In this document: piece after piece, positions 1 through 64,000 of the stretch
How positions within the stretch are numbered: the stretch's first letter is position 1
How the letters are laid out: each line of letters opens with the position of its first letter
Virus record (IMG/VR): IMGVR_UViG_3300029171_000001
Direction: 5' to 3' (one strand)
DNA from: a virus
DNA length: 64,000 nucleotides
The notes under the pieces: model-generated
Seen by the model: the letters and a program-made list of their open reading frames with translations, nothing else
Database searches by the model: none
What the model was told of the DNA's origin: nothing
Position numbers and translations under genes: made by a program

Positions 1-197
1 ACCATTTTACCCTCTGACATTTTTAATAAATTCAGTTCTCTATTGGGGTTTTTCAAACACCACGCTATATGATTTCCAAATTGTTGGTGTTTTTCATATT
101 GTATCAATTCTTTGCAATGTTTACACTCTTTTTTCATGTTTTTATTTATAAATATAGTGAAAAACTGAAATTGAAGTGTGTTTATTAATATTTTTTG

Positions 198-270
<73 letters not shown>

Positions 271-374
271 ATGGAGCAACCTCAGATAACACATCGAATT
301 TATGTATACTTCATTCAACTCAACTACGAGTTACTGACCGTAGTTTTGGAGTTATCCTCTGGTTGCATTTTTTG

Positions 375-459
375 AGCAGTGAATGGGGCTCGAACCCACG
401 ACATCCGCCTTGGCAAGGCGGTACTCTACGACTTTTGTCTCCAACTGAGCTATCACTGC
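375..459 (-). tRNA. tRNA-Gly(GCC) with D-loop hairpin insert
   Basis: Full cloverleaf, loop TTGCCAA, U73; D-loop carries GAC-AAAA-GTC. Confidence 0.85.
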
Positions 460-466
460 ATATTTG

Positions 467-540
467 AGCAAGTAACGGGGATCGAACCCGCTCTGTTCCA
501 GTTTGGAAGGCTAGCGCACCACCACTTATGCGTCACTTGC
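467..540 (-). tRNA. tRNA-Gly(TCC)
   Basis: GCAAGTG/TACTTGC acceptor, loop CTTCCAA, U73. Confidence 0.88.
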
Positions 541-593
541 ATGGAGAGGGACAGGTTATTTATACCTTTAAAGGACTCCCTCAGACCTTTTTG

Positions 594-666
594 AGCGGAA
601 GACGAGTCTCGAACTCGCCACCCCCTGCTTGGAAGGCAGGCGCTCTACCAAATGAGCTACTTCCGC
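594..666 (-). tRNA. tRNA-Gly(TCC)
   Basis: Canonical cloverleaf, CCTGC-CTTCCAA-GCAGG. Confidence 0.95.
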
Positions 667-765
667 TGGTTCGGGTCGTTTACCTTATCGGAAAGGTAAA
701 TATGAATTGAATTCACTACAAATCACCTTACATGGCTACATGCTTAACACTGACCCTTCTGTTTG

Positions 766-853
766 AGCACCAGATCGGACTCGAACCGATAACCTTTTGA
801 TTGGAAGTCAAACGCTCTAAGACTTTCGTCAAACCATTAGGAGCTACTGATGC
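766..853 (-). tRNA. tRNA-Gly(TCC) with D-loop GAAA hairpin
   Basis: GCATCAG/CTGGTGC acceptor, TTTGA-CTTCCAA-TCAAA, D-loop GAC-GAAA-GTC. Confidence 0.85.
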
Positions 854-1016
854 AGTTTAACCGATTTTTCTTTAATTTTCAGAGGGCGGCAATCGGTTTA
901 GCCTTTCTGCTACTCTTAAATAATTGGTATGGGTATTACATTTCTGCAAAACTACAAACCCATCTTTACAGCGATACACATCTACCCGTAGTTAGGTCAC
1001 AGATATGGCGCAGTAG

Positions 1017-1135
1017 TGGGGAGAGCTAGACTCGAACTAACATAGCCATTTAAGGCAGCGTGGTTACGACCACACAATGCTTACCGTACCGAGCTTCGAT
1101 GATCAGTCGAAAAGCGTGTACATTGCCATCTCCCC
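1017..1135 (-). ncRNA. 119-nt tRNA-Tyr-like RNA with large D-loop insert and 6-nt anticodon loop
   Basis: GGGGAGA/TCTCCCC+A73, T-arm GTTAG-TTCGAGT-CTAGC, GCC/GGC extra arm, loop TCGTAA. Confidence 0.6.
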
Positions 1136-1163
1136 AAATATTTTTTTTGATTTTTTTAGACGT

Positions 1164-1625
1164 TTATTCGTCTTTTTTGCTGTTGGCGTATTTTACACCC
1201 ATGATAGTTCCAATGATACTAAAACTATTTGTAAGAAGTATGCTAAACATATTACTCCATGTTGATTCTATGATTTTTACCTCATAACCTTTTACAAGAG
1301 CCAGAACATATAATCCTGTTGTAATTATTCCAACACCAAGTATAATCCCAAGAGCAACTTTTACAATTTGACCAACTAATTGATTTTGAGTTTTCTTTTG
1401 TAAAACCTCTAATTCGTGAAGTGCATCTTCTTTTTCTTGAGCATTTTTTTGACTTTGTTCAAGATGCCACTTGTTTATTCTACCAACACTTGTACCCAAC
1501 TCACGAGCCACAGAAAATTGGTTTTCAAATTCTTTTCCATTTATTTTACCAGTTCTCAAATATTCCTCATAAAGCTTTATCTTTTCTGGGGTAAATTCTG
1601 AATTTGTCATTTCTTCTTTTGCCAT
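1164..1625 (-). CDS. hypothetical membrane protein
   Basis: 153-aa ORF, two hydrophobic C-terminal segments. Confidence 0.7.
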   Translation of the reverse strand: MAKEEMTNSEFTPEKIKLYEEYLRTGKINGKEFENQFSVARELGTSVGRINKWHLEQSQKNAQEKEDALHELEVLQKKTQNQLVGQIVKVALGIILGVGIITTGLYVLALVKGYEVKIIESTWSNMFSILLTNSFSIIGTIMGVKYANSKKDE

Positions 1626-1696
1626 TGCTTGTGTTTTTTATCAATAATAAATATTTGATAAATTATTCGGGCACTGGTGTTTTGAAAAATTTTTTG

Positions 1697-1772
1697 TGGA
1701 GACGATGAGAATTGAACTCACCTCACGCTGATTGCAAATCAGCATCGCCTAGCCATTGGTACATGCGCCCCC
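1697..1772 (-). tRNA. tRNA-Ala(TGC)
   Basis: GCTGA-TTTGCAA-TCAGC, G3:U70, A73. Confidence 0.92.
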
Positions 1773-1833
1773 AATTAATTTCAAGGCCCCCGCAGTGATG
1801 AGCTGCAAGTTTGGTTATCATCCGACCTTATCG

Positions 1834-1919
1834 TGGAGACGACGGGACTCGAACCCGCATTAGAACTTTCGTCCGTCCTGATTGCAAATCAGGTGCCTAG
1901 CCAATTAGACTACATCCCC
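1834..1919 (-). tRNA. tRNA-Ala(TGC) with extra (variable) arm
   Basis: G3:U70, CCTGA-TTTGCAA-TCAGG, variable region GGAC-GAAA-GTTC. Confidence 0.88.
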
Positions 1920-1924
1920 ATTTG

Positions 1925-1998
1925 TGGAGGTAAACGGATTCGAACCGATGACCCCCTGCTTGCAAAGCAGGTGCTCTAGCCAGCTGAGCTATACCCCC
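1925..1998 (-). tRNA. tRNA-Ala(TGC)
   Basis: Canonical, CCTGC-TTTGCAA-GCAGG, G3:U70. Confidence 0.96.
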
Positions 1999-2119
1999 AA
2001 TTTAAAAATGTGGCCTGGCATTGTGAGGTTTAACCATTGTATGTCTCTTGCATCAATAGCCAAGTTCACCAATTTTGTCACCGTAAAGAGAATGAATAGG
2101 TAACTACCACATTTATTTT

Positions 2120-2524
2120 TTATTTCCACATTCCACCTGAATGTAATTTTTCAATTTCTTTTTCAAGTTTCTTTTGTTTTTTTCTTTGAATAAAGTCATC
2201 AAACTCTTTCATTAAAGGTTCTGGAATTTCAATTCCTTTATCTGAAAACTCTTTTAAAATTTCTTCCTTTGTAAAACTATGTTCAACAATTCCATCTGTC
2301 CACTGATCTCTCCAAAGCCCCCAACCTTTTTTACCAATCAAAACTGACTTCATAATGTTTGGGTGTTTTGTATAAATCTTCTTACCTCCACCATATTGTC
2401 CATTTTCAAACTTTCTGAAACAATTTTTAACCTCTGGACCATTTATATCAAAATAGACTTCTATCGGTGTTCCACAAAACGTTATCAATCCTTTTCGATT
2501 AATGTCGAAGAAAAATTTAAACAT
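2120..2524 (-). CDS. hypothetical protein (true start may be near 2658 via a 1-nt indel)
   Basis: 134-aa ORF; frame stays open upstream to 2677 without an ATG. Confidence 0.7.
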   Translation of the reverse strand: MFKFFFDINRKGLITFCGTPIEVYFDINGPEVKNCFRKFENGQYGGGKKIYTKHPNIMKSVLIGKKGWGLWRDQWTDGIVEHSFTKEEILKEFSDKGIEIPEPLMKEFDDFIQRKKQKKLEKEIEKLHSGGMWK

Positions 2525-2688
2525 CTTATTGAAACTATCAGAATATTTCTGAAGCTTCCTATCTAACTGTGTTCCAATTTCTTTTTTTCTTTGCTCAATT
2601 CTTTTGAGTCTTTCATTGGTTAGCTTCTCGCTCCCCAGCGCTCTTTCTCGCCTTTCATAATTTTTATTTTTAAGTGGTTAATAATTTG

Positions 2689-2803
2689 TCACCAAGAGAG
2701 GACTTGAACCTCTGATCATACGGAATTTTCCGTTACATCCACACGATTTCTTTTTTCTCTCTGGTTACGTTTACCAAATACACTTCAAAGATCTAACTTG
2801 GTG
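2689..2803 (-). ncRNA. tRNA-like RNA (acceptor and T-arm only, irregular middle)
   Basis: CACCAAG/CTTGGTG+A, AGAGG-TTCAAGT-CCTCT; no 7-nt anticodon arm. Confidence 0.5.
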
Positions 2804-2808
2804 TTTTG

Positions 2809-2884
2809 TAGAGTAGACGGGACTCGAACCCGCATTAATCTCCTCATCCCAAATGAGGCGAGACACCAATTCCTCTACTACTCT
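2809..2884 (-). tRNA. tRNA-Pro(TGG)
   Basis: CCTCA-TTTGGGA-TGAGG, T-loop TTCGAGT, A1:U72. Confidence 0.88.
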
Positions 2885-2926
2885 ATATTCTAGGTTTGGT
2901 AATTGACAGACCTAGAAAACTGCACG

Positions 2927-3011
2927 TGGTTGGGGTGATCGGATTCGAACCGACTCAGCCTAAGCAACGGTTTTACAGACCGTCCTAACTCTCCAGCGTT
3001 AGCGCACCCCA
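2927..3011 (-). tRNA. tRNA-Tyr(GTA), CCA encoded
   Basis: ACGGT-CTGTAAA-ACCGT, variable arm, ends ACCA. Confidence 0.9.
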
Positions 3012-3014
3012 ATA

Positions 3015-3092
3015 TGGTGGGATAGAAGGGACTTGAACCCTATGCGGTTGAGTTTTACAGACCCTCCGACTCTATTTCCTTGGCGTTATCCC
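3015..3092 (-). tRNA. tRNA-Tyr(GTA), degenerate
   Basis: Loop CTGTAAA, T-loop TTCAAGT, ACCA end; mismatches in several stems. Confidence 0.6.
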
Positions 3093-3225
3093 AGTTACAA
3101 TTTTTTAATGGATTGTGAACCATTTTTTGTTTAGGAGTAGGTATTAATCTTTACAGACAAGTTACCTTCCCGTGTACTTTAGGTAGTCTTAATTACATCA
3201 CTTCGTAATCTCGACAACTCCCAAG

Positions 3226-3301
3226 CGGTCCTAGAGGGAGTCGAACCCTCGTTCTGCCCAGATAGACAGTCTGGTTCCCATCCCAGTGGGCTCATAGGAC
3301 C
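3226..3301 (-). tRNA. tRNA-Asp(GTC)
   Basis: CCAGA-CTGTCTA-TCTGG, G73. Confidence 0.9.
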
Positions 3302-3327
3302 ATTTGAGTTTTACGTTCTCCAACGAG

Positions 3328-3403
3328 CGGGCTATACGGGATTTGAACCCGTGATCTCTACCGTGACAGGGTAGCAGGGACGGCCAGACTCCCCTAATAG
3401 CCC
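3328..3403 (-). tRNA. tRNA-Asp(GTC)
   Basis: CTACC-CTGTCAC-GGTAG, G73. Confidence 0.95.
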
Positions 3404-3436
3404 AATTTGATTTTTGTCTAGGTTTTCTCCTAGTTG

Positions 3437-3521
3437 CGGGAGTGAAGGGACTCGAACCCTCGACCTCTGCCGTGACAGGGCAGCATTCTAGGCTTGCGCC
3501 AACCAACTGAACTACACCCCC
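3437..3521 (-). tRNA. tRNA-Asp(GTC) with D-loop GCAA hairpin
   Basis: CTGCC-CTGTCAC-GGCAG; D-loop GGC-GCAA-GCC. Confidence 0.88.
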
Positions 3522-3534
3522 ATTTTTATTCTTG

Positions 3535-3603
3535 TCATCAAGACTGGATTTCCACCAGTAACCTCCCTGTGCACGGGGCTCTAAAAATTATAGCTACTTG
3601 ATG
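3535..3603 (-). ncRNA. 69-nt tRNA-like RNA with shortened anticodon arm
   Basis: CATCAAG/CTTGATG+A, D-arm, CCC-GTGCACA-GGG, T-arm ACTGG-TGGAAAT-CCAGT. Confidence 0.55.
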
Positions 3604-3607
3604 AAGT

Positions 3608-3690
3608 ATGATGGTAATTGTGAAGCTATGTTTTTCGATTGGAAGTCAAATGCCCTAACGGGCTAGAAGTAAGCAAACACATGGCCATCA
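3608..3690 (-). pseudogene. degenerate tRNA-Gly(TCC)-like remnant
   Basis: TTTGA-CTTCCAA-TCGAA arm and TGATGG/CCATCA ends, no T-arm. Confidence 0.35.
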
Positions 3691-3696
3691 ATAAGT

Positions 3697-3775
3697 ACAC
3701 TGCAGTGGGATTTTCACCCTCGGTTACATCTCATTCCTAACATGGAATGTATCTTAAAAGTTAGACGACACAGCG
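3697..3775 (-). ncRNA. degenerate tRNA-like RNA
   Basis: Wobble-rich acceptor, D-stem GTCT/AGAT, CATTCC/GGAATG arm with even-sized loop, T-loop TGAAAAT. Confidence 0.4.
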
Positions 3776-3854
3776 ATTTAATTTCCTACGGGGTTGAAAC
3801 TTACGTATGAAGAGCGACTTCACAGAGATAAATAACAACTCACCCGTTTATGTG

Positions 3855-3949
3855 TCAGGAGTGAGGGAGTCGAACCCTCGGCAAGCAACAACTGAGTGCT
3901 CGCACTGGTTTCCAAGACCAGCCGTTTAGACCAACTCACGCAACTCCTG
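3855..3949 (-). tRNA. tRNA-Pro(TGG) with 8-bp extra arm (95 nt)
   Basis: CAGGAGT/ACTCCTG+A73, CTGGT-CTTGGAA-ACCAG, GCGAGCAC/GTGCTTGC arm. Confidence 0.85.
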
Positions 3950-3993
3950 ATATGAAGTTTTTGATTTAAAAACAAAAACAACAAAACAAATCG

Positions 3994-4066
3994 TCAGGGT
4001 GACAGGGGTTGAACCTGCGACCTCCTGGTCCCAAACCAGGCGCTCTCCCAACTGAGCTACACCCTG
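3994..4066 (-). tRNA. tRNA-Pro(TGG)
   Basis: Canonical, CCTGG-TTTGGGA-CCAGG, C1:G72, A73. Confidence 0.95.
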
Positions 4067-4153
4067 AAGTGCTGTGGGTTTTGGAGTACCCACAGCTAAA
4101 TTTCCCAATATGTCAAAGATCTCATGTTATTTTTTACCTGAAATAACCAAAAC

Positions 4154-4184
4154 AAAAAACCCGCTCTTTTTAGGGAGCGGGTTT
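4154..4184 (-). terminator. intrinsic terminator of attenuator 1
   Basis: AAACCCGCTC-CCTAAAAA-GAGCGGGTTT followed by TTTGTTTT, between leader and first tRNA. Confidence 0.9.
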
Positions 4185-4214
4185 GTTAATTCCTTTTGTT
4201 TATATCACTTGTTT

Positions 4215-4346
4215 TTATCCAAGCTTTCTAAAAGTCAAAACATATCCGCTCCCATAGCTATAATCATAAGCTGGGGCATACCCTGCACCGCCCATCATCG
4301 GGGCAATTGCTGGAGTAGTTGCTGAATATGTAGTTACTGTTTTCAC
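4215..4346 (-). CDS. leader peptide MKTVTTYSATTPAIAPMMGGAGYAPAYDYSYGSGYVLTFRKLG (GTG start)
   Basis: Hand-translated 43 aa; Pro/Ala/Gly/Tyr/Asp-rich; contains GGGAGCGG complementary to the terminator arm. Confidence 0.8.
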   Translation of the reverse strand: MKTVTTYSATTPAIAPMMGGAGYAPAYDYSYGSGYVLTFRKLG

Positions 4347-4426
4347 CTGTTTTATTTTCTTTTAATTGTTAAAACCTATTTCTAGGTTCTTTTGATAAAT
4401 AGTAGAAAAAATTGTTTTTCGATAAT

Positions 4427-4455
4427 TTATACGTACAAAGATAGAATAAGTTTCA
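4427..4455 (-). promoter_or_regulatory. promoter TGAAAC-N16-CGTATAA with embedded TATCTTTG
   Basis: Near-identical ~48-bp block repeated at 31109-31156; TAnnTTTG is the Bacteroidetes -7 element. Confidence 0.75.
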
Positions 4456-4516
4456 ACAAGAAACAAGTTTTTTTTGAAAAAATCTTCTAAGTGATTAAAA
4501 ATCAATCCAATTAATT

Positions 4517-4720
4517 TTATTTAGACACATTTTTTGTTTGGATAAATTCGATCAATTTGTTTAATCTACACTCACACATAAAAGCATCATCATGAATGCA
4601 AACTTTTTCAAACTTCATTATAGACTCCTTTGGATATTCCTGACCATAAGAAGTGACACTATATAACATCTGCTTAATCACATCAAGATCCTCGTCTTTT
4701 AATACGTAAATGTTTGCCAT
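4517..4720 (-). CDS. hypothetical protein
   Basis: 67-aa ORF tiling with neighbours. Confidence 0.65.
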   Translation of the reverse strand: MANIYVLKDEDLDVIKQMLYSVTSYGQEYPKESIMKFEKVCIHDDAFMCECRLNKLIEFIQTKNVSK

Positions 4721-4723
4721 TTT

Positions 4724-5176
4724 TTACCAATTAAGTTTTTTAGCAGTGTTTTTAAATATCTCACATACTTGTTCGGAGATTTGAAATCTGTCCTTGTTTA
4801 AAGAGATAGATTTATAAATATCTCCATCTGCATGTCTCTCGGTTGCAGCCTTCCAATCCATCAACATTTCAATTAAATCGAAAATATCAAATCCATTTAT
4901 GCCATTTTCATAATGTTCTGGATGATGAGAATTGTTTGCATAATGATGATCTAAAGCTGGCTTAAGTTCTTTAAGCGATTCTTTATATTCAGGAGAACCA
5001 TAAGTAAGCCCTTTTAATTTTTCTGTAGCTTTATCAAACCACTCCTTTTCTGGATTTTCAAGTTTGGATTGATCATGTTTGTTTGCTCTATTTAAAAGTT
5101 CTATTGAAGCCTCGTTTAAAAGTTGAGCAACTCTTTTTATGTGTTTTAATGTATCAACTGTACTATCGTATGACAT
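4724..5176 (-). CDS. DUF5662-like protein (HD-like)
   Basis: HDQSKLE, HHYANNSHHPEHY, DLIEMLMDW motifs; start re-set to MSYDST. Confidence 0.7.
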   Translation of the reverse strand: MSYDSTVDTLKHIKRVAQLLNEASIELLNRANKHDQSKLENPEKEWFDKATEKLKGLTYGSPEYKESLKELKPALDHHYANNSHHPEHYENGINGFDIFDLIEMLMDWKAATERHADGDIYKSISLNKDRFQISEQVCEIFKNTAKKLNW

Positions 5177-5225
5177 ATTTTTTTGTTTATATAAAAATAT
5201 AAACAAAATATAACAAAAACAAATT

Positions 5226-5771
5226 TTAATTTTTTGTACTCAACATCAAATCCTTCACATTCTGCACACAAAATCCATGACCTTCTCTTCTGATCAATTC
5301 ATAAATCACCCCTGTAAGCTCTGACGGTTTTGTAAACACTTGCTCTAACCCTGGGCACTTCAACGGTTCTGGAGATAAAAATTCACCATACCCCTTATCT
5401 TCCCACTCTTTCATTGTTGCTGCAACATCATCAACCTGAAACGCCATATGGTGAATTCCGCCTACACCATCTCTTGCTTTTACCCAATCTCCGACGATTG
5501 AATTCTCTTCACCATCTGATATGAAAATTTCTGGAGCCACATGATAGACCTGGTTAATATCGCCAAATGGAAAGTTTATTGCCCAAGGCAAATTCTCGCT
5601 CACCTTTTCAGATGGCACAAGCACAAGACAATTGGCCTCTGTACCATCATCAAATTGTAATTTAAAGCCATCTGGAAGATCTTCAGCAATTTTATACCCA
5701 AGGCAATCAACAAAGAATTGGGCTGTTTTATGACGGTTTTTGACCCTGTAGGCCACGTGGTCTAATCTCAT
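5226..5771 (-). CDS. VOC/glyoxalase superfamily protein
   Basis: LDHVAYRV, GIHHMAFQVDDV, C-terminal YELI. Confidence 0.8.
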   Translation of the reverse strand: MRLDHVAYRVKNRHKTAQFFVDCLGYKIAEDLPDGFKLQFDDGTEANCLVLVPSEKVSENLPWAINFPFGDINQVYHVAPEIFISDGEENSIVGDWVKARDGVGGIHHMAFQVDDVAATMKEWEDKGYGEFLSPEPLKCPGLEQVFTKPSELTGVIYELIRREGHGFCVQNVKDLMLSTKN

Positions 5772-5849
5772 TTTTGTAAAGGTTTATTTTTAAATAGTAC
5801 AAAAAAAATCCCCGTGTTTTCACACGAGGAATTCTTTTTTATTGTTTTT

Positions 5850-6539
5850 TTAAAAAGACCTAAACAATTCAAACAACAAAAACTTACAACGTTTTAATTT
5901 TGGAGAAGAAATTTTAGATGTATTAACAAATTGTAAATTTGTGTCAACATCCCTTTGTAATTCTTCTTTATAACACAATAATTCTTCAAAAGTAAACCCA
6001 TCTGTCCAGCGAGTAAAAATTGAGGTTCGATTAGTTTTATAATTTTCTATTGCGGTTTTTATTTCTGGCAATTGGTACTGATTATGATACAAAATACAAA
6101 TCTCATTCAATAATTCTATAAGCGCATTATGGTGCACAACATGTTCTACTAATTTAACTTCATACTTTTTAATATCATTAACTATTTCTTTGCATCTAAT
6201 AATATGGTCTTGATCACGTATTTTATTAACTTGGGGAGGCTCTTTAACAAATAATTTTCCATTTTTTAAAATAACATATTTGTGTAATACAGCATTAACT
6301 ATACCTGTAGCTTTAATCAATTCAACAATACGACTATTAATGAAAAAACAAATTAATCCTATAATTCCAAGCGGCACTTTGAAGTCTGTTTCTGGATTCC
6401 AATTTTTCCAAAATAAACTAAGAAATATTGCAACTGCTAAACATGCTTTATGCCAAGTGAGATAATTATAATAGCGTAAACCCGCAAATCCAAACAACAT
6501 CAAACAAACAATCTCCCATTTATATTGTATGATTTCCAT
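5850..6539 (-). CDS. hypothetical membrane protein
   Basis: 229 aa, hydrophobic N-terminus. Confidence 0.7.
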   Translation of the reverse strand: MEIIQYKWEIVCLMLFGFAGLRYYNYLTWHKACLAVAIFLSLFWKNWNPETDFKVPLGIIGLICFFINSRIVELIKATGIVNAVLHKYVILKNGKLFVKEPPQVNKIRDQDHIIRCKEIVNDIKKYEVKLVEHVVHHNALIELLNEICILYHNQYQLPEIKTAIENYKTNRTSIFTRWTDGFTFEELLCYKEELQRDVDTNLQFVNTSKISSPKLKRCKFLLFELFRSF

Positions 6540-6540
6540 A

Positions 6541-8157
6541 TTATTTCATTTTTATTGCTGTGATATACATAAATTTCTCTCTAATATCAGTAACACCGAG
6601 AATATCAAAGCCAGCTTGGATTAATAAATTTTCTAGTTCTTTCTGTTTTTGTTCAATTAACTCTGCTTCCCCAACAGTTTCCGCTATATATATAATACCT
6701 TTTCGCTTTAAAACTCTATAAGCTTCCTTAAGATAATATTCTTTGTCTTTTTTTGTACCCCAAAGCGATAAAGAAAAAACAGCTATATCATGAGTTTTGT
6801 CTTTTATAAATTTAGATATATCACTCATATCACATTCAATAACTGACTCATCAAAAGCAACATGGTCAATAGAAGTAACTTTATTGTTTGGAATTTCTTT
6901 CTTCAGCTCATTGCCACCACAACCAAAGTCAATTATAACATCAGAAGAATCTGTGATTTTTTTGGCAATCTCTTCATACGGAGCTTCTTTCCAGTAATCC
7001 ATATTCTCTTTTCTGAGTTTATGATATTCAAAAAATTCATTTGGGTTATCTTTGAAAAATTTGCCCATCTTTTTAGCAGAAGTGGTTCGTCCCATCTTAT
7101 TTATTTTTTGGATTTTACTAAGAACAAAATTATTATTCACAACTTGTTCTTCGCAATTTAAATTTCTTGAAAAACTAACCATGCCCCCCTCTAAACCAAA
7201 TGTATTCCAAGGTTCACAAGGCAACTTTTTCTTCTCCTTTTTTTCAATTAACTTGTACTTTTTTATCCAATTATCAGCAGATAAAACACTGTGTTTTTTT
7301 GCCAACGAAATACATTCTTCTATTGAGGATACATCAAAACCATAAGAGGTACCAAGCAAACTTGAAAACGCTGTAATTCCACCATCTAAACCAAATGTAT
7401 TCCAAGGCTCACAAGGCAACTTTTTCTTCTCCACTTGTTGAATTATCTTGTAATTTTTTACCCAATTAAATCCTGTGAAAATTTTATTTTTTTTCGCTAT
7501 TTCAACACATTCTTCTATTGAGGATACATCAAAACTATAAGAGGTACCAAGCAATCTTGAAAATTCAACTTGTCCTCCTTTTAAGTCAAATGTTTTCCAC
7601 GGACTTGATGGCAATTTCTTTTTCTCCTTTTTGCCGATATCTTTGTGTTTTTTTGCCCAAGAAAAAGCGGTAGTAATATCATATTTACTTGCCAGTAAAA
7701 CACATTCTTCGATTGAAGATACATCGAAATCATAATTTTTATCAATCAATCTTGAAAATTCAACTTGTCCTCCTTTTAAGCCAAATGTTTTCCACGGACT
7801 TGATGGCAATTTCTTTTTCTCCTTTTTGCCGATATCTTTGTATTTTTTTGCCCACTCCACTGAAGATATAACACTATATTTTTTTGCCAATTTAACACAT
7901 TCTTCTATTGAGGATACATCAAAACTATAAGAGGTACCAAGCAATCTTGAAAATTCAACTTGTCCCCCTTCTAAGTCAAATGTTTTCCACGGATGAGATG
8001 GGAGTTTTTTTCTTTCATTTTTACCTATGACTTTACAATTCTTTATCCAAGCTTTTGCTGATATAATCTCATATTTCTTTGCCAATGCGACACATTCTTC
8101 GATTGATGTTGCATTAAAATCATAGGAACCATCGAGTAACATTGAAAATTTAGCCAT
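6541..8157 (-). CDS. 65-aa repeat array plus RRP8-like SAM methyltransferase (3' half of split gene)
   Basis: Five repeats, then IIDFGCG, IECDMS, DIAVFSLSLWG, EAYRVLK. Confidence 0.75.
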   Translation of the reverse strand: MAKFSMLLDGSYDFNATSIEECVALAKKYEIISAKAWIKNCKVIGKNERKKLPSHPWKTFDLEGGQVEFSRLLGTSYSFDVSSIEECVKLAKKYSVISSVEWAKKYKDIGKKEKKKLPSSPWKTFGLKGGQVEFSRLIDKNYDFDVSSIEECVLLASKYDITTAFSWAKKHKDIGKKEKKKLPSSPWKTFDLKGGQVEFSRLLGTSYSFDVSSIEECVEIAKKNKIFTGFNWVKNYKIIQQVEKKKLPCEPWNTFGLDGGITAFSSLLGTSYGFDVSSIEECISLAKKHSVLSADNWIKKYKLIEKKEKKKLPCEPWNTFGLEGGMVSFSRNLNCEEQVVNNNFVLSKIQKINKMGRTTSAKKMGKFFKDNPNEFFEYHKLRKENMDYWKEAPYEEIAKKITDSSDVIIDFGCGGNELKKEIPNNKVTSIDHVAFDESVIECDMSDISKFIKDKTHDIAVFSLSLWGTKKDKEYYLKEAYRVLKRKGIIYIAETVGEAELIEQKQKELENLLIQAGFDILGVTDIREKFMYITAIKMK

Positions 8158-8513
8158 TCCCCCTCTAAGTCAAATGTTTTCCAAGGATTAAATGGAAGTT
8201 TTTTTCTTTCTTTCTCACTGATAACTTTACAATTCTTTATCCAGGCTTTTGCTGATATAATCTCATATTTCTTCGCCAATGCAACACATTCTTCGATTGA
8301 TGTTACATCAAAATCACAAAATGTGCCAAGTCTTTTTGAAAATTCAATTTGTCCGCCTTCTAAGTCAAATGTGTTCCAGGGCTCACATGGCAATTTTTTT
8401 TCTTCTTTCCCACCAACGTTTTTATATTTTTTTATCCAATCAGCTGAAGATACAATACCGTATTTTTTTGATAATACAACACATTCTTCGATTGAAGATA
8501 CGTCATACACATC
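7150..8513 (-). repeat. seven tandem 195-bp coding repeats (integrase-repeat-like LPxxPW unit)
   Basis: DVSSIEECV...KKLPxxPWxTFxLxGG unit; span 1364 nt = 7x195-1. Confidence 0.9.
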
Positions 8514-9998
8514 GCCTTTTAGCACATCTAATGCTTCTCCCAAAGTTGTCATCGCATACCGATCATTCCCACAAATCAAATTTTCGTGATCGTCCACAAA
8601 CATCTTCACCAGGTCCATTGCCATAAAACCATTTAATGGCTTCATAGTAATTTGACCATCAGAACCAACTGATTTTACATTTCCACGAACAGATAAATCA
8701 TTTTTTTCACTTTCTTCTATATCTGGAAATGAAATATCTGGCATAACAATACCTCTAAAATTCTTTCCATTAAACTTTTCAAGATTCTCTGTAGCTGCCA
8801 GCATAATTGCCGCAGTCATGATTTGCATTGTATATTTAGGAATACCTTCAGCATTTGATGTGACTTTAAGATATAATTTAGAATTTGGATTATTTTTATC
8901 CTTCCGTGTTGCTCTACAAAACATCTGATAAATCAGATCAATATTATGCGTCAATGTTAAGTCGATGATATTTGCAATAGTTTCATCATCATAACCTTCC
9001 CTAGCCCTATTTACCACACACAAAAACGGAAATTTTCCTTTTTTAAAATCTTCTAAATTTAAAGACTTATCATCATTTTCAGAGTGTGAAACATGAATTT
9101 TACAATGAAATAAATTTTCTAAAATTTTGGCCACCTGGTCAGCTTGTTCCTTTCTACGACACATAATAAGAGTTTTACCAAATTTACTACTCTTAATAAG
9201 TTTTTTCGCTTCTTTAATACAATCTGCAGTCTTTGGCAATGTAATTCCAAGTCTTAGTGCGATATTCCTAACAGCGCCCACAATGACATTGTGCACTGTC
9301 GTTTCAGTCTGAGCAAATGAAAACTTTACATCTTCTGAAATATCATGAGTTCGATTATAATCTTCTGCAGTAAATTTATAGGCTGATTTTATGAGATCAA
9401 ATCTCACATCATGAAAGTGCTCAAACCCAATTTTATCCATACCAATTGCGAGAATTTTATATGGAGGTTCCTGTCCATCTCGTTCAGCAATATTGTTTTT
9501 TAAAATGAATTTTGATGGTGTACCTGTAAGAAACAATTCTAACTTCGGATTTGTAATGTCAAGTATTTGTTGATAGCTGCCGTTATCTACTAAAACATTA
9601 TGTTGAGCCTCATCCACCACCAAAAGATCAAACTCTTCTTGGATATGACGAAGATTCTGAGGTATCATCACTTGAACCATTGCATCAAAATTATGTCTAC
9701 GTTTTCCTTCCATAATTGCAATGTCCTCTTCATGAAAATACTTTTGCAAACGTTCATAAAAGTTTTTCTTGAGAACGTTTGTAAGATGAGCTAATATAAG
9801 CACCTTTTTAACCAAACCCATTTCATAAAGACGAATTATGGCTTCAATAGCCATCTCAGTTTTTCCAGAAGATGGTGCGCTACCCAATACAAAAGGTATG
9901 TAAGAATTGAAATTATTTATTATTTCAGCAACTAACGGTTCCTGATAATTTCTCATCACAGGACGTTGATTTAGTGTTAGTTTATTAAGAGTAGCCAT
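8043..9998 (-). CDS. superfamily-2 DExH helicase plus two repeats (5' half of split gene)
   Basis: GSAPSSGKT, VVDEAQH, LTGTP, QMFCRATR; frame lost at G5 run 8159-8163. Confidence 0.85.
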   Translation of the reverse strand: MATLNKLTLNQRPVMRNYQEPLVAEIINNFNSYIPFVLGSAPSSGKTEMAIEAIIRLYEMGLVKKVLILAHLTNVLKKNFYERLQKYFHEEDIAIMEGKRRHNFDAMVQVMIPQNLRHIQEEFDLLVVDEAQHNVLVDNGSYQQILDITNPKLELFLTGTPSKFILKNNIAERDGQEPPYKILAIGMDKIGFEHFHDVRFDLIKSAYKFTAEDYNRTHDISEDVKFSFAQTETTVHNVIVGAVRNIALRLGITLPKTADCIKEAKKLIKSSKFGKTLIMCRRKEQADQVAKILENLFHCKIHVSHSENDDKSLNLEDFKKGKFPFLCVVNRAREGYDDETIANIIDLTLTHNIDLIYQMFCRATRKDKNNPNSKLYLKVTSNAEGIPKYTMQIMTAAIMLAATENLEKFNGKNFRGIVMPDISFPDIEESEKNDLSVRGNVKSVGSDGQITMKPLNGFMAMDLVKMFVDDHENLICGNDRYAMTTLGEALDVLKGDVYDVSSIEECVVLSKKYGIVSSADWIKKYKNVGGKEEKKLPCEPWNTFDLEGGQIEFSKRLGTFCDFDVTSIEECVALAKKYEIISAKAWIKNCKVISEKERKKLPFNPWKTFDLEGEWLNFQCYSMVPMILMQHQSKNVSHWQRNMRLYQQKLG

Positions 9999-10200
9999 AA
10001 AGTTTTTCTAGTTATTGCAAAGATAAGAATTTTTATACAAACCATTTAAATAACTATACAAACTTGGAATTATGATCAAAAACCTATATATTTCTCACAT
10101 GAGCACTCAAAAAACCTATACAAAGATCAGCATCTTTGTAGCTATAATAACAGATATATAAAAAAAGACAACATTATTTAATGTTGTCTTTTTAAAAATA

Positions 10201-10395
10201 CTACCACCCCTCTTTGGTGGCTGCACCTGCGGCAATCGCTGCTTCCGCAGTCGCTTTACTCATAATTAAGGACATTTTATGTCCTTCAGGAGATGTGCCA
10301 CGACAAATATAGCCGCCTTTAGCTGTTAATCCAATGACTGGATTACTCATAACAGCTTTCGCTTTTAATTTCAAACAATACGCTTCAATAATCAT
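10201..10395 (-). CDS. DUF5679-like small protein
   Basis: EAYCLK...M.NP...KG...GHKM pattern; ends TAG. Confidence 0.55.
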   Translation of the reverse strand: MIIEAYCLKLKAKAVMSNPVIGLTAKGGYICRGTSPEGHKMSLIMSKATAEAAIAAGAATKEGW

Positions 10396-10446
10396 AGTTT
10401 TAAGTTTTAATTGGTTAATAATAAATATTAACCTTTTTCCTTAAAA

Positions 10447-10647
10447 CTACCCTAAAATTTTCACCTCAATATCATTGCCGTAATTAGTCACTTTTATATC
10501 CACAGTTTTATGTGGAATTAATATCAAATTCTTCTTTTGATATTTATCACTCCAACTGCATTGACTTTTTACTTGATCTTCTGTCAAGTCTTTATCAATA
10601 ACGACAAGATTGTCATCACTGGTTATTTCGCAAAGTAAATATTTCAT
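10447..10647 (-). CDS. hypothetical protein
   Basis: 66-aa ORF, ends TAG. Confidence 0.6.
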   Translation of the reverse strand: MKYLLCEITSDDNLVVIDKDLTEDQVKSQCSWSDKYQKKNLILIPHKTVDIKVTNYGNDIEVKILG

Positions 10648-10690
10648 CTTTTAATCCTAATAGTTTTTTACAAAAATATGAATTGAAATA

Positions 10691-10999
10691 TTAATTAGCT
10701 CTCTCCCAGTTCGGCGTATAATTATATTCTGGCGTTTCATAAAATTGTGGCATTCCACTATAATACCCACCTGGATTTTTCATGTGTCCAACATTAAAAA
10801 CCCCAACTTCTTCATCTCCTGGCGGATTAATATTACTATTTTCCACACGAATCTTAAATGAATAATATTCTTCGTCAGAATTATCTTCTAAAATTGTTAC
10901 ATCAGCGAGAAAAACAGACATTGGTCCAATTTCTTCTTTGTATTGATAGGTTTTACCGATTTCAATAAAATCCCATCCTCCATCGTTTGGTCTTGACAT
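10691..10999 (-). CDS. hypothetical protein
   Basis: 102-aa ORF in operon. Confidence 0.7.
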   Translation of the reverse strand: MSRPNDGGWDFIEIGKTYQYKEEIGPMSVFLADVTILEDNSDEEYYSFKIRVENSNINPPGDEEVGVFNVGHMKNPGGYYSGMPQFYETPEYNYTPNWERAN

Positions 11000-11015
11000 T
11001 GTTTATTTGTTTTAG

Positions 11016-11474
11016 TTATTTTGCACCTGTAGATCCAAACCCTCCAGCTCCACGATCAGTAGATTCAAGCTCTTCAACAGAGTTTACTTCTTCAATTTCT
11101 GCAACTTCATGTTTTGCAAAAACCATTTGAGCGATTCTTTCACCATTTTCAATTTTTACATAACTATTTGTGGAATTGTAAAGAATTACTTTTACTTCTC
11201 CACGATAGTCACTATCAATTGTTCCTGGTGTATTCAACACTGTTAACCCCTTTTTTGCAGCCAATCCACTACGTGGCCTAACTTGACCTTCATAACCAAC
11301 AGGTATTTGCATAAACAAACCAGTTGGAACAATTTCTCTTCCAAATGGACCTATTACCAATCCATTTTCATGTTCTTCTAAATCTAAGTTTGCTTTTAAG
11401 TCAAATCCAGCGGCACCTGCAGTTGCATAGGCTGGCATTTCATGTTTGGATTTGTTTACAATTTTTAGTTTCAT
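11016..11474 (-). CDS. dut: trimeric dUTPase
   Basis: AAGFDL, RPRSGLA, GTIDSDYRGE, ERIAQ, RGAGGFGSTG. Confidence 0.97.
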   Translation of the reverse strand: MKLKIVNKSKHEMPAYATAGAAGFDLKANLDLEEHENGLVIGPFGREIVPTGLFMQIPVGYEGQVRPRSGLAAKKGLTVLNTPGTIDSDYRGEVKVILYNSTNSYVKIENGERIAQMVFAKHEVAEIEEVNSVEELESTDRGAGGFGSTGAK

Positions 11475-11489
11475 ATTTGTCTTAGGTTT

Positions 11490-12896
11490 TTAAAAATGTT
11501 TAAAGTTTTGATCATTATTTGTTTTTGGGTGCATAATTTCATTCCAATCAAGAGAGCTTTTCTTATTGCTATTTGAAGTTTCAAAACCAACTGGGTTCAT
11601 TCTCTCTTTGGAAATACTTTCTTCGTCTGCCATTTCATACACTTCTTTTAAATCTCTATTTAGATCTTCCACGAGTTTTACAAGTGTATCAACACTAATT
11701 TTTTCAACCTTTTTGGAAACAGCATATGACATAATTGCTTCAGATAAATTTTTGATTTGCGCACCAGTCATTGTACCGCCCTCTTTATCAACAATCACTT
11801 TTTCATAAACCTGTTTTAAGATTTCTTCAACAGTTTTTTCTCCATCTTTTTTTGAATCAAATAAAATTCCGTCAAAATAATGTTTAACACAAAGAATAGA
11901 ATGAACTTCATCAAGAGCTCCAAACTTTATAATCTTATCAATACGGCCAGGGCGCTTTAAAATACGTGGCTCAATGGCTTTTGGATAATTTGTTGTCATA
12001 ATTGTGTAACAACCTTTCTCTGTTTTTGGTTGATTAATGCCATCCAAAAAATTCAACACACCAGAATCTCTCCAAGGTATTGTTGTCTCAGCATCTTCTA
12101 AAATAATTAGAGTTGGCATTTTTGCTTTTGACACTTTAAATGTATGCATCATAAGTGCTTGTAAATCTGTTGCAACAACGACACACATATGTTTGGAATA
12201 TTCCTGGGCCAATAGCATGGCTGCACTTGTTTTACCACCACCAGGCTCACCAACAAGTAGCATTCTTCTAGAGCCTGGTTGAGAAAAACGTGTATAATAA
12301 CTTACGTTATCAAAAAACTGTTTTACTTCTTCCGAAATCAAAGATTGATTTTGATGAAATACAACATTTTTCTTATAATCTTTTGGTTTAATTGTTTCAT
12401 AATTCAAAACAGCCCCAAGTCCTGGAATATTCCTTACCGTAATTTTATGTAATCCAATTTTTGGTTTTGAATTTACCTTGGCTTGTTTGTGTAGGTATTT
12501 GTAGTATTTATTAATTGTTTCTCTAGAAGAGACACCACAAGTTTCTACAACTGAATTTCTTCCAATTCCAACAATTCTTTGTGCGTAATAAATGTAAGAA
12601 TCGTCATTAAACGTGATTTTAAACATGCCAGATTCAGACTTGAAGTTTAGCATTCTCGTTTTAATATCAAAATCATGATTAAGCACCATGTTTGGAAGAA
12701 GGTCGTTTTTTACTGACTCTAAATTAATAGGTGCAAATTCTTTTGATTTTGTTTTTTTTACAATTTCTTTTCTTAACGCAATTGGGTCTATCGCAAAATC
12801 TAACAAAGCAACTGGAAAATCTTTGTTTCCATCGTCATGAAACTTTCCCCTTAATGCTTTGATAATTTGATCTCGCATGTTTTTTGATTCTGCCAT
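11490..12896 (-). CDS. AAA+ ATPase
   Basis: GEPGGGKT, IILEDAE, TTNYP, RPGRID; start re-set to MAESK. Confidence 0.85.
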   Translation of the reverse strand: MAESKNMRDQIIKALRGKFHDDGNKDFPVALLDFAIDPIALRKEIVKKTKSKEFAPINLESVKNDLLPNMVLNHDFDIKTRMLNFKSESGMFKITFNDDSYIYYAQRIVGIGRNSVVETCGVSSRETINKYYKYLHKQAKVNSKPKIGLHKITVRNIPGLGAVLNYETIKPKDYKKNVVFHQNQSLISEEVKQFFDNVSYYTRFSQPGSRRMLLVGEPGGGKTSAAMLLAQEYSKHMCVVVATDLQALMMHTFKVSKAKMPTLIILEDAETTIPWRDSGVLNFLDGINQPKTEKGCYTIMTTNYPKAIEPRILKRPGRIDKIIKFGALDEVHSILCVKHYFDGILFDSKKDGEKTVEEILKQVYEKVIVDKEGGTMTGAQIKNLSEAIMSYAVSKKVEKISVDTLVKLVEDLNRDLKEVYEMADEESISKERMNPVGFETSNSNKKSSLDWNEIMHPKTNNDQNFKHF

Positions 12897-12999
12897 AATG
12901 TTGTGTTTAGTGTTGTGCGAATATACGGCAAAAAATATAAAAAACAAAAAACCCAGATAGATTTTAACTACCTGGGTTTTAAGTATTTTGATTTAAAAA

Positions 13000-13479
13000 C
13001 TAAAAGCTCTTTGTAAGCCCGATGCTAACATAATTGGTTCTTGACCAATTACTGTACTGAATAAAATAACCAAAACTGTTTGGCATATAACAGAAACCAG
13101 CGCCATATTCAATAAATACTGGTAACCCACTTTCGCCGTAGGCACCAACACCAAACAAACCATATAAACTTGTAACATCAGAAATTGATTTTGACACAGA
13201 TGTTTTAAGTTCAAAAAATGGTCTTGTAGAAGATGAAACAAAAATGTTTTCATAACCAAGCACAAGTCCTAAGCTAACATTTTTACCCATTACACCACCT
13301 TCAATAGACGGGTATGAAGCCTTGTTAAATGTGTTGATTGCGTCGTCGCTAGGATCTACATGTCCAATTGATAAACCGACTGAGAAGTATGGCTTCAATT
13401 TTATTTTTGTCGAATCTGTTTGTGCATATGAGCACAGGCTAATCAGAAGAGCCACCATGATTGTGATCGTTTTTTTCAT
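13000..13479 (-). CDS. secreted, probable outer-membrane beta-barrel-like protein
   Basis: Signal peptide, alternating beta-strand pattern, C-terminal Phe. Confidence 0.55.
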   Translation of the reverse strand: MKKTITIMVALLISLCSYAQTDSTKIKLKPYFSVGLSIGHVDPSDDAINTFNKASYPSIEGGVMGKNVSLGLVLGYENIFVSSSTRPFFELKTSVSKSISDVTSLYGLFGVGAYGESGLPVFIEYGAGFCYMPNSFGYFIQYSNWSRTNYVSIGLTKSF

Positions 13480-13499
13480 TTGTTTTTTATTTTTATTGA

Positions 13500-13898
13500 T
13501 TACTTTTCTTCCCGTATAATAGAGCGCCCAGCTTCCAAAATGGGCATATTTGCCTCTGTAGGAATATACATCACTTTTGGATTTTTATCAATATTGTCAA
13601 TCCAAAGCCAGTGAAGATATTCTGGGTTATTTTTAAGAGAGTGTCCAATAATTTGATTGCTTCTCGCAATTCCATGAGCTCTAACCGTATCAGCACCAGC
13701 ATATTTTGAAGCTGATTCATATACAGCATTTGCTTCTTGAATTTTTATTTGTCTGTTTTGTGTAGCTCTAGCAAGCTCTGCTTCACCCTCCAAATTTTGT
13801 TGATACACACTATACCGTGGGCAGCCCCACATACCAAGCATAGTTAAGAGTAGTACAAAAATAGAAATTTTAATTGCGTTATTTACGATTGTGTTCAT
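13500..13898 (-). CDS. SPFH/band-7-like short membrane protein
   Basis: TM segment, then GEAELARA..., SL..NPEYL.WLWI, YIPTE tail. Confidence 0.55.
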   Translation of the reverse strand: MNTIVNNAIKISIFVLLLTMLGMWGCPRYSVYQQNLEGEAELARATQNRQIKIQEANAVYESASKYAGADTVRAHGIARSNQIIGHSLKNNPEYLHWLWIDNIDKNPKVMYIPTEANMPILEAGRSIIREEK

Positions 13899-13929
13899 GC
13901 CTTTTTTTTAAGATTAACAAATGTACTAT

Positions 13930-14481
13930 TTATTTTTCAATTGAAGAAATCAGTTTAGCAAATTCCAATAAACCGATTTGATCATCTATGTGATAACAAT
14001 CAACATATCTTTCAACTTGCAATTTACCAGAATTGCACAACTCAGCCATTTCACCACGATTTATTGAAATGTATTCTTTTTTCAATAATTCATAATACTC
14101 CTTCTTAAAACCAAGAGCTATTAATTTTTCATCCAACTCCTCATTATAAACAGGTTGAGATACATAATCATCTGGAGAAATACCACCAGCATGACCACCA
14201 GCTCTTACAGTTAAACCCAAAATTTCTTTATTTGTTGGGTGTTTTTTGTTGTGTAATTCAAGAGCCAAGTTAAGAGGCAATCCAACTTCTTCATCAGATA
14301 CACTTGCACTCCAATAATACCAACGCCTTGAAAATGTCCATTTGCCTATTTTGCCAACATAAGAAAACGGGACTTCCCCATTACTTCTTTCAACTTTTAC
14401 TGCTGGTATTCCAGCTAAATATAATTCTTCCAATATGGTAGAATCTGCTTCTTTTATTCCTGCTAAATTTTTCATAATCAA
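13930..14481 (-). CDS. hypothetical protein
   Basis: 183-aa ORF. Confidence 0.75.
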   Translation of the reverse strand: MIMKNLAGIKEADSTILEELYLAGIPAVKVERSNGEVPFSYVGKIGKWTFSRRWYYWSASVSDEEVGLPLNLALELHNKKHPTNKEILGLTVRAGGHAGGISPDDYVSQPVYNEELDEKLIALGFKKEYYELLKKEYISINRGEMAELCNSGKLQVERYVDCYHIDDQIGLLEFAKLISSIEK

Positions 14482-14768
14482 TGTCTAATATTTGAAGGTG
14501 CGTATGAATTTGTGATTTTGTCAGTTAATTGTATACTTTCATATTTTTCTGAATCATATTCAACGGTAGTTTTTATAATTTCAGATATTGTAATTAATTC
14601 CACGCTGGGCTTTCCATCAATTGTCTTCTTTTTTTGTTCTGCAATAAAAATTTGCTTATTCTCAAGAAGCTTTTCTTTAGTATTTGCTTCCACATGCGTA
14701 GAAAAAATACTACCAAAGGAATAATACACACTTATATTCAACCTATATCTAACATGTTTTTTTATCAT
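14478..14768 (-). CDS. hypothetical protein
   Basis: 96-aa ORF overlapping neighbours by 4 nt. Confidence 0.65.
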   Translation of the reverse strand: MIKKHVRYRLNISVYYSFGSIFSTHVEANTKEKLLENKQIFIAEQKKKTIDGKPSVELITISEIIKTTVEYDSEKYESIQLTDKITNSYAPSNIRH

Positions 14769-14771
14769 GAT

Positions 14772-15650
14772 TTAAAGTACTGGGAAAAGTCCATAAATTT
14801 CATCCACAAGAGTTCTAAACACTGGGGATTTATCAATATCTGGTCTCCACGCTAAACCTCTTTCTATAAGGTCATACTCTTTCACAATATTTGCCCCAGG
14901 AATAACTTCACCCTGTTCTGTTCTTTGACGACCCATAACCCAAAGTGTGTCGGAGATCACACAAGTTGCAAAGATATCGTGAGATACAACAATAATTGTG
15001 TTCAACTCATGCATGTTTGCAACTTTCAAAATCAAATTTGATACCTTTTTAATCATTACTGGATCCAACCCAGAAAAAGGTTCATCCATCAACAAGAAAT
15101 TGTTTGAGCACAGAATTTGTTGAGCAATAGCAACCCTTTGTTTTTGACCACCAGATAATTGAGCTGGATAGTAATTTCTCCTCTTATCCATGTCAAACTC
15201 TTGTAAAATGCTTGTGATGCGATCTTCACGCTCTGTTTTGTTTTTGTACTTAATCGCTGCTGCCACATTAAGGTTTCCTTGTACAGTCCTGTGTTCAAAC
15301 AGCGGATAAGATTGTTGAATTACGCCGACTCTTCCAAGTTTCACTGGTTCCTGCTCTTGACCAACAAAAATCTTTCCAAATGCGTGTTCTTTATTATCAA
15401 GTGGCATGATACCAGATAAAAGTTCAAAAAACTTTGTTTTACCAACACCTGATGGACCTAACAATCCCACAATTTGACCCTGGGTAACATCTGGTCTAAC
15501 AATATCTTTAATTTCGATATTAATATCTTTTAGAATAAGATTACCACCCCTTGAAACAAGTTGCCCTTTTTCTTTTACCATCTCATTACCAAGTGTAAGA
15601 GATACGTTCTCTACCTTGAGTATTGTTTCTTTTCTTTCGTAAGTATACAT
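14772..15650 (-). CDS. ABC transporter ATP-binding protein (NitT/TauT type)
   Basis: GPSGVGKT, LSGGQKQR, LLMDEPF, VSHD. Confidence 0.93.
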   Translation of the reverse strand: MYTYERKETILKVENVSLTLGNEMVKEKGQLVSRGGNLILKDINIEIKDIVRPDVTQGQIVGLLGPSGVGKTKFFELLSGIMPLDNKEHAFGKIFVGQEQEPVKLGRVGVIQQSYPLFEHRTVQGNLNVAAAIKYKNKTEREDRITSILQEFDMDKRRNYYPAQLSGGQKQRVAIAQQILCSNNFLLMDEPFSGLDPVMIKKVSNLILKVANMHELNTIIVVSHDIFATCVISDTLWVMGRQRTEQGEVIPGANIVKEYDLIERGLAWRPDIDKSPVFRTLVDEIYGLFPVL

Positions 15651-15652
15651 GT

Positions 15653-16471
15653 TTATGCTTTTTTGTTTTGAAGTTGGCTGTATGGGAAAAATATGTTACC
15701 AAGCACACCAAATAAGTAATCAATAAGAATACCAAATGCGAATAGACTTAATTGTGCCGCAAATAAACCATCAAGTTTTAAATGTTTACTGGCATTTAGC
15801 ATCATCACTCCAATACCACCCTCTGATCTCACAAGACCCTCAACAAATGTGAGCATTGTCCATACAATAGCGAAGTTGTTTTTAATGGCATTCCACATCT
15901 CGTGCGCTTTACCCAACACAACACGTTCAAAAAATATTCTCCACTCAAAACCAAATATGGTTCCTGCGTGGTTATATTCTACCTTAGTTACGCTATTAAC
16001 AACATTTGTCATTGAGTTAACAATAAAAGATGTCATACCAAATACAAGCAACTTTATTTTCAAATCATGCCCAGTGGTAGACATAAGTGTGAATATAAAT
16101 GACAATCCGATCATTGGTAAAAACCTTGTTTTTTCTGTCACAAAAGAGAACGACTTAAAAAAAGAAAGACTACTCAAATAAGACAACAACAACGAAATTA
16201 ATACTGATATTCCAAGAGCCTTAAAACATAGCGTTGCGCTTATAAACAAATCTTGTAATAAACCTTGTGTTCTCACCATATCAACCCAAGCAGAAAGTAT
16301 TTCTCCTGGACGTGGTATTAAAGGTGTTGACACATAAATCCAATACCATAATACCACAATGAGCTGTGCTCCAAACATCATAATCATTGATTGTTTACTT
16401 ATTGTTCGATATGGTGTAAACATATCTACAAATACTTGTAATCCTGGTTTAAGTTTTAATTTTGTTTGCAT
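15653..16471 (-). CDS. ABC transporter permease (NitT/TauT type)
   Basis: Six hydrophobic segments, SEGGIG motif, adjacent to the ATPase. Confidence 0.85.
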   Translation of the reverse strand: MQTKLKLKPGLQVFVDMFTPYRTISKQSMIMMFGAQLIVVLWYWIYVSTPLIPRPGEILSAWVDMVRTQGLLQDLFISATLCFKALGISVLISLLLSYLSSLSFFKSFSFVTEKTRFLPMIGLSFIFTLMSTTGHDLKIKLLVFGMTSFIVNSMTNVVNSVTKVEYNHAGTIFGFEWRIFFERVVLGKAHEMWNAIKNNFAIVWTMLTFVEGLVRSEGGIGVMMLNASKHLKLDGLFAAQLSLFAFGILIDYLFGVLGNIFFPYSQLQNKKA

Positions 16472-16472
16472 A

Positions 16473-16988
16473 TTATTTAATTATAAATTCGTTTAATTTT
16501 TCTACAAAATAGGGTTGCTCTTTTTTTAACCAAGGAACATTTTTAAAAAAATATTCTCCTGATCTCAACTCGACCTGCTCTTGGAATTCTTTTGGTTTTG
16601 CCTCTATAAGAGGCTTTAAGATCTCTGTTCTTTTGGATTGCCAAATGCTATATCTATACGAATACTCTTTATCAATTGATGCGTTGAATTCTTGAATCTC
16701 CTCTTTTTCTTTACGCATTTCCTCTGTTATTTGGTTTTTTCCCAAACCAGATGGCCACGGTTTTCTAGTCTTTCTTTCAGGTAAAATTCCGACATCAAAA
16801 GGATTCTCCTTGTTGTATAATGCAAACATATCATCAAATTCTTTACTCATGTTACGCAATCTATGGTAACGCTCCGTTAGATATTGCACAACACTGTTTG
16901 CCTCTTCCTCGCTTTCTTTAAAACCAATAGCCCTAGGTGATGATTCATAATCACAAGGGTTATTCATAATTAAAAAAACTTCTTTCAT
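16473..16988 (-). CDS. hypothetical protein
   Basis: 171-aa ORF. Confidence 0.7.
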   Translation of the reverse strand: MKEVFLIMNNPCDYESSPRAIGFKESEEEANSVVQYLTERYHRLRNMSKEFDDMFALYNKENPFDVGILPERKTRKPWPSGLGKNQITEEMRKEKEEIQEFNASIDKEYSYRYSIWQSKRTEILKPLIEAKPKEFQEQVELRSGEYFFKNVPWLKKEQPYFVEKLNEFIIK

Positions 16989-17076
16989 GATATATTATAC
17001 GCAAATATGACAAAAAGGTTACAATAAAAAAGGGTTTACAATTTTGTAAACCCTTTTTAAATTCAGCTTTTTAAAA

Positions 17077-18888
17077 TTACTTACCCATCACAATCTCAAC
17101 ACGACGATTTTTCGCACGTCCAGCGTTGGTGTTGTTGTCAGCAATTGGATCTTGTGGCCCCTTACCTAATACTCTCGCAAAACGTGAGCTAGGATAGTTT
17201 TCAGAAGATTTATTTTGTAACCAATTTTTTACTGCATCGGCACGATCTTGTGAAAGTTGACTATTTACATCAGCACTACCAGTATTATCAGTATAACCAA
17301 GAATCTCAATTTGAAGACCGTTTGCAATATTCAATTCATCGAATAAATCGTTAAGAGTTTTTTCTGCTGCAGGTGTAAATCTTGCACTACCAGTTTCAAA
17401 CTCAATCTTCCAAACACGTTTTGCAACAGTTTCCTTGATTTCGCTTGTTTGGTTATACACAATTTTATCAGCAGAAGTAATTGATGTAGCTCTATTTCTT
17501 GCACCTTGCAAATAACTAAGATCAAGAATTTCGTTGATATCTGGGTATGTAGCAACATATTCAGGATACAAACTACTTACAACATCACCGAATTTTTTAT
17601 ACACAGATGCATACACATTTGTTTTGCTTTGACCAATACCAAACAACTCAAGGTTATCTGAAAGGTTATGAACACGTGAACCACCTAGGTCAACAATGTT
17701 ATTATTAGAGTTGTCAATTTGCTTAGCACCTTTGTAGTATTTAACCCAGTAATTTCCATCACCTTCGTTATATACTTTTGCGCTAAGTTCGCCAGCTTTA
17801 TTAAGGGCCTCAGGATAAGTTTTTACTTGATCACCAGCTGCAGACACTGCAAGAATAAAGTTTTCAACAGTCTTACGATTATCTTGTAACCATTTCTTAA
17901 TACCAATCACTACGTTAGGCATTTGAGCACGGTATTCAGCAGTAGATACTATACGAACAAGACCACCTTTTTTCTCAACAACGTTAACGTCACCAGGAGT
18001 CCATGTAGTAGTACAATCTACAGTAATGCGCTTCTTTTCTCCTGTTTTTACAGTCTTTCCAGTTTGTGGGTCAACTTTTACAACAGGTCTTTCCTCAGAG
18101 TAACCAGTGATGTATTTCTCGGCAGCTTCCAAGAAACCTGAACAACCAACGAAGTTCATAGCATCAGGATTGTAGGTTTTTTCGTCAGTGTTGATAGGAA
18201 TACCATTGTCACCGCACCATTTAATAACGATATTCCAATCACCATCACGCAATACTGCAGAACAAACTGCACCTCTTGCTTTTTGAGGATTAGATTTAAT
18301 TTCTGGTGATGCCATAAACGCATCTTCACCTTGAGATTTACCACAAGAGAATACAATTTGCGCAATGTATTCATCACCAAGTTTTCTTAATTCGTTATTA
18401 ATACCAGCGAGTAAAGCAGGGGCACCATCACCCATAATAGCGAACAAATTGGTGCCAACAGCTGTGGCTGGATTGTTTTTGTAATCATTGGCGAACTTAA
18501 TTAAATTTTGACCCATTTGATTACAGTCATCCTGGCGATTTATAGTAAGATTTACACCATTGAGTTGCATTAAACTACCTTCTGTAGTATTTGCACCACC
18601 GTTGGCATAAATTAAACCCATTTGAGAGTTCCAAGCCATGATATCCATATTTACTTTTTGTGAATTTACCGTCGCAATTTGATCTGACGGAAGTGGTACA
18701 AACTTCACAGTTCCTCCAGCAATGTCTTTGGGCGCATCAGGAAGAACCACTGAAGCAACTTGCACCGTTTGTTTTATTTCTTTCGGGAAGAACAACTCTG
18801 TATTCACAACTAAGTGAACGATACAAATTGCAACTGCAACGCATACAGCAATCATGATGAGTTTGAATGATCTTTTTACTTGTGCCAT
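17077..18888 (-). CDS. substrate-binding-like domain fused to C-terminal OmpA domain
   Basis: N-terminal anchor; GYTDNTG, LSQDRADAV, NRRVEI. Confidence 0.85.
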   Translation of the reverse strand: MAQVKRSFKLIMIAVCVAVAICIVHLVVNTELFFPKEIKQTVQVASVVLPDAPKDIAGGTVKFVPLPSDQIATVNSQKVNMDIMAWNSQMGLIYANGGANTTEGSLMQLNGVNLTINRQDDCNQMGQNLIKFANDYKNNPATAVGTNLFAIMGDGAPALLAGINNELRKLGDEYIAQIVFSCGKSQGEDAFMASPEIKSNPQKARGAVCSAVLRDGDWNIVIKWCGDNGIPINTDEKTYNPDAMNFVGCSGFLEAAEKYITGYSEERPVVKVDPQTGKTVKTGEKKRITVDCTTTWTPGDVNVVEKKGGLVRIVSTAEYRAQMPNVVIGIKKWLQDNRKTVENFILAVSAAGDQVKTYPEALNKAGELSAKVYNEGDGNYWVKYYKGAKQIDNSNNNIVDLGGSRVHNLSDNLELFGIGQSKTNVYASVYKKFGDVVSSLYPEYVATYPDINEILDLSYLQGARNRATSITSADKIVYNQTSEIKETVAKRVWKIEFETGSARFTPAAEKTLNDLFDELNIANGLQIEILGYTDNTGSADVNSQLSQDRADAVKNWLQNKSSENYPSSRFARVLGKGPQDPIADNNTNAGRAKNRRVEIVMGK

Positions 18889-18962
18889 TTTTCTTTTTTT
18901 TTAATTGTTTATTGTTTATTTTAGTGTATGTTATACGTTCTTAAATTTAAAAGGTTGCAGTT

Positions 18963-19994
18963 TTAAAAAAACTTTTTTGATTTTTCGCCTTGTTTAACAA
19001 TAGCTTTCAGTTTTTCTGGCTCTGCGGTTCCAGATAGTTTATCAAGGTTTTCGTAAACACTACCAGCATTTAAATTTTTTTGAGCTGGGGTTTCTCCAAA
19101 AATTGTATCGAGACCTTTTTTATCGAACTCTTCAAGCATTTTCATACCTCTTTCTTCAAAGATAGCATTGTCAAGATCCACACTATTAATGAACTCGCTA
19201 GAAGCCTCCAACATTCTTTCCATTTCCCCTACTTTGAATGCGTTGTCATCTACAACGTATTGCATAGCTTGGTCAAATAAAGCCTTCTTGTCTCCATCGC
19301 CTTTGATAATATCAAGAGCAGCGCTCATTGCTGAGTAACCCTTGGTGATGGATTCACGCTCGTCTTTTTTAATTTCAACAATGTTCTCTGTACGCTTAAT
19401 CATAATACCAGAATAGTATTCCATTTTCTTTAAAACTTCATACAAGACTGTGATTTTATTAAACAACACTTCGAGCTTTTTTACATACTCCATTGCTGCT
19501 TCCGCATTTTGAGCATACAATCTAACCTCAACCTCTGGTTTACCCATTTTTCTTGCAGTACTAGCTCTTTCAAGATCGGTTTTATATTTTTCTTGACGAT
19601 CAGATATTTTTTGTTTTAATTTAGAACGCTGTCCATTTAAAGAATTTATTTGCGCATTTACTTTAACTTGTTTTTTTCTCAAATCTTCAATGTGTCCCTC
19701 CAGTATTGCAATTGGATTTAACTCAACTGCCATACTTGCAAAACCACGACACAAAGCTTGAAACATGTAAGAAATTGTTGCTTGAACTTTTCCATTTGTA
19801 ATGAAAGCGATCAAGAAAAACAAAACAGCTCCAGCGATAATCAAATTCACTGTATTCCATGCAATGGCTGTTAAAATTGGAAATAGAGCATAAGCAGCCC
19901 ACCCAAGTAGACCAACCAAAATAGGCATTACAACCCACTTACCCGCTTTACCCTCTGGACGTTGCCAAAAGGATTTAATTGTAGATTCTGACAT
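18963..19994 (-). CDS. PspA/IM30-like membrane-anchored coiled-coil protein
   Basis: Two TM helices, then a long heptad coiled coil. Confidence 0.55.
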   Translation of the reverse strand: MSESTIKSFWQRPEGKAGKWVVMPILVGLLGWAAYALFPILTAIAWNTVNLIIAGAVLFFLIAFITNGKVQATISYMFQALCRGFASMAVELNPIAILEGHIEDLRKKQVKVNAQINSLNGQRSKLKQKISDRQEKYKTDLERASTARKMGKPEVEVRLYAQNAEAAMEYVKKLEVLFNKITVLYEVLKKMEYYSGIMIKRTENIVEIKKDERESITKGYSAMSAALDIIKGDGDKKALFDQAMQYVVDDNAFKVGEMERMLEASSEFINSVDLDNAIFEERGMKMLEEFDKKGLDTIFGETPAQKNLNAGSVYENLDKLSGTAEPEKLKAIVKQGEKSKKFF

Positions 19995-20008
19995 CTTCGT
20001 TTTGTTTT

Positions 20009-20743
20009 TTAGTTAATGTAATTTTTAATGTTTTCTTTGTCCAACATGATTTGAGCCTTAACAACTTCAAGAGTAACATTGAAATTGTTTTCAGTCGCTT
20101 TAATGTTTTGCTCGGCGATTGCCGCAGATTGGTTTAACTCTCCAATACCAGTTTGAAGTTCATTAATCTGCGATTGAATTTTTGCAATTTGCTCTTGTTT
20201 GGAAACAATCTCAGCATTTTTGTTTTCAACCTCTTTGTGACGTTGAGTAACTTCATGCTCGATTTCTCTGCGCATCTCTTCTTCGAATTCAGATTTTTGA
20301 GAATCCAACTCTTTAATATAGAAGTCAGCAGTTTCAAGAAGGCGTTCTTTTGTGATCGAACTGTTTGCTTTTAATGATGCAAAAGCTGATTGATATTTGA
20401 GCGGATCGCTCATACCAGCGATATTGTCAAGACCTTTTTTCGCTTTAGAAAACTCAAGGTAGTCTACACCTTCCAGGTTTTTTTCTTCCATGTGTGCAAC
20501 AAACCCAGCGAAAAGCTTCTCGTCAAATTGCCCCTTGTTAAAAGATGGCATAATTTGATTTGTTGCCACATTTGAATACACAAACTTTGAGGCTTGCGGT
20601 TCGCCAACTGACGTTTGTGGCGCATTTTGTGAAGATGAACTAGACTCTTCAGTGTTTGTTTCTTCTTCTAATGCAATTGATTTTACTTTGTCCCAAAAAC
20701 CCTTTTTCTTTGTGGGTGTTGGTTCTGTTTTTTTCTCTGCCAT
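20009..20743 (-). CDS. coiled-coil protein of the membrane module
   Basis: 244 aa, acidic N-terminus, C-terminal coiled coil. Confidence 0.7.
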   Translation of the reverse strand: MAEKKTEPTPTKKKGFWDKVKSIALEEETNTEESSSSSQNAPQTSVGEPQASKFVYSNVATNQIMPSFNKGQFDEKLFAGFVAHMEEKNLEGVDYLEFSKAKKGLDNIAGMSDPLKYQSAFASLKANSSITKERLLETADFYIKELDSQKSEFEEEMRREIEHEVTQRHKEVENKNAEIVSKQEQIAKIQSQINELQTGIGELNQSAAIAEQNIKATENNFNVTLEVVKAQIMLDKENIKNYIN

Positions 20744-20840
20744 TGTTATTTGGTTTTAATATAAGTGTTAGTTATACGAGCAAAAATAAGAAAAGTTGCA
20801 GAATCCTGCAACTTTTTTTTAAAATAATAAAAAGACTTAT

Positions 20841-21275
20841 TTATTCGTTCCCGAATATCTCTAGTTTTTTGGATAAAACCACTTTACAAGTATCATTCTC
20901 AACCACATACCTCATGGTTTTAAATTTACCAGTAGCAAATTCATTTGTTGTAAATTTTAACACAGAAGTATTTGCATCTACCGATGCCAACTTTAAATTG
21001 TAATTGTATTGATAACCCTTCAAAGCTGATTCAATAGCTTCTTTGCCATAAGTGTCGATTGATTCTTTGGAAACAAACTTCATAGCCATATCGTAGTTTT
21101 GAGTTCTCAACATAGACAAGAAAAATGAACCAAAATCAGACCCAGACATAAAAGCAGGGTTTGCAAATTCAACACCAGATTCAACCTTTGGCGCTGAAAC
21201 CACGGTGTTAGATACCTCTTTGGCACCACAAGACACCAAAAAAACAACAAATAAAGATACAACTAAATTTTTCAT
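20841..21275 (-). CDS. lipoprotein
   Basis: Lipobox LVSC at residue 16. Confidence 0.7.
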   Translation of the reverse strand: MKNLVVSLFVVFLVSCGAKEVSNTVVSAPKVESGVEFANPAFMSGSDFGSFFLSMLRTQNYDMAMKFVSKESIDTYGKEAIESALKGYQYNYNLKLASVDANTSVLKFTTNEFATGKFKTMRYVVENDTCKVVLSKKLEIFGNE

Positions 21276-21328
21276 ATAACTTGTTTTATATAGTTATACG
21301 CCTTTATTTATAAAAGGTTGCAAAAAAC

Positions 21329-21949
21329 TTAAGATTTAACAATTGCGTGTTCAGACCAGAATTGAACTGATTTTGCGTATGCATCTCTGTCAATAGGAAC
21401 ACCAGACCCACCCTCTGACATACCAAGAGCATTTCTCAGCATTGTGGCTGGCGGCATAGGTTCTTCATTGGGATGAGATTGTGCGAGAATTGCAACAACA
21501 CCCCAATCAGCTTCAAATGGTGGTTCTATATGTTCTGGAATAATAGCTGTAGCTTCATTTTCTTTGTTAATTTGCTCTCTAGAATAAACGACAACAATAA
21601 GCCACTCTGCCACAGGAGCAGCTAAAGGTAGTTCAAACCAGCGTGAAAACACAGGGAGTTCATTTGGGGTTCTTGCCGAATAACCAGATCGCAAATATTG
21701 ATAATTGGCCATGTCAATTTTCATGGTGCCAACCCTGGCGTTTGTAAAATTCGGAATAGCAATAAGCTTACAGAATGATGCATAGCCATCCATAAGTTTA
21801 GTCACAGTTGATGCTTCCCCAAGGCCCAAAACTTTTTCATTAATTGTCTGCTCAAACTCCTCTGGGGTCACATCAGTGATCTTGGTTCCTGAAAATTTTT
21901 TGTCGAAATGACGAAGACTAAACGGGGTAAGTTTTATTTTTCCAAACAT
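21329..21949 (-). CDS. DUF3228-family protein
   Basis: DGYA.FCK, LRSGYSARTPNELPV..RWF, YSREQI, RNALG..EGGSGVP. Confidence 0.8.
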   Translation of the reverse strand: MFGKIKLTPFSLRHFDKKFSGTKITDVTPEEFEQTINEKVLGLGEASTVTKLMDGYASFCKLIAIPNFTNARVGTMKIDMANYQYLRSGYSARTPNELPVFSRWFELPLAAPVAEWLIVVVYSREQINKENEATAIIPEHIEPPFEADWGVVAILAQSHPNEEPMPPATMLRNALGMSEGGSGVPIDRDAYAKSVQFWSEHAIVKS

Positions 21950-22115
21950 AGCTATTAATTAATTTTTAATTCTTTTTTTGCTTGATAACGCACTTTTCTT
22001 TTTGAAAGTTTTATATGAGATTTAGATTTTTTACGACCACGTAATTCTCCCATTTTTTTGGCAACATTATTATTCATCACATTTGCTTATACGTGGAAAA
22101 AACAAAAAAGTTACA

Positions 22116-22661
22116 CTACACAATTCCAATTCCAGCTTTTTTTAGCTCTTTTTTTTCTTCTTTTGTTAGTTTTTCTCCATCTCTTATTTTTTCCAGCAAC
22201 TCTATGGCTCGCTCATTAATTTGTCTTTGTTTTTCTATTTTTTTAAACTCAGACGAAGAAACTTTTATAGCTTCTCTTATAGTAAAATGCCACCCAGAAT
22301 TTTCAGCATCTTTAATTAACTCATCATCACTTTCATGTTTATTCATTGGAAAAGGGAAAGCGCCTGCAGAAAATTCTTCACCAGATTTATCTTTATGCAA
22401 TTTTTGAAACCCATTTTCCCTTAGGTGATCATCTTCATCAGTATAATAAATGTGAATAACTGTGTCCTCTGGTAATTCCCTTATTTCTTTAAAAGTTAAT
22501 ATTTTTCCGCTCTTATAATTTACTATTGGTTTTGGAAAATTAGCTTCAAATATTTTATTACCCAGATCTTCTCCAACAATTTTAGTTAAAGATTTTTTTA
22601 TCTCTTTTTTTAGTTTATTCATGATATGCCTATGACGTGTTAACACATCAAAGATAATCAA
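22116..22661 (-). CDS. hypothetical protein
   Basis: 181-aa ORF. Confidence 0.7.
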   Translation of the reverse strand: MIIFDVLTRHRHIMNKLKKEIKKSLTKIVGEDLGNKIFEANFPKPIVNYKSGKILTFKEIRELPEDTVIHIYYTDEDDHLRENGFQKLHKDKSGEEFSAGAFPFPMNKHESDDELIKDAENSGWHFTIREAIKVSSSEFKKIEKQRQINERAIELLEKIRDGEKLTKEEKKELKKAGIGIV

Positions 22662-22682
22662 TAAATTTCAAATAGTATAAAC

Positions 22683-23021
22683 TTATTTTACCACGTAAAC
22701 ATATTTCCCATTATCAAGCTGGGTTAAATGTTGTGGGGCACGATACAAGTTTGGGCCAGAATGTGTTGTGGCCGATACATAAAATGTCAATATTTCGCCA
22801 TCTGTCTTTTGGACCTTGCACATCCAACCACCGTTGTTTGTTTTTTTAGCATCCTCAACAGCTTTTAATTCATAATTTTCACAATCCCTGGAAATGCACT
22901 CGTAAAACACATCCCCCTTTTTCAAGCTTTTCAATTCCAAGTAGTAATCACTAAAATTTTCTCCAAAATTAAACATCTCTGGAGAAAAAATTTTTGTTGT
23001 TTTCTTCATAATTCTCTTCAA
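22683..23021 (-). CDS. hypothetical protein
   Basis: 112-aa ORF. Confidence 0.7.
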   Translation of the reverse strand: MKRIMKKTTKIFSPEMFNFGENFSDYYLELKSLKKGDVFYECISRDCENYELKAVEDAKKTNNGGWMCKVQKTDGEILTFYVSATTHSGPNLYRAPQHLTQLDNGKYVYVVK

Positions 23022-23143
23022 TTAATTATAAGTAAAGAACTTTTGTTTGTCTTTTATAAATATTTACAAGTTTATCAAAAGACAAGAAAACCAATAAAAA
23101 ATGGGCCTTTCAGCCCATTTTATTCAATTTGATAATCAATAGT

Positions 23144-23761
23144 TTACACAACCTGGCTTTCATGTATAGCCTCGTAAAGTTGAACCTGTTTGAACAGGCT
23201 GTATTTTAAATTTTCATAAAAGGCCTCTTGCTCAGGGAACGCCCTTTTAGCCCTTTTCAACATTACAATGACATAATCCCTTGTTTCTTTAATGTACGCC
23301 TTTTGTTTTTCTATTGTCATACCATTTAGCATGGTAGAGATATTATGATCCCTATCAAGAGCCTTTACAACAGAAACAACTGGGTCTTCTGCCATAGCTG
23401 GATAATAAATATCATTTGGTATTTTTACACCAGCACGTACTTTACTTACCTTGTTAACCTTTTCCGCAACAACTTTACCAAACATTTCATTAATAACTTC
23501 AATTGTAACTTCTTCTATATCTTCCACAGTATCGTGAAGAAAAATTACAATAAACGTTAGCTCTGGATATAACAAAGAATCTATTAATGTGCGACAATAC
23601 AAGGCTTGCATAACTTGATGAGAAAATTCAGGCTGACCATCTCTGCGAAGACCATTGTGGTGAATTTCTGCAAAATTCATAGCCTTCACAGCTTGATTAA
23701 ATCCTTTTCCAATCAACCAATACCTAAGGGCGATCTTATTTTTTTCGTAATCTGGTTTCAT
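23144..23761 (-). CDS. RelA/SpoT-type HD hydrolase (small alarmone hydrolase-like)
   Basis: FAEIHHNGLRRDGQPEFSH, LHDTVED, VKALDRDHN. Confidence 0.8.
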   Translation of the reverse strand: MKPDYEKNKIALRYWLIGKGFNQAVKAMNFAEIHHNGLRRDGQPEFSHQVMQALYCRTLIDSLLYPELTFIVIFLHDTVEDIEEVTIEVINEMFGKVVAEKVNKVSKVRAGVKIPNDIYYPAMAEDPVVSVVKALDRDHNISTMLNGMTIEKQKAYIKETRDYVIVMLKRAKRAFPEQEAFYENLKYSLFKQVQLYEAIHESQVV

Positions 23762-23762
23762 A

Positions 23763-24572
23763 TTATTGTTGTCTATAAATTGTTCTTTTTAAATCCCAAC
23801 CATGTGGTAAAAATTGAGGATTTACATGTTCTATAAAATGTGTTCTCCACATTTCTACAAAAGCCTGCAAATCCTTTACTTGTGACATTACAAGTTGAGC
23901 GTGTTCATATTCTGAATTGGTATCTTTCTTGTAATCCAAATTAGAAGCTTTAACCAAATCTTCACTTGTATAATTTTCGTTCCCAAAATACAAAAAAAGA
24001 TTATTGTTCAACACTTCTTTTTTTTCATCTGGAATTGAATTCCACATATTTAATTTCAAATAAGCCGCAGTCTTTGCGTTTTTAAATACAATCTTTTGCT
24101 TGGACATTTTATTATGTAATGGGGCATTGTATTGTTTAGCTATTGAATGCTTGAGCTCATCAGCTTTGGTTTCATAATTAGCGTGATGCTCATGACACAA
24201 AGGCATTATATCTATCGAACTGGACTGTTTTATTTCAATAGGCATAAATTTTCTATACGAATAAGGTACTATGTGATGCTTAGTTAGAACAGAAACATCT
24301 TTGTTACCACATTGGACACATATATTTTCTTTTTGAGATAAATAATACGGATCTCCATTCCACCCCTCTTTTTTTGGCTTAAATGTAAGTTGAATAACAG
24401 GTGGTTCTTCAGAAATAATCTTGGCTAGACTTCTTGTTAAATACCAATCCGCTTTTTTCTTTAAACACCTAAACATTTCGGCCCCAGTATCCGATAATAC
24501 CAAGTAATTGCCATAAATCTCATTCTTGCGTCTGGATTTATCGAAATTTTCAAATCTTTTATCGTGTCCCAT
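23763..24572 (-). CDS. HNH-like protein resembling the EXD2 C-terminal domain
   Basis: KKADWYL, SEEP..I.L.F.P, KENICVQCG, HHIVPYSYRK, LCHEHH. Confidence 0.65.
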   Translation of the reverse strand: MGHDKRFENFDKSRRKNEIYGNYLVLSDTGAEMFRCLKKKADWYLTRSLAKIISEEPPVIQLTFKPKKEGWNGDPYYLSQKENICVQCGNKDVSVLTKHHIVPYSYRKFMPIEIKQSSSIDIMPLCHEHHANYETKADELKHSIAKQYNAPLHNKMSKQKIVFKNAKTAAYLKLNMWNSIPDEKKEVLNNNLFLYFGNENYTSEDLVKASNLDYKKDTNSEYEHAQLVMSQVKDLQAFVEMWRTHFIEHVNPQFLPHGWDLKRTIYRQQ

Positions 24573-24614
24573 CGTATATTTATAATACGAATATACGAAA
24601 AAAAGGTTTCAATT

Positions 24615-25073
24615 TTAATGTAAAATTTTATCTCCTGGCCCAACTTCTCTAATCACACCAGTTACGATCAACTTATCAATAGGTTGCCAGCTTTTTATTT
24701 CCTTACTTGCAGCTGGCTCACTCCATTTAGAAAAGGCTATTGTAATATGCGGCATTTCATTTTTAGAATAATACCCAAACGTACCAAGAGCAATCGCATT
24801 GTTAGATATACCAATAGAGGAAATTGTTAACTCAACCTCTTTATTTAAATCACCTTTAAGTTCCAATGATTGCGGAATTGGTCCCAACGAAATTGTCATA
24901 TGATAATTTCTAGGTTTTTTCCACCCCTGGTTTTTTGGTACATATTGAGCGAACAATTCCTCTATTTTTTGAATTTCTACAGAATCCTCTATGACCACCG
25001 CTGTGTAAACAACCATTTTTGGGCCATATGTTTCAAGTAAAGCGCTCTTTATAATCTCTCTAATCTTTTCCAT
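24615..25073 (-). CDS. 2H phosphoesterase (tRNA-ligase CPDase-like)
   Basis: Two HxT motifs, YHMTI and PHITI. Confidence 0.75.
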   Translation of the reverse strand: MEKIREIIKSALLETYGPKMVVYTAVVIEDSVEIQKIEELFAQYVPKNQGWKKPRNYHMTISLGPIPQSLELKGDLNKEVELTISSIGISNNAIALGTFGYYSKNEMPHITIAFSKWSEPAASKEIKSWQPIDKLIVTGVIREVGPGDKILH

Positions 25074-25076
25074 TTT

Positions 25077-26090
25077 TTACATTGGTATATTACCTGGAGG
25101 AGCAGCTTGAGTTAAAGCATATGCCAACCTTTTTTCATCTGTAAATGTCATATCAATCACCTTTGTTTCTTTAACTCTTCTACCGTCGGTGATCTGATTA
25201 TTTTCAATTACACAAACAAGATTTCCGTCTTTGTTTGTAAATTGATTTTCTATAATAAAATTAGTATCAAAACCATCATTAAATTCTTTCAATACCTCTT
25301 CAAGTTTTATTGTTTCTTTTAATTTTCTTCCACTTGCAAAATCTAAGAACCCATCAGTTATTTTTTCTTCTGATGTCATTGTAACAATGATAGTTTTATC
25401 TTTCCTTCCAAATCTAGAATTTTCAACCACACTGCTGTCTTTTATTTTAAAACTACCAGAGCCTTCTATAAAATACATTGCCCATTCATACAAATATTCT
25501 GGCAACTCTTTTTCATGCTCTCTAGTTATTGTGTGACCTGCATTAAAATTTAATTCGCCAAAAGATTTTCCTCTAAAGTGAGGATCTGGGTTTGACATCC
25601 ACTGCTTACCATTAACACTTTTTTCTGGCATTTTATTCGCATCTGTAAAAACAGCATTGGCTTGCCTTAAAGTTTCCCCAACAGTTGCATCATGATATTT
25701 TTTAAGATCCTCAAGTTTTACTTCTTCTTGTTTTCTACCATATGTGTTTCTAATTGATTTAATATTTGTGAGTGGAATTCCAGTAACTTTTGACGCATAT
25801 GCATAATCTTCTTCTCTCAAAGATTCATATGGATAGTCTACAAACTCACCCAAAAAAGATTTTTGATAATCATTTAGCTTCCACTTCAAATTATCAAATT
25901 GTTTTGGGATTGGTTTAATAATAGCACTACTTTCTGAAATTACATCCGATACAGCTGCATCCATTGCAAATATAGAACCCATAGGCCTCCTAAGTGGAGC
26001 AATTGCAACCACCCCTTTTTTCTTCTTTATCTTTTTAGCTTCAAGCGTAATGATAGAAAGAATTGTATCTATAGCCTTTTTCTTATCCAT
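25077..26090 (-). CDS. hypothetical protein
   Basis: 337-aa ORF, TATTTATA upstream. Confidence 0.75.
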   Translation of the reverse strand: MDKKKAIDTILSIITLEAKKIKKKKGVVAIAPLRRPMGSIFAMDAAVSDVISESSAIIKPIPKQFDNLKWKLNDYQKSFLGEFVDYPYESLREEDYAYASKVTGIPLTNIKSIRNTYGRKQEEVKLEDLKKYHDATVGETLRQANAVFTDANKMPEKSVNGKQWMSNPDPHFRGKSFGELNFNAGHTITREHEKELPEYLYEWAMYFIEGSGSFKIKDSSVVENSRFGRKDKTIIVTMTSEEKITDGFLDFASGRKLKETIKLEEVLKEFNDGFDTNFIIENQFTNKDGNLVCVIENNQITDGRRVKETKVIDMTFTDEKRLAYALTQAAPPGNIPM

Positions 26091-26127
26091 TTTCTACTCT
26101 TATAAATATCTAGAAAAAGGCTTAATT

Positions 26128-26832
26128 CTACCACCACATCCAAGTTGCCCCATGACGATGATTGTAGCGGAGGTCTTCATTTCCAGAATCAAAATCTCCA
26201 GATTCAATCATTTTTTTAATCTCTTGTTTATTATGTCTTCTATCAGCACGGTTAAATGTTGCACAATACCAAGATGGAGCAGATCCCCAATTCCAATAAA
26301 GTTTATGAAATTTTTGACTTCTTAATTCAGTGTTTTTTTCAGCAAGTTCTTTTGAAACATCCACATCACAAACAAGTTCATGAGTGATCCAACGAGGTTT
26401 AATTTTTTCTACAAAATAATACTCAGGAACAGTGGCAGTATATTCTTTACGCCAAGGGTTATAGTGTTTGTCAAAATGATCAACAGGTCTGAAATGTTTC
26501 TTTACCTGAGGTTTAAGGCTAATATAGGTGTTTTCGCTAATATAGCGACGATCAGGACGACGAACTTCGTAATGTCCTTTTTTATACTTAACACGGAAGT
26601 GTTTGTTTTTACCGAAAATTCTTTGAACTGTTATTTTGATAATTTCTTCAAAAACCCAGGCATCATCACGGTTTTTGATGTCTGGTCTAAGTTCATAAGT
26701 TTTGTAGTACCCATTACGATAAGGTACATCAAGCTTAACCCAACGAGTATTTTTTCGTTGAATTTCTTCAAGTTCATAAATTTCTCTTTCGAGTTTAAGT
26801 TTTTCTTTGTAGAGGTCTGTTTTTGTATTCAT
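26128..26832 (-). CDS. basic hypothetical protein
   Basis: 234 aa, Arg/Lys/Trp-rich. Confidence 0.75.
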   Translation of the reverse strand: MNTKTDLYKEKLKLEREIYELEEIQRKNTRWVKLDVPYRNGYYKTYELRPDIKNRDDAWVFEEIIKITVQRIFGKNKHFRVKYKKGHYEVRRPDRRYISENTYISLKPQVKKHFRPVDHFDKHYNPWRKEYTATVPEYYFVEKIKPRWITHELVCDVDVSKELAEKNTELRSQKFHKLYWNWGSAPSWYCATFNRADRRHNKQEIKKMIESGDFDSGNEDLRYNHRHGATWMWW

Positions 26833-26847
26833 GACGATTTAGTTTAC

Positions 26848-26892
26848 TTACCAAAATCGCCATACGCCCCCTACGCTATTTTTTATATTCAT
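26848..26892 (-). CDS. putative leader peptide MNIKNSVGGVWRFW
   Basis: After TATTTATA; 3' end pairs with the start region of the 26832 gene. Confidence 0.5.
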   Translation of the reverse strand: MNIKNSVGGVWRFW

Positions 26893-26960
26893 CACTTTAT
26901 TGACTTATTTTTTATAAATATACAAATTTTATTCCAAATATAAAACCAATTTGTTAAAAT

Positions 26961-27164
26961 TTACATCTCACGATCTGTCATATCTCTCCAGTATTCCCAA
27001 TCGACAGAAACAACTTTCCCCTTTAATGATGGTCTGAAATTATCTATAAAACCAATTATTTCATCTTTTGATGGTTCTGAGTTAATATAGGGCATATTGT
27101 ATTCCTCTTTTTGCCCACCCTGAAGAGTTAGCTTGATTTTATAATATTTCCCAATCAATTTCAT
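26961..27164 (-). CDS. hypothetical protein
   Basis: 67-aa ORF. Confidence 0.6.
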   Translation of the reverse strand: MKLIGKYYKIKLTLQGGQKEEYNMPYINSEPSKDEIIGFIDNFRPSLKGKVVSVDWEYWRDMTDREM

Positions 27165-27444
27165 CCCAAATGTGTTTGTTTAATTCACTTTTCGAAGGAC
27201 GCTTGTATTTATATTCCCCAGAACACATCCAACAATTACAAGGGCAACTCGTAGTTCTTAAAAAGGTATAACACTTTCCCTGTAGCGCTTCTTTGATCAC
27301 ACCCGCTCTTGATTTAATCAAGGGGTAACCAAATTCGTCTCTTTCAATATACCTGGTTGCACCAGGTTTAATCCACATTTTAAGTCTTCTCAAAAACTTA
27401 ACGTGTTGCTTCCAGCGTCTAAACGCTCTGCTACGATTTTCCAT
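27139..27444 (-). CDS. basic hypothetical protein with CxCxxC motif
   Basis: CPCNCWMC, Arg-rich N-terminus. Confidence 0.7.
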   Translation of the reverse strand: MENRSRAFRRWKQHVKFLRRLKMWIKPGATRYIERDEFGYPLIKSRAGVIKEALQGKCYTFLRTTSCPCNCWMCSGEYKYKRPSKSELNKHIWDEIDWEIL

Positions 27445-27474
27445 TTTGCTTCAATGTAGTCATAGCCAGGGTTG

Positions 27475-27531
27475 TTAAAGCTTAAAGCCCCTGGCTTGCT
27501 ACTTGAGCAAATATCGAATTGATAATTTCAT
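27475..27531 (-). CDS. putative leader MKLSIRYLLK-TAG-QARGFKL-TAA
   Basis: After TATTTATA; TAG at the base of an AGCCAGGG/CCCTGGCT hairpin. Confidence 0.45.
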
Positions 27532-27550
27532 GTGTATAAATATTGAAAAA

Positions 27551-27811
27551 TTATTGATAATTTTTGCGATAAATGCAGACATATTTTACATCATTTTTTA
27601 AATGATCAAAAAAATACTTTTCACATTGTTTAAATGTACCAATTTTCACTAATTCATCAGAAAACATCTCATAATATAAACCATATTTCCCATCTTCTCT
27701 TAAACGAATATAGGCATATCCAGAACCATTACTGTCCTTATTTTTTTTAAAACAATAACTAACCTCATTTAAGATTATACTTTCTTCAATTACAATATCT
27801 TTCTTTTTCAT
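27551..27811 (-). CDS. hypothetical protein
   Basis: 86-aa ORF abutting trpS. Confidence 0.65.
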   Translation of the reverse strand: MKKKDIVIEESIILNEVSYCFKKNKDSNGSGYAYIRLREDGKYGLYYEMFSDELVKIGTFKQCEKYFFDHLKNDVKYVCIYRKNYQ

Positions 27812-28551
27812 TAATTTTTATTACCAAACAACTCCACCATTCTACGAGCAATTGCCTCTTTAAGTTGCAAATTTAATGAAAATTCTTGAATATCCAAACC
27901 CAACTCCCTGGCAATCATCTGTATATTTTTCAAACCTTCTTCATTCATGTTTGCTTTTTTTATCTTTCCCATATAATCTTCATCAAAAAGATATAACACA
28001 TGTTTTTCACCATCTGATTTTGACATTTTCTTCGTAGGGTCAATCAACGACATTACCTTATCCACATGTCCAAACTCATATGTATAATCATCTCTACCAC
28101 CAACACGCTTACAAATATCGTTTGCAAGCTCTATATGAGCAACCTGGTCCCTGCCAACAATAATTATGTCTGGATCATTCATCATAATATCAGCTGCCAT
28201 TAAAACTGGGTATAAAAGCAAACCCATGTCGTACTCAACCTTGTCTTTTTTATCTTTATACTGAGGCATCTTTAACAGTGTAGCAATATTTACCTTGCAG
28301 CAAAGTTTGAAAAAAAGTTCTGTATACAAAGGTGTTTGGTGCACAATTTTTTTGCACCCCAAACGAATAAGCTCTTGTTCGGTTTTATCTGAATAACTAT
28401 CGGTTGTCAAAGAATGATAATTGGCAATCAAAAAAGTAACATCATGACCTTGTTCTTGTAACTCAAGACCTTTTTTAAGACAACCTAGATAGTTACCTAT
28501 GTGAAGTTTGTTAGTCGGTTGAATGCCGATTAATATTTTTTTTGTTTTCAT
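27811..28551 (-). CDS. trpS: tryptophanyl-tRNA synthetase, compact (246 aa)
   Basis: GIQPT..LHIGNY, YPVLMAADI, VG.DQ..H.EL, KKMSKS; start re-set to MKTKK because the ORF-track extension lies in a tRNA. Confidence 0.93.
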   Translation of the reverse strand: MKTKKILIGIQPTNKLHIGNYLGCLKKGLELQEQGHDVTFLIANYHSLTTDSYSDKTEQELIRLGCKKIVHQTPLYTELFFKLCCKVNIATLLKMPQYKDKKDKVEYDMGLLLYPVLMAADIMMNDPDIIIVGRDQVAHIELANDICKRVGGRDDYTYEFGHVDKVMSLIDPTKKMSKSDGEKHVLYLFDEDYMGKIKKANMNEEGLKNIQMIARELGLDIQEFSLNLQLKEAIARRMVELFGNKN

Positions 28552-28553
28552 CG

Positions 28554-28638
28554 CACGTCGAAGAGGATTCGAACCCCTGTGAGACCTAAGTCTGCTGGTT
28601 TTGGAGACCAGTGCTATCAACCACTCTGCCATCGACGT
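28554..28638 (-). tRNA. tRNA-Trp(CCA) with long variable arm
   Basis: CTGGT-CTCCAAA-ACCAG, A1:U72, G73, AGAC-TTAG-GTCT arm; ends 2 nt before the trpS ATG. Confidence 0.88.
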
Positions 28639-28716
28639 ATATAGATGTTTAAAATTACGGATTAGAATTTTTAAAGCCTCGGTCTTGTCGCCGCTTCCTT
28701 AATCTATCACATCTTG

Positions 28717-28789
28717 CACGAGAGACAGGAATCGAACCTGCAACCTTCGGTTTTGGAGACCGCCACTCTACCAGTTGAGCTACTCTCGT
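28717..28789 (-). tRNA. tRNA-Trp(CCA)
   Basis: Canonical, loop CTCCAAA, A1:U72, G73. Confidence 0.93.
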
Positions 28790-28792
28790 GTA

Positions 28793-29386
28793 TTATTTGT
28801 TTTTGCTTTTTAAATATCTTGTTTTTCTACTTGAGTTTTTGTTTTTAGACTTATATGTATCAAGTTGAGAATCACAATTAGGACAAACCAGCCTCAAATT
28901 TATTCTAAAATTATTGTAAGCGTTACCATCTATATGATCGAGAATAAAAACCAATCTAATGTTATTCCACTCGTTTTTTATACCACACACAGCGCATTTA
29001 CAATTCTGTTCTAATAAAATGTGCTTTTTAATAAAGCTCATATTCCTATCATGACAATACTCGTGTTGGTTATTTAAATATTTGGCATATATTTCTTTAG
29101 ATTGATTTTCATAATAACAATCACGACTGCAAAAAGTTTGATCTGGGTGGGTGGTTAACTTTATATTTTTATCACACTCCTTACACTTAATTATTTTAGC
29201 TGTTCCTTTATTAGCTGGAACAAAATTATCTTTAAAATTCGCTCTTTTAGGAAGAATTATACCTAATTTTTTAGCCGCTTTTTTTATAGTTTCATCAGTA
29301 ACTCCATACATTTTACCTATCTTTATATAAGATAGTTTTTTATCAAAAATTAATGTTGACAACTCTTCTTTGTTATAATTTTTCAT
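28793..29386 (-). CDS. HNH endonuclease inside tRNA array 2
   Basis: CAVCG...LDHIDGNAYNN...NLRLVCPNC. Confidence 0.9.
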   Translation of the reverse strand: MKNYNKEELSTLIFDKKLSYIKIGKMYGVTDETIKKAAKKLGIILPKRANFKDNFVPANKGTAKIIKCKECDKNIKLTTHPDQTFCSRDCYYENQSKEIYAKYLNNQHEYCHDRNMSFIKKHILLEQNCKCAVCGIKNEWNNIRLVFILDHIDGNAYNNFRINLRLVCPNCDSQLDTYKSKNKNSSRKTRYLKSKNK

Positions 29387-29483
29387 ATTCTTTTATTTAA
29401 ATATAAAGAAAAATAACTCCAATTACTAATCAATTTAAAAAATAATCTATTAGTAATTTAAATAACTATTTCAAAGAACTTTG

Positions 29484-29560
29484 TGATCGCCACGGGAGTC
29501 GAACCCGTATGTGTCCAATTACTCTTTCAACTGCTTAGAAGGCAGAGGAGTTATGCGACC
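29484..29560 (-). tRNA. rearranged tRNA-Arg(TCT)-like RNA
   Basis: GGTCGCA TA ACTC CT CTGC-CTTCTAA-GCAG TTGAAA GAGT AATTGGACACAT, then T-arm and acceptor. Confidence 0.7.
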
Positions 29561-29567
29561 TTTTTTG

Positions 29568-29644
29568 TGACCACCACGGGATTCGAACCCATATGCATCC
29601 ACTTACTCTTTCAACGGTTTAGGAAACCGAGGAGATATGCGGCC
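29568..29644 (-). tRNA. rearranged tRNA-Arg(CCT)-like RNA
   Basis: Same layout with CGGT-TTCCTAA-ACCG. Confidence 0.7.
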
Positions 29645-29647
29645 ATT

Positions 29648-29725
29648 TGTGATTGATAATTGTGGAATCGAACCACTGAGTTTTTACACTCCGACACCTT
29701 GAGCTCAAGTCAATTTACCAATCAC
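29648..29725 (-). ncRNA. degenerate tRNA-like RNA
   Basis: GTGATTG/CAATCAC ends, GTGG-TTCGATT-CCAC arm, no anticodon arm. Confidence 0.4.
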
Positions 29726-29729
29726 TTTG

Positions 29730-29801
29730 TAGTCCCACTAGGAATCGAACCTAGATAATTGGTTTAGAAAACCAAGGCTTTATCCATTAAGCTATGGGAC
29801 C
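29730..29801 (-). tRNA. tRNA-Arg(TCT)
   Basis: TTGGT-TTTCTAA-ACCAA, canonical cloverleaf. Confidence 0.92.
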
Positions 29802-29879
29802 AAATTCTAATTAGTTAAAGTGGTTTTATGATGCCAATTAGTAATGCATCCTCATAACGGATTACCACAATCCTATTCG

Positions 29880-29961
29880 TGTTGAGGGGAGGATTCGAAC
29901 CACCAGATGATCAGTACGTACTTAATCACCTTTTCCAAACGCATGCTTATTTGACCTCAAC
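29880..29961 (-). ncRNA. tRNA-like RNA (acceptor and T-arm)
   Basis: GTTGAGG/CCTCAAC+A, T-loop TTCGAAT; middle lacks an anticodon arm. Confidence 0.5.
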
Positions 29962-29965
29962 ATTG

Positions 29966-30056
29966 CAGAAGTGACGAGATTCGAACTCGTGCGCCGATTT
30001 TCACCGACCTATCAACTTTCCAGGCTGACCCCTTTCATCCACTTGGGTACACTTCT
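29966..30056 (-). tRNA. tRNA-Ser(GGA)
   Basis: TCAGC-CTGGAAA-GTTGA, long variable arm, G73. Confidence 0.93.
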
Positions 30057-30064
30057 ATATTTTG

Positions 30065-30153
30065 CGGAGGCGGTGAGGATCGAACTCACGCAGCGGATTT
30101 CTCCGCCCTAACGGTTTAGCAAACCGTCCCCTTCACCACTTGGGTACGCCTCC
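30065..30153 (-). tRNA. tRNA-Ser(GCT)
   Basis: ACGGT-TTGCTAA-ACCGT, long variable arm, G73. Confidence 0.95.
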
Positions 30154-30158
30154 AATTG

Positions 30159-30247
30159 AGGAGAGCATAGGATTCGAACCTAATGCGGGTCTTCCCCGCA
30201 CCCTTTGTTTAGCAAACAAGGACTAGCCCAAGCCAGCATTACTCTCC
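30159..30247 (-). tRNA. tRNA-Ser(GCT)
   Basis: Loop TTGCTAA, TGCGGG/CCCGCA arm, U73. Confidence 0.85.
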
Positions 30248-30327
30248 AATTTTATCTCCGCATTTTTGCGGAGATTACGATGTTTATTCACCGCACAAAA
30301 ATAAAAAACAATACGTCAAAAAACTTT

Positions 30328-30413
30328 TGGCGGAAGATATAGGAATCGAACCCTGCCCTTGCGGACCGCCCCATGCTTCAAACATGGTTGACCACCGATG
30401 GTCGCTACCTTCC
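30328..30413 (-). tRNA. tRNA-Ser(TGA), CCA encoded
   Basis: CCATG-TTTGAAG-CATGG, variable arm, GCCA end. Confidence 0.88.
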
Positions 30414-30418
30414 AGTTG

Positions 30419-30503
30419 AGGAGAGTGTGAGATTCGAACTCACGGACCCCGAAGGGCCTCCAGTTTTCAAGACTGGTGCAATAGACCACTCTGCCAACTC
30501 TCC
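30419..30503 (-). tRNA. tRNA-Ser(TGA)
   Basis: CCAGT-CTTGAAA-ACTGG, variable arm, U73. Confidence 0.93.
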
Positions 30504-30508
30504 TTATT

Positions 30509-30889
30509 TTAATTCAATTTTGCCCAAGGCTCATAACTCAAAACAAAAGCTGTTCCCCAACCATTAGAACCTTGTCCGCCCAACTCACCCTTCTCACGCA
30601 TATCTGCAAAAATTTCTTTCATACATTTTTTTACATTGAAATTATCGCAAAGTATTTGAAAATCATTGTGGCCAAATTTAAACCCATCAAACTCAATCAC
30701 AATTTCTTTTGGTTTTTCTTTTTCATCTTCAATCAAAAGATAAGTTGTTCCCTGCAAATCGTACATCTTAGAAAAAAGCTTTAAACCATTTTCTTTCATG
30801 ATAGTGATTTGTTCATCAGTGTATTCAGTTACACCTTTGCACCATTCAATCTTGTTGATCATTCCTTGTATTAATTCTTCTTTGTTCAT
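30509..30889 (-). CDS. hypothetical protein, first gene of the array-2 operon
   Basis: 126-aa ORF between terminator and tRNAs. Confidence 0.75.
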   Translation of the reverse strand: MNKEELIQGMINKIEWCKGVTEYTDEQITIMKENGLKLFSKMYDLQGTTYLLIEDEKEKPKEIVIEFDGFKFGHNDFQILCDNFNVKKCMKEIFADMREKGELGGQGSNGWGTAFVLSYEPWAKLN

Positions 30890-30910
30890 TTTTCTTAATT
30901 TACTTTAAAT

Positions 30911-30942
30911 AAAAAACCCTGGCTTTTTGTGAGCCAGGGTTT
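30911..30942 (-). terminator. intrinsic terminator of attenuator 2
   Basis: AAACCCTGGCT-CACAAAA-AGCCAGGGTTT followed by TTTATTT. Confidence 0.9.
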
Positions 30943-30980
30943 AGAGTCCGTTGAATTAAGGGTTAAATATCTTTCTTCAG

Positions 30981-31070
30981 TTATGACAATAAATGGCCTG
31001 GCTCGGTTGCTCTACTTGAGCTCGAACTCCTTCTCCAAGACCATGATCTATTGTTTGTAACTGTTTTCAT
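30981..31070 (-). CDS. leader peptide MKTVTNNRSWSWRRSSSSSRATEPGHLLS
   Basis: Hand-translated 29 aa; codons 8-20 only Arg/Ser/Trp; GAGCCAGG complementary to the terminator arm. Confidence 0.88.
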   Translation of the reverse strand: MKTVTNNRSWSWRRSSSSSRATEPGHLLS

Positions 31071-31108
31071 TTGTTATAAATATGCTAAAAATTCTTTTTT
31101 CTGAAATT

Positions 31109-31137
31109 TTATACGTACAAAGATAGAATAAGTTTCA
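31109..31137 (-). promoter_or_regulatory. promoter TGAAAC-N16-CGTATAA with TATCTTTG
   Basis: Same block as 4427-4455. Confidence 0.75.
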
Positions 31138-31204
31138 ACAAGAAACAAGTTTTTTTACAAAATTTTTTGTTTGTTGCTGATTTTTAGGTAGATAAAATTT
31201 TTAA

Positions 31205-32503
31205 TTACTCTGCCACATTTCCTAAATTTACTGTACCACTCGCTATTTCTTCGTCGATTTTTTTAATAATAAATTCAGATACCTTAGAAATTACTTCCAG
31301 GTTTTTTTGGATTTGCTCTTTATTCGCTTTCCATAATGCCAAATATGTTGCATGATGAGATACTGGTAAATCATAATGTTTTAAAACCACATATGAAACA
31401 CTCTCAGCTTGCAATTCCATAATAGCACTATTTCTTCTCACATCATCCCCTTGATAATAAATAGAAGAAGACCTGTGGTGCATTAATTCATGTGCTATCT
31501 CATGAATCATTGTCGATAATCTTCCAGCCCCAGACACTCCAGTAGAAATATTTATGTGATCTCCAGCACTATACCCTTTCTCTCCTCTTTTTGCGTCGTT
31601 TTGAGTAACATTTATATGCATATCTTTTGCAACTTCTACAACAGCTGCATATAATTTATCAGCTGTTTCTGAAGGAGTGTTTTCACCCCACCATTTTGGT
31701 TCTTCTGGAATTTCACCCCTTTCATCTATCGGCTTGGTATCAGAAATATCAAAAACATTTACCGCCTTAAATCCTCTAATTTCTTTTTCATTACCAAGAG
31801 TACTTCCATCAACTGAACTATCAACATCTTCCACGCCCTTTTGTTTGCTAATTAAAGGAGCAAGTATTGTAATACCCTTAGCACCTTTTTGAACTTGTCT
31901 GAACTTAGACTTCCAAGTATTAAAAGATGCAACACGTGTCGCATCTGGTTTTTGAATATAAATTAAAATTTTATTGAAGAAACTGTAATTATGGAACTTA
32001 GAAAAGAACGTTAAATACCTTCTTATCTCAGCAGAAAGAGCGGCTTCATCAGTTGCGTTTGCTAAATCGCTTATATATTGATCTAGTTTTGTTTTTAACA
32101 AGCTTTTATTATCTGCATCAGCAGCCATTACAGCCCCTTCAACATCTTCGAGTGAATTAATAATGTACTCCACCTTGTTTGCTGTTGAGAGTGTTTTTTT
32201 AGCCATTTCAAATTTGTCTACTGGGATGGCCCAATGATTTCCAGTCCAAATAAATCCATTTTGTTTTAAAAGCGCCTTGTTTTTAAAGGTCTCTTGATTT
32301 GCTGCTTTTCCATCAAGATCAGATACCACGATTAGCCTATTTTGTTCTTTGTCGTGTTGCAATTTTAGCGCTTCACGCATTATACCCTCATTAAGCTCTT
32401 GTGTTATGTGTTGCTTTTCTTCTTTTAAAAGTTCTATTTTGTAAAGCCTTTTGGCCTCAGAAATGATATACTTCTTTAGATCTGAAATGGTGATTTTTGC
32501 CAT
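31205..32503 (-). CDS. ArdC-like ssDNA-binding domain plus HExxH metallopeptidase domain
   Basis: FHNYSFFN.ILI..Q.P.AT.VA.F..W, HEIAHE, ELQAESVSY. Confidence 0.8.
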   Translation of the reverse strand: MAKITISDLKKYIISEAKRLYKIELLKEEKQHITQELNEGIMREALKLQHDKEQNRLIVVSDLDGKAANQETFKNKALLKQNGFIWTGNHWAIPVDKFEMAKKTLSTANKVEYIINSLEDVEGAVMAADADNKSLLKTKLDQYISDLANATDEAALSAEIRRYLTFFSKFHNYSFFNKILIYIQKPDATRVASFNTWKSKFRQVQKGAKGITILAPLISKQKGVEDVDSSVDGSTLGNEKEIRGFKAVNVFDISDTKPIDERGEIPEEPKWWGENTPSETADKLYAAVVEVAKDMHINVTQNDAKRGEKGYSAGDHINISTGVSGAGRLSTMIHEIAHELMHHRSSSIYYQGDDVRRNSAIMELQAESVSYVVLKHYDLPVSHHATYLALWKANKEQIQKNLEVISKVSEFIIKKIDEEIASGTVNLGNVAE

Positions 32504-32542
32504 ATGAAATTAACTTTCATATAAATATGACGTTTTTTTGGT

Positions 32543-32794
32543 TTACTTGGTATTAAACCATTCTTCTCTGGAAGAATTTATAACATATGATTGGTGGACC
32601 TGGAAAAACCTTTTAATACTTGCGCAGACTTCGTATTTTTCTTTACCACAGAAATACCCAAGAGCCTCTTCGATAGCAAATGTTGGTATCAACCACTCAG
32701 ACTCTGTTTTGGAAATTTTATTTTCTGCAAGCGCTGCTATTCCATAGTAAATTTTTACATCTAATTTATCATTTATTTGTCTGCTTATTTTCAT
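32543..32794 (-). CDS. hypothetical protein
   Basis: 83-aa ORF. Confidence 0.6.
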   Translation of the reverse strand: MKISRQINDKLDVKIYYGIAALAENKISKTESEWLIPTFAIEEALGYFCGKEKYEVCASIKRFFQVHQSYVINSSREEWFNTK

Positions 32795-32924
32795 AACATA
32801 TTACTCGACGTGGTCGCAAACCTTTGATATGTGTGGTATTTATTCATTGTGTTGTATATAAATAACCAAGTAATTTGTGTAATCAAGAAGAAAAAAAATT
32901 TTTAAAAATAAAGTTTGTTTCTCT

Positions 32925-33188
32925 TTATTTTATGAATTTTTCTATATATTTAAGAGGCTCTTCATAAGCAACCATTATCTTTAAATGTTCTAGAAAATGC
33001 ATGCTAGACTTGGTACCTGGGACGGCCCAAAACGCCTCAGCAAACTTTAAATCAAAGATAATAGAGTAATAATGTTTTCTATCCAATACATAACCCAATT
33101 CATAATCAATTTCTGGATCTTTATATCCGTTATTTACCGCTTGCCTTATAGCTGCTATTAAAATATCTTTTGTTTTCATGGTATTCAT
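32925..33188 (-). CDS. hypothetical protein
   Basis: 87-aa ORF. Confidence 0.7.
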   Translation of the reverse strand: MNTMKTKDILIAAIRQAVNNGYKDPEIDYELGYVLDRKHYYSIIFDLKFAEAFWAVPGTKSSMHFLEHLKIMVAYEEPLKYIEKFIK

Positions 33189-33661
33189 TACTCTATGACC
33201 AATTTAGCTTTAACTCCAATTGATTTTAATTTTTCAACTGCCTTTTCTGCTTCTTTAGTAAATTTTTTTATTTCCTTTTCTTCGTTTGCGAATGTTAAAT
33301 AATAATGATCATCATGACCACACCCTTCATAATCCCATTCATCATACAAATATTTTAAACCAAGTGGACCAACAGGATTTGATGGTTCTTGACCTATAAT
33401 ATCAGATATCATTGATAAAATGACTTTCTTTTTTTCTGAAACATATTCACCCTCTATACTAACACTGTCAAAACCCTTTAATTCTTTAATAAAAAACTTG
33501 AAGAAATTTTTATCAAATTTTTCTGTGCAATAGGCATCTTTTATTTTTTGAACATCTTCTTCATCGAAGAAATCAAAAATCATTTTTTGTAAAAGTGGTA
33601 AATTTTTTAAGTTTAATTCAACATCTTTGTTAAATGTAAAGTACATTTCTCTTGCTGGCAT
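33188..33661 (-). CDS. hypothetical protein
   Basis: 157-aa ORF. Confidence 0.7.
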   Translation of the reverse strand: MPAREMYFTFNKDVELNLKNLPLLQKMIFDFFDEEDVQKIKDAYCTEKFDKNFFKFFIKELKGFDSVSIEGEYVSEKKKVILSMISDIIGQEPSNPVGPLGLKYLYDEWDYEGCGHDDHYYLTFANEEKEIKKFTKEAEKAVEKLKSIGVKAKLVIE

Positions 33662-33812
33662 AATATTTAAGTTTTATAATACTAAATATAATAAATCCAA
33701 GATAAAAAACAAAACCCCCAATTATAAAACTGAGGGTTTTTTTAAAGACGTGGGTAGGTCTATGTAAATAGCGTCTTTTTAAGGTTATACGAAAATTTTC
33801 AACAAAGGTTGC

Positions 33813-34463
33813 TTATTCTAACAACTTATATTCATAATAATCCCCCATTAACCACTTATCGCATTGTACCTGCTCAAACTTGCCACTGTTTAATATGGGA
33901 TAAGTGTGTGCTAAATTTGCACTTCCAACTTTCTTTGGATCCTTTTTATTAACAAATTTCCATCCATCATAGTAAATCATTTTTCCAACTTCTTTTTTTC
34001 TATAGAATCTGCAACCATCTTTGTAAAGTTGTATTACGTCTTCCAGGTATTTTTTCCAGGTATCAATCTCATATTGATAATACCACTCGAAATGTTCTCT
34101 CACTGATTTTAAAAAACTCTCCTCTCTTTGATTTCTTTGTTCAGCTATAGCATAACCGCCAATTTCAAACACAAACATTTCTCTTACTTTTTTCCATAAT
34201 TCTTCTTTATCTTGTGGCTCATACCATTTTACTGCATGTAACGCATCATCCACCATATCCTCTGGTTCAATACAATAAATATCTACCTTGCTGTTTGCAA
34301 TGGTATATACCCACTTACCTTCTTCATTAATATAACTGTAAGGACCATCCCAATAACCAGCTTTCATTTCTGCAAATCGTGGAATACCACCAGATAATCT
34401 TATGTGAGAAGTTCCTTCTGGATCTTCTTTTTGAAGCATTTCTATAAATTCTTTAGTTGTCAT
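33813..34463 (-). CDS. hypothetical protein
   Basis: 216-aa ORF. Confidence 0.75.
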   Translation of the reverse strand: MTTKEFIEMLQKEDPEGTSHIRLSGGIPRFAEMKAGYWDGPYSYINEEGKWVYTIANSKVDIYCIEPEDMVDDALHAVKWYEPQDKEELWKKVREMFVFEIGGYAIAEQRNQREESFLKSVREHFEWYYQYEIDTWKKYLEDVIQLYKDGCRFYRKKEVGKMIYYDGWKFVNKKDPKKVGSANLAHTYPILNSGKFEQVQCDKWLMGDYYEYKLLE

Positions 34464-34908
34464 ACACAGACTTTTTTTGTTTAAACAATACTTTTGCTTC
34501 TTTGTACTTCAACCTTGCAGCTTCCGTCTCAGATCTAAGAGTTTTATATTTCTCTCTCAGTGCTACAATTTGTTGCTCAAGGATAGATGGTTTAATTGAT
34601 ATTTTTAAATCCTCTCCGATGAACCTTCTTTTTACAAACGAAATCAAAGATCTCATCGTTCTAATATTTTGTTTCTTTTCAAAGTAATAGATTTTCCTCG
34701 CCAGTTTTTTTCGTGAAGAAAGAGTTGATGGGTTGAGATTAAGTTTTTCAAATACCTCATCTAAATTACCATCCACAACATACTCACGTTCTTTGCAAAT
34801 TAATTTAATTTTTTCGATTGCTGATTTTAAATTCTGAGACACAGCTTGCTCAGTAAAAGTTTCCTTAATTTGTTTTAAAGAATTTATTGATTGATTTTTA
34901 GTTTCCAT
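34453..34908 (-). CDS. hypothetical protein
   Basis: 151-aa ORF. Confidence 0.7.
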   Translation of the reverse strand: METKNQSINSLKQIKETFTEQAVSQNLKSAIEKIKLICKEREYVVDGNLDEVFEKLNLNPSTLSSRKKLARKIYYFEKKQNIRTMRSLISFVKRRFIGEDLKISIKPSILEQQIVALREKYKTLRSETEAARLKYKEAKVLFKQKKSVYDN

Positions 34909-35028
34909 AATGTTTAATTTATTTTTGTTTGATTAATAATTTAATTTGTCACTGATTTTTCAGTCTAACATTACGGCGGATTTTCATTTATCTATTTCAT
35001 GACACTTTTGTTTTTAAATTAATTATTG

Positions 35029-35048
35029 AGCGCTTGCGTGGTTTCGAA
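35029..35048 (-). pseudogene. isolated tRNA 3' fragment
   Basis: TTCGAAA-CCACG-CAAGCGC-T(CA) with no 5' half. Confidence 0.45.
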
Positions 35049-35075
35049 AATTTATTTCTATTTATATTAAACTTT

Positions 35076-35735
35076 ATGAAACCATTATATACATTTATTG
35101 AATTTGAAAAAGCTAAAACTTGTGATATGTTACCTTGTGAGTGTTTACAATGTCATGGTGTTTTTAAAAAACAAAAAAGAGCAATAGTAAAAGCACTAAA
35201 AGGTGTTGACAGGCATTGTGGTAATTTTTGTAGTCCAATTTGCGGAAGAATTCACCAAGGTGGATTAAGTCAATCTGTGGTCTGCAAAAATTGCCAGACG
35301 GAATTTCTTAAAAAACCTTCTGAAATACTTAGAAATAAAAATCATTTTTGTTCTAAATCTTGTGCTGCCACTTATAATAACACACATAAAACTCACGGTA
35401 CCAGACGATCTAAACTTGAACAATATCTAGAAGAACAATTAACACTTCTTTATCCAGATCTATTAATCAACTTTAACAAAAAAGATGTAATTAATTCTGA
35501 ACTTGATATTTATATTCCATCACTCAAACTTGCTTTTGAATTAAATGGTATTTATCACTATAAACCAATTCATGGCGATAACAAATTAGAAAAAATAAGA
35601 ATTAATGATACTTTAAAAAAAGAAGCATGTAAAAAACTCAACATTGAACTAAATGTAATAAATACATCAACTAAAGAGCATGAGACAATTTTTTTAAAAA
35701 TAATTGCCGACATTATAAACTATAATTTAGTTTAA
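35076..35735 (+). CDS. Zn-finger plus PD-(D/E)xK-type putative homing endonuclease
   Basis: CxxC/FCSxxC motifs, ELDIYIPSLKLAFELNGIYHY; antisense to the tRNA array; TATTTATA at 35059. Confidence 0.75.
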   Translation: MKPLYTFIEFEKAKTCDMLPCECLQCHGVFKKQKRAIVKALKGVDRHCGNFCSPICGRIHQGGLSQSVVCKNCQTEFLKKPSEILRNKNHFCSKSCAATYNNTHKTHGTRRSKLEQYLEEQLTLLYPDLLINFNKKDVINSELDIYIPSLKLAFELNGIYHYKPIHGDNKLEKIRINDTLKKEACKKLNIELNVINTSTKEHETIFLKIIADIINYNLV

Positions 35736-35761
35736 CTTTTCAAAAATTCAAAGAACAAATG

Positions 35762-35833
35762 AGCGCCCTGACACAATCGAAGTGCCGCATGCAGACATTG
35801 CGTGTCTGTGCCTTTCCCCTTGGCTAAGGGCGC
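35762..35833 (-). tRNA. tRNA-Cys(GCA)-like with A32/C33/U38
   Basis: GCGCCCT/AGGGCGC, U73, CAGAC-ACGCAAT-GTCTG. Confidence 0.7.
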
Positions 35834-35839
35834 TTTTAG

Positions 35840-35887
35840 TGGGAGTGTAGTCATCGAAGACCTTGACCATATTTCAGTCACACTCCC
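35840..35887 (-). ncRNA. mini-tRNA 1 (48 nt)
   Basis: GGGAGTG TGAC-loop-GTCA A GGTC-TTCGAT-GACT A CACTCCC A. Confidence 0.7.
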
Positions 35888-35936
35888 TGGTGGTTAGGAA
35901 AGGATATTATCCTCATACATCACCAAAGACCCAACC
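35888..35936 (-). ncRNA. minihelix-like RNA with CCA
   Basis: GGTTGGG/CCTAACC ACCA with AGGAT/ATCCT hairpin. Confidence 0.5.
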
Positions 35937-35982
35937 TGGTGGAGAGCAGATCACTTAAGACCCTAACTTTACAGCACTCTCC
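35937..35982 (-). ncRNA. mini-tRNA 2 (46 nt, CCA)
   Basis: GGAGAGT GCT-GTAA-AGT TAG GGTC-TTAAGT-GATC T GCTCTCC ACCA. Confidence 0.75.
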
Positions 35983-35986
35983 TTTG

Positions 35987-36112
35987 TGGCTCTTAAAGGA
36001 TTCGAACCTCTGACAAAACAAAAAATGATATCGTTTTTGTTGTGCTAGTCTACCATATTTTCATTTAGTTACTCGTTGCAACATTTCACTAAAATCCAAT
36101 TGACCAAAAGCC
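35987..36112 (-). ncRNA. 126-nt tRNA-like RNA with D-loop insert and extended central stem
   Basis: GGCTTTT/AAGAGCC+A, AGAGG-TTCGAAT-CCTTT, D-stem GTC/GAC. Confidence 0.55.
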
Positions 36113-36117
36113 ATTTG

Positions 36118-36261
36118 TGGACGTAGAAGGAATCGAACCTCCAATCTTCAGCGTTCCGTGTTAACTTGCAGAACTTCGATCATCCCTCACCTTTCATTAT
36201 TGTCTCGCTTTTATTTGCAAATTATTATGCGATATTTTCATTTCCAGTGCGATATACGCCC
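36118..36261 (-). ncRNA. 144-nt tRNA-Ala-like RNA with large inserts
   Basis: GGGCGTA/TACGTCC+A (G3:U70), D-stem TCGC/GCGA, GGAGG-TTCGATT-CCTTC. Confidence 0.55.
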
Positions 36262-36282
36262 ATATTTTAAAGAACATTTTTG

Positions 36283-36354
36283 AGATCCATGTCGGGTTCG
36301 AACCGACGACCTTGGCTTTTAGAGGGCCTTGCTCTGCCGCTGAGCTAATGGATC
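36283..36354 (-). tRNA. amber suppressor tRNA (CTA anticodon)
   Basis: GATCCAT/ATGGATC, U73, GCTC/GAGC D-stem, loop CTCTAAA, 3-bp anticodon stem plus mismatches. Confidence 0.8.
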
Positions 36355-36360
36355 ATTTTG

Positions 36361-36435
36361 AGCAGGAGGATGGAATCGAACCACCGTCCTCTGATATTGC
36401 GTATCAGCGCTTGCAGCCAACTCAGCTACTCCTGC
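36361..36435 (-). tRNA. second tRNA-Cys(GCA)-like with A32/C33/U38
   Basis: GCAGGAG/CTCCTGC, U73, CTGAT-ACGCAAT-ATCAG. Confidence 0.7.
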
Positions 36436-36440
36436 TTTTG

Positions 36441-36511
36441 TGGGGGAAGATGTTAACGAAACATCGACCTTCTCTCTTGCGAAAAACGCTCTTCAACTGA
36501 GCTATTCCCCC
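36441..36511 (-). ncRNA. tRNA-like RNA with CGCAA anticodon region
   Basis: GGGGGAA/TTCCCCC+A, GCTC/GAGC, TTTTC-GCAA-GAGAG, T-loop TTCGTTA. Confidence 0.6.
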
Positions 36512-36557
36512 TGGTGGAGAGCAGATCACTTAAGACCCTAACTTTTCAGCACTCTCC
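36512..36557 (-). ncRNA. mini-tRNA 3 (46 nt, CCA), copy of mini-tRNA 2
   Basis: Differs from 35937-35982 only in the loop (GAAA vs GTAA). Confidence 0.75.
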
Positions 36558-36562
36558 TTGTG

Positions 36563-36606
36563 TGGGGAAGCAGTCATCTAAGACCTTGTTCTTTCGAACC
36601 TTCCCC
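36563..36606 (-). ncRNA. mini-tRNA 4 (44 nt)
   Basis: GGGGAAG GTTC-GAAA-GAAC AA GGTC-TTAGAT-GACT G CTTCCCC A. Confidence 0.75.
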
Positions 36607-36756
36607 AAGTCCTCTTGTTCCCACTTAAGGGACAATGTTTGAGTTTTTGTTTCTTAGCCAAGTCGCAATCCAAGGCCTGTCTTTTTTGGGTCTGCAGAAC
36701 CCAGACTGTTTCCACTCGCTCACTGATTTTTCAATCTGCGCATCAATTGAAAAACT

Positions 36757-36999
36757 TCAAGAGGTTTTTATTTTATAGATGAAGTGATTTGTGTTTGGCA
36801 TATAACCTTTACCACTTCTATCAAAGAACATTTTGTTTTGCTTATTATCTTCTACTACAATTGCTTCATCAGTTAAATCTATTACCACCCACCAATGTTT
36901 CCACTCTACAGTTGGATTTATTTCATCAGTTGCGCAAGATATTGCAAGTAGTTGACTTTTTACTTTATCACCAATTTTAATATTTGTCAAATTAATCAT
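36757..36999 (-). CDS. hypothetical protein
   Basis: 80-aa ORF. Confidence 0.65.
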   Translation of the reverse strand: MINLTNIKIGDKVKSQLLAISCATDEINPTVEWKHWWVVIDLTDEAIVVEDNKQNKMFFDRSGKGYMPNTNHFIYKIKTS

Positions 37000-37262
37000 T
37001 AGTAAATTTGTGCTATTGTTTCATTGTTGTTTTCGTAAATCTCAATTCTTCCCTTGAATTGAATACTGCCCTTTGTTGTTGGATTTTCTGGAGTTTCTTT
37101 TGTTGAGAATCCAATTTGAGAATCAACATGATTAACATAATAGGTTTGACCCTTGTGCTTGATTGTCCACATCGGAATAGAAGGATCCGATAAATGTCCC
37201 TTGTTAAAGTGGAACACAATTCTACTAACTTCTTCAGATTGCATTATGATTTTATTTTCCAT
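36999..37262 (-). CDS. hypothetical protein
   Basis: Start re-set to MENKII. Confidence 0.7.
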   Translation of the reverse strand: MENKIIMQSEEVSRIVFHFNKGHLSDPSIPMWTIKHKGQTYYVNHVDSQIGFSTKETPENPTTKGSIQFKGRIEIYENNNETIAQIY

Positions 37263-37644
37263 CTGCAACCTCCTTTCCATGAAAATTTTGAAAAGCTGAA
37301 GTATACTCTCTAAACGCCAACGGCAAGTTTGAGGTAAGCCTTTTCGCCTCTTCAGATGGCTCCAACGCAATAGCTGTTAAAGCATCGTTAAAGTCTGGCT
37401 CGGTAAACGCAGAACATAAAATGCCCCTTGTTTTAGCTTTAAATAATAATTCTTGTAATGATTTTTCGTTCTCGCAAGAAAGAAGAACGATATGATTGGA
37501 TTTGAAATACCAATCGTTTTGAACAACTTCGTGTTCTTTTTGAAATTGCTTGCCAGCATGGACAAGCTGAGCACCTTGAGCTCCTGGGTGGAGGTCTCTC
37601 CTGGTGATGAGGATCAATTTTGATTTGTCGTTAATCTACAACAT
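37252..37644 (-). CDS. Pth2-like peptidyl-tRNA hydrolase with in-frame TAG at codon 3
   Basis: LITRRDL..GAQGAQ..HA, IVLL, FTEPD, TAIALEP, LT.NLPL; ATG TTG TAG ATT AAC in frame upstream of the TTG at 37617. Confidence 0.75.
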
Positions 37645-37708
37645 AACTTTTCTTTTTTTATTTTTTACTCAGAGTTTATAAATATGAGTAAATTTTGTTT
37701 TTAGTATC

Positions 37709-37738
37709 TTATACGCACAAAGGTAATACAAAGTTTCA
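37709..37738 (-). promoter_or_regulatory. promoter TGAAAC-N17-CGTATAA with TACCTTTG
   Basis: Same architecture as the array-1 and array-2 promoters, followed by TATTTATA at 37677-37684. Confidence 0.7.
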
Positions 37739-37784
37739 TCTAAATGCAAATATTTTTTGAATTTTTATTGTAAGTTATTGGTTA

Positions 37785-38129
37785 TCAATTAGAAAAAATT
37801 CTTTGTAAAACCTTTATCCAAGTATAAACTAAACCTAGAAACAATAAAATTTCAATATTAAACCCAAACCTGTATGTGTAATAAACAATAGCGATCCAAG
37901 TTGTGTTGCAATAAACGCATAGCCCAAAAGGTTTAAGCAGCCATCTTTTCCAACGATCTTTCTTTCTCCAATTGTGAATCCAGTGATAAGTCAACCAAAG
38001 ATAATATCTTCGGAAAATCATTCCTGGTTCCATACATTCTTGAAAAAACAACCCTAAGCTTGCTATCATGAGGCAGAGTAACACCAAGGTCGCACCCCCT
38101 ACGCTTTCCACAATTGTTTCTGATATCAT
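37785..38129 (-). CDS. hypothetical membrane protein
   Basis: 114 aa, three hydrophobic segments. Confidence 0.7.
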   Translation of the reverse strand: MISETIVESVGGATLVLLCLMIASLGLFFQECMEPGMIFRRYYLWLTYHWIHNWRKKDRWKRWLLKPFGLCVYCNTTWIAIVYYTYRFGFNIEILLFLGLVYTWIKVLQRIFSN

Positions 38130-38248
38130 AAGTAGTTTTCATACTTATAAATATGAAAAAAAACTCGCTCCACTACTTAGATGTTTCAGTTCATGGATTC
38201 ACCTGGTTGCTACCACAAATAGCTTATGTGGCTCCCAGATTACGAGCT

Positions 38249-38545
38249 TTATTTCAAAATTTCAATAACTTTTCCATACACATTCTTGGTCCATCCATTT
38301 ACATGACCTTTATTGTTTGCAATTTGACAACCCTTGTTCGGATCTTTTGAGACAACTTTATGTGTATATAATGAACCAGACACTTTGCAATAAACAATGT
38401 CGCCAACTTCAACTTGTTCCCATGTGCATGGCGCAATCTTTACAGGTTGCCTTGATTTAATGGTCGGTAACATTGAATTGCCTGGCTCTTTACTTATAAT
38501 GGTCTCACCAGCTAATAATTTTTCTATTTTCCAATGTTTATTCAC
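38249..38545 (-). CDS. S24/S26 peptidase-like protein
   Basis: GNSMLP, VGDIVYC, HKV. Confidence 0.75.
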   Translation of the reverse strand: MNKHWKIEKLLAGETIISKEPGNSMLPTIKSRQPVKIAPCTWEQVEVGDIVYCKVSGSLYTHKVVSKDPNKGCQIANNKGHVNGWTKNVYGKVIEILK

Positions 38546-39515
38546 TTTTTTCTTTTTTCAACCACAAATAATCGTGATTATTTTTTGTATCATACAAACA
38601 AAATTCAACTTCATGTTTTGGAATTTCAAAACCCAAAGATTTCAATTGAAGTATGTTATTTTTAATATCCTGTTCAAATCCCTCTTTATACGTATTATAG
38701 TCACGGAAAGTTACCATTTGAATATATTTTCCTTCAGAAACTTTTTTAAATACATTTTTTGATAGGTGTCCGCCTTGTGGAGAAATTATGTTTCTAAGCA
38801 TATTTTCTTTGCGCTTAGAACCATCCATTTCTATTGACAAATGAGATTCAAAATAACAACCTTCTGGCATTTTTTCTCCCTCATAAGGAATTGCGTTGTT
38901 TTGTTTTTTTCTGGGTGATCCAGGGTGCCAAGGTACTGTCTCAATTTTTTGTCTTAACACTTTATAACCCCTAAGCATTAATTCATTTTTGATGCGTTGT
39001 GATTCAAAATAAACAGATGTGTTATTTCCATAATGTTTAGAAGATGTCATCACATCAGTCAACACTACACTGCCGCCATTTTCCAAATCAAGAACAATAG
39101 GTTTAACCCCAATAAACCCACAGTCTTCCTTAAACTGAGGAATAAATTTATCGTCAAACAACTGTGTTTCCACTGTCACGTGAATTTCGTATGGTAGTGG
39201 AAATTGTGCCACATCTTCTTTGTCTTGAAGCTCTTGCCAATATCTTGATTTTTGATCCATCATACCCTCAATATCTTCATGAGTAAACCCCAAATCATAA
39301 GCTATGGAAATAGATGCTAGCATTGTATCTGCAACTTCTTCTAGAATTTTATACTTATCTACAAAACGATGATTGGTCGCATAAGCCGAAACATAGGGGA
39401 GTACAGCTTTTGAAAGTTCACCACTTTCTTCTGAGACCTTCAAAGCTTTTTCTGCAAGACTTTTTTTATCACGCAAAGAAAGGGTTTGGATATAGTTTAA
39501 TAATTCTTTATTCAT
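38538..39515 (-). CDS. MazG-like NTP pyrophosphohydrolase fused to an unknown domain
   Basis: KVSEESGEL...EEVAD; C-terminal YEIHVTV/ETVPWHP domain. Confidence 0.75.
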   Translation of the reverse strand: MNKELLNYIQTLSLRDKKSLAEKALKVSEESGELSKAVLPYVSAYATNHRFVDKYKILEEVADTMLASISIAYDLGFTHEDIEGMMDQKSRYWQELQDKEDVAQFPLPYEIHVTVETQLFDDKFIPQFKEDCGFIGVKPIVLDLENGGSVVLTDVMTSSKHYGNNTSVYFESQRIKNELMLRGYKVLRQKIETVPWHPGSPRKKQNNAIPYEGEKMPEGCYFESHLSIEMDGSKRKENMLRNIISPQGGHLSKNVFKKVSEGKYIQMVTFRDYNTYKEGFEQDIKNNILQLKSLGFEIPKHEVEFCLYDTKNNHDYLWLKKEKSE

Positions 39516-39581
39516 ATTATAAAGATAATAAAAAAAGGCACGTGCTTTGTGCCGTGCCTTTCAAAATTAGAAAATTAACAA

Positions 39582-39935
39582 TTAACGTGACATTTTATTG
39601 TAGCGATTAGACAAACTTTGGAAAGTTGTGTAAAGGCTCTTTGGAATGTTTCCGCTTTTGTAGTTTTCTTCAATTCTAGCTTTAATGTCAGAAACATAAT
39701 TTCTGCCATGGCCGTTTGCTTTTGCAGCAGCAGACACTGAGATAGAATTGTTAATTGCTGATCTGAGAACGCTAATACCATTGTTTAAACTGATAATTGA
39801 ACTCTCTCTTCTTTTGTTTGTTTTGTTAGCACTTGAATTTCTGCTTGAAGAAGACTGTTTGCTTGTTCTTGCTGATCTTGAAGATGCTGTTCTTCTAGAA
39901 GTGTTTCTAGATGTTTTTGCTGTGTTTTTAGGCAT
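39582..39935 (-). CDS. Ser/Arg-rich basic protein
   Basis: Low-complexity basic N-terminus. Confidence 0.7.
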   Translation of the reverse strand: MPKNTAKTSRNTSRRTASSRSARTSKQSSSSRNSSANKTNKRRESSIISLNNGISVLRSAINNSISVSAAAKANGHGRNYVSDIKARIEENYKSGNIPKSLYTTFQSLSNRYNKMSR

Positions 39936-40001
39936 AACTTTTAGGTTTATGTTTATAATTGAAGTTGAAATTTACAAAACATTTTTCAAAAAACCAAATT
40001 T

Positions 40002-40265
40002 TTATCTAGGTTTTTTATAATCCCGCTTAAAATAAACATACAAAGCCCAAATAGAAATTATACACCAAGTGCCCTCCAAAACCACAAAAGGCACATATTT
40101 TATCATAATGGACGCTGTACAGGCAAAGGAGCTACCCACAAGGTTCATCACGATATAAAACGGATGATCATTGTGTAACTTATCGGCTATATTCAACAAG
40201 AAAACAATAAGCATCATTGTTACACCTATGGTACCAATAATATCGCTTAACTCCATGATTATCAC
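40002..40265 (-). CDS. small membrane protein (CBU_0592-like)
   Basis: IGTIG...Y..MNL.GS...PF..LE..W pattern. Confidence 0.6.
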   Translation of the reverse strand: MIIMELSDIIGTIGVTMMLIVFLLNIADKLHNDHPFYIVMNLVGSSFACTASIMIKYVPFVVLEGTWCIISIWALYVYFKRDYKKPR

Positions 40266-40786
40266 TTATTTGTAATCAAATACTCTGTTACAACTTCCCA
40301 TGTTGGAAATTTTTCGCTACCATACATTACATGTTCACCTATACCTTCAGCGGCCCCATATTTAAATCTGTCATCAACCAAAAAATGATATAAAAAACTA
40401 TCTTTCCTAAAGGTTAGATCCAACCTTTTTTCTGCCCATTCACCAAAATGGTTTTCAAGCCATAATCTTTTTTCGGTAAAAGAATCTGGATTACCCCAAG
40501 ACGGTGCAGATAAAAACCTTATATAGAAATGCTCGTCAAGTTCCTGAATTGCCTCCTTAGCTCCAGGAATAAGCTCTAACTCAAGATAAAACTTTGGCTT
40601 TCTATACATTTTTTTATCCCTAAATTCTTCAATTGTAATTCCCAACTCTTGTGATTTCACGAGCATTTTTTTGTCAAAATCGGCAATCACACCATCCATG
40701 TCTATAGCCAATGTTTTCTTTCCTTCTCTAGCGTGAATAGCATTAAGAAAGGATTGGATCTGCTCTGTGGTTAGAAACTGCTTCAT
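40262..40786 (-). CDS. 5'(3')-deoxyribonucleotidase (HAD, NT5C type)
   Basis: IDMDGVIADF, EKR.W, LVDD. Confidence 0.85.
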   Translation of the reverse strand: MKQFLTTEQIQSFLNAIHAREGKKTLAIDMDGVIADFDKKMLVKSQELGITIEEFRDKKMYRKPKFYLELELIPGAKEAIQELDEHFYIRFLSAPSWGNPDSFTEKRLWLENHFGEWAEKRLDLTFRKDSFLYHFLVDDRFKYGAAEGIGEHVMYGSEKFPTWEVVTEYLITNK

Positions 40787-41789
40787 TTTTATCTTTGTTT
40801 TGAATTAAATATTCTACTACTGTTTTCCAGTTTGGAAATTTACTGCTTCCAAAATGAATAAATTCACCTTTAAAATCTAATTGGCCAGCTTGTACGGTGT
40901 CATCAATTAAAATATGCCCTTCACCATTTACAATTGATTTATCACAAGCAATTATCAAGTTTTCTAACACGTGAAAACCCAAATGTTTCTTGATCCAAAA
41001 CGCTTTTTCTGTAAAGCAATGTAAGTTATAATTTGAAGGTCTTGTTAAAACATACATGTCATAATAATTTTCTAACATCCTAAAAGAATCTACGGCATCA
41101 TCAATTGGGTCTAAGTCGGCAAAAAAAGCATATTGAGATTGTGGAAACTCAATCTCTGGTCTTTCTTCTTTGTACTGATTGTAAGATTTTAAAAAGTTAC
41201 ACAACACTCCATCCATATCCACATACACCTTTTTTCTTTGCTTTATTCCAAGGCGCTTAAAAACCTCGTCACGTGTTTGAGTTTTTTCGCCCTGCAAGTC
41301 TTTGATAAGATAGTTTTTTGGATATAATGCCACTGTATCAATCTTCAACTTTATTGCTGCTTTTAAGCCAGCTTCATCAAAACCAGTCTGACCACCAGAT
41401 CTTATACCCTTCACTTTTGTTTTTAATTCTGGATTTTTTATGATATGATATAATAATTGATAAGTAAACTCATCGCATTGTTCTTGAGTCATTTCACCTT
41501 TCATGGTATACAAACCATTTCCAGCTACATTAATGACAACAGCATGTTTCATATCTAAAAAATGCTTGTTAATTAAAGAAACGATGTTTTTAGCCTTTTC
41601 TTTCGGATCACCTATTGGAGAAACTGGCACATACAACTTGCCGTGTTTTTTAACCAATTCTTTTGTTAGTTTCTCACCCCTAGATTCAAAATTTAAGGCT
41701 ATAGCTATTGTTATATCGCCCTTTTTTGCATTTTCCTCTGTTCGTCCATGATATCCAGAGTCTTGATTTTCTTCTAATATAAACTGCAT
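40743..41789 (-). CDS. permuted SLOG (MoCo-carrier-like) domain fused to NT5C nucleotidase
   Basis: RTEENA, INVAGN, then RSGGQTG.D; C-terminal VDMDGV. Confidence 0.7.
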   Translation of the reverse strand: MQFILEENQDSGYHGRTEENAKKGDITIAIALNFESRGEKLTKELVKKHGKLYVPVSPIGDPKEKAKNIVSLINKHFLDMKHAVVINVAGNGLYTMKGEMTQEQCDEFTYQLLYHIIKNPELKTKVKGIRSGGQTGFDEAGLKAAIKLKIDTVALYPKNYLIKDLQGEKTQTRDEVFKRLGIKQRKKVYVDMDGVLCNFLKSYNQYKEERPEIEFPQSQYAFFADLDPIDDAVDSFRMLENYYDMYVLTRPSNYNLHCFTEKAFWIKKHLGFHVLENLIIACDKSIVNGEGHILIDDTVQAGQLDFKGEFIHFGSSKFPNWKTVVEYLIQNKDKNEAVSNHRADPILS

Positions 41790-41886
41790 TTTTCTCTTTT
41801 ATAACACACAAATTTACGCAATTTTTACAATTTATCCAAAAGAGGTTGTTTTTACCAATTCGAGCACTATTTATAATCAAAAAACC

Positions 41887-42180
41887 ATGAAAGCTATACT
41901 TAATTTTTTTGCACAATTATTTGGTAAAACGGACACAAAAACACAAGAAACAACAAGTAAACCACTTATTGAAAATTCTGATCCAATTGTTGAAGAATCT
42001 AATATGCCAGAAATAAATACAACACTGGTTTCACCGTCTATATCCATAGAAGTGGAAGACAAAACTGAAGCTACAGAAAAAGCGACAGCATCCACACATA
42101 AAAAAACATCAAAACCAGCTGTGAAAAAAATGAAAAAAGCACCAGTAAAAGCAAAAACCAAAACAAACAAAAAGAAATAA
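41887..42180 (+). CDS. small basic protein
   Basis: TATTTATA upstream; Lys-rich tail. Confidence 0.7.
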   Translation: MKAILNFFAQLFGKTDTKTQETTSKPLIENSDPIVEESNMPEINTTLVSPSISIEVEDKTEATEKATASTHKKTSKPAVKKMKKAPVKAKTKTNKKK

Positions 42181-42182
42181 TA

Positions 42183-42542
42183 ATGAAAAAACTATTCTTC
42201 GGTTGGACAAATTTTAAATGGCTTTGCAAGGAATTACTTGCAATGTATAGTAATGAACCGAGCTATTTTAGTAAAAAAAGATTTGAGAGCTCCGTTGCTT
42301 TTGTTACCGCTATGGCCATTATCATTACACATGTGTATCATGATAGAATGACAATTACCAACTCGGAGATATTAGCTGATGCTACTTTACTGTTTTTAAT
42401 AGCTGGATACACCGTTAATCAAATTCAAAAAGAAAAAACTGGTGTTGAAGTTAATGGTGAAAAAACTACAACGGTAGAAAAACAAACTGAAAAGACTAAA
42501 AATAAACCAGAAGACTTTTCAAAAGATGAAGATGCTGTTTAA
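42183..42542 (+). CDS. two-TM membrane protein (holin-like topology)
   Basis: Two hydrophobic helices, charged tail. Confidence 0.55.
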   Translation: MKKLFFGWTNFKWLCKELLAMYSNEPSYFSKKRFESSVAFVTAMAIIITHVYHDRMTITNSEILADATLLFLIAGYTVNQIQKEKTGVEVNGEKTTTVEKQTEKTKNKPEDFSKDEDAV

Positions 42543-42560
42543 TTTTAAAACAATAAAAAA

Positions 42561-43139
42561 ATGTTAGAAATCACAAATTGCCCGAATTCAGGCCTTGTTA
42601 GAAAATTAGATTACCAATTTTTTTGGTTAAAACTTAATAAAAAAATAATAATCCAATGTCATGTGTCCCACTACAAAAGGGATCAAAGCCTATACGAAGC
42701 ATACCAAGTTGCTTTATCTGCTTACACACAAAATCCATCTGGGGCAACAGTGCCAGTTGAAAATTATGACACCAAGGTAGAAAATTTAGCCATACAAACA
42801 TTTATAAAAGAGTTAGTTGCTAGCGACACGTTTGTTAATCCCACGACTGGTGCAATATTAACACAAGAACAATATACAGATTATTATAACTCCGTAAGTG
42901 CATATCAAACTTATGAGTCAAACTATGCTCAATTCGAAATTCAAACAGTTAATTATAATACTTATCTAACAAATTTAGCCACTTATCAATCAGATTTAGC
43001 TGCATATCAAATAGCTTATAGCGCTTGGACTGCGAACACTGGAAGCACAATGCCTATTCCACCTATAGAGCCCTTAGTGGTTGAAGAGCCAATTGAGCCA
43101 ATTGAGCCCCCCTATTCCAGGTCCTGCGCCAATACATGA
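42561..43139 (+). CDS. hypothetical protein (probably continues to 43232 across a C6 run)
   Basis: Tyr/Gln-rich helix and PIEP repeats; alternative frame gives PIPGPAPIHEYDF... Confidence 0.7.
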   Translation: MLEITNCPNSGLVRKLDYQFFWLKLNKKIIIQCHVSHYKRDQSLYEAYQVALSAYTQNPSGATVPVENYDTKVENLAIQTFIKELVASDTFVNPTTGAILTQEQYTDYYNSVSAYQTYESNYAQFEIQTVNYNTYLTNLATYQSDLAAYQIAYSAWTANTGSTMPIPPIEPLVVEEPIEPIEPPYSRSCANT

Positions 43140-43234
43140 ATACGATTTTTATACAACCGTGCTGGGTGTCACTCCAATTATTTTACCAAATTTAATAGAA
43201 GATATTATAAGAGCAAGAGATTTGGAGGGCAAAT

Positions 43235-44047
43235 TTAACACTTAATAAACGATCTCTTTTTAAGGTTGTTTGAAGCTATGTATGCAAGCAACATATATAC
43301 ACACAACAAAAACATAGAAGTAGATTGTATATATAGTGTCGGTGTTAAATAAATAACATCAGATGTCGGCTTCATTAAAACATAATCATAAAGACCGTGA
43401 GCTAAACTGGCTGTGATTATACCAAAAATATTTAACACAACTTTGGTAGCCAAATTTTGGCCTTTAGCAAGTGCTATAAAATACCCCATGAACACACCAG
43501 AAACCATGTGCATTAACACAGCTGTAAATGTCCTAATAAACAATACCTCTTTTGGTGTAACAAAAAAACCAAACTCACCACGCATTGTTCTATAAGTATA
43601 ATCAATACTTTCCATTATTGCAAACGCACCAGATACCAATGCGCAATAAAACATAATTGCATATGGACTATCTAAATCTTTTCTTCTTTTACCCCTACTA
43701 TAATCATTTAATTTTAACGCAACAAATTTACACATCTCCTCAAATAATGCGACCTGCACAAACGCATAAAACATCACTGTGGCCATAGTTTTTAGATACA
43801 CATCCACTAATACGCCATTTATATATGACCTGCCAATGTAAATATTAAACATGTCGCTCCTTATGTTCGGGAATAAAAGAAATACAAAAGACAATATTGT
43901 TGTAGACAAAAGCCCAGTATACAAGTATGTGATACTTGGTTTCTTTTTAATTGAATCTTTTGGGCCGTGAAAATAAATAATTAATGAGTACAATATCGCT
44001 GGCATTATACACATTAAGAATACAATTAGATTTATGCCATTAAACAT
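43235..44047 (-). CDS. prsW: PrsW-family intramembrane metalloprotease
   Basis: ALFEEMCK, FAIMES, HMVSG, HGLYD across multiple TM helices. Confidence 0.82.
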   Translation of the reverse strand: MFNGINLIVFLMCIMPAILYSLIIYFHGPKDSIKKKPSITYLYTGLLSTTILSFVFLLFPNIRSDMFNIYIGRSYINGVLVDVYLKTMATVMFYAFVQVALFEEMCKFVALKLNDYSRGKRRKDLDSPYAIMFYCALVSGAFAIMESIDYTYRTMRGEFGFFVTPKEVLFIRTFTAVLMHMVSGVFMGYFIALAKGQNLATKVVLNIFGIITASLAHGLYDYVLMKPTSDVIYLTPTLYIQSTSMFLLCVYMLLAYIASNNLKKRSFIKC

Positions 44048-44286
44048 TACTTTATGAACTTTTTAAGTTGTGATTTAAAAGCTTGTTTAATAACATTGTC
44101 CAAATCATCTGGAACCTTATTTTTACTTTCAAGATCAGTGCCTTTTTTCCAGGCTTCACTTGGTTCATCTTCAGAGGATACTTCACAATAATAATCTAGA
44201 ATTGTGTTGATTAAAAAATTAAGTGCATAAACTTCAGAATCTTTTACTTCGCTGTCCAATACTTTGGTTTTGATTTCTTCTTCCAT
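44047..44286 (-). CDS. hypothetical protein
   Basis: 79-aa acidic ORF. Confidence 0.65.
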   Translation of the reverse strand: MEEEIKTKVLDSEVKDSEVYALNFLINTILDYYCEVSSEDEPSEAWKKGTDLESKNKVPDDLDNVIKQAFKSQLKKFIK

Positions 44287-44364
44287 TTTCGAGTGTTTAT
44301 TATAAATATGGGTCTTTTTTCCATAATAACTGAGTTTATAAATTTTAAAAATTATTTATTGAAT

Positions 44365-44715
44365 ATGGATATAATTAAACACCTGGCTCAATCCAGCAAT
44401 AGAGACATAATCATATCACTTCCAAAAAACAAAACCTGGATAGAATATTTGGCGCATTTTGTTGAATTACAGTCAACTAATGGTGTGATTAAGATATTAT
44501 TACACGAAGTTCCTAAGACAGCTTCTGGAAACAAATGTTACGTGGTTTTTGACGGTTTTTTAAGGGGGTGGTTGCCTATTTATAGACTCACAGAGACATA
44601 CAGCAGTGAAATATGTATAGAATTACTCCCAATGATCAATTTAAGTCAACAAAAAGCTCCTATGGTAGAAATAGATGGATTTAAATATTACTTCGATAAT
44701 TTTGAAATGCAATAA
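44365..44715 (+). CDS. hypothetical protein
   Basis: Start re-set to MDIIKH after TATTTATT. Confidence 0.65.
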   Translation: MDIIKHLAQSSNRDIIISLPKNKTWIEYLAHFVELQSTNGVIKILLHEVPKTASGNKCYVVFDGFLRGWLPIYRLTETYSSEICIELLPMINLSQQKAPMVEIDGFKYYFDNFEMQ

Positions 44716-44735
44716 ATATAGTTTATGTTTTAAAT

Positions 44736-45074
44736 GTGAAATACGTCTATTTAATACAACTTGAAAACACGGATATCTACAAGATTGGATACACTAAAAA
44801 TGCGCCTAAGATTCGATTAAAATCACTTCAAACGGCAAGTCCTTATAAACTAGTTTTAGTAGAAGAATTTTTAAGTAAATGGGCCACCAAATTAGAGGGT
44901 ACACTTCACAGAACACTGAAAAGCTACAAAATAGATGAGAATGAATATAAGCTTCAAGGTGAGTTTTTTAAACTAGACCATAAAACCAGAAGTTCATTTA
45001 TTGAAATGTGTGAAAAAATTGAAAACAATTTTGACACCATATCTAAACACAGTACTTTAAAAAAACCATTTTAA
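44736..45074 (+). CDS. GIY-YIG superfamily (T5orf172-like) nuclease
   Basis: YVYLI...YKIGYT...RLKSLQT, GEFF. Confidence 0.85.
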   Translation: MKYVYLIQLENTDIYKIGYTKNAPKIRLKSLQTASPYKLVLVEEFLSKWATKLEGTLHRTLKSYKIDENEYKLQGEFFKLDHKTRSSFIEMCEKIENNFDTISKHSTLKKPF

Positions 45075-45622
45075 TCCCTCAAGGGAATCTCGCTGCTTTT
45101 CAACACATAACTCAACTCTTCAAAAAAACAAGTTAATACATCAAGAAATGTAAACTTGGTTCTTAGTGAAAGCTCAACATCTTTATGTTTTAGTTTTATT
45201 TTATCATCAATTACAATTGGTAGCTCGCTCAATTTTTCAAATCCATCTTCGCCCTCCTCGCACTCAACAAATTCAACCTCTGGTAATACATATAAAAAAT
45301 CAGTATCTTCTTCTAAAAACTCATCGCTTTCCACCTTAAAAGATTTGTATAGTTTTAAACACTTGTATTTTTTATCAAGTTTTGATGTTGATGTGAAGGC
45401 TCTGACTGACTCATACTCTTCTGAAAAATATCCAGCTATAAATTTTTTCAAACCATATACAGAGTGCATAAACTCTTCCACTGTAACACCCTCATCAATA
45501 TTTATATAAAAACCCAACAACTGCATTAGGTAAGTATTTATATCATCTACTCCGTCAGTGGTTACCAAGTTTTCACTTAAATAAAGATTTCCGTTTTTGG
45601 TTATTTTTAAAAGATCGCTCAT
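45071..45622 (-). CDS. hypothetical protein
   Basis: 183-aa acidic ORF. Confidence 0.75.
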   Translation of the reverse strand: MSDLLKITKNGNLYLSENLVTTDGVDDINTYLMQLLGFYINIDEGVTVEEFMHSVYGLKKFIAGYFSEEYESVRAFTSTSKLDKKYKCLKLYKSFKVESDEFLEEDTDFLYVLPEVEFVECEEGEDGFEKLSELPIVIDDKIKLKHKDVELSLRTKFTFLDVLTCFFEELSYVLKSSEIPLRD

Positions 45623-47643
45623 TTAACTACAATTATGTTTTCTTTTTCATCGTATCTTAACTTAATAGTTGCCCCAGGCTTAACTTTTTTTGACAACAAA
45701 TATTTAGCTATTGGTGTTTCTATGTGAGTCATAATTGTTCTCTTAAGTGGTCTTGCGCCGTAATCTTTATCATAACCATTGTCAGCGATAAATTTTTTAA
45801 CAGCATGATCCACATTAATCTTATACCCTTTTTGTTCAACCCTTTCAAGAGTTTTGTTTAGTTCTATTTCAACAATTTTTATGATATCTGCTTCTGATAA
45901 AACGTTAAAAACTATCTTTTCATCAATCCTGTTTATAAGTTCTGGTTTAAACACTTTCTTAAGTTCTGCCATTACTTTATCATTTATATTTTCAGCTTTA
46001 GCTTGAGAAGAAAGAGATCCAAAACCAAGAGCTCTATCTGATACAATTTTTTCTGTACCAATATTTGATGTCATGATTATTATAGCATTTTTAAAGTTTA
46101 CTTCTTTGCCATGGGAATCAGTCAATCTTCCGTCATCAAAAATTTGAAGAAGTATGTTAAAAATATCTGGGTGCGCTTTTTCTATTTCATCAAATAACAA
46201 AATGCAGTAAGGCCTATTTTTAACTCTCTCTGTGAGTTGCCCCTTATCTTCATGTCCAACATAACCTGGGGGTGAACCTATTAATTTGTTTACAGAAAAC
46301 TTTTCACCATATTCAGACATATCAAATCTAATAAAAGAGTCATCTGTGTCAAACATATATTTAGATAAAACTTTTGCGAGTTGTGTTTTACCAACACCAG
46401 TTGCACCAAGAAACAAAAACGAAATTGGTTTATTTGGATCCTGAATACCAAGACGAGATCTTTGTATTGCATCTGTTATTTTGCTTACTGCGCCATCTTG
46501 ACCTATTACTCTACTTTTAAGGTAATCATCAAGTTGTAGCAACTTTTCGTTTTCACTATCGGTTAACTTATTTAAAGGTATTCCTATTTGTTTTGCTACA
46601 ATTCCAGCTACATCTTCTAATTTAACTGGTATTTTAGTTTGTTTGTTTTTTTTCTGCCAACTTATGTTTTCTTCCTCAATTTGAATTGTGAGATCTCTGA
46701 CCATATCTCTATACTTTGCAGCACCTTCGTAATCTTGCAAACTAGCAGCTTCCCTCTTTTTATTTTCTGCTTCTTTTAATGCTGCTTCCAATTTTTTTAT
46801 TTCTTCTGATACAACAGTGTTGCTTAATTTTACACGTGATCCAACCTCGTCTAATAAATCAATAGCTTTATCTGGAAAATTTCTATAAGTAATATATCTA
46901 TCTGAAAGTTCAACACATTTATCAATAATTTCATCAGAATAAATTACGCCATGATAATCTTCATACTTCCCCCTGATTTGTTTAAGTATTTCTATTGTTT
47001 CCTCTTTGCTCGGAACTTTAATATACACCTTTTGAAATCTTCTGTCAAGAGCACTATCATTCTCAATAACTTTTTTGTATTCATCGGTTGTGGTAGCACC
47101 TATACATCTCATCTCACCCCTTGATAGAGCTGGCTTAATAATGTTTGCTGCATCCATTGTTCCAGAAGCACCACCTGCGCCTATAACATTATGAATTTCG
47201 TCTATGAAAATAATAACATCTGGATTTTTTTGAATCTCTTTTATTATTTCTTCCATTCTCTGCTCAAACTCACCTCTATACTTTGTACCAGATACTACGG
47301 AGGTCATATTTAATTCAACTATCCTTTTATTAAACAACCATCTATCCACCTGTTTATTAAATATCCTGATAGCTAAACCTTCTACAATAGCTGTTTTACC
47401 CGCACCAGGTGCACCAACTAAAATAGGATTATTCTTTTTTCTCTTGTTTAATATCTGTATTGTTTGATCAATTTCTTCATCTCTTCCTATTACAGCATCA
47501 AGCTTTCCAAGAGAAGCTAACTTTGTAAGATCTTTGCCAAAATTATCAAGAACTGGTGTTGTAGATTTACTTTTACTTTTTAGTTTATCCAATCTTTGGC
47601 TGTCGTCTTCTTCTTCGTTAAAGGCTTTGTTTTTGTTGTCCAT
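45619..47643 (-). CDS. clpC: ClpC-type AAA+ ATPase lacking the Clp-N domain
   Basis: GAPGAGKT, IFIDE, UVR-like helix, GATGVGKT, LGF loop. Confidence 0.92.
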   Translation of the reverse strand: MDNKNKAFNEEEDDSQRLDKLKSKSKSTTPVLDNFGKDLTKLASLGKLDAVIGRDEEIDQTIQILNKRKKNNPILVGAPGAGKTAIVEGLAIRIFNKQVDRWLFNKRIVELNMTSVVSGTKYRGEFEQRMEEIIKEIQKNPDVIIFIDEIHNVIGAGGASGTMDAANIIKPALSRGEMRCIGATTTDEYKKVIENDSALDRRFQKVYIKVPSKEETIEILKQIRGKYEDYHGVIYSDEIIDKCVELSDRYITYRNFPDKAIDLLDEVGSRVKLSNTVVSEEIKKLEAALKEAENKKREAASLQDYEGAAKYRDMVRDLTIQIEEENISWQKKNKQTKIPVKLEDVAGIVAKQIGIPLNKLTDSENEKLLQLDDYLKSRVIGQDGAVSKITDAIQRSRLGIQDPNKPISFLFLGATGVGKTQLAKVLSKYMFDTDDSFIRFDMSEYGEKFSVNKLIGSPPGYVGHEDKGQLTERVKNRPYCILLFDEIEKAHPDIFNILLQIFDDGRLTDSHGKEVNFKNAIIIMTSNIGTEKIVSDRALGFGSLSSQAKAENINDKVMAELKKVFKPELINRIDEKIVFNVLSEADIIKIVEIELNKTLERVEQKGYKINVDHAVKKFIADNGYDKDYGARPLKRTIMTHIETPIAKYLLSKKVKPGATIKLRYDEKENIIVVK

Positions 47644-47659
47644 ACTTTTTGTTTTATGT

Positions 47660-47866
47660 TTATATTTTTTTAGGAGCTAATTCAATAAAATAAATGTTGT
47701 TGTTACTTTTGTCAGCGGCAATAGAAAGAACATCGTATTTGTGTGCTCCGTGTATGTTTCTAATTTCATCCCACAAAGCATCAAAACCCATCTTCTCTAT
47801 TTCCTTAGAAGTCACGGAATAGACTATTTTTTCCAATGTCTCCTGTATCAACTCCATAACATGCAT
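47660..47866 (-). CDS. hypothetical protein
   Basis: 68-aa ORF. Confidence 0.6.
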   Translation of the reverse strand: MHVMELIQETLEKIVYSVTSKEIEKMGFDALWDEIRNIHGAHKYDVLSIAADKSNNNIYFIELAPKKI

Positions 47867-47967
47867 TTATTTACATAAATAATAGCATAAAATTTTGAAA
47901 TAACCAAGAGTAATAATAAAAAAACCCAACCTACAATAGGCTGGGTTTTTCAGTTGGTTTAAGGAGA

Positions 47968-48870
47968 TTAAAAACTGTATTTTTTATCTAAAGAATCAAT
48001 CAGTCTAATAACTGATATGTTAACTTCAAGTTCTGAAAGTTTTTGCAAACTTATTTTTTTAACACCTTCGTTTAATTCAAATTTAATTTCTTTGAATTTT
48101 GGGTGTTTTCTATTAATACTTGATATGAAACTTGTAATAGCCCCAGCAACACAAGAGTTTAAATTGACCACAACACCCCTTTCTTCCCATTCTTGTTTTG
48201 TGTAGAAAACAACAACCTCGTCAGTATTTACAAATTCATAATATAAAGTAGAAGTGCTGTTGTCACGATTTTTAGTGGTTTCAAGCAAGCGAGTATTTTT
48301 CTTTTTATCATAAACCATGTGTATATGACAATCAGCAAGGTGTTTAATTTCATTTACCCCAGAAAAATCACCATCTTTTTTTACCATACCAATCAATATA
48401 GCAACACCACCAGTTTCATTTTTCCACTTTCTTAACTCGTTAAGTACTCTTAATTGAGCCTTATCTGTTCCTAGACCTTCGCTCAAAACAAAGTCATTAG
48501 CAGCTGTTTGTAAGGAGTCAACGATAATGAATTTGTAGCCACGTTTTCTGATCTCTGACATAAAATCAAGAAAATGAGGATATTCAGTTTCATCGGTGAT
48601 ATAGGCATTATCGTGATTAATCACAATACGTCTTGTTTGTTTAGCGGCAGATTGACTAGATGTCTCCCTTTCATATAATGCACTTGGAGTGTTTCTAAGC
48701 ACTTTTTGAATTAGTTTAGCAAGAGTTGTTTTACCAGCACCTGATGTACCAGTTAAAAAAACAACTGAGCTTTGAAACCCTTTATCGACAGAAAGAATAT
48801 CATCTAATCTTTCAATACCAGTAGTAAGTCCTGGGGTTGGTTTTACGTCGATTGTGCTGTAGTTTTTCAT
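47968..48870 (-). CDS. RadA/Sms-like RecA-fold ATPase
   Basis: TGIERLD, GTSGAGKT, IVDSLQT, KHLADC. Confidence 0.8.
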   Translation of the reverse strand: MKNYSTIDVKPTPGLTTGIERLDDILSVDKGFQSSVVFLTGTSGAGKTTLAKLIQKVLRNTPSALYERETSSQSAAKQTRRIVINHDNAYITDETEYPHFLDFMSEIRKRGYKFIIVDSLQTAANDFVLSEGLGTDKAQLRVLNELRKWKNETGGVAILIGMVKKDGDFSGVNEIKHLADCHIHMVYDKKKNTRLLETTKNRDNSTSTLYYEFVNTDEVVVFYTKQEWEERGVVVNLNSCVAGAITSFISSINRKHPKFKEIKFELNEGVKKISLQKLSELEVNISVIRLIDSLDKKYSF

Positions 48871-48926
48871 TTTCCTTTTGTTTTACAACTTATTATACGT
48901 AACAAGTCAGCAAAAGGTTGCAATTT

Positions 48927-50288
48927 TTAACAAAGTGGTGCAATTATTTTTTTAGATGACTCATAATCCTTCAAAATAAAGGCCTTTTTCTTTGTTTTTA
49001 GCTTTGTCATATCTGTGATTTTAAACAAATTGCAAATTGTTAAAAAATCAGTAACCTGCTTTTCTGTAGCAGATAACCCAGAATCATGAATTGCAGAAAT
49101 AAATGTTTTATAGTCTGGCATAACGTCACCAACACTAACAAACCCATTCTTAAACAACACATCAAGAAAACTCATATAACTTGCATCTTTTAGAGTTACA
49201 CCTTGAGATTTTAGAGAGTCCAGTATATCTTGTTTTGCCTTATCCACTTCTTCTTGCTTAACCAATTCAAATTCCCCATCTTGGTTTGCAATATAATTTA
49301 TCACGTCTTTTTGAACCTCGCTTGGTTCTTTTTCAATAAACTCAGGTTCTGTTTCTTGGCGCACCACTTCTTCATCTACCATTTCATTTGTTCCCTCAGT
49401 TGTTCCCTCAATTGCACCATCAGTTGCACCATCAGTTGCGCCATCATTTACACCATCATTTTTTTCTTCATAGGAGCCTTTTCTTTTACCAAGCTCCTTT
49501 TCAATAGAAATATTTGTTGCTATAATTAAAAGCACAGCAAGAGGATCAAACACAAATATGAGTAATAATATAAAAAAGTTTACGACTTGATCCATGTCTC
49601 TTCCAGTAAGCTTTGCAATATATTTCAAAGGTCCAACATCACCAGCAACATCATTGTTACCCAATTCAAGAACCTCCATATCCATCGCAGTTGTTTCGGC
49701 GTATTTTCTTTGTACCCTGGCGTTCAACGAATCAATTTCAATATTCACACTTACTATCTCTTTGTTTGCTTGTTCAATTTGTGATTCAACTCTTTTCGCA
49801 ACACCAATTTGTCTTCTGTTATATAAACTATCAAGTCTTGACTCCTGTTGAGTTCTAAGAGTTGTTAAAGATTTTACACGTTGGGATTTTAAATCTTTTG
49901 TTTCTTCGAGCCTTTTTATTTCTGATAAAACAATTGTTTTTTTCTGCTCAACCATTTTAGACTGAGCTTCTATGTTTTGCAATTTACCAGATGTAGTTGA
50001 ATATGCGTTAGACAAAAAACCATATATACCAGCACTTGTGATAATCATCACAATGGCAACACCTATTACTAACGGGGTTTTAATTTTTAATTGCAGGGAC
50101 TTCCAATATCTGTGCAAAAATGATGTGGTAATTATTTTTGCAAACTCCAAAGCTGAAGCCATTATAATTACTTCTGTTTTTGCTCCACCAAATAATTTTG
50201 AGAGACCTGTGACAGAAAAAAATGCTGCTGCCCCAGCTAAAGACAATGCTGATAATGCTACTAAAAATGGAAATATGTATTTCTTCAT
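48927..50288 (-). CDS. membrane-anchored coiled-coil protein
   Basis: Three N-terminal TM helices, coiled coil, IFVFDPLA. Confidence 0.75.
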   Translation of the reverse strand: MKKYIFPFLVALSALSLAGAAAFFSVTGLSKLFGGAKTEVIIMASALEFAKIITTSFLHRYWKSLQLKIKTPLVIGVAIVMIITSAGIYGFLSNAYSTTSGKLQNIEAQSKMVEQKKTIVLSEIKRLEETKDLKSQRVKSLTTLRTQQESRLDSLYNRRQIGVAKRVESQIEQANKEIVSVNIEIDSLNARVQRKYAETTAMDMEVLELGNNDVAGDVGPLKYIAKLTGRDMDQVVNFFILLLIFVFDPLAVLLIIATNISIEKELGKRKGSYEEKNDGVNDGATDGATDGAIEGTTEGTNEMVDEEVVRQETEPEFIEKEPSEVQKDVINYIANQDGEFELVKQEEVDKAKQDILDSLKSQGVTLKDASYMSFLDVLFKNGFVSVGDVMPDYKTFISAIHDSGLSATEKQVTDFLTICNLFKITDMTKLKTKKKAFILKDYESSKKIIAPLC

Positions 50289-50324
50289 GGTTTAAAAGAT
50301 AATATTTTTTTTGCAAAAAAACAA

Positions 50325-50756
50325 TTACTTTTCGCCAGGCTGTAAATCTGTGTGTGTGTTGTCTCCGATTTTATGAGCTCTTTTAAAATCGGCTATCATA
50401 GTTTTCAAAAAAGAGGTTGGTCTCCCTTGGGTTTCGTTGTTAGGTTTCAAATCTGCAAGATGTCTCTTTGTCCACTTATTTACTTCTCCCTCTGGTGTGA
50501 TATAATCTTCATAATTATGATACCATATACCATCATACCAAACATAAAGTGGATGTACTTCTCCATAAGAATATGCCACATACATTAAACCTAGATCACC
50601 TAAATCTTCGCCATATGTATGAGAACCAACAAAATTTCTACGATTTGCAACATCTTCAGCGGCCTGCTTATTCGTAATTCTTTCCTCATCTAAGTAAGCC
50701 TCCATAGGAATTTCACTCAATGATTCTATTATTATTTTTCTGATAAGCTCACTCAT
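50325..50756 (-). CDS. hypothetical protein
   Basis: 143-aa ORF. Confidence 0.75.
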   Translation of the reverse strand: MSELIRKIIIESLSEIPMEAYLDEERITNKQAAEDVANRRNFVGSHTYGEDLGDLGLMYVAYSYGEVHPLYVWYDGIWYHNYEDYITPEGEVNKWTKRHLADLKPNNETQGRPTSFLKTMIADFKRAHKIGDNTHTDLQPGEK

Positions 50757-50845
50757 TCAAATTCGTTTTAAATAAATATCCTGAAAAACAAAAAAACCCC
50801 AAGATAATAATCACGGGGCTTTTAATTGTGTTTTAGATAAACCTT

Positions 50846-51316
50846 TTAGAAAGGTAAGTCTTCGTTTACTGGCTCAGAGAAAGTGGCATTACCGTTTGTG
50901 TAAGCGGTTGCTTGCTGCGCAGCTTGAGCTACTGGGTTACTTCCAGCTGCAGAGTTAGAAGCTGGTGAGCTTGATGAAGTAGCTGGTGTTCCTTTTGGAA
51001 ATAAAGTGATTTCATCAGCTTTTATTTTTGTCCAATAAGTTGTTTTTCCATCTTTTTCACTTTTGTCATAACAAATAGGGCCCTCAACATAAACTAGGGT
51101 GCCTTTTTTAATGAATTCTGCTGCAAATTTAGATTTTGCGTTCCAAACTTCAATCCTGTGCCACTCTGTTTTTGTTTGCTTGTTACCATCTTTGTCTTTG
51201 TAGGACGAGTTTGTCGCTAAACTAAAAGTTGTCACTTGATTGTTCTCTTGGAACACTGTTGTTTTTGGGTCTTCCCCTACTGATCCAACTAGGATCGCTT
51301 TGTTTACTCCGTTCAT
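50846..51316 (-). CDS. ssb: single-stranded DNA-binding protein
   Basis: VNKAILVG, TEWHRI, VYVEG, acidic DLPF tail. Confidence 0.95.
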   Translation of the reverse strand: MNGVNKAILVGSVGEDPKTTVFQENNQVTTFSLATNSSYKDKDGNKQTKTEWHRIEVWNAKSKFAAEFIKKGTLVYVEGPICYDKSEKDGKTTYWTKIKADEITLFPKGTPATSSSSPASNSAAGSNPVAQAAQQATAYTNGNATFSEPVNEDLPF

Positions 51317-51424
51317 AATAGTGTAATTTTAATTGTTTATAATACAGTAAAGATACAACATTTTAAACACAAAATCAAGTTTTTTTTGCTATTTATTAAC
51401 AAAACCTAGACAAAACTAGATATT

Positions 51425-53179
51425 ATGCAAATTTCGTTAAAATCAATAATCAGAGAGGCTTTTAACACAGCTTACGATCAATACAAAAGTGGCAAAAACA
51501 CTATTAAAGAAAGCTCTGAGCGTCTAGGCGCTTTATTAACACCTGAACAAAAGTCAAAAGCGGACCAGGTTTTAAATACTATGGTCACACAATCTCCAGG
51601 CTGGGAAAAATACCAATGGAGTCCAGATGCTTCTCAAGGGTTAACTCAAAAAGAATGGAACTATATCATTGAAAAGATTTTCGAACTTTATAAAGCGACT
51701 GGCGATGATAAATACAAGCAAATTATAGGAAATGCTTATACTTTTTCTCCAAAAATTACTGGTGTTGGTGACTCCGAACAAGTAACACAATCAGCATTAT
51801 ATAATGCTATTTTACCAAAATTATCAGCTGACAAATCTTCTCTTGAAAGATTAATTCAAAAGGATCCAGATGCACTTAATAATTTATTAAGTAGAGCTTG
51901 GGGTAGAATATTTGCTGGCGGTAAAATAGATATTCGTGACAAAAAAGACGATCAGGGCAATATCATCAAACAAGGTGAAAAAAATGTTGATGCTTGGGAG
52001 GCTCTTGTTAAAAACTACAACTCTACAGATTCCAATTTTGGTGCTTATTTGTTTACGGTTCTTTTACACGACACCAAGGATTTAATCAACAGTGAAATGG
52101 AAAGAGTTTCTGCCACAAAATCAATAGATGCGCCAAATCAAACAACTGGTAAATCAACAGATCTTGAAGATGATGGTGGTGGCGACATTTCCGACGAAGA
52201 AGAAGATGGAATAGTTGGTGGTACAAAACCAGATCTTGGAGATAACTTCGATGATGAAGCAAGTGATGAAAATGGACAAACATATTTAGCTACACAAAGT
52301 CAATCTGAAGAAGAAAGAAGAAAACAAGATAAAATAATTTCAAATTGGGATAACGCTATTGATGAAATAGTAAATGGTATGAAAACAATACCAAAAATAA
52401 ACGAGAGAGCAGTTGTTGCTTTTGAAGAGATAATGAAAAACTACTTATCATATCAAGAAATCGCACAAAAGCACAAAGATTTATTTGACCCTTCCGAACT
52501 CACTATTTCAATTTTAAACAACAAAAATCTTAAAAATGCAGCAGATGCTGTGTTGGCACCATATGGTTTAGATTATTCTATTTTTCAAAATCCTAATTGG
52601 GATTCTCAATATAAAGGGACCCCAAAAATGGCAGCTGAGTCATTAGATTCAACCACTGAACCATCCGTTGACTCATTTGATCCAAAAGTAATAGTTGATA
52701 AAATAATAAACCTGTTTTCTTCAACAGCAAAACTTAGTACTACGGATAAAAACAAGGTAATAAACACATTTAAAAAATATGCTTTAGAACATAAGTCGGC
52801 GAGAGAGATTGCTGAATCTCTTGGTGAAAGCGGAGAAGCTTTGGTTAAAACTGCAATACTTAACTTGACAAAAGAAGAGACAAAAGCTAGTGATCTAGGT
52901 GGTGTCTCTAAAAAGGATTTATTTTACGAATTATGCTATAAAACACTTTTGAAATACGGCTTTCCAAAATCTGTAGCATATAGAGGCTTTACAAACTTTA
53001 ACTTTGCAGATTATTGGAAAGCTGGCAAAGAAAAACAAAGAGAACAAGAGGAATTTAAAAACTCAATAGCGCCAGAAGATTCAAAATACGTATGGGAAGA
53101 AGTCGATCAACAATTTATCTCAGAAAACTTTGAAACAATTATAAAAAGCGTTTATAAAAGATTAGAAAAACTACTATAA
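51425..53179 (+). CDS. large protein with sigma-factor region-2/4-like segments
   Basis: NFGAYLFTVL...SIDAP; SYQEIAQ and SAREIAESLG HTH-like segments. Confidence 0.4.
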   Translation: MQISLKSIIREAFNTAYDQYKSGKNTIKESSERLGALLTPEQKSKADQVLNTMVTQSPGWEKYQWSPDASQGLTQKEWNYIIEKIFELYKATGDDKYKQIIGNAYTFSPKITGVGDSEQVTQSALYNAILPKLSADKSSLERLIQKDPDALNNLLSRAWGRIFAGGKIDIRDKKDDQGNIIKQGEKNVDAWEALVKNYNSTDSNFGAYLFTVLLHDTKDLINSEMERVSATKSIDAPNQTTGKSTDLEDDGGGDISDEEEDGIVGGTKPDLGDNFDDEASDENGQTYLATQSQSEEERRKQDKIISNWDNAIDEIVNGMKTIPKINERAVVAFEEIMKNYLSYQEIAQKHKDLFDPSELTISILNNKNLKNAADAVLAPYGLDYSIFQNPNWDSQYKGTPKMAAESLDSTTEPSVDSFDPKVIVDKIINLFSSTAKLSTTDKNKVINTFKKYALEHKSAREIAESLGESGEALVKTAILNLTKEETKASDLGGVSKKDLFYELCYKTLLKYGFPKSVAYRGFTNFNFADYWKAGKEKQREQEEFKNSIAPEDSKYVWEEVDQQFISENFETIIKSVYKRLEKLL

Positions 53180-53199
53180 CAAAAGCCCGAAAGGGCTTT

Positions 53200-53397
53200 T
53201 TATTTATCAGTCAACAACATCAGAATGAATGATAATTTATTCTCTAGGTCTTGATTATCGTTATAATGTATTTCAATTTTTTCTTCTTCAGTTTCTAAAG
53301 ATTCTATAAATTTAAAACCAGATTCTTCAAGATATGTTTGAAACTTATCTTGTAAATAATACCCAGTTAATCCTTCGTTTTTAATGTTGATTATCAT
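53200..53397 (-). CDS. hypothetical protein
   Basis: 65-aa ORF. Confidence 0.55.
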   Translation of the reverse strand: MIINIKNEGLTGYYLQDKFQTYLEESGFKFIESLETEEEKIEIHYNDNQDLENKLSFILMLLTDK

Positions 53398-53400
53398 TTT

Positions 53401-53652
53401 TTATTCTTGTTTCATTACAACAGCTTCAAAATTCTCATTTTCAATTCTTATAATCTTTCCATCTTTGTCAATTTTAAAAATGTTAAGATCACAATCAAAA
53501 AACACTTTTGAATAATTCATATCCGTACTGGTCAAAATTTTGTCTTTTGCAATATCTTTTATCCTGATCTGAAGTCTATCTTTTTTTGGAGTCAGTATCT
53601 CCTCAAATAAAAAATTTATCTCTTTATAAAATTGTGTATCGCTCATACACAA
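53401..53652 (-). CDS. hypothetical protein
   Basis: 83-aa ORF. Confidence 0.6.
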   Translation of the reverse strand: MCMSDTQFYKEINFLFEEILTPKKDRLQIRIKDIAKDKILTSTDMNYSKVFFDCDLNIFKIDKDGKIIRIENENFEAVVMKQE

Positions 53653-53658
53653 ATTTAA

Positions 53659-54102
53659 TTATTTTTTAGAGAAAATACAAATTGTTTTTTGAATTACTTC
53701 TAGTTTTTTAGACATTGTGTCTTTAAACCCAGACAAAAGATGTTCTGGCATTTCTTCTGGAAAAAACCAACCATAATCAATTGCCTCCCCTTCACTTTCA
53801 ATATCTGGCGTAAACTCTTCATCAAATACGCCCATAAATGTATAAAAGTCTATATGATTTGTTTTTTGAACATGTAGTGGAGATTTTGATAGCATGTATT
53901 TACCTTTATACCTACTCTCCTCTCTAAACTCACGTTTAGCAGTATCTTTTGGCGTTCTATCTAAATCGTGGTCAAATCCACCCCCAAAACAAGCCCATTC
54001 TCCAGGTTGATCTTGGTCATGACCACGTCTAACAATAAGAATCCTCCCAGTTTTTTTACAAATTGGGAGGACACCTGCAGCTATTTGTTTTTGCGTTTTC
54101 AC
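53659..54102 (-). CDS. NUDIX hydrolase
   Basis: GG.....TAKREFREES; GTG start after TATTTATA. Confidence 0.88.
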   Translation of the reverse strand: MKTQKQIAAGVLPICKKTGRILIVRRGHDQDQPGEWACFGGGFDHDLDRTPKDTAKREFREESRYKGKYMLSKSPLHVQKTNHIDFYTFMGVFDEEFTPDIESEGEAIDYGWFFPEEMPEHLLSGFKDTMSKKLEVIQKTICIFSKK

Positions 54103-54124
54103 TCTTTTATAAATAGAGCAAATT

Positions 54125-55618
54125 TTAAAACAATAATGCCATAAAATAAATTTTGTGCTTAGCCCTAGACACGGCAACGTAATGAATATTCCTTGGCTCT
54201 AAATCTTCTTCATCATTCGGATCAAAAGTCAATTTATCCCTCTGTTTCTTTGTTAATTTTGCTGCGCTTGGATTTGCATCTAGCATATAAGGTGGTATTG
54301 AATTTACTATTACAGTGGTATCAAATTCTCTACCCTTTGATTTATGTATAGTAGTGATAAATTTATTTGATTTTTTATGCATCTCAATAAAATGAATCAG
54401 ATCATTAGGTGTTTCAAAGTCATTTTTAAACATATTGAGCTTTGTTTTCAAACTTTGCTTTATATCTCCAGCATGAAAGTCTTTAATATCTGAAGCTGTT
54501 ATGTAGTTGTGATACCTCATTGGAATTTTCTTTTTTAAAAGTATAATTTCCAATTTTTTTATCACATCATTTGTTCTCACAAGAACAGCAACTTCTTCTG
54601 GGAATTTAAGAACTTCCACTAATTCATCAATAGTCAGCATCAATTTGTCATCAACAAAACCATCTTCTTGACTATTCGCCACAGCTTTTAAACCAGAAAA
54701 TTGATTTGAGTTTTTTACAATGTTTTGATCGCTTCTAAAATTTACAGACAAAGACATCTCTATTGTATCTCTTCTGTCCTTTATCATTTCTTCTAACTTA
54801 GCACAGTTGGCACCACTATAAGAATAAATACTTTGATATCTGTCGCCAATTAAATAATAATAATTAGCATTCAATGCCAAAAGAATTTGTAGTTGTATTG
54901 TACTTGTGTCTTGATATTCGTCAATAAAAATATAATCGTACTTGCCTCTAAATTGCTTTAAGTATTTATCTTCCTTAAACAAATCACGAACCTCAATCAA
55001 CATATCAGAAAAATCTCTGGATTTTGTTTCACGCAAAAAAGCTCTATACTCATTAATGTAGTCTGGAACCTTAGCTTTAATCCCATCTGCTGATTGCAAT
55101 TTAAATGCCGCTATTGCAGAGGATAGATACTCATGCTCATCATAAAGTATGCCTATGGTTTCGTAATAAAATGATTTTGTAGCCTGGTCAGCGCTTGGTT
55201 TTGGCTTATACTTATCTCTGAACCACTCAACGAACTGATAAAAAGTTGCTATTTTTTTAAATTTTCCACACTTTGATAATATACCCATACAAAATGCGTG
55301 AATGGTAGTAACCATAATGTCATCATTACCAATGCGCTTTGTTAATTCTTCAGTGGCAGCTTTAGTGAATGAAAAAAATATAATTCTAGAAGGATCCACT
55401 CCACGTCTAAGCAACTCCTTTAACCTTTTTGTACAAGAATAAGTTTTTCCAGAACCAGCTGTAGCAGCCAGAACAACAGAAGAATTTCCGCTGTAATTTA
55501 TAAAATTCTGTTGTTCTGGTGTGTCTGGTTTATTTTGTACATCTGGGACTTCCGAAAGCAAGCTCAATTGTAAAGAATCCTGCTGTGGTTTTTTTACAAC
55601 AATTCTCTTTTTTGCCAT
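54125..55618 (-). CDS. uvrD: UvrD/Rep superfamily-1 helicase
   Basis: ATAGSGKT, FIDEYQDT, GDRYQSIY, NFRS, TIHKSKGREF, YVAVSRA. Confidence 0.9.
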   Translation of the reverse strand: MAKKRIVVKKPQQDSLQLSLLSEVPDVQNKPDTPEQQNFINYSGNSSVVLAATAGSGKTYSCTKRLKELLRRGVDPSRIIFFSFTKAATEELTKRIGNDDIMVTTIHAFCMGILSKCGKFKKIATFYQFVEWFRDKYKPKPSADQATKSFYYETIGILYDEHEYLSSAIAAFKLQSADGIKAKVPDYINEYRAFLRETKSRDFSDMLIEVRDLFKEDKYLKQFRGKYDYIFIDEYQDTSTIQLQILLALNANYYYLIGDRYQSIYSYSGANCAKLEEMIKDRRDTIEMSLSVNFRSDQNIVKNSNQFSGLKAVANSQEDGFVDDKLMLTIDELVEVLKFPEEVAVLVRTNDVIKKLEIILLKKKIPMRYHNYITASDIKDFHAGDIKQSLKTKLNMFKNDFETPNDLIHFIEMHKKSNKFITTIHKSKGREFDTTVIVNSIPPYMLDANPSAAKLTKKQRDKLTFDPNDEEDLEPRNIHYVAVSRAKHKIYFMALLF

Positions 55619-55622
55619 GATA

Positions 55623-56492
55623 TTACTTTGCTGTTGCTGCAGACTCTACTTTTGCTTTATACTTATTTAAAATTCGTGTGAGCATTAATTTAGTATCAGC
55701 TGGCATTTCAGAGACATTAATCAACCAGTCGTAATATTGCTGATCATTATAAAGAGATTCACCAATTGGTTTTCCTGGAGTTTTTCCATCTTTTGATGGT
55801 CCGTATTTTTGTCCAAAATTAAAAATTGGTATTCCAGCATCATTTAAAACAATATTGCCCTCTATGTCCAAAGCTTTTTTTGCTTTATTAAAAGCTTCAT
55901 TAAGACTTGAGACACTTGGTTCAATTTTATAAACCTTATCTTTGGCTTTATCATGAACCTCTTGTCCTTTATACTTCTCAATCATTTTGTTGAGAATTTC
56001 AGAGTAAATGTGATTAGTTTTTTCTGAAGTGTTAGCCTCATTTTTTTTGCCGCAATAAAACTGATAAGCCGCACTTAAATCACGTGGCTCCATAGTGTGA
56101 TAAATGCTGGCCAAATCAATTATTTCTCTGCCTATAATTGTAAATTCAACCTTTGCTCTATTAAATTCCTCTGATAAGAAACGAAGGTCAAAGTGTTTGA
56201 TATTAAACCCAATGAAATCGCAACCATCAAGAAATGTAGCAAGTGTTTGGGCTACCTCTCCGAATTTTTTTGCATCCTTAACCATATCAGTTGTGATACC
56301 ATTCACTCTTGTTACCTCTGCTGGTATCTCCATTTCTGGATTAATGTAACGACTTCCCGTTACAACTTTACCATCTGGGTTTACTTTAATTATTGACAGT
56401 TCGATAATCCTGTCTGTTCTTGGTTTTAAACCTGTAGTTTGAACTTTTATAAAAGCCAAAGGTTTTGCTAGTGTAAGATTTAATTTTTCCAT
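55623..56492 (-). CDS. DnaQ/DEDDh exonuclease homologue with degenerate active site
   Basis: FIKVQTTG in place of FxDxETTG; FN...FD retained; C-terminal H/D absent. Confidence 0.8.
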   Translation of the reverse strand: MEKLNLTLAKPLAFIKVQTTGLKPRTDRIIELSIIKVNPDGKVVTGSRYINPEMEIPAEVTRVNGITTDMVKDAKKFGEVAQTLATFLDGCDFIGFNIKHFDLRFLSEEFNRAKVEFTIIGREIIDLASIYHTMEPRDLSAAYQFYCGKKNEANTSEKTNHIYSEILNKMIEKYKGQEVHDKAKDKVYKIEPSVSSLNEAFNKAKKALDIEGNIVLNDAGIPIFNFGQKYGPSKDGKTPGKPIGESLYNDQQYYDWLINVSEMPADTKLMLTRILNKYKAKVESAATAK

Positions 56493-56517
56493 GTGTATTT
56501 TTATTATGTTTATTTTT

Positions 56518-56778
56518 TTAAAGCCATTCGCCCGTTTGTTCTTTACTTAGAAGAGCAAGCATTTCATCGCTCCACTCTTCATTTTTTTCTTCTAACAACT
56601 CTATCTCTGTATCATTAACCCAGAACAATCTAACAATGCTTGTGTTATCAATTGTGCGAACCAAATTTTTATTATCTTCGGTACAAAGATACAATAATTT
56701 TTGATTCTTTTCTACAAAATGACCATCTTTCATGTTTTTTTGTTCAAGAAGCTTGAAATACCTAGACAATCTTATCAT
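56518..56778 (-). CDS. hypothetical protein
   Basis: 86-aa ORF. Confidence 0.65.
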   Translation of the reverse strand: MIRLSRYFKLLEQKNMKDGHFVEKNQKLLYLCTEDNKNLVRTIDNTSIVRLFWVNDTEIELLEEKNEEWSDEMLALLSKEQTGEWL

Positions 56779-57668
56779 GAAACCTTACAACTTAAAAATT
56801 CTCTTAATTTTGTACTTTTATTGTATGCTCTCAACTTTTTAAGCGCTATCTCCTTTAATTGACGCACTCTTTCGTTGGTCAAATTCAATTCCTCACCAAT
56901 TTCTTTTAAGCCATATTCCTTGGATCCATTAAGACCAAAAAACATGTTAAGTATCTGACTTTCTCTATCTGTGAGTGTCGTTAAAATTGAATTTATTTCA
57001 TGTTTCAAAGAATCACTATTTAATTTAACGTCGATATCTTCCATTGTTTCACCTGGAATAATATCAACTAATTCAGTTTCAGATTCATCACTAACTTTTT
57101 GATCTATAGAAAAACATCTTGAGTTGTCCAGGTAAGAAGACTTAATTTCATCGGCTGAAAACTCAGTTAACGCCTGCAACTCAGCAGGTGTTGGTTCTCT
57201 ATCTAATTGTTTAAAAAGAGCTTCAGAAGCTTTATTTACCTTACCAATAATATTTATTTTATTGATTGGAATTCTTACCATGCTTCCATTTTCATATATG
57301 TATTGCATAATGGATTGTCTAATCCACCAAACAGCATAAGAAATAAATTTGAAACCTTTGGATGGATCAAATTTGTTTACTGCCTTGATCAATCCAATAT
57401 TTCCTTCATTAATCAAATCCTCAGCTGATACGTTTCCATACTGATACTCTTTAGCTATCGTCAAAACAAATTTGAGATTACACTCAATCAATTCATTCAT
57501 CGCTTTCTGATCTCCAGCTTTTGCTCTGATAGCCAATTTTATTTGGTCATCACCGCTAATGTCTTCAATTTTTCTTAAATCTTTAAAATAATTCTTCAAA
57601 GATGTGCTACTTCCGCTTATGGACAAATCACTATGTCCCATAACCATTTTTTTACTTTTTGTGCTCAT
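56775..57668 (-). CDS. rpoD: sigma70-family factor (Bacteroidetes primary-sigma type)
   Basis: NLKFV, DLINEGNIGL, KFISYAVWWIRQSI, LTNERVRQ; no region 1.1. Confidence 0.93.
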   Translation of the reverse strand: MSTKSKKMVMGHSDLSISGSSTSLKNYFKDLRKIEDISGDDQIKLAIRAKAGDQKAMNELIECNLKFVLTIAKEYQYGNVSAEDLINEGNIGLIKAVNKFDPSKGFKFISYAVWWIRQSIMQYIYENGSMVRIPINKINIIGKVNKASEALFKQLDREPTPAELQALTEFSADEIKSSYLDNSRCFSIDQKVSDESETELVDIIPGETMEDIDVKLNSDSLKHEINSILTTLTDRESQILNMFFGLNGSKEYGLKEIGEELNLTNERVRQLKEIALKKLRAYNKSTKLREFLSCKVS

Positions 57669-57701
57669 GTGTGTTTTTTTGTTTTTTGTGTGTGTTTATT
57701 T

Positions 57702-57989
57702 TTAATCGTTCCAGTTTAGCTTTGAAACAAAGTCCTTAAATTTGTTCCATGTTGCTTCGTCAAGAACGAACATTTCTGTTTTATTAATCTGCTGTTGGTT
57801 GTCCACACCAACAACAGAAATAGAAATATGTCTAGTTTCTTTTCCTTGTTGTTTAAAACTTTGCAAATCTATTTCCAATACTCCAGAATCTTCATTTCCA
57901 AGTTTACAGTAAGTACCATTTTCCTGAAAATTATCACCTGGTGATTGCGTGATGCCAGCGCTCAACTTTTCGTTATTGTTCTCATTCAT
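57702..57989 (-). CDS. hypothetical protein
   Basis: 95-aa ORF. Confidence 0.7.
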   Translation of the reverse strand: MNENNNEKLSAGITQSPGDNFQENGTYCKLGNEDSGVLEIDLQSFKQQGKETRHISISVVGVDNQQQINKTEMFVLDEATWNKFKDFVSKLNWND

Positions 57990-58323
57990 AAAAATTGTTT
58001 TTTTTGTTAAAAATCATTACTAACAAATATAACCATAATTCTGATAATTAACAAATTAATTACCTAGAACTTTGTGGGTTAAAACCCAGACCAAATCAGA
58101 TTATTAATGTAGTTGATTAATACAATGGATAATTTACCATTTAAGCCAAATTTTTGTGGCAATGGTACCTTTTTGTAAACCTTTAAAATTGGGGAGGTGG
58201 ATAGTTCAGATTCCAATCTGAACCCACGGGAGTTTGTTTTTTTCTTCATAACCAAATAAGTGTATTGCAAAACCAAATAAATTTTCCAGGCTTTCCTGGG
58301 CTTCAATAGTGTTGTCTGTTTTT

Positions 58324-58677
58324 TTAAAATCTGTCTTTATACTTTAATATTTTTTGCATTTTAACAGCATCTAATAATAAACCCTGACCATTCTTTAGAG
58401 TAATCGTATACTCTTTAGAAATAGCGGTTTCAAGCTCTTCAAAACTCATTCTAGTGTCTTCAATCTCAAAACCTCTTTCTGAAAAAATAACTTCAAAAGG
58501 TGCTCCAGTACTCTTATCAAACACAACCTTAGTAGGCTTCATAGGTGGTTTAACAGGTGTGGGTTGAGCTAGCGCAGGGGCTTCTGGTGCAGCTGCGGCT
58601 TGCGATTGTTCAGATAAAACACTTTTTACTTGCTCTAAAACTTTAACCAAATCTTTATTAAATGTCTGTTGCTTCAT
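58324..58677 (-). CDS. hypothetical protein
   Basis: 117 aa, TATTTATA upstream. Confidence 0.75.
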   Translation of the reverse strand: MKQQTFNKDLVKVLEQVKSVLSEQSQAAAAPEAPALAQPTPVKPPMKPTKVVFDKSTGAPFEVIFSERGFEIEDTRMSFEELETAISKEYTITLKNGQGLLLDAVKMQKILKYKDRF

Positions 58678-58762
58678 CTTTTATAAATAGTTAGTAATTT
58701 TAAAAAATAAGCCTGTTATATCAATTATAACAGGCTTATTTTCAATTAGATATATCCAGTAT

Positions 58763-58981
58763 TTACTTGGATGCTTTCAGTCTCGATTCCATTAATTTTG
58801 CAATCAAGTCTTGTTGTTTTTTAAGATCAGATTTTTTCTTCAAAGCCAACTTGAGTCTTTTATTCCCCATTTCAGATTTGGTAGCTTTTAATCTATCACT
58901 TCTTTTTTTGCCTCTTTTTGCTTCGGCTTGTCTAGCTTCTTTGCTCTTTGGTTTTTTCATAAAATTTGTTTTTTGAAACAT
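58763..58981 (-). CDS. small basic protein
   Basis: 72-aa Lys/Arg-rich ORF. Confidence 0.6.
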   Translation of the reverse strand: MFQKTNFMKKPKSKEARQAEAKRGKKRSDRLKATKSEMGNKRLKLALKKKSDLKKQQDLIAKLMESRLKASK

Positions 58982-59008
58982 AATTCTATAAAATCAAAAA
59001 ACCAAGAC

Positions 59009-59782
59009 TTATTCGAGTTTTCTTAATTGAGGAATAAGGTGAGCATAAAATTTTACATGCGGAAACTTTTCTCCCACCGATACCTGTACTGCTTGTAACC
59101 AATCTTTTCTATCTTCATAAAAATGAACTTCATCCCAATCGTTTTCTTCAATAGATTTTAGTATTGTATCTACTTTAAATTGCTTTACTGTGCCTTTCCC
59201 ACTAACAAACATAAAAAGTCCAAAATTTGGAAACGGCATCTTCAAATCAAACAATCTTTTAGCCACGTTTTGTCTTAATTCTTCATTTCTTCCAGTCACA
59301 ATCATTCTGTTAGTAGCTTTCATATAATCACTCAATACAGGATCATTTGTATCCCTGCCGATTGTGGAAGGATTTTCATGAAATCCAGAAATATTTGTAA
59401 TTACTAAATGATTATCTTCTTCACCAATTGATCTTTGCAAATCTTTTAATGAATAGCCATTTACACCGTGCATAGAAAGTTTATTTGGTGTTAACTCCTG
59501 TATTTTTTGAGCATAATCTACGCTTAATGGCTTACTCGTTTTTGCATCATGAATCACTATAAAATCTCCAATTACGACATAATAGATATCCTTAAAATAC
59601 ATCGCATAAAAAAACTTTTTTATGTTTTTCAAAACATCTATAAATTTAGAATCATATTGATCAAGTTCTTTATAATGGTTTAAATCAACAACGCCATCAG
59701 AATCTTTTTTTGCAAAATCACCAAACGATGGTGTTACCAACAATGTGTCGTCTAAGTCAAATATATCAATTCTTTTACTCAT
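59009..59782 (-). CDS. HAD phosphatase (RNA-repair Swiss-army-knife-like)
   Basis: IFDLDDTL, VTGR, FYEDR. Confidence 0.75.
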   Translation of the reverse strand: MSKRIDIFDLDDTLLVTPSFGDFAKKDSDGVVDLNHYKELDQYDSKFIDVLKNIKKFFYAMYFKDIYYVVIGDFIVIHDAKTSKPLSVDYAQKIQELTPNKLSMHGVNGYSLKDLQRSIGEEDNHLVITNISGFHENPSTIGRDTNDPVLSDYMKATNRMIVTGRNEELRQNVAKRLFDLKMPFPNFGLFMFVSGKGTVKQFKVDTILKSIEENDWDEVHFYEDRKDWLQAVQVSVGEKFPHVKFYAHLIPQLRKLE

Positions 59783-59864
59783 TATCTATATATATCCTGA
59801 AAAAACAACAAAGGCCAGAGAAATCCCTGGCCCTTATCGTCTGTTTATGTGTTTGTGTGTTTTA

Positions 59865-62438
59865 TTATCCGCATTTACTTGTTCCACAAGAAGCGCATTT
59901 TAAGCACCCCTCTGAGAATATAATGCTATCTTCAGCTCCACAGTTAGAGCAATCCGCCCCTTTCAACTTAGTGCCCTCCAATATGTATTTTTTAATACTA
60001 CGTGTAACACCAGCCTTCCAGGTTGTTAGCGCTTCTTCGCCAAGATTTAAACTATCTACAAGGTTAATTACATAAGGTAGTGGCATACCATGTCTCAAAA
60101 TACCTGAGATCATTTTTGCATAATTGTGATAATCTTGATTAAACGCTTTTGAAAGTCCTTCTACAATCATTACATCGTCTGACTTATGATTAATTATAAA
60201 ATCATATCTTGATTCTCCGTCAATTTTCAATCTTCTAATCACGCCATTATCTACAGATTTTGGAATTTTAAACTCTTCTTCTTTACCAGTAAATATTTCA
60301 TAAGGTCTTCCATCAAATAACCCAACAAATGCAATCCACTTCTCGCCTTTATTTACAAATCTATGAACTTCTGCATCCAAAAATTTTGGTCTTTTAGGGG
60401 CGTGACTATCTTCAAACTGTTTTTGTTTTTCCTTTTCCTTCTTTTCAGACTCACTAATTAAAACACCACTTCTAGAACCTTCTCTGTAAACAGTAACACC
60501 TTTACATCCGCTCTTCCAACCTGTTTCATAAACTTTAGCAACTGTTTCTTCAGAAATATCTTCTGGTAAATTAACAGTGACAGAAATAGAGTGGTCAACA
60601 TGTTTTTGAACCCTCCCTTGCATCTCTACTTTTTTAACCCAATCAACATCGTTGGATGTTGCTTTGTAGTAAGGAGATTTTTTAATAATTTTTTCAATTT
60701 TCTCTTTCTTCATTGAAATAACCTCATCTACGTTATAACCATTTGCTTCAAGATAAATCAAAAACTTATGATGAAACACTGGGTATTCTTGCCAGCAATC
60801 ACCCACGCTATCAGTAAAATCTACTCTTGCGTTTTTGTCGTTAGGGTTAATCTTTCTTCTTCTCATGTACATAATCATAAACGCTGGTTCAATACCAGAT
60901 GTAGTTTGAGTAAGAATAGATACAGAACCAGTTGGGGCAATGGTTAAAATAGCAATATTTCTTCTACCATATTTTACCATGTTTTCATATAATTCAGGAT
61001 CTTCTTTTTTAATTCTAAGAATAAATGGATTATTCTTTTCTTTTTCTGAATTATAAATAGGAAACGAACCTCTTTCTTTTGCTAATTCTACAGAACTAGC
61101 GTAAGCAGCAAGTTTTAAGGTTTTATGAATTTTTTCAGCAAAATTGTTTCCCTCATCAGTTCCATAAGTAATGTTAAGAGCGGCCATCATATCACCCTCA
61201 GCAGTAACACCAAGACCAGTTCTTCTACCTTGAATACATTTATTTTTAATGTTTGTCCAAAGGTTAATTTCTGCCCTCTTAATTTCTTCATCTTCGGGAT
61301 CGCTTTTTATTTTTTCTAAAATCTTATCAATTTTTTCAAGTTCTAACTCAATAAGATCATCCATTAAGCGTTGAGCAATTTTAATGTGTTTTTTGAAAAG
61401 GTCAAAATTAAACTTGGCTTTACTGGTGAAAGGATTTTCAACATATGAATATAGATTCAAAATCAATAAACGACAAGAGTCATTTGGACACAGCGTAATT
61501 TCACCACATGGATTTGTACTTGTGGTTTTAAATCCTAAATCAGCATAACAATCTGGAATTGACTCTCTAATAATTGTGTCCCAAAATAAAACGCCTGGCT
61601 CAGCTCTTTTCCATGCATTATGAATAATTTTGTTCCAAAGAGGTTTAGCATCTATTTCCTTGGTGTACTTTGGCTTATCTGAATCAATTGGGTATTTTTG
61701 AGTAAACTTAGTTTCACTCATTGCTGCTTCCATAAAAGCATCAGCAATTCTCACAGATACATTTGCGCCAGTGACTTTTTTCTCATCCATCTTTGCGTCA
61801 ATAAAGGCTTCAGAGTCTGGGTGTACAATTGAAATAGACTCCATAAGAGCGCCCCTTCTACCATCCTGAGCAACTTCTCTAGTTGAATTAGAAAAACGCT
61901 CCATGAATGGAACCACACCTGTTGATGTGAGTGCTGAATTTTTTACTGGTGTACCCTTTGGTCTAACAAAAGAAAGATCTAAACCCACACCAGCTCTACG
62001 CTTCATAAGTTGCACCAACTCTTGATCTAGTTTTAGAATACCACCATATGAATCAGAATCTTTATCGTTTCCAATTACAAAACAATTCGACAAAGAAACA
62101 TATTGAAAATCGTTTCCGATACCTGCCATAGGACTACCCTGTGGAACAATGTATTTAAAATCTTTTATGAGATCATAAACTTCTTCCTCACTAACAGGAT
62201 TTTCAAACTTAGATTCTGCTCTTGCAAATTCTCTAGCTATTCTTCTATGCATATCGTCTGGGGTAAGTTCAAATATGTTTTCATTTGAATCTTTAAGGGC
62301 GTATTTATTCACCCAAACTTCTGCTGCCAAAGTATCTCCGTTGAAATACTTAACTGAGGCCTCAATCGCCTCTTCTCTTGTGTAAGTCTTTGTTGACTTT
62401 ACTTCTACTGTGTTATTCATCACTATATTTTGCTCCAT
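59865..62438 (-). CDS. nrdJ: class II (B12-dependent) ribonucleotide reductase
   Basis: SNCFV, TNPCGE, IAPTGS, KGVTVYR, C-terminal EGCLKCASCG. Confidence 0.96.
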   Translation of the reverse strand: MEQNIVMNNTVEVKSTKTYTREEAIEASVKYFNGDTLAAEVWVNKYALKDSNENIFELTPDDMHRRIAREFARAESKFENPVSEEEVYDLIKDFKYIVPQGSPMAGIGNDFQYVSLSNCFVIGNDKDSDSYGGILKLDQELVQLMKRRAGVGLDLSFVRPKGTPVKNSALTSTGVVPFMERFSNSTREVAQDGRRGALMESISIVHPDSEAFIDAKMDEKKVTGANVSVRIADAFMEAAMSETKFTQKYPIDSDKPKYTKEIDAKPLWNKIIHNAWKRAEPGVLFWDTIIRESIPDCYADLGFKTTSTNPCGEITLCPNDSCRLLILNLYSYVENPFTSKAKFNFDLFKKHIKIAQRLMDDLIELELEKIDKILEKIKSDPEDEEIKRAEINLWTNIKNKCIQGRRTGLGVTAEGDMMAALNITYGTDEGNNFAEKIHKTLKLAAYASSVELAKERGSFPIYNSEKEKNNPFILRIKKEDPELYENMVKYGRRNIAILTIAPTGSVSILTQTTSGIEPAFMIMYMRRRKINPNDKNARVDFTDSVGDCWQEYPVFHHKFLIYLEANGYNVDEVISMKKEKIEKIIKKSPYYKATSNDVDWVKKVEMQGRVQKHVDHSISVTVNLPEDISEETVAKVYETGWKSGCKGVTVYREGSRSGVLISESEKKEKEKQKQFEDSHAPKRPKFLDAEVHRFVNKGEKWIAFVGLFDGRPYEIFTGKEEEFKIPKSVDNGVIRRLKIDGESRYDFIINHKSDDVMIVEGLSKAFNQDYHNYAKMISGILRHGMPLPYVINLVDSLNLGEEALTTWKAGVTRSIKKYILEGTKLKGADCSNCGAEDSIIFSEGCLKCASCGTSKCG

Positions 62439-62499
62439 GTTTAAAATTTTTTAGGGGTAAAAATAAATAAAAACAAAAATTGGTTTTTTACTATTTTTT

Positions 62500-63933
62500 T
62501 TACTTTACCTTGCTCGTTAACAGTATGTCGTTGATATCTAGGTTAATATTATTTTCAGAATTTTTTTGTTTATCGGTTGCTTTTTTATTTTTCTCATTTT
62601 TTTTCGCCATTATCATACTTGGGTCTAATTGTTTAACCTCGATATGAATTTTTGATGTATTAAATTCAGCAGGTAAATGAAAACCATCCTGACCATTTCT
62701 GTTTTTAAGAATACCAATTGTAGCGGTGTTTTCTATCTTGTCATCTGGTGTTCTTCCTACGCCAACAACAACGTCTGCTGCTCTAGCATTACCCAAAGAT
62801 TCACCTATTGTTCTCAGAGAAATTTCCTCTTGGTCCATACCCTCTCTATTTGTTTGAGCTGCATTCCAAATTGGTACGTTCAATTCCACAGCCATACCAC
62901 GAATAGAAACATAGATACTATCCAAAGAATGTCTTTTTTCACTATAATTATCTGTTGGCTTTAAAAGATCTCCATAATCAATAAAAATGATATCTGGCAC
63001 AAAACCCTCATTTATTTGCAACTGTTTAGCGTGTGCCATTAAATTTGCAACAGTAGCTTGACCAGTTGGAAAACTTTTAATGTATAAGTCACCGCCAGCT
63101 TCCATTAACTCTTGAACTCTTTCTTGAATAATGTCTGTAAATTCCCAAACTTCTTTAATTGGAAGTTGATTTATACATGCGTCAAATCTGTTGCCTACCG
63201 CATTTTCAGATAACTCCAAAGTGTAATACAACACTTTTTTACCATTCATAAATGCGTTTGCTGCAAACTTTACTAGTAACATTGATTTACCTCCGCCAGT
63301 CGGTGCCAACACAATTCCCATTTCACCTGGGGACAAACCATCGCCTATATATTTATCCAAAGATGGCATAGCTGAAATAGGTTTTCTGAAATCACCCTTT
63401 AATCGTTTATGTGCATCCCTAATGTAGTTGTGCCCAGAATCTTTTGGTTCACCAGCTCTCAATGCTTCTTCGAGAGTTGATTTCATTGAATCATAGTTTT
63501 GTTTTTTCCAATCCACAACCATTTTCTTTATACAGTTTTTTATGCTTCTTTCTTTGAAGTATCTGTATATTGAATCTTTGACATGCTGCACATTATCTAC
63601 ACTAGCACTTTCAATGTTATCTATTAATCCAATAAGATGGTCTTTAGTTAAGCCCTTTTCTTTTTCATTTACAATATCTCTAAGAGTTGAGAATCTGGCT
63701 ACCTCTCTGTATTTAGAAAAAAATTTCAATTCATGATCTAACAAAATCCTTTGATAACTGTCAAAGAAATCTGGTTGAACTATATCCATTATTCTTTCAG
63801 TAAAACCACCAGTGTCTGAAATAAAAACTTTTAAAAACTTGTTTTGATAATTAACATCAAATGGCACAAGGTTATCATCTTCCAAAAAAGCATTTATTTC
63901 ATCGACATTATTTACGTGCGAATTATTTGTCAT
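62500..63933 (-). CDS. dnaB: replicative DNA helicase (DnaB/gp41-like)
   Basis: APTGGGKS, TLEL, FIDYGD, QTNREG, KNRNG. Confidence 0.9.
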   Translation of the reverse strand: MTNNSHVNNVDEINAFLEDDNLVPFDVNYQNKFLKVFISDTGGFTERIMDIVQPDFFDSYQRILLDHELKFFSKYREVARFSTLRDIVNEKEKGLTKDHLIGLIDNIESASVDNVQHVKDSIYRYFKERSIKNCIKKMVVDWKKQNYDSMKSTLEEALRAGEPKDSGHNYIRDAHKRLKGDFRKPISAMPSLDKYIGDGLSPGEMGIVLAPTGGGKSMLLVKFAANAFMNGKKVLYYTLELSENAVGNRFDACINQLPIKEVWEFTDIIQERVQELMEAGGDLYIKSFPTGQATVANLMAHAKQLQINEGFVPDIIFIDYGDLLKPTDNYSEKRHSLDSIYVSIRGMAVELNVPIWNAAQTNREGMDQEEISLRTIGESLGNARAADVVVGVGRTPDDKIENTATIGILKNRNGQDGFHLPAEFNTSKIHIEVKQLDPSMIMAKKNEKNKKATDKQKNSENNINLDINDILLTSKVK

Positions 63934-64000
63934 TATTCAAATCCCTCCAAGTTTTGGTTTTATGAACTTCGCTAATTTTTTCTTCCAACTTGACTGCCAT

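Follow-up and report, generated by a model that had tools for sequence, protein, structure and literature searches.

For decades, artificial minihelices made of an acceptor-stem and a T-arm have served as minimal substrates in place of tRNA and as a model for its primordial form. Synthetic examples, such as minihelix-Ala and the RNase P model substrate pATSer, consist of a 7-bp acceptor-stem on a 5-bp T-stem with a discriminator base and CCA, and RNase P, the CCA-adding enzyme, EF-Tu and some aminoacyl-tRNA synthetases accept them as substrates. The tRNA-like domain of tmRNA, including the tag-less versions found in phages, has an acceptor-stem, a D-loop-like strand, a T-arm and A73-CCA. The t-elements of plant mitochondria, like mitochondrial tRNA punctuation in general, involve tRNA-like structures, truncated in the case of t-elements, that are recognized by end-processing enzymes in polycistronic transcripts. 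RNAs C and D of phage T4, about 120–140 nt long, are non-tRNA small stable RNAs of unknown role that are processed within a tRNA cluster, and the armless mitochondrial tRNAs of nematodes, which have a 7-bp acceptor-stem, are reduced to about 42 nt while retaining the anticodon-arm and the ability to decode.

Here we describe minihelices that are natural genes, with several subtypes per genome, in a tRNA operon of a giant freshwater phage that has not been cultured; the whole stretch of 64,000 nt that was analyzed is hereafter called the window. Five mini-tRNA genes (minis), four of type I (A to D) and one of type II, encode products of 43–49 nt. They are built like the synthetic minihelices, which are laboratory constructs, but type I has, in addition, a side hairpin that is conserved, and its T-loop is shortened to 6 nt in the clade of the window. 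Type II in particular resembles the tRNA-like domain of tmRNA, but the G3-U70 alanine identity pair, the long helix and the tag reading frame of tmRNA are missing in the minis, no transferase or SmpB-like gene was recognized near the array, and Rfam tmRNA models gave no match above noise for the minis. Whereas t-elements flank mRNAs, the minis occur in runs within a tRNA-like array and have conserved loops, A73 and encoded CCA. Phage T4 offers a parallel in setting with its RNAs C and D, which are not known to be minihelices, and the armless tRNAs of nematodes, which are similar in length, have kept the anticodon-arm where the minis have kept the T-arm. The minis thus fail a defining feature of canonical tRNA, of the tmRNA tRNA-like domain and of t-elements. 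The literature that was searched contains no description of natural minihelix genes, nor of a link between PTH2 and a suppressor tRNA.

The region 35761–36764, on the minus strand of the window, is a gene-free run of tRNA-shaped units packed head to tail. Read along that strand, it opens with a 155-nt leader (36610–36764) closed by a 7-bp stem (CCUCUUG/CAAGAGG) and containing a T-like hairpin with the same loop, UUAAGU, as is found in the minis; this leader, which ends 3 nt before mini D, is kept in the related loci L021 and L025 with a compensatory change in the hairpin. Mini D (36563–36606) and mini C (36512–36557) are followed by a full-size tRNA mimic (36441–36511) that carries A73 and whose “anticodon” stem ends in a GCAA tetraloop, a Cys-type tRNA with C33 (36360–36435), an amber suppressor tRNA with the anticodon CUA (36282–36354), two oversized tRNA-like RNAs (36118–36261 and 35987–36112), mini B (35937–35982), the type II minihelix (35888–35936), mini A (35840–35887) and a second Cys-type tRNA (35761–35833). 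All of these lie on the minus strand. Within the array, ARAGORN and Rfam called the suppressor and both Cys-type tRNAs and nothing else; the GCAA-capped mimic, missed by both, is present as the same gene in L025–L028, where its stems covary and the GCAA is invariant. The Cys-type tRNAs retain GCA and U73, and their position 33 is variable. All five minis lie between other tRNA-shaped genes, with spacers of 0–6 nt to the adjoining genes, and only the leader and mini D come after a protein gene. A nearby endonuclease-type gene of 233 aa (35034–35735), to which no family could be assigned, is missing in the related locus L001.

Type I minis consist, in order, of a 7-bp acceptor-stem, 0–1 nt, a first hairpin (hairpin 1), 0–2 nt, a T-like arm, the 3′-strand of the acceptor-stem, A73 and CCA or CA. 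Hairpin 1 occupies the position of the variable-arm of class II tRNAs; it has 3–4 bp and a GNRA loop in B, C and D, and 4–5 bp with an A-rich loop of 6–7 nt in subtype A. The T-like stem comprises five positions, of which the inner four always pair and the outer one is often A-A or A-G; it directly abuts the 3′-strand of the acceptor-stem, and its loop in the window has 6 nt (UUCGAU, UUAAGU or UUAGAU). Mini D has the acceptor GGGGAAG/CTTCCCC, the hairpin GTTC-GAAA-GAAC and the T-like loop UUAGAU, followed by A73 and CA, and scores 57 bits with the covariance model R2. In mini C, the acceptor GGAGAGU/GCUCUCC is combined with the hairpin GCU-GAAA-AGU, the loop UUAAGU and A73-CCA, to which the G+1 of the next gene is joined without a spacer. 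Mini B, which also ends in A73-CCA, is nearly a copy of C. Mini A combines the acceptor GGGAGUG/CACUCCC with a 5-bp hairpin whose loop is GAAAUAU, the T-like loop UUCGAU and A73. The type II minihelix has a 7-bp acceptor-stem, a conserved 14-nt strand (UCUUURGUGAUGYA), a 17-nt T-arm and A73-CCA. Single-sequence folds reproduce the structures of both types, with folding z-scores of −3.4 for A, −3.1 for D, about −1.9 for B and C, and −0.9 for type II.

An earlier note on this DNA had proposed a family of tRNA top-half mimics, which comprised the four type I elements and a fifth, CCA-ended minihelix. All five are found at the positions that it gave, on the minus strand; the 7-bp acceptors all pair, each element folds as described, CCA is encoded in two of the type I elements (B and C), and B and C differ by one base only, inside the GNRA loop (GUAA instead of GAAA). 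The 3–4 bp hairpin of the earlier note, with its GNRA loops in three elements, stands for B, C and D, but not for element A, in which a stem of 4–5 bp carries a 7-nt A-rich loop that is not GNRA. The “one linker nt” that it placed after the T-like arm is better read as the outermost, often mismatched position of a five-position T-stem that abuts the acceptor-stem as in tRNA. Three junctions in the window, at which ACCA is directly followed by the next G+1 without a spacer, bear out its statement that the elements are punctuated like tRNAs. Its central view, that of a top-half mimic without a D-arm or an anticodon-arm, is strengthened by covariation and by relatives with canonical T-loops, both described below. 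The features of tRNA that are present are a 7-bp acceptor-stem continuous with a 5-bp T-stem, the T-loop, the discriminator and CCA, whereas a D-arm and an anticodon-arm with a 7-nt loop are absent, the fold supported by covariation being that of an acceptor-stem, a small hairpin and a T-arm. As judged from sequence, every product has a standard acceptor/T-arm helix that carries A73 but lacks an anticodon and is therefore unable to decode. The alternative that the second hairpin is an anticodon-arm was ruled out, because a 5-bp stem with a loop of 7 nt does not form in any register.

The 3′ motif GGTCTT-NNN-TGAYY-N5-YCCA occurs four times in the window and in none of 100 shuffles, and a narrower form, with the loop fixed as TTAAGT, had 17 chance matches in 185,579 prokaryote genomes, of which none has a pairing 5′-strand. 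A loose structural descriptor, in turn, gave 9–17 AT-rich matches per shuffled window; structure alone is therefore unconvincing, and the comparative evidence decides. A match to a known family with another function, which the earlier note had named as grounds for abandoning its proposal, was found neither in the literature that was searched nor by ARAGORN or Rfam (at gathering thresholds and at E ≤ 10). Four sequencing runs were compared, of which two had no match and one, a DNA run, contained the variant L021; the last is labeled RNA but is probably DNA, and its 214-nt contig identical to 36503–36714 is uninformative on transcription.

Homologues of the minis were identified in six further phage lineages. 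The nearest relative in IMG/VR, G001, is a 154-kb fragment with an estimated completeness of 59%, and was the only record returned by exact DNA patterns; its flanks are 97% identical to those of the window, whereas its array is rearranged, the shared suppressor tRNA being surrounded by three minis of type I and one of type II. A third variant, L021/L023, came from a metagenome scan. Neither the 233-aa gene nor a single PTH2-like sequence as the query recovered relatives in IMG/VR; further lineages were reached by a PTH2-like protein search, after which the contigs of the homologues were fetched. This approach identified four more lineages with minis (L025, L026, L027 and L034/L035), whose PTH2-like proteins are 55–77% identical to that of the window, and the lineage L028–L030, in which the sole mini is a chimeric type II copy, that of L028 having a broken stem. 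Orthologues of mini D with compensatory changes are present in L021, L025, L026 and L027, those of mini C in L001 and L021, and one of mini B, with the loop GCAA, in L021; homologues of mini A occur in L001 (two copies), L021, L025, L026 and L034. The mini A homologues of L026 and L034 have canonical 7-nt T-loops (UUCGGAA and UUCGAAA), which indicates that the second hairpin is a true T-arm and is one base shorter in the clade of the window. A covariance model that included only the B-, C- and D-type copies of the window, G001 and L021 detected the independent D-type copies of L025, L026 and L027 at E-values of 1e-9 to 1e-11, while model R2 found no copies in the contigs G002, G003, G006 and G007 or in 19 more distant PTH2-like loci.

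A segment-wise alignment of type I covers seven lineages and 16 distinct sequences. Standard pairs fill 242 of its 250 pair cells, a count that was reached by none of 2,000 column shuffles, double changes occur in 13 of 17 pairs, and RNAalifold returned the same fold for these sequences. In a separate alignment of 10 type I sequences, 98% of the pairs are formed, against 37–53% with slid partners, with double changes in 10 of 15 pairs; this alignment was fitted to the covariance model and is hence biased toward the structure, and the segment-wise alignment was built by the authors. The two nevertheless agree with each other and with the folds of the individual sequences; both (the segment-wise one made in Python) were used in place of the MAFFT default, which places the 5′-strand wrongly. 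The six intact type II copies have six different acceptor-stems, all of which pair, and double changes in 7 of 12 pairs. Hairpin 1 tetraloops vary solely within GNRA (GAAA, GUAA and GCAA), and the A-rich loop of subtype A is retained in the window, L001, L026 and L034. Since homologues in related phages retain the fold through compensatory changes, the elements are not due to chance; the pattern of substitution indicates that the minis are real genes whose folded RNA is under selection.

The part that does not change is the acceptor end: across all mimics it is invariant, whereas the remaining stems drift with compensation. In the 16 type I sequences, G2-C71 is found in every case and G1-C72 in 15, the other being G-U, and A73 is shared by every mimic, whether of type I, of type II or capped. 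At pair 3:70, all 16 sequences of type I have either G-C or A-U, and type II has U-A, G-C or C-G; no mini carries G3-U70. The invariant G1-C72, G2-C71 and A73 could merely serve RNase P and the CCA-adding enzyme.

Some of the acceptor-stems are copies of those of tRNAs. B and C have an acceptor identical, down to the U7-G66 wobble, to that of the tRNA-Ser(GCU) genes found in this group of phages (30248–30158 in the window; L016 of G002), and this stem is unchanged across three lineages in which the other helices covary. The hairpin and T-arm of B and C have no sequence similarity to those of this tRNA, the D- and anticodon-arms are absent, and the discriminator is A, as opposed to G or U in the copied tRNA-Ser genes; the model also weakly matches the variable-arm plus T-arm of a Ser-type tRNA. 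Likewise, the 5′-strand of the acceptor-stem of mini D is that of a tRNA-Ala of G002, but its 3:70 pair is G-C and not G-U. Because of these differences in the discriminator and in the pair 3:70, the minis are probably not charged like the tRNAs that they copy. Acceptor copies that lack what the known identity rules would require for charging hint weakly at RNAs with free, uncharged CCA ends.

The array is the last part of a conserved operon. Its first gene encodes a PTH2-like protein (37252–37617, minus strand; Pfam PF01981, E = 1.8e-6) and lies 650 nt upstream; two small genes for proteins of 87 and 80 aa (ORF87 and ORF80; 36757–37262, minus strand) lie between it and the array. The order PTH2-like gene, ORF87, ORF80 and RNA array is shared by the window, L025, L026, L027 and L034/L035, the small genes of the four relatives encoding 85–88 and then 77–80 aa, and synteny between the array and the PTH2-like gene extends over relatives with 55–99% identical PTH2-like proteins. 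In L028, where the two small genes are absent, the array directly follows the PTH2-like gene, and L031 has one capped mimic. ORF87 and ORF80 are strongly conserved (alignments A7 and A8) and gave no Pfam family, atlas lead or fold match at E ≤ 0.001; their models are all-beta, the sole hints being weak OB-like and SH3-like barrels. The link to Pth that had been raised for these RNAs gains support because the array sits behind a PTH2-like gene in a conserved operon. The activity of the protein itself, a divergent member of the family, is uncertain because it lacks motifs of the aligned solved Pth2, namely the Lys-rich GKGK loop and D-x-G-x-T; it has invariant motifs of its own, FTEPD and LTA-x-A-x-EP. 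PTH2 genes occur in jumbo phages, where they have been proposed to aid ribosome rescue after tRNA damage (PMC7824862). A CUA suppressor tRNA is present in 18 of 23 PTH2-like loci of IMG/VR (3-kb flanks), and two of the other five end just after the gene; the PTH2-like gene and the amber suppressor, its most widely kept RNA partner, are therefore the conserved core, whereas the minis are confined to the clade with PTH2-like proteins at least 55% identical to that of the window.

From these features, the minis probably act through the CCA/acceptor end as stand-ins for real tRNAs. The reading placed ahead of the others, tentatively and at somewhat less than even probability, is that they are non-decoding surrogates of the acceptor end, that is, decoys or competitors; one point in its favor is that the acceptor end is the invariant part. 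The minis would be transcribed together with the PTH2-like operon and the neighboring tRNA-like genes, and host RNase P would cut at every G+1. Where ACCA abuts the next G+1, one such cut would also leave a mature CCA and so finish both neighbors; the other units would be trimmed and then completed by the CCA-adding enzyme. The finished RNA could draw off host factors that read the acceptor end alone, for example defense toxins that modify or cut the CCA end; its partners would be the PTH2-like protein and the remaining mimics in the array that have no anticodon. The earlier note had suggested toxSAS, MenT, GNAT or nuclease effectors as possible targets of such decoys, or Pth or synthetases as enzymes that might use the minis as substrates. 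Toxins of suitable specificity are known: the MenT/AbiEii nucleotidyltransferases extend tRNA 3′-ends and require an intact CCA (PMC10435456), and FaRel2 chooses its tRNAs by the acceptor-stem (10.1101/2024.07.05.602228). Several considerations weaken this reading: the minis would have to compete with the very large cellular tRNA pool, and against catalytic enzymes; the family is narrow, with no member in related contigs or in PTH2-like loci at a greater distance; the conserved G1-C72, G2-C71 and A73 are explicable by RNase P and the CCA-adding enzyme; and the PTH2-like protein is without the motifs of solved Pth2. If the minis are decoys, they would represent an RNA-based counter-defense aimed at the acceptor end of tRNA.

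The nearest competitor, which we regard as unlikely, is that the minis carry aminoacyl or peptidyl groups in a non-ribosomal role, in concert with the PTH2-like protein. They would be charged, for example by a synthetase that reads only the acceptor-stem and the variable-arm-like hairpin, and would then either deliver the amino acid to a phage enzyme or take over the nascent chains of stalled ribosomes, the PTH2-like hydrolase recycling them as in a tag-less analogue of tmRNA. The shared operon with the PTH2-like gene agrees with such a role, as does the amber suppressor in the same array, since read-through would increase the demand for ribosome rescue. The tmRNA tRNA-like domain consists of an acceptor-stem, a single-stranded D-loop-like segment and a T-arm, a layout matched by type II, and in B and C a tRNA-Ser acceptor is combined with hairpin 1 in the place of the variable-arm. 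That the Cys-type tRNAs of the array retain GCA and U73 while position 33 varies is also compatible with carriers, and the use of a charged tRNA by a phage outside translation has a precedent in the enzyme Mom, which uses Gly-tRNA (PMC13219725). Charging itself is the difficulty, as no mini has G3-U70 and A73 stands where the copied tRNA-Ser genes have G73 or U73. By the generally known identity rules, an RNA with A73 and no anticodon could be charged by few synthetases. The partners expected of a carrier are wanting as well, with no transferase or SmpB-like gene recognized nearby and the canonical Pth2 motifs not kept in the PTH2-like protein. If the minis do prove to be carriers, tRNA chemistry would be used outside decoding; under this reading as under the decoy reading, they are small RNAs that are easy to synthesize and can serve to probe how specific acceptor-end enzymes and toxins are. 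A more specific proposal, highly speculative and the least probable of those considered, is that the minis, the GCAA-capped mimic and the PTH2-like protein together form a codon-free device for ribosome rescue or peptide release. In ribosomes that have stalled or read through, a mini, either acylated or free, would move into the peptidyl-transferase center, where it would accept the nascent chain or displace it; the PTH2-like hydrolase would then clear the mini, and the process would be coupled to the amber suppressor. Such a device would amount to a naturally occurring counterpart of trans-translation that uses no tag and little protein.

Two further explanations were weighed. That the minis are processing elements only, with no role as free RNAs, serving like t-elements or mitochondrial tRNA punctuation as RNase P/RNase Z cut sites or as spacers that set the order and efficiency with which the polycistronic transcript matures, is in keeping with the spacers of just 0–6 nt to their neighbors and with the first mini coming after the protein-coding part of the operon. 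It is nonetheless rather improbable: the surrounding genes have the shape of tRNAs and do not require additional cut sites, the minis occur in runs of two or three, the subtype-specific loops of hairpin 1 (GNRA, or A-rich in subtype A) are kept across lineages, and A73 and an encoded CCA are superfluous for a mere cut site. Least favored of the three alternatives to a decoy function, and quite doubtful, is an origin as by-products of gene turnover, either tRNA remnants or mobile tRNA-shaped inserts from homing endonucleases, kept by drift or selfish spread. Turnover in this region is evident from the rearrangement of the array between phages with 97% identical flanks, the duplicates B and C, and the chimeric type II copy of L028 with its broken stem, and endonuclease-type genes have been inserted nearby, namely the 233-aa gene of the window that L001 lacks and, in relatives, GIY-YIG genes (L025 and L034) and a DUF723 gene (L027). 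By-products would, however, not be expected to show covariation in all three helices over seven lineages, which points to selection on the folded RNA; moreover, no mini lies inside any tRNA gene of the window, G001, G002 or G003, and the locus of L026 has minis and no endonuclease gene.

The window also encodes a truncated TrpRS (27811–28632) without the anticodon-binding domain, which was considered as a charging enzyme and set aside, as it is also present in complete megaphage genomes without R2-type minis. The tRNA-Trp beside it has A1-U72 and G73, unlike the minis.

In the 3-kb flanks of the PTH2-like gene, a tRNA with the anticodon CUA (amber suppressor) is present in 18 of the 23 IMG/VR loci that carry this gene (L038-L060), and in several of them it lies immediately behind the gene; no description of this linkage was found in the literature searched. 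The family to which the PTH2-like gene of the window (37252-37617, minus strand) belongs has an invariant FTEPD motif of its own, and two features of the solved Pth2 aligned with it, a GKGK loop and a D-x-G-x-T motif, are missing. The PTH2-like proteins may have an altered substrate or activity. A match to the GOLLD RNA was observed upstream of the PTH2-like gene in L039 (1174-1660; 138.7 bits, slightly below the gathering score of 150), and a wcaG RNA in L041 (5441-5522).

The array that ends the operon of the PTH2-like gene includes a full-size tRNA mimic (36441-36511, minus strand), also found in the related phage loci L025, L026, L027 and L028, in which the anticodon stem is closed by a GCAA tetraloop. 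This tetraloop is invariant, the stem is 5-7 bp long and covarying, and the discriminator is A73. The corresponding slot of L021/L023 is occupied by an RNA with a 7-nt loop instead, read by ARAGORN as the anticodon UUA. The Cys-type tRNAs (35761-35833 and 36360-36435, minus strand; also in L026, L027 and L034) have a constant GCA anticodon and U73, but the base at position 33 differs between phages (C, U or G); they may be chargeable but weak at decoding. Two Ser-type tRNA genes lie on the minus strand outside the array, neither of them called by ARAGORN: one encodes its CCA and combines a UGA anticodon loop with an unusual D region (30325-30410), and the other has GCU and an acceptor stem identical to that of the type I mini-tRNAs B and C (30158-30248).

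Oversized tRNA-like RNAs of 115-170 nt, whose acceptor stem and T arm are normal and which contain a large internal insert, are recurrent in this phage group, occurring in the window (1017-1135, 2689-2803, 35987-36112 and 36118-36261, all minus strand) and in L026, L027, L031, L034, L041, L050 and L058; the insert of the 144-nt RNA is conserved. The type II minihelix copy at 4376-4421 of L028 has unpaired 5′ and 3′ acceptor strands, derived from different variants, and is probably a disabled recombinant. A 155-nt leader of the array (36610-36764, minus strand), with a 7-bp closing stem, contains a bulged hairpin whose loop, UUAAGU, is the same as that of mini-tRNAs B and C; the leader is kept in L021 and L025, where CCC/GGG is changed to CUC/GAG.

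A 233-aa gene on the strand opposite to the array (35034-35735, plus strand) is missing from G001, the closest IMG/VR relative, which is otherwise 97% identical to the window there, and GIY-YIG or DUF723 genes occur as insertions in the same operon of relatives; all of these look like mobile endonuclease-type genes. The window also encodes a 273-aa TrpRS-like protein in which the anticodon-binding domain is absent (27811-28632, minus strand), homologues of which (64-78% identity) are found in complete megaphage genomes of ~500 kb.

Follow-up and report, generated by a model that had tools for sequence, protein, structure and literature searches.

A candidate amber gate on a phage PTH2-like gene and its linked suppressor tRNA

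Autoregulation of prfB, the gene for RF2, works through an early in-frame UGA that is passed by a +1 frameshift with the aid of an internal Shine-Dalgarno site and a slippery CUU. In Streptomyces, the bldA tRNA-Leu(UUA) gates adpA and other TTA-containing genes, and the lambda bar minigenes consist of AUG-AUA-stop. The UUA/adpA case is discussed in PMC10732093. For phages with recoded stop codons, it has been proposed that expression may be timed by tRNA availability (Borges et al., bioRxiv 10.1101/2021.08.26.457843); the word hydrolase is absent from that preprint. A synthetic feed-forward "leak dampener" places amber codons in a target and co-expresses the suppressor tRNA, which together form an AND gate (PMC7969014). 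In the genome paper of phage XacN1, targets for its CUA tRNAs could not be found (PMC5852040). Full-text searches found no paper that links a PTH2-like gene, an early in-frame stop and a suppressor tRNA.

The DNA analyzed here (the window) is a stretch of 64,000 nucleotides from virus record IMGVR_UViG_3300029171_000001, which belongs to a giant freshwater phage. The third codon of its PTH2-like gene is an in-frame TAG, and a tRNA gene with the anticodon CUA follows downstream. The layout is common to dozens of distant phages, some of them cultured. It probably acts as an amber gate, such that the PTH2-like protein would be made only while the phage tRNA-CUA overrides the stop; genes with the early stop are called gated below.

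The early stop codon and the start of translation

The initial annotation had described an ATG at 37644 that is in frame with a hydrolase and is followed by TAG at 37636-37638, and the sequence confirms this. Read directly on the minus strand, the gene opens with ATG (37644-37642), TTG (37641-37639), TAG (37638-37636) and ATT (37635-37633), and the frame past the TAG is open until TAA at 37254-37252, encoding 130 residues if the TAG is read (Table 1). The product called by ORF finders from TTG 37617 has 121 residues. The start-proximal stop in the PTH2-like gene is real and far above chance. In the window, an ATG no more than eight codons before an upstream TAG occurs for 3 of 87 long frames. 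The TAG at codon 3 is not a sequencing error, because three independent metagenome assemblies share ATG-TTG-TAG (L012-L014, 96-98% identical). Contigs from two further independent DNA studies cover the start region, and none of the differences listed falls at 37636-37638. A contig from an RNA library, belonging to a relative about 93% alike, spans 37394-37757 and cannot show transcription. The exact 42-base pattern has no match in IMG/VR, and deposited phages include no close DNA-level relative of the window. Two other candidates were rejected. A second start-proximal TAG, at 54201, is an out-of-frame ATG...TAG in the tail of an upstream helicase-like gene. A 6-bp hairpin over ATG-TTG-TAG and another at ~37664-37692 show modest folding (z = -2.2), the first is not kept in L001, and no RNA structure is proposed.

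Table 1. Coordinates of the PTH2-like gene, its start region and its neighbours in the window
Feature	Position	Strand	Basis or remark
PTH2-fold gene, ATG through in-frame TAG, 130 residues + TAA	37252..37644	-	sequence, Pfam, fold
ATG start codon, A-rich leader 5' of it	37642..37644	-	sequence
In-frame TAG, codon 3, proposed gate; next base A	37636..37638	-	sequence and relatives
TTG used as start by ORF finders; not kept as start codon in relatives	37615..37617	-	ORF calls, relatives
orf87, 87 residues, ATG overlaps end of PTH2-like gene	36999..37262	-	partner gene kept in several clades
80-residue gene between orf87 and tRNA block	36757..36999	-	conserved only within the window's clade
tRNA-Cys(GCA), directly upstream of suppressor	36360..36435	-	ARAGORN
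Phage tRNA, anticodon CUA, amber suppressor, ARAGORN label Pyl, discriminator apparently U	36282..36354	-	ARAGORN

The comparison set consists of 86 related loci from viral and metagenome contigs, with 38 distinct genes in the window's clade. All 38 have an ATG, zero to seven sense codons (most often one) and an in-frame stop 5' of the domain, at protein identities from 98% down to about 30%. Homologues, to which the initial annotation had looked for a conserved TAG, thus bear it out: the stop is TAG in 35 genes and TAA in three, TGA is never used and a sense codon is found in none. Some database proteins have Q at the stop position. In a database look-up, P0003 and P0028 translate only with TAG=Q, and because they do, Q at this position is counted as TAG; the opening residues of P0007, which has an apparent Gln there, are the same as those of locus L020, which has TAG. 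These proteins appear to be more gated examples, not counter-examples. Directly behind the stop, 30 of the 38 gated genes have A and the other 8 have G, a purine in every case, compared with 48% purine after the genuine stops of three genomes. Amber suppression is more efficient with a purine at +4; for supE, the gain on going from C to A is about ten-fold (PMC6266110). The purine fits selection for readthrough, although a conserved Ile/Val would produce it equally; 36 of 38 genes have ATT, ATA, GTA or GTT as the codon behind the stop, and the other two have ACT or AAC.

The position of the translation start is indicated by the codons on both sides of the stop. GGAG-type Shine-Dalgarno motifs lie 5-8 nt before the upstream ATG in L024, L027, L040 and L041, whose hosts use such sites, and Yersinia phage fHe-Yen9-03 has GAGGA, 7 nt and then ATG-TCT-CAC-TAG-ATT. 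Ribosomes probably start 5' of the stop because these motifs precede the upstream ATG at normal spacing. The codons right after the stop differ synonymously among relatives (AAT/AAC, TCA/TCG, TTG/CTA/TTA), and because the changes are synonymous they appear to be translated in the domain's frame. At the position of the TTG at 37617, close relatives have CTA, TTA or TTG. Past the stop, an ATG, GTG or TTG first comes at +25 codons in a 154-kb relative (G001) and at +52 codons, well inside the fold, in a complete 180-kb relative (G003). The protein would then contain residues encoded 3' of the stop, with initiation at the upstream ATG.

The linked suppressor tRNA and the genetic code

ARAGORN finds 21 tRNA genes in the window. 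The tRNA-CUA is on the same strand as the PTH2-like gene, 1282 nt after its TAG and between two tRNA-Cys genes, in agreement with the CUA tRNA that the initial annotation had placed about 1.3 kb downstream in an apparently shared operon; no terminator-like site was found between the two genes on the minus strand. The pairing of tRNA-Cys and tRNA-CUA recurs in L015-L018, L021, L045 and L047. The anticodon stem of the window's tRNA-CUA is weak, with A27-A43 and C31-A39. In L013, which shares 96% identity with the window, ARAGORN calls one more tRNA at 2581-2653, just before the Cys-CUA pair; its anticodon is UUA. The orthologous stretch in the window, at ~36440-36512 (minus strand), gives no tRNA call and differs only in the anticodon region (loop around TTCGCAAG), and because the two differ only there, the anticodon loop of this tRNA gene appears to be variable in near-identical phages.

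A suppressor tRNA was detected with 27 of the 38 distinct gated genes, in most of them no more than ~1.5 kb away. In almost every locus of sufficient length it is near the gene, as a rule on the same strand. A TAG stop is accompanied by a CUA anticodon in 23 distinct genes and a TAA stop by a UUA anticodon in three; one gene combines TAG with UUA, which can read UAG by wobble, and TAA with CUA only is found in none. In a maximum-likelihood tree, the TAA/UUA loci (L008, L036 and L039) are at three separate places among TAG/CUA loci, and L036 is nested in a well-supported, otherwise TAG clade that includes L005, a locus with a CUA tRNA. This covariation of stop and anticodon is the strongest argument, drawn from the sequences compared, that the linked tRNA decodes the stop. 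The 27 gated genes with a tRNA thus have what bldA-type control has, a dedicated tRNA and a conserved cognate codon in its target. The bodies and discriminator bases of the suppressor tRNAs vary widely among lineages, and because they differ so greatly, selection appears to maintain decoding of the stop rather than one particular inserted residue. Similarity of the tRNAs, used for the inserted amino acid, gives inconsistent nearest isoacceptors (Trp, Lys, Gly, Glu and others). In L034 and L038, both gated, no suppressor tRNA is seen in 5-10 kb of flanking sequence, and in L006/L007 a distant upstream TAG is paired with a UCA tRNA on the opposite strand. Another possible target of the window's tRNA-CUA is located at 27470-27530 (minus strand), where ATG and nine codons are followed by TAG, seven codons and TAA, just before ATG 27444.

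The window, G001 and G003 are standard-code phages in which TAG is a rare terminator. TAG ends 3 of 69 long frames in the window, 10 of 138 in G001 and 14 of 173 in G003 (4-8%). No other internal TAGs are found in long genes of the window, G001 or the complete G003, and no window frame contains a TAG flanked on both sides by at least 60 residues. ORF coverage gains only about 3% in the window, G001 and G003 when TAG is translated as sense, no more than when TGA is. Among the hallmarks of code 15, the phage has a CUA tRNA, and neither many in-frame TAGs nor poor code-11 density is found.

The PTH2-like protein, its neighbours and its ungated relatives

The initial annotation named the product a Pth2-like peptidyl-tRNA hydrolase; the fold stands, and the enzyme name claims more than the data support. 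The protein matches Pfam PTH2 (PF01981) with 28.5 bits against a cut-off of 23, over profile positions 3-113 of 115. An AlphaFold model from 20 homologues has a pLDDT of 88.8, and in a Foldseek search of the PDB its top 14 matches are all Pth2 or Bit1 (E 5e-8 to 1e-4). The equivalog cut-offs for Pth2 are far from reached, with 23.3 against 82 bits for TIGR00283 and 21.9 against 126 bits for NF003314. The catalytic residues of Pth2 are reportedly the Lys of GKGK and the Asp of DAG, from work on the S. solfataricus enzyme. In a HMMER alignment to Pth2 of M. jannaschii (2zv3), the GKGK Lys is replaced by Ala and DAG by EPD, and the loop is shorter; His29, Glu82 and Pro83 are invariant and Asp84 hardly varies, with Glu at the position of the canonical Asp. 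An hhalign comparison with a canonical phage PTH2 places the loop differently, and the mapping of catalytic residues differs between the two alignments. Compared with archaeal and eukaryotic Pth2 (PF01981; PDB 3erj, 2zv3, 1q7s Bit1 and 1xty), the protein has the same fold (TM 0.66-0.78) and keeps the His-Ala motif as well as an acidic residue where strand 3 ends, whereas by the HMMER alignment the GKGK lysine is Ala, Ser or Tyr in the phage family and DAG has become EPD with a deletion of four residues in the loop. The family comprises 1971 representative clusters at E <= 0.001. One phage of 425 kb (L002) has a canonical ungated PTH2 in addition to a gated PTH2-like gene. The canonical gene, on a contig of L002 (L143, 190-600), has the GK and DAG motifs and an ordinary start. 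A specialised role for the gated protein is suggested because the same phage also has the canonical PTH2.

The gene that follows, orf87, encodes an all-beta protein with 247 database clusters at 56-94% identity, many of which lie on phage contigs 200-540 kb long. Its conservation exceeds that of the PTH2-like protein, after which it comes in the window's clade, L015-L018, L021 and L045-L050. Searches with orf87 gave no match in Pfam, PHROG or NCBIfam, no usable Atlas match and no fold match in the PDB; its weak matches in the AlphaFold DB are to unnamed proteins only.

In a sister clade, mostly from rumen samples, and in L044, L140 and L141, the PTH2-like gene has an ordinary ATG start and no in-frame stop, and a tRNA-CUA lies 0 to ~900 nt after the gene. 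The tie between the protein and the suppressor tRNA is broader than the gate, because these ungated relatives still adjoin a tRNA-CUA, and whatever links gene and tRNA does not require the gate. We think that the job of the protein may concern the consequences of suppression and that the gate may be an added control. In L140 the tRNA overlaps the 3' end of the ungated gene (2153-2541), and in L141 (gene at 5001-5414) the two are 7 nt apart. In L142 (5001-5419), the tRNA that abuts the gene has an 8-base anticodon loop, given by ARAGORN as "ttca", and could be an opal or quadruplet reader. Another ribosome-rescue element, a phage tmRNA, is found in L010 (953-1323) in the tRNA block of an ungated PTH2-like gene and a CUA tRNA.

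Cultured phages also have the cassette. In Yersinia phage fHe-Yen9-03 (L107/L144) the gated gene, at ~286826-287160, is unannotated, and a tRNA Sup-CTA is 3.4 kb downstream. In Tenacibaculum phage pT24 the gene opens with ATG-AAA-TAG-ATA, the annotated CDS is truncated and starts inside the domain, and a tRNA-Sup is 2.6 kb upstream. The pT24 frame (L106, LC168164 194.1-195.0 kb) continues past the PTH2-like domain for about 170 in-frame residues, a fusion to a further C-terminal part. Gp84 of mycobacteriophage Myrna, with GTG-TAG-GTG behind GGAGG and a CUA tRNA 130 nt downstream, is probably a gated example, an ambiguous one because its second GTG is also well spaced from the GGAGG. The Myrna CUA tRNA (L105, 2975-3046) is annotated as tRNA-Ser, an annotation slip. 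Gene callers systematically truncate, skip or mistranslate the gated gene. The cassette is directly testable in the cultured Yersinia and Tenacibaculum phages and probably in Myrna.

Proposed mechanism, rival explanations and known systems

According to the amber-gate model, translation would initiate at ATG 37644 and run into the UAG at codon 3. If the phage tRNA-CUA is lacking, RF1 would terminate after the dipeptide and no enzyme would be made. When the phage tRNA-CUA, which is probably co-transcribed with the gene, is made and charged, it would read the UAG and the PTH2-fold protein of 130 residues would be produced. Protein output would thereby be tied to suppressor activity in a coherent feed-forward or AND gate. 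This is the first of two alternatives in the initial annotation, in which full-length enzyme is made only when the suppressor outcompetes RF1, and it is favoured by the conserved stop, its match to the anticodon, the tight linkage and the lack of genome-wide recoding. We infer both that the tRNA-CUA is expressed and charged and what the gate is for. A suppressor that opens the gate should also read TAG terminators of the host, at a cost, which counts against the gate, as do the weak anticodon stem, the ungated relatives beside a tRNA-CUA, the UCA pairing of L006/L007 and the lack of a suppressor tRNA in the flanks of L034 and L038. As to the purpose, a tentative suggestion is that the hydrolase deals with acylated or peptidyl-tRNA species generated by stop readthrough and is therefore wanted only then. 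A further proposal, which is rather unlikely, is that the PTH2-like protein and the suppressor tRNA form a self-contained readthrough homeostat in a standard-code host. The hydrolase would be made only on readthrough and would act on the aminoacyl or peptidyl form of the tRNA or on readthrough products, and suppression would be held at a set level.

In a rival explanation, ATG-TTG-TAG would be a separate leader ORF, with the enzyme starting at the codon after the stop (ATT) by termination-coupled re-initiation that is independent of the tRNA. The ATT, ATA, GTA or GTT found after the stop in 36 of 38 genes is one base from ATG or GTG, and in Myrna a GTG stands directly after the TAG, 7 nt from GGAGG; however, two genes have ACT or AAC there, a conserved Ile/Val accounts for the ATN/GTN pattern equally well, and neither the match of stop type to anticodon nor the absence of TGA is explained, which makes direct re-initiation improbable. 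A sensor of RF1, in which host near-cognate tRNAs read UAG when RF1 is limiting or inactivated by the phage, in the manner of prfB and without a phage tRNA, is less probable than direct re-initiation. It would fit an early in-frame stop in a termination-related gene and a purine at +4, which also weakens termination, but RF1 reads both UAG and UAA, and the restriction of TAA to loci with a UUA anticodon is not predicted, nor is the tight tRNA linkage explained. Lower still is the probability of the second alternative in the initial annotation, a minigene of the bar type that causes drop-off of peptidyl-tRNA, senses termination or recycling stress and controls re-initiation at TTG 37617. The two-codon ORF is indeed shaped like lambda bar and the product resembles a peptidyl-tRNA hydrolase, yet the idea gives way at several points: the TTG is not conserved (CTA or TTA in relatives), some relatives reach the domain without a canonical start (none for 25 and 52 codons after the stop), the leader varies in length from zero to seven codons, the codons from the stop to 37617 are under protein-level selection, and a match between stop and anticodon is not predicted.

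The phage CUA tRNA, the small share of long window frames that end in TAG (3/69) and the translation of the gated gene with TAG=Q in some pipelines could mean that TAG is an ordinary sense codon and that code 15 is used throughout the phage. Against this, long genes of the window, G001 and G003 are free of other internal TAGs, TAG still ends 4-8% of genes, and a plain Gln codon would drift to CAA/CAG, which it does in none of the 38 genes; code 15 is accordingly very improbable. That the gene is a pseudogene or an assembly error is how annotators have in effect treated it, leaving it unannotated in fHe-Yen9-03 and truncated in pT24, but the chance of this is negligible given the TAG in three independent assemblies, a layout kept over 30-98% identity, a frame that is otherwise intact and a confident fold. 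The amber gate remains the probable explanation.

Suppressor tRNAs are common in large standard-code phages, and the cassette would offer a conserved natural target next door. Phages that use code 15, with TAG read as Gln, such as the crAss-like and Lak phages, likewise have a phage CUA tRNA that reads in-frame TAG in phage genes; theirs are many TAGs in many late structural and lysis genes, and the genome fails in code 11, whereas the present phage uses the standard code, with one conserved target found, an adjoining tRNA and a stop that is always in the first eight codons. The likeness to bldA is that a dedicated tRNA would control specific genes through one rare codon. In bldA the codon is a rare sense codon and the regulon is cellular and developmental, while here it is a stop codon read by a cis-linked tRNA in a phage. 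The lambda bar minigenes share the ATG-sense-stop opening and a thematic link to peptidyl-tRNA hydrolase; they stand alone, whereas here the stop is in frame with conserved codons that appear to be translated, and it matches the linked tRNA. As in prfB, a gene connected with termination and recycling has a stop early in its frame, and synthesis would depend on how that stop is decoded, but here the domain is read in the frame of the ATG, no shift is needed and a cognate suppressor tRNA is supplied. The homeostat, if true, would parallel RF2 autoregulation as a natural system based on a tRNA, and it would explain the "orphan" suppressor tRNAs of standard-code phages. The cassette would also be a natural translational AND gate of a kind built independently by synthetic biologists; the leak dampener is engineered, whereas the present cassette is natural and conserved.
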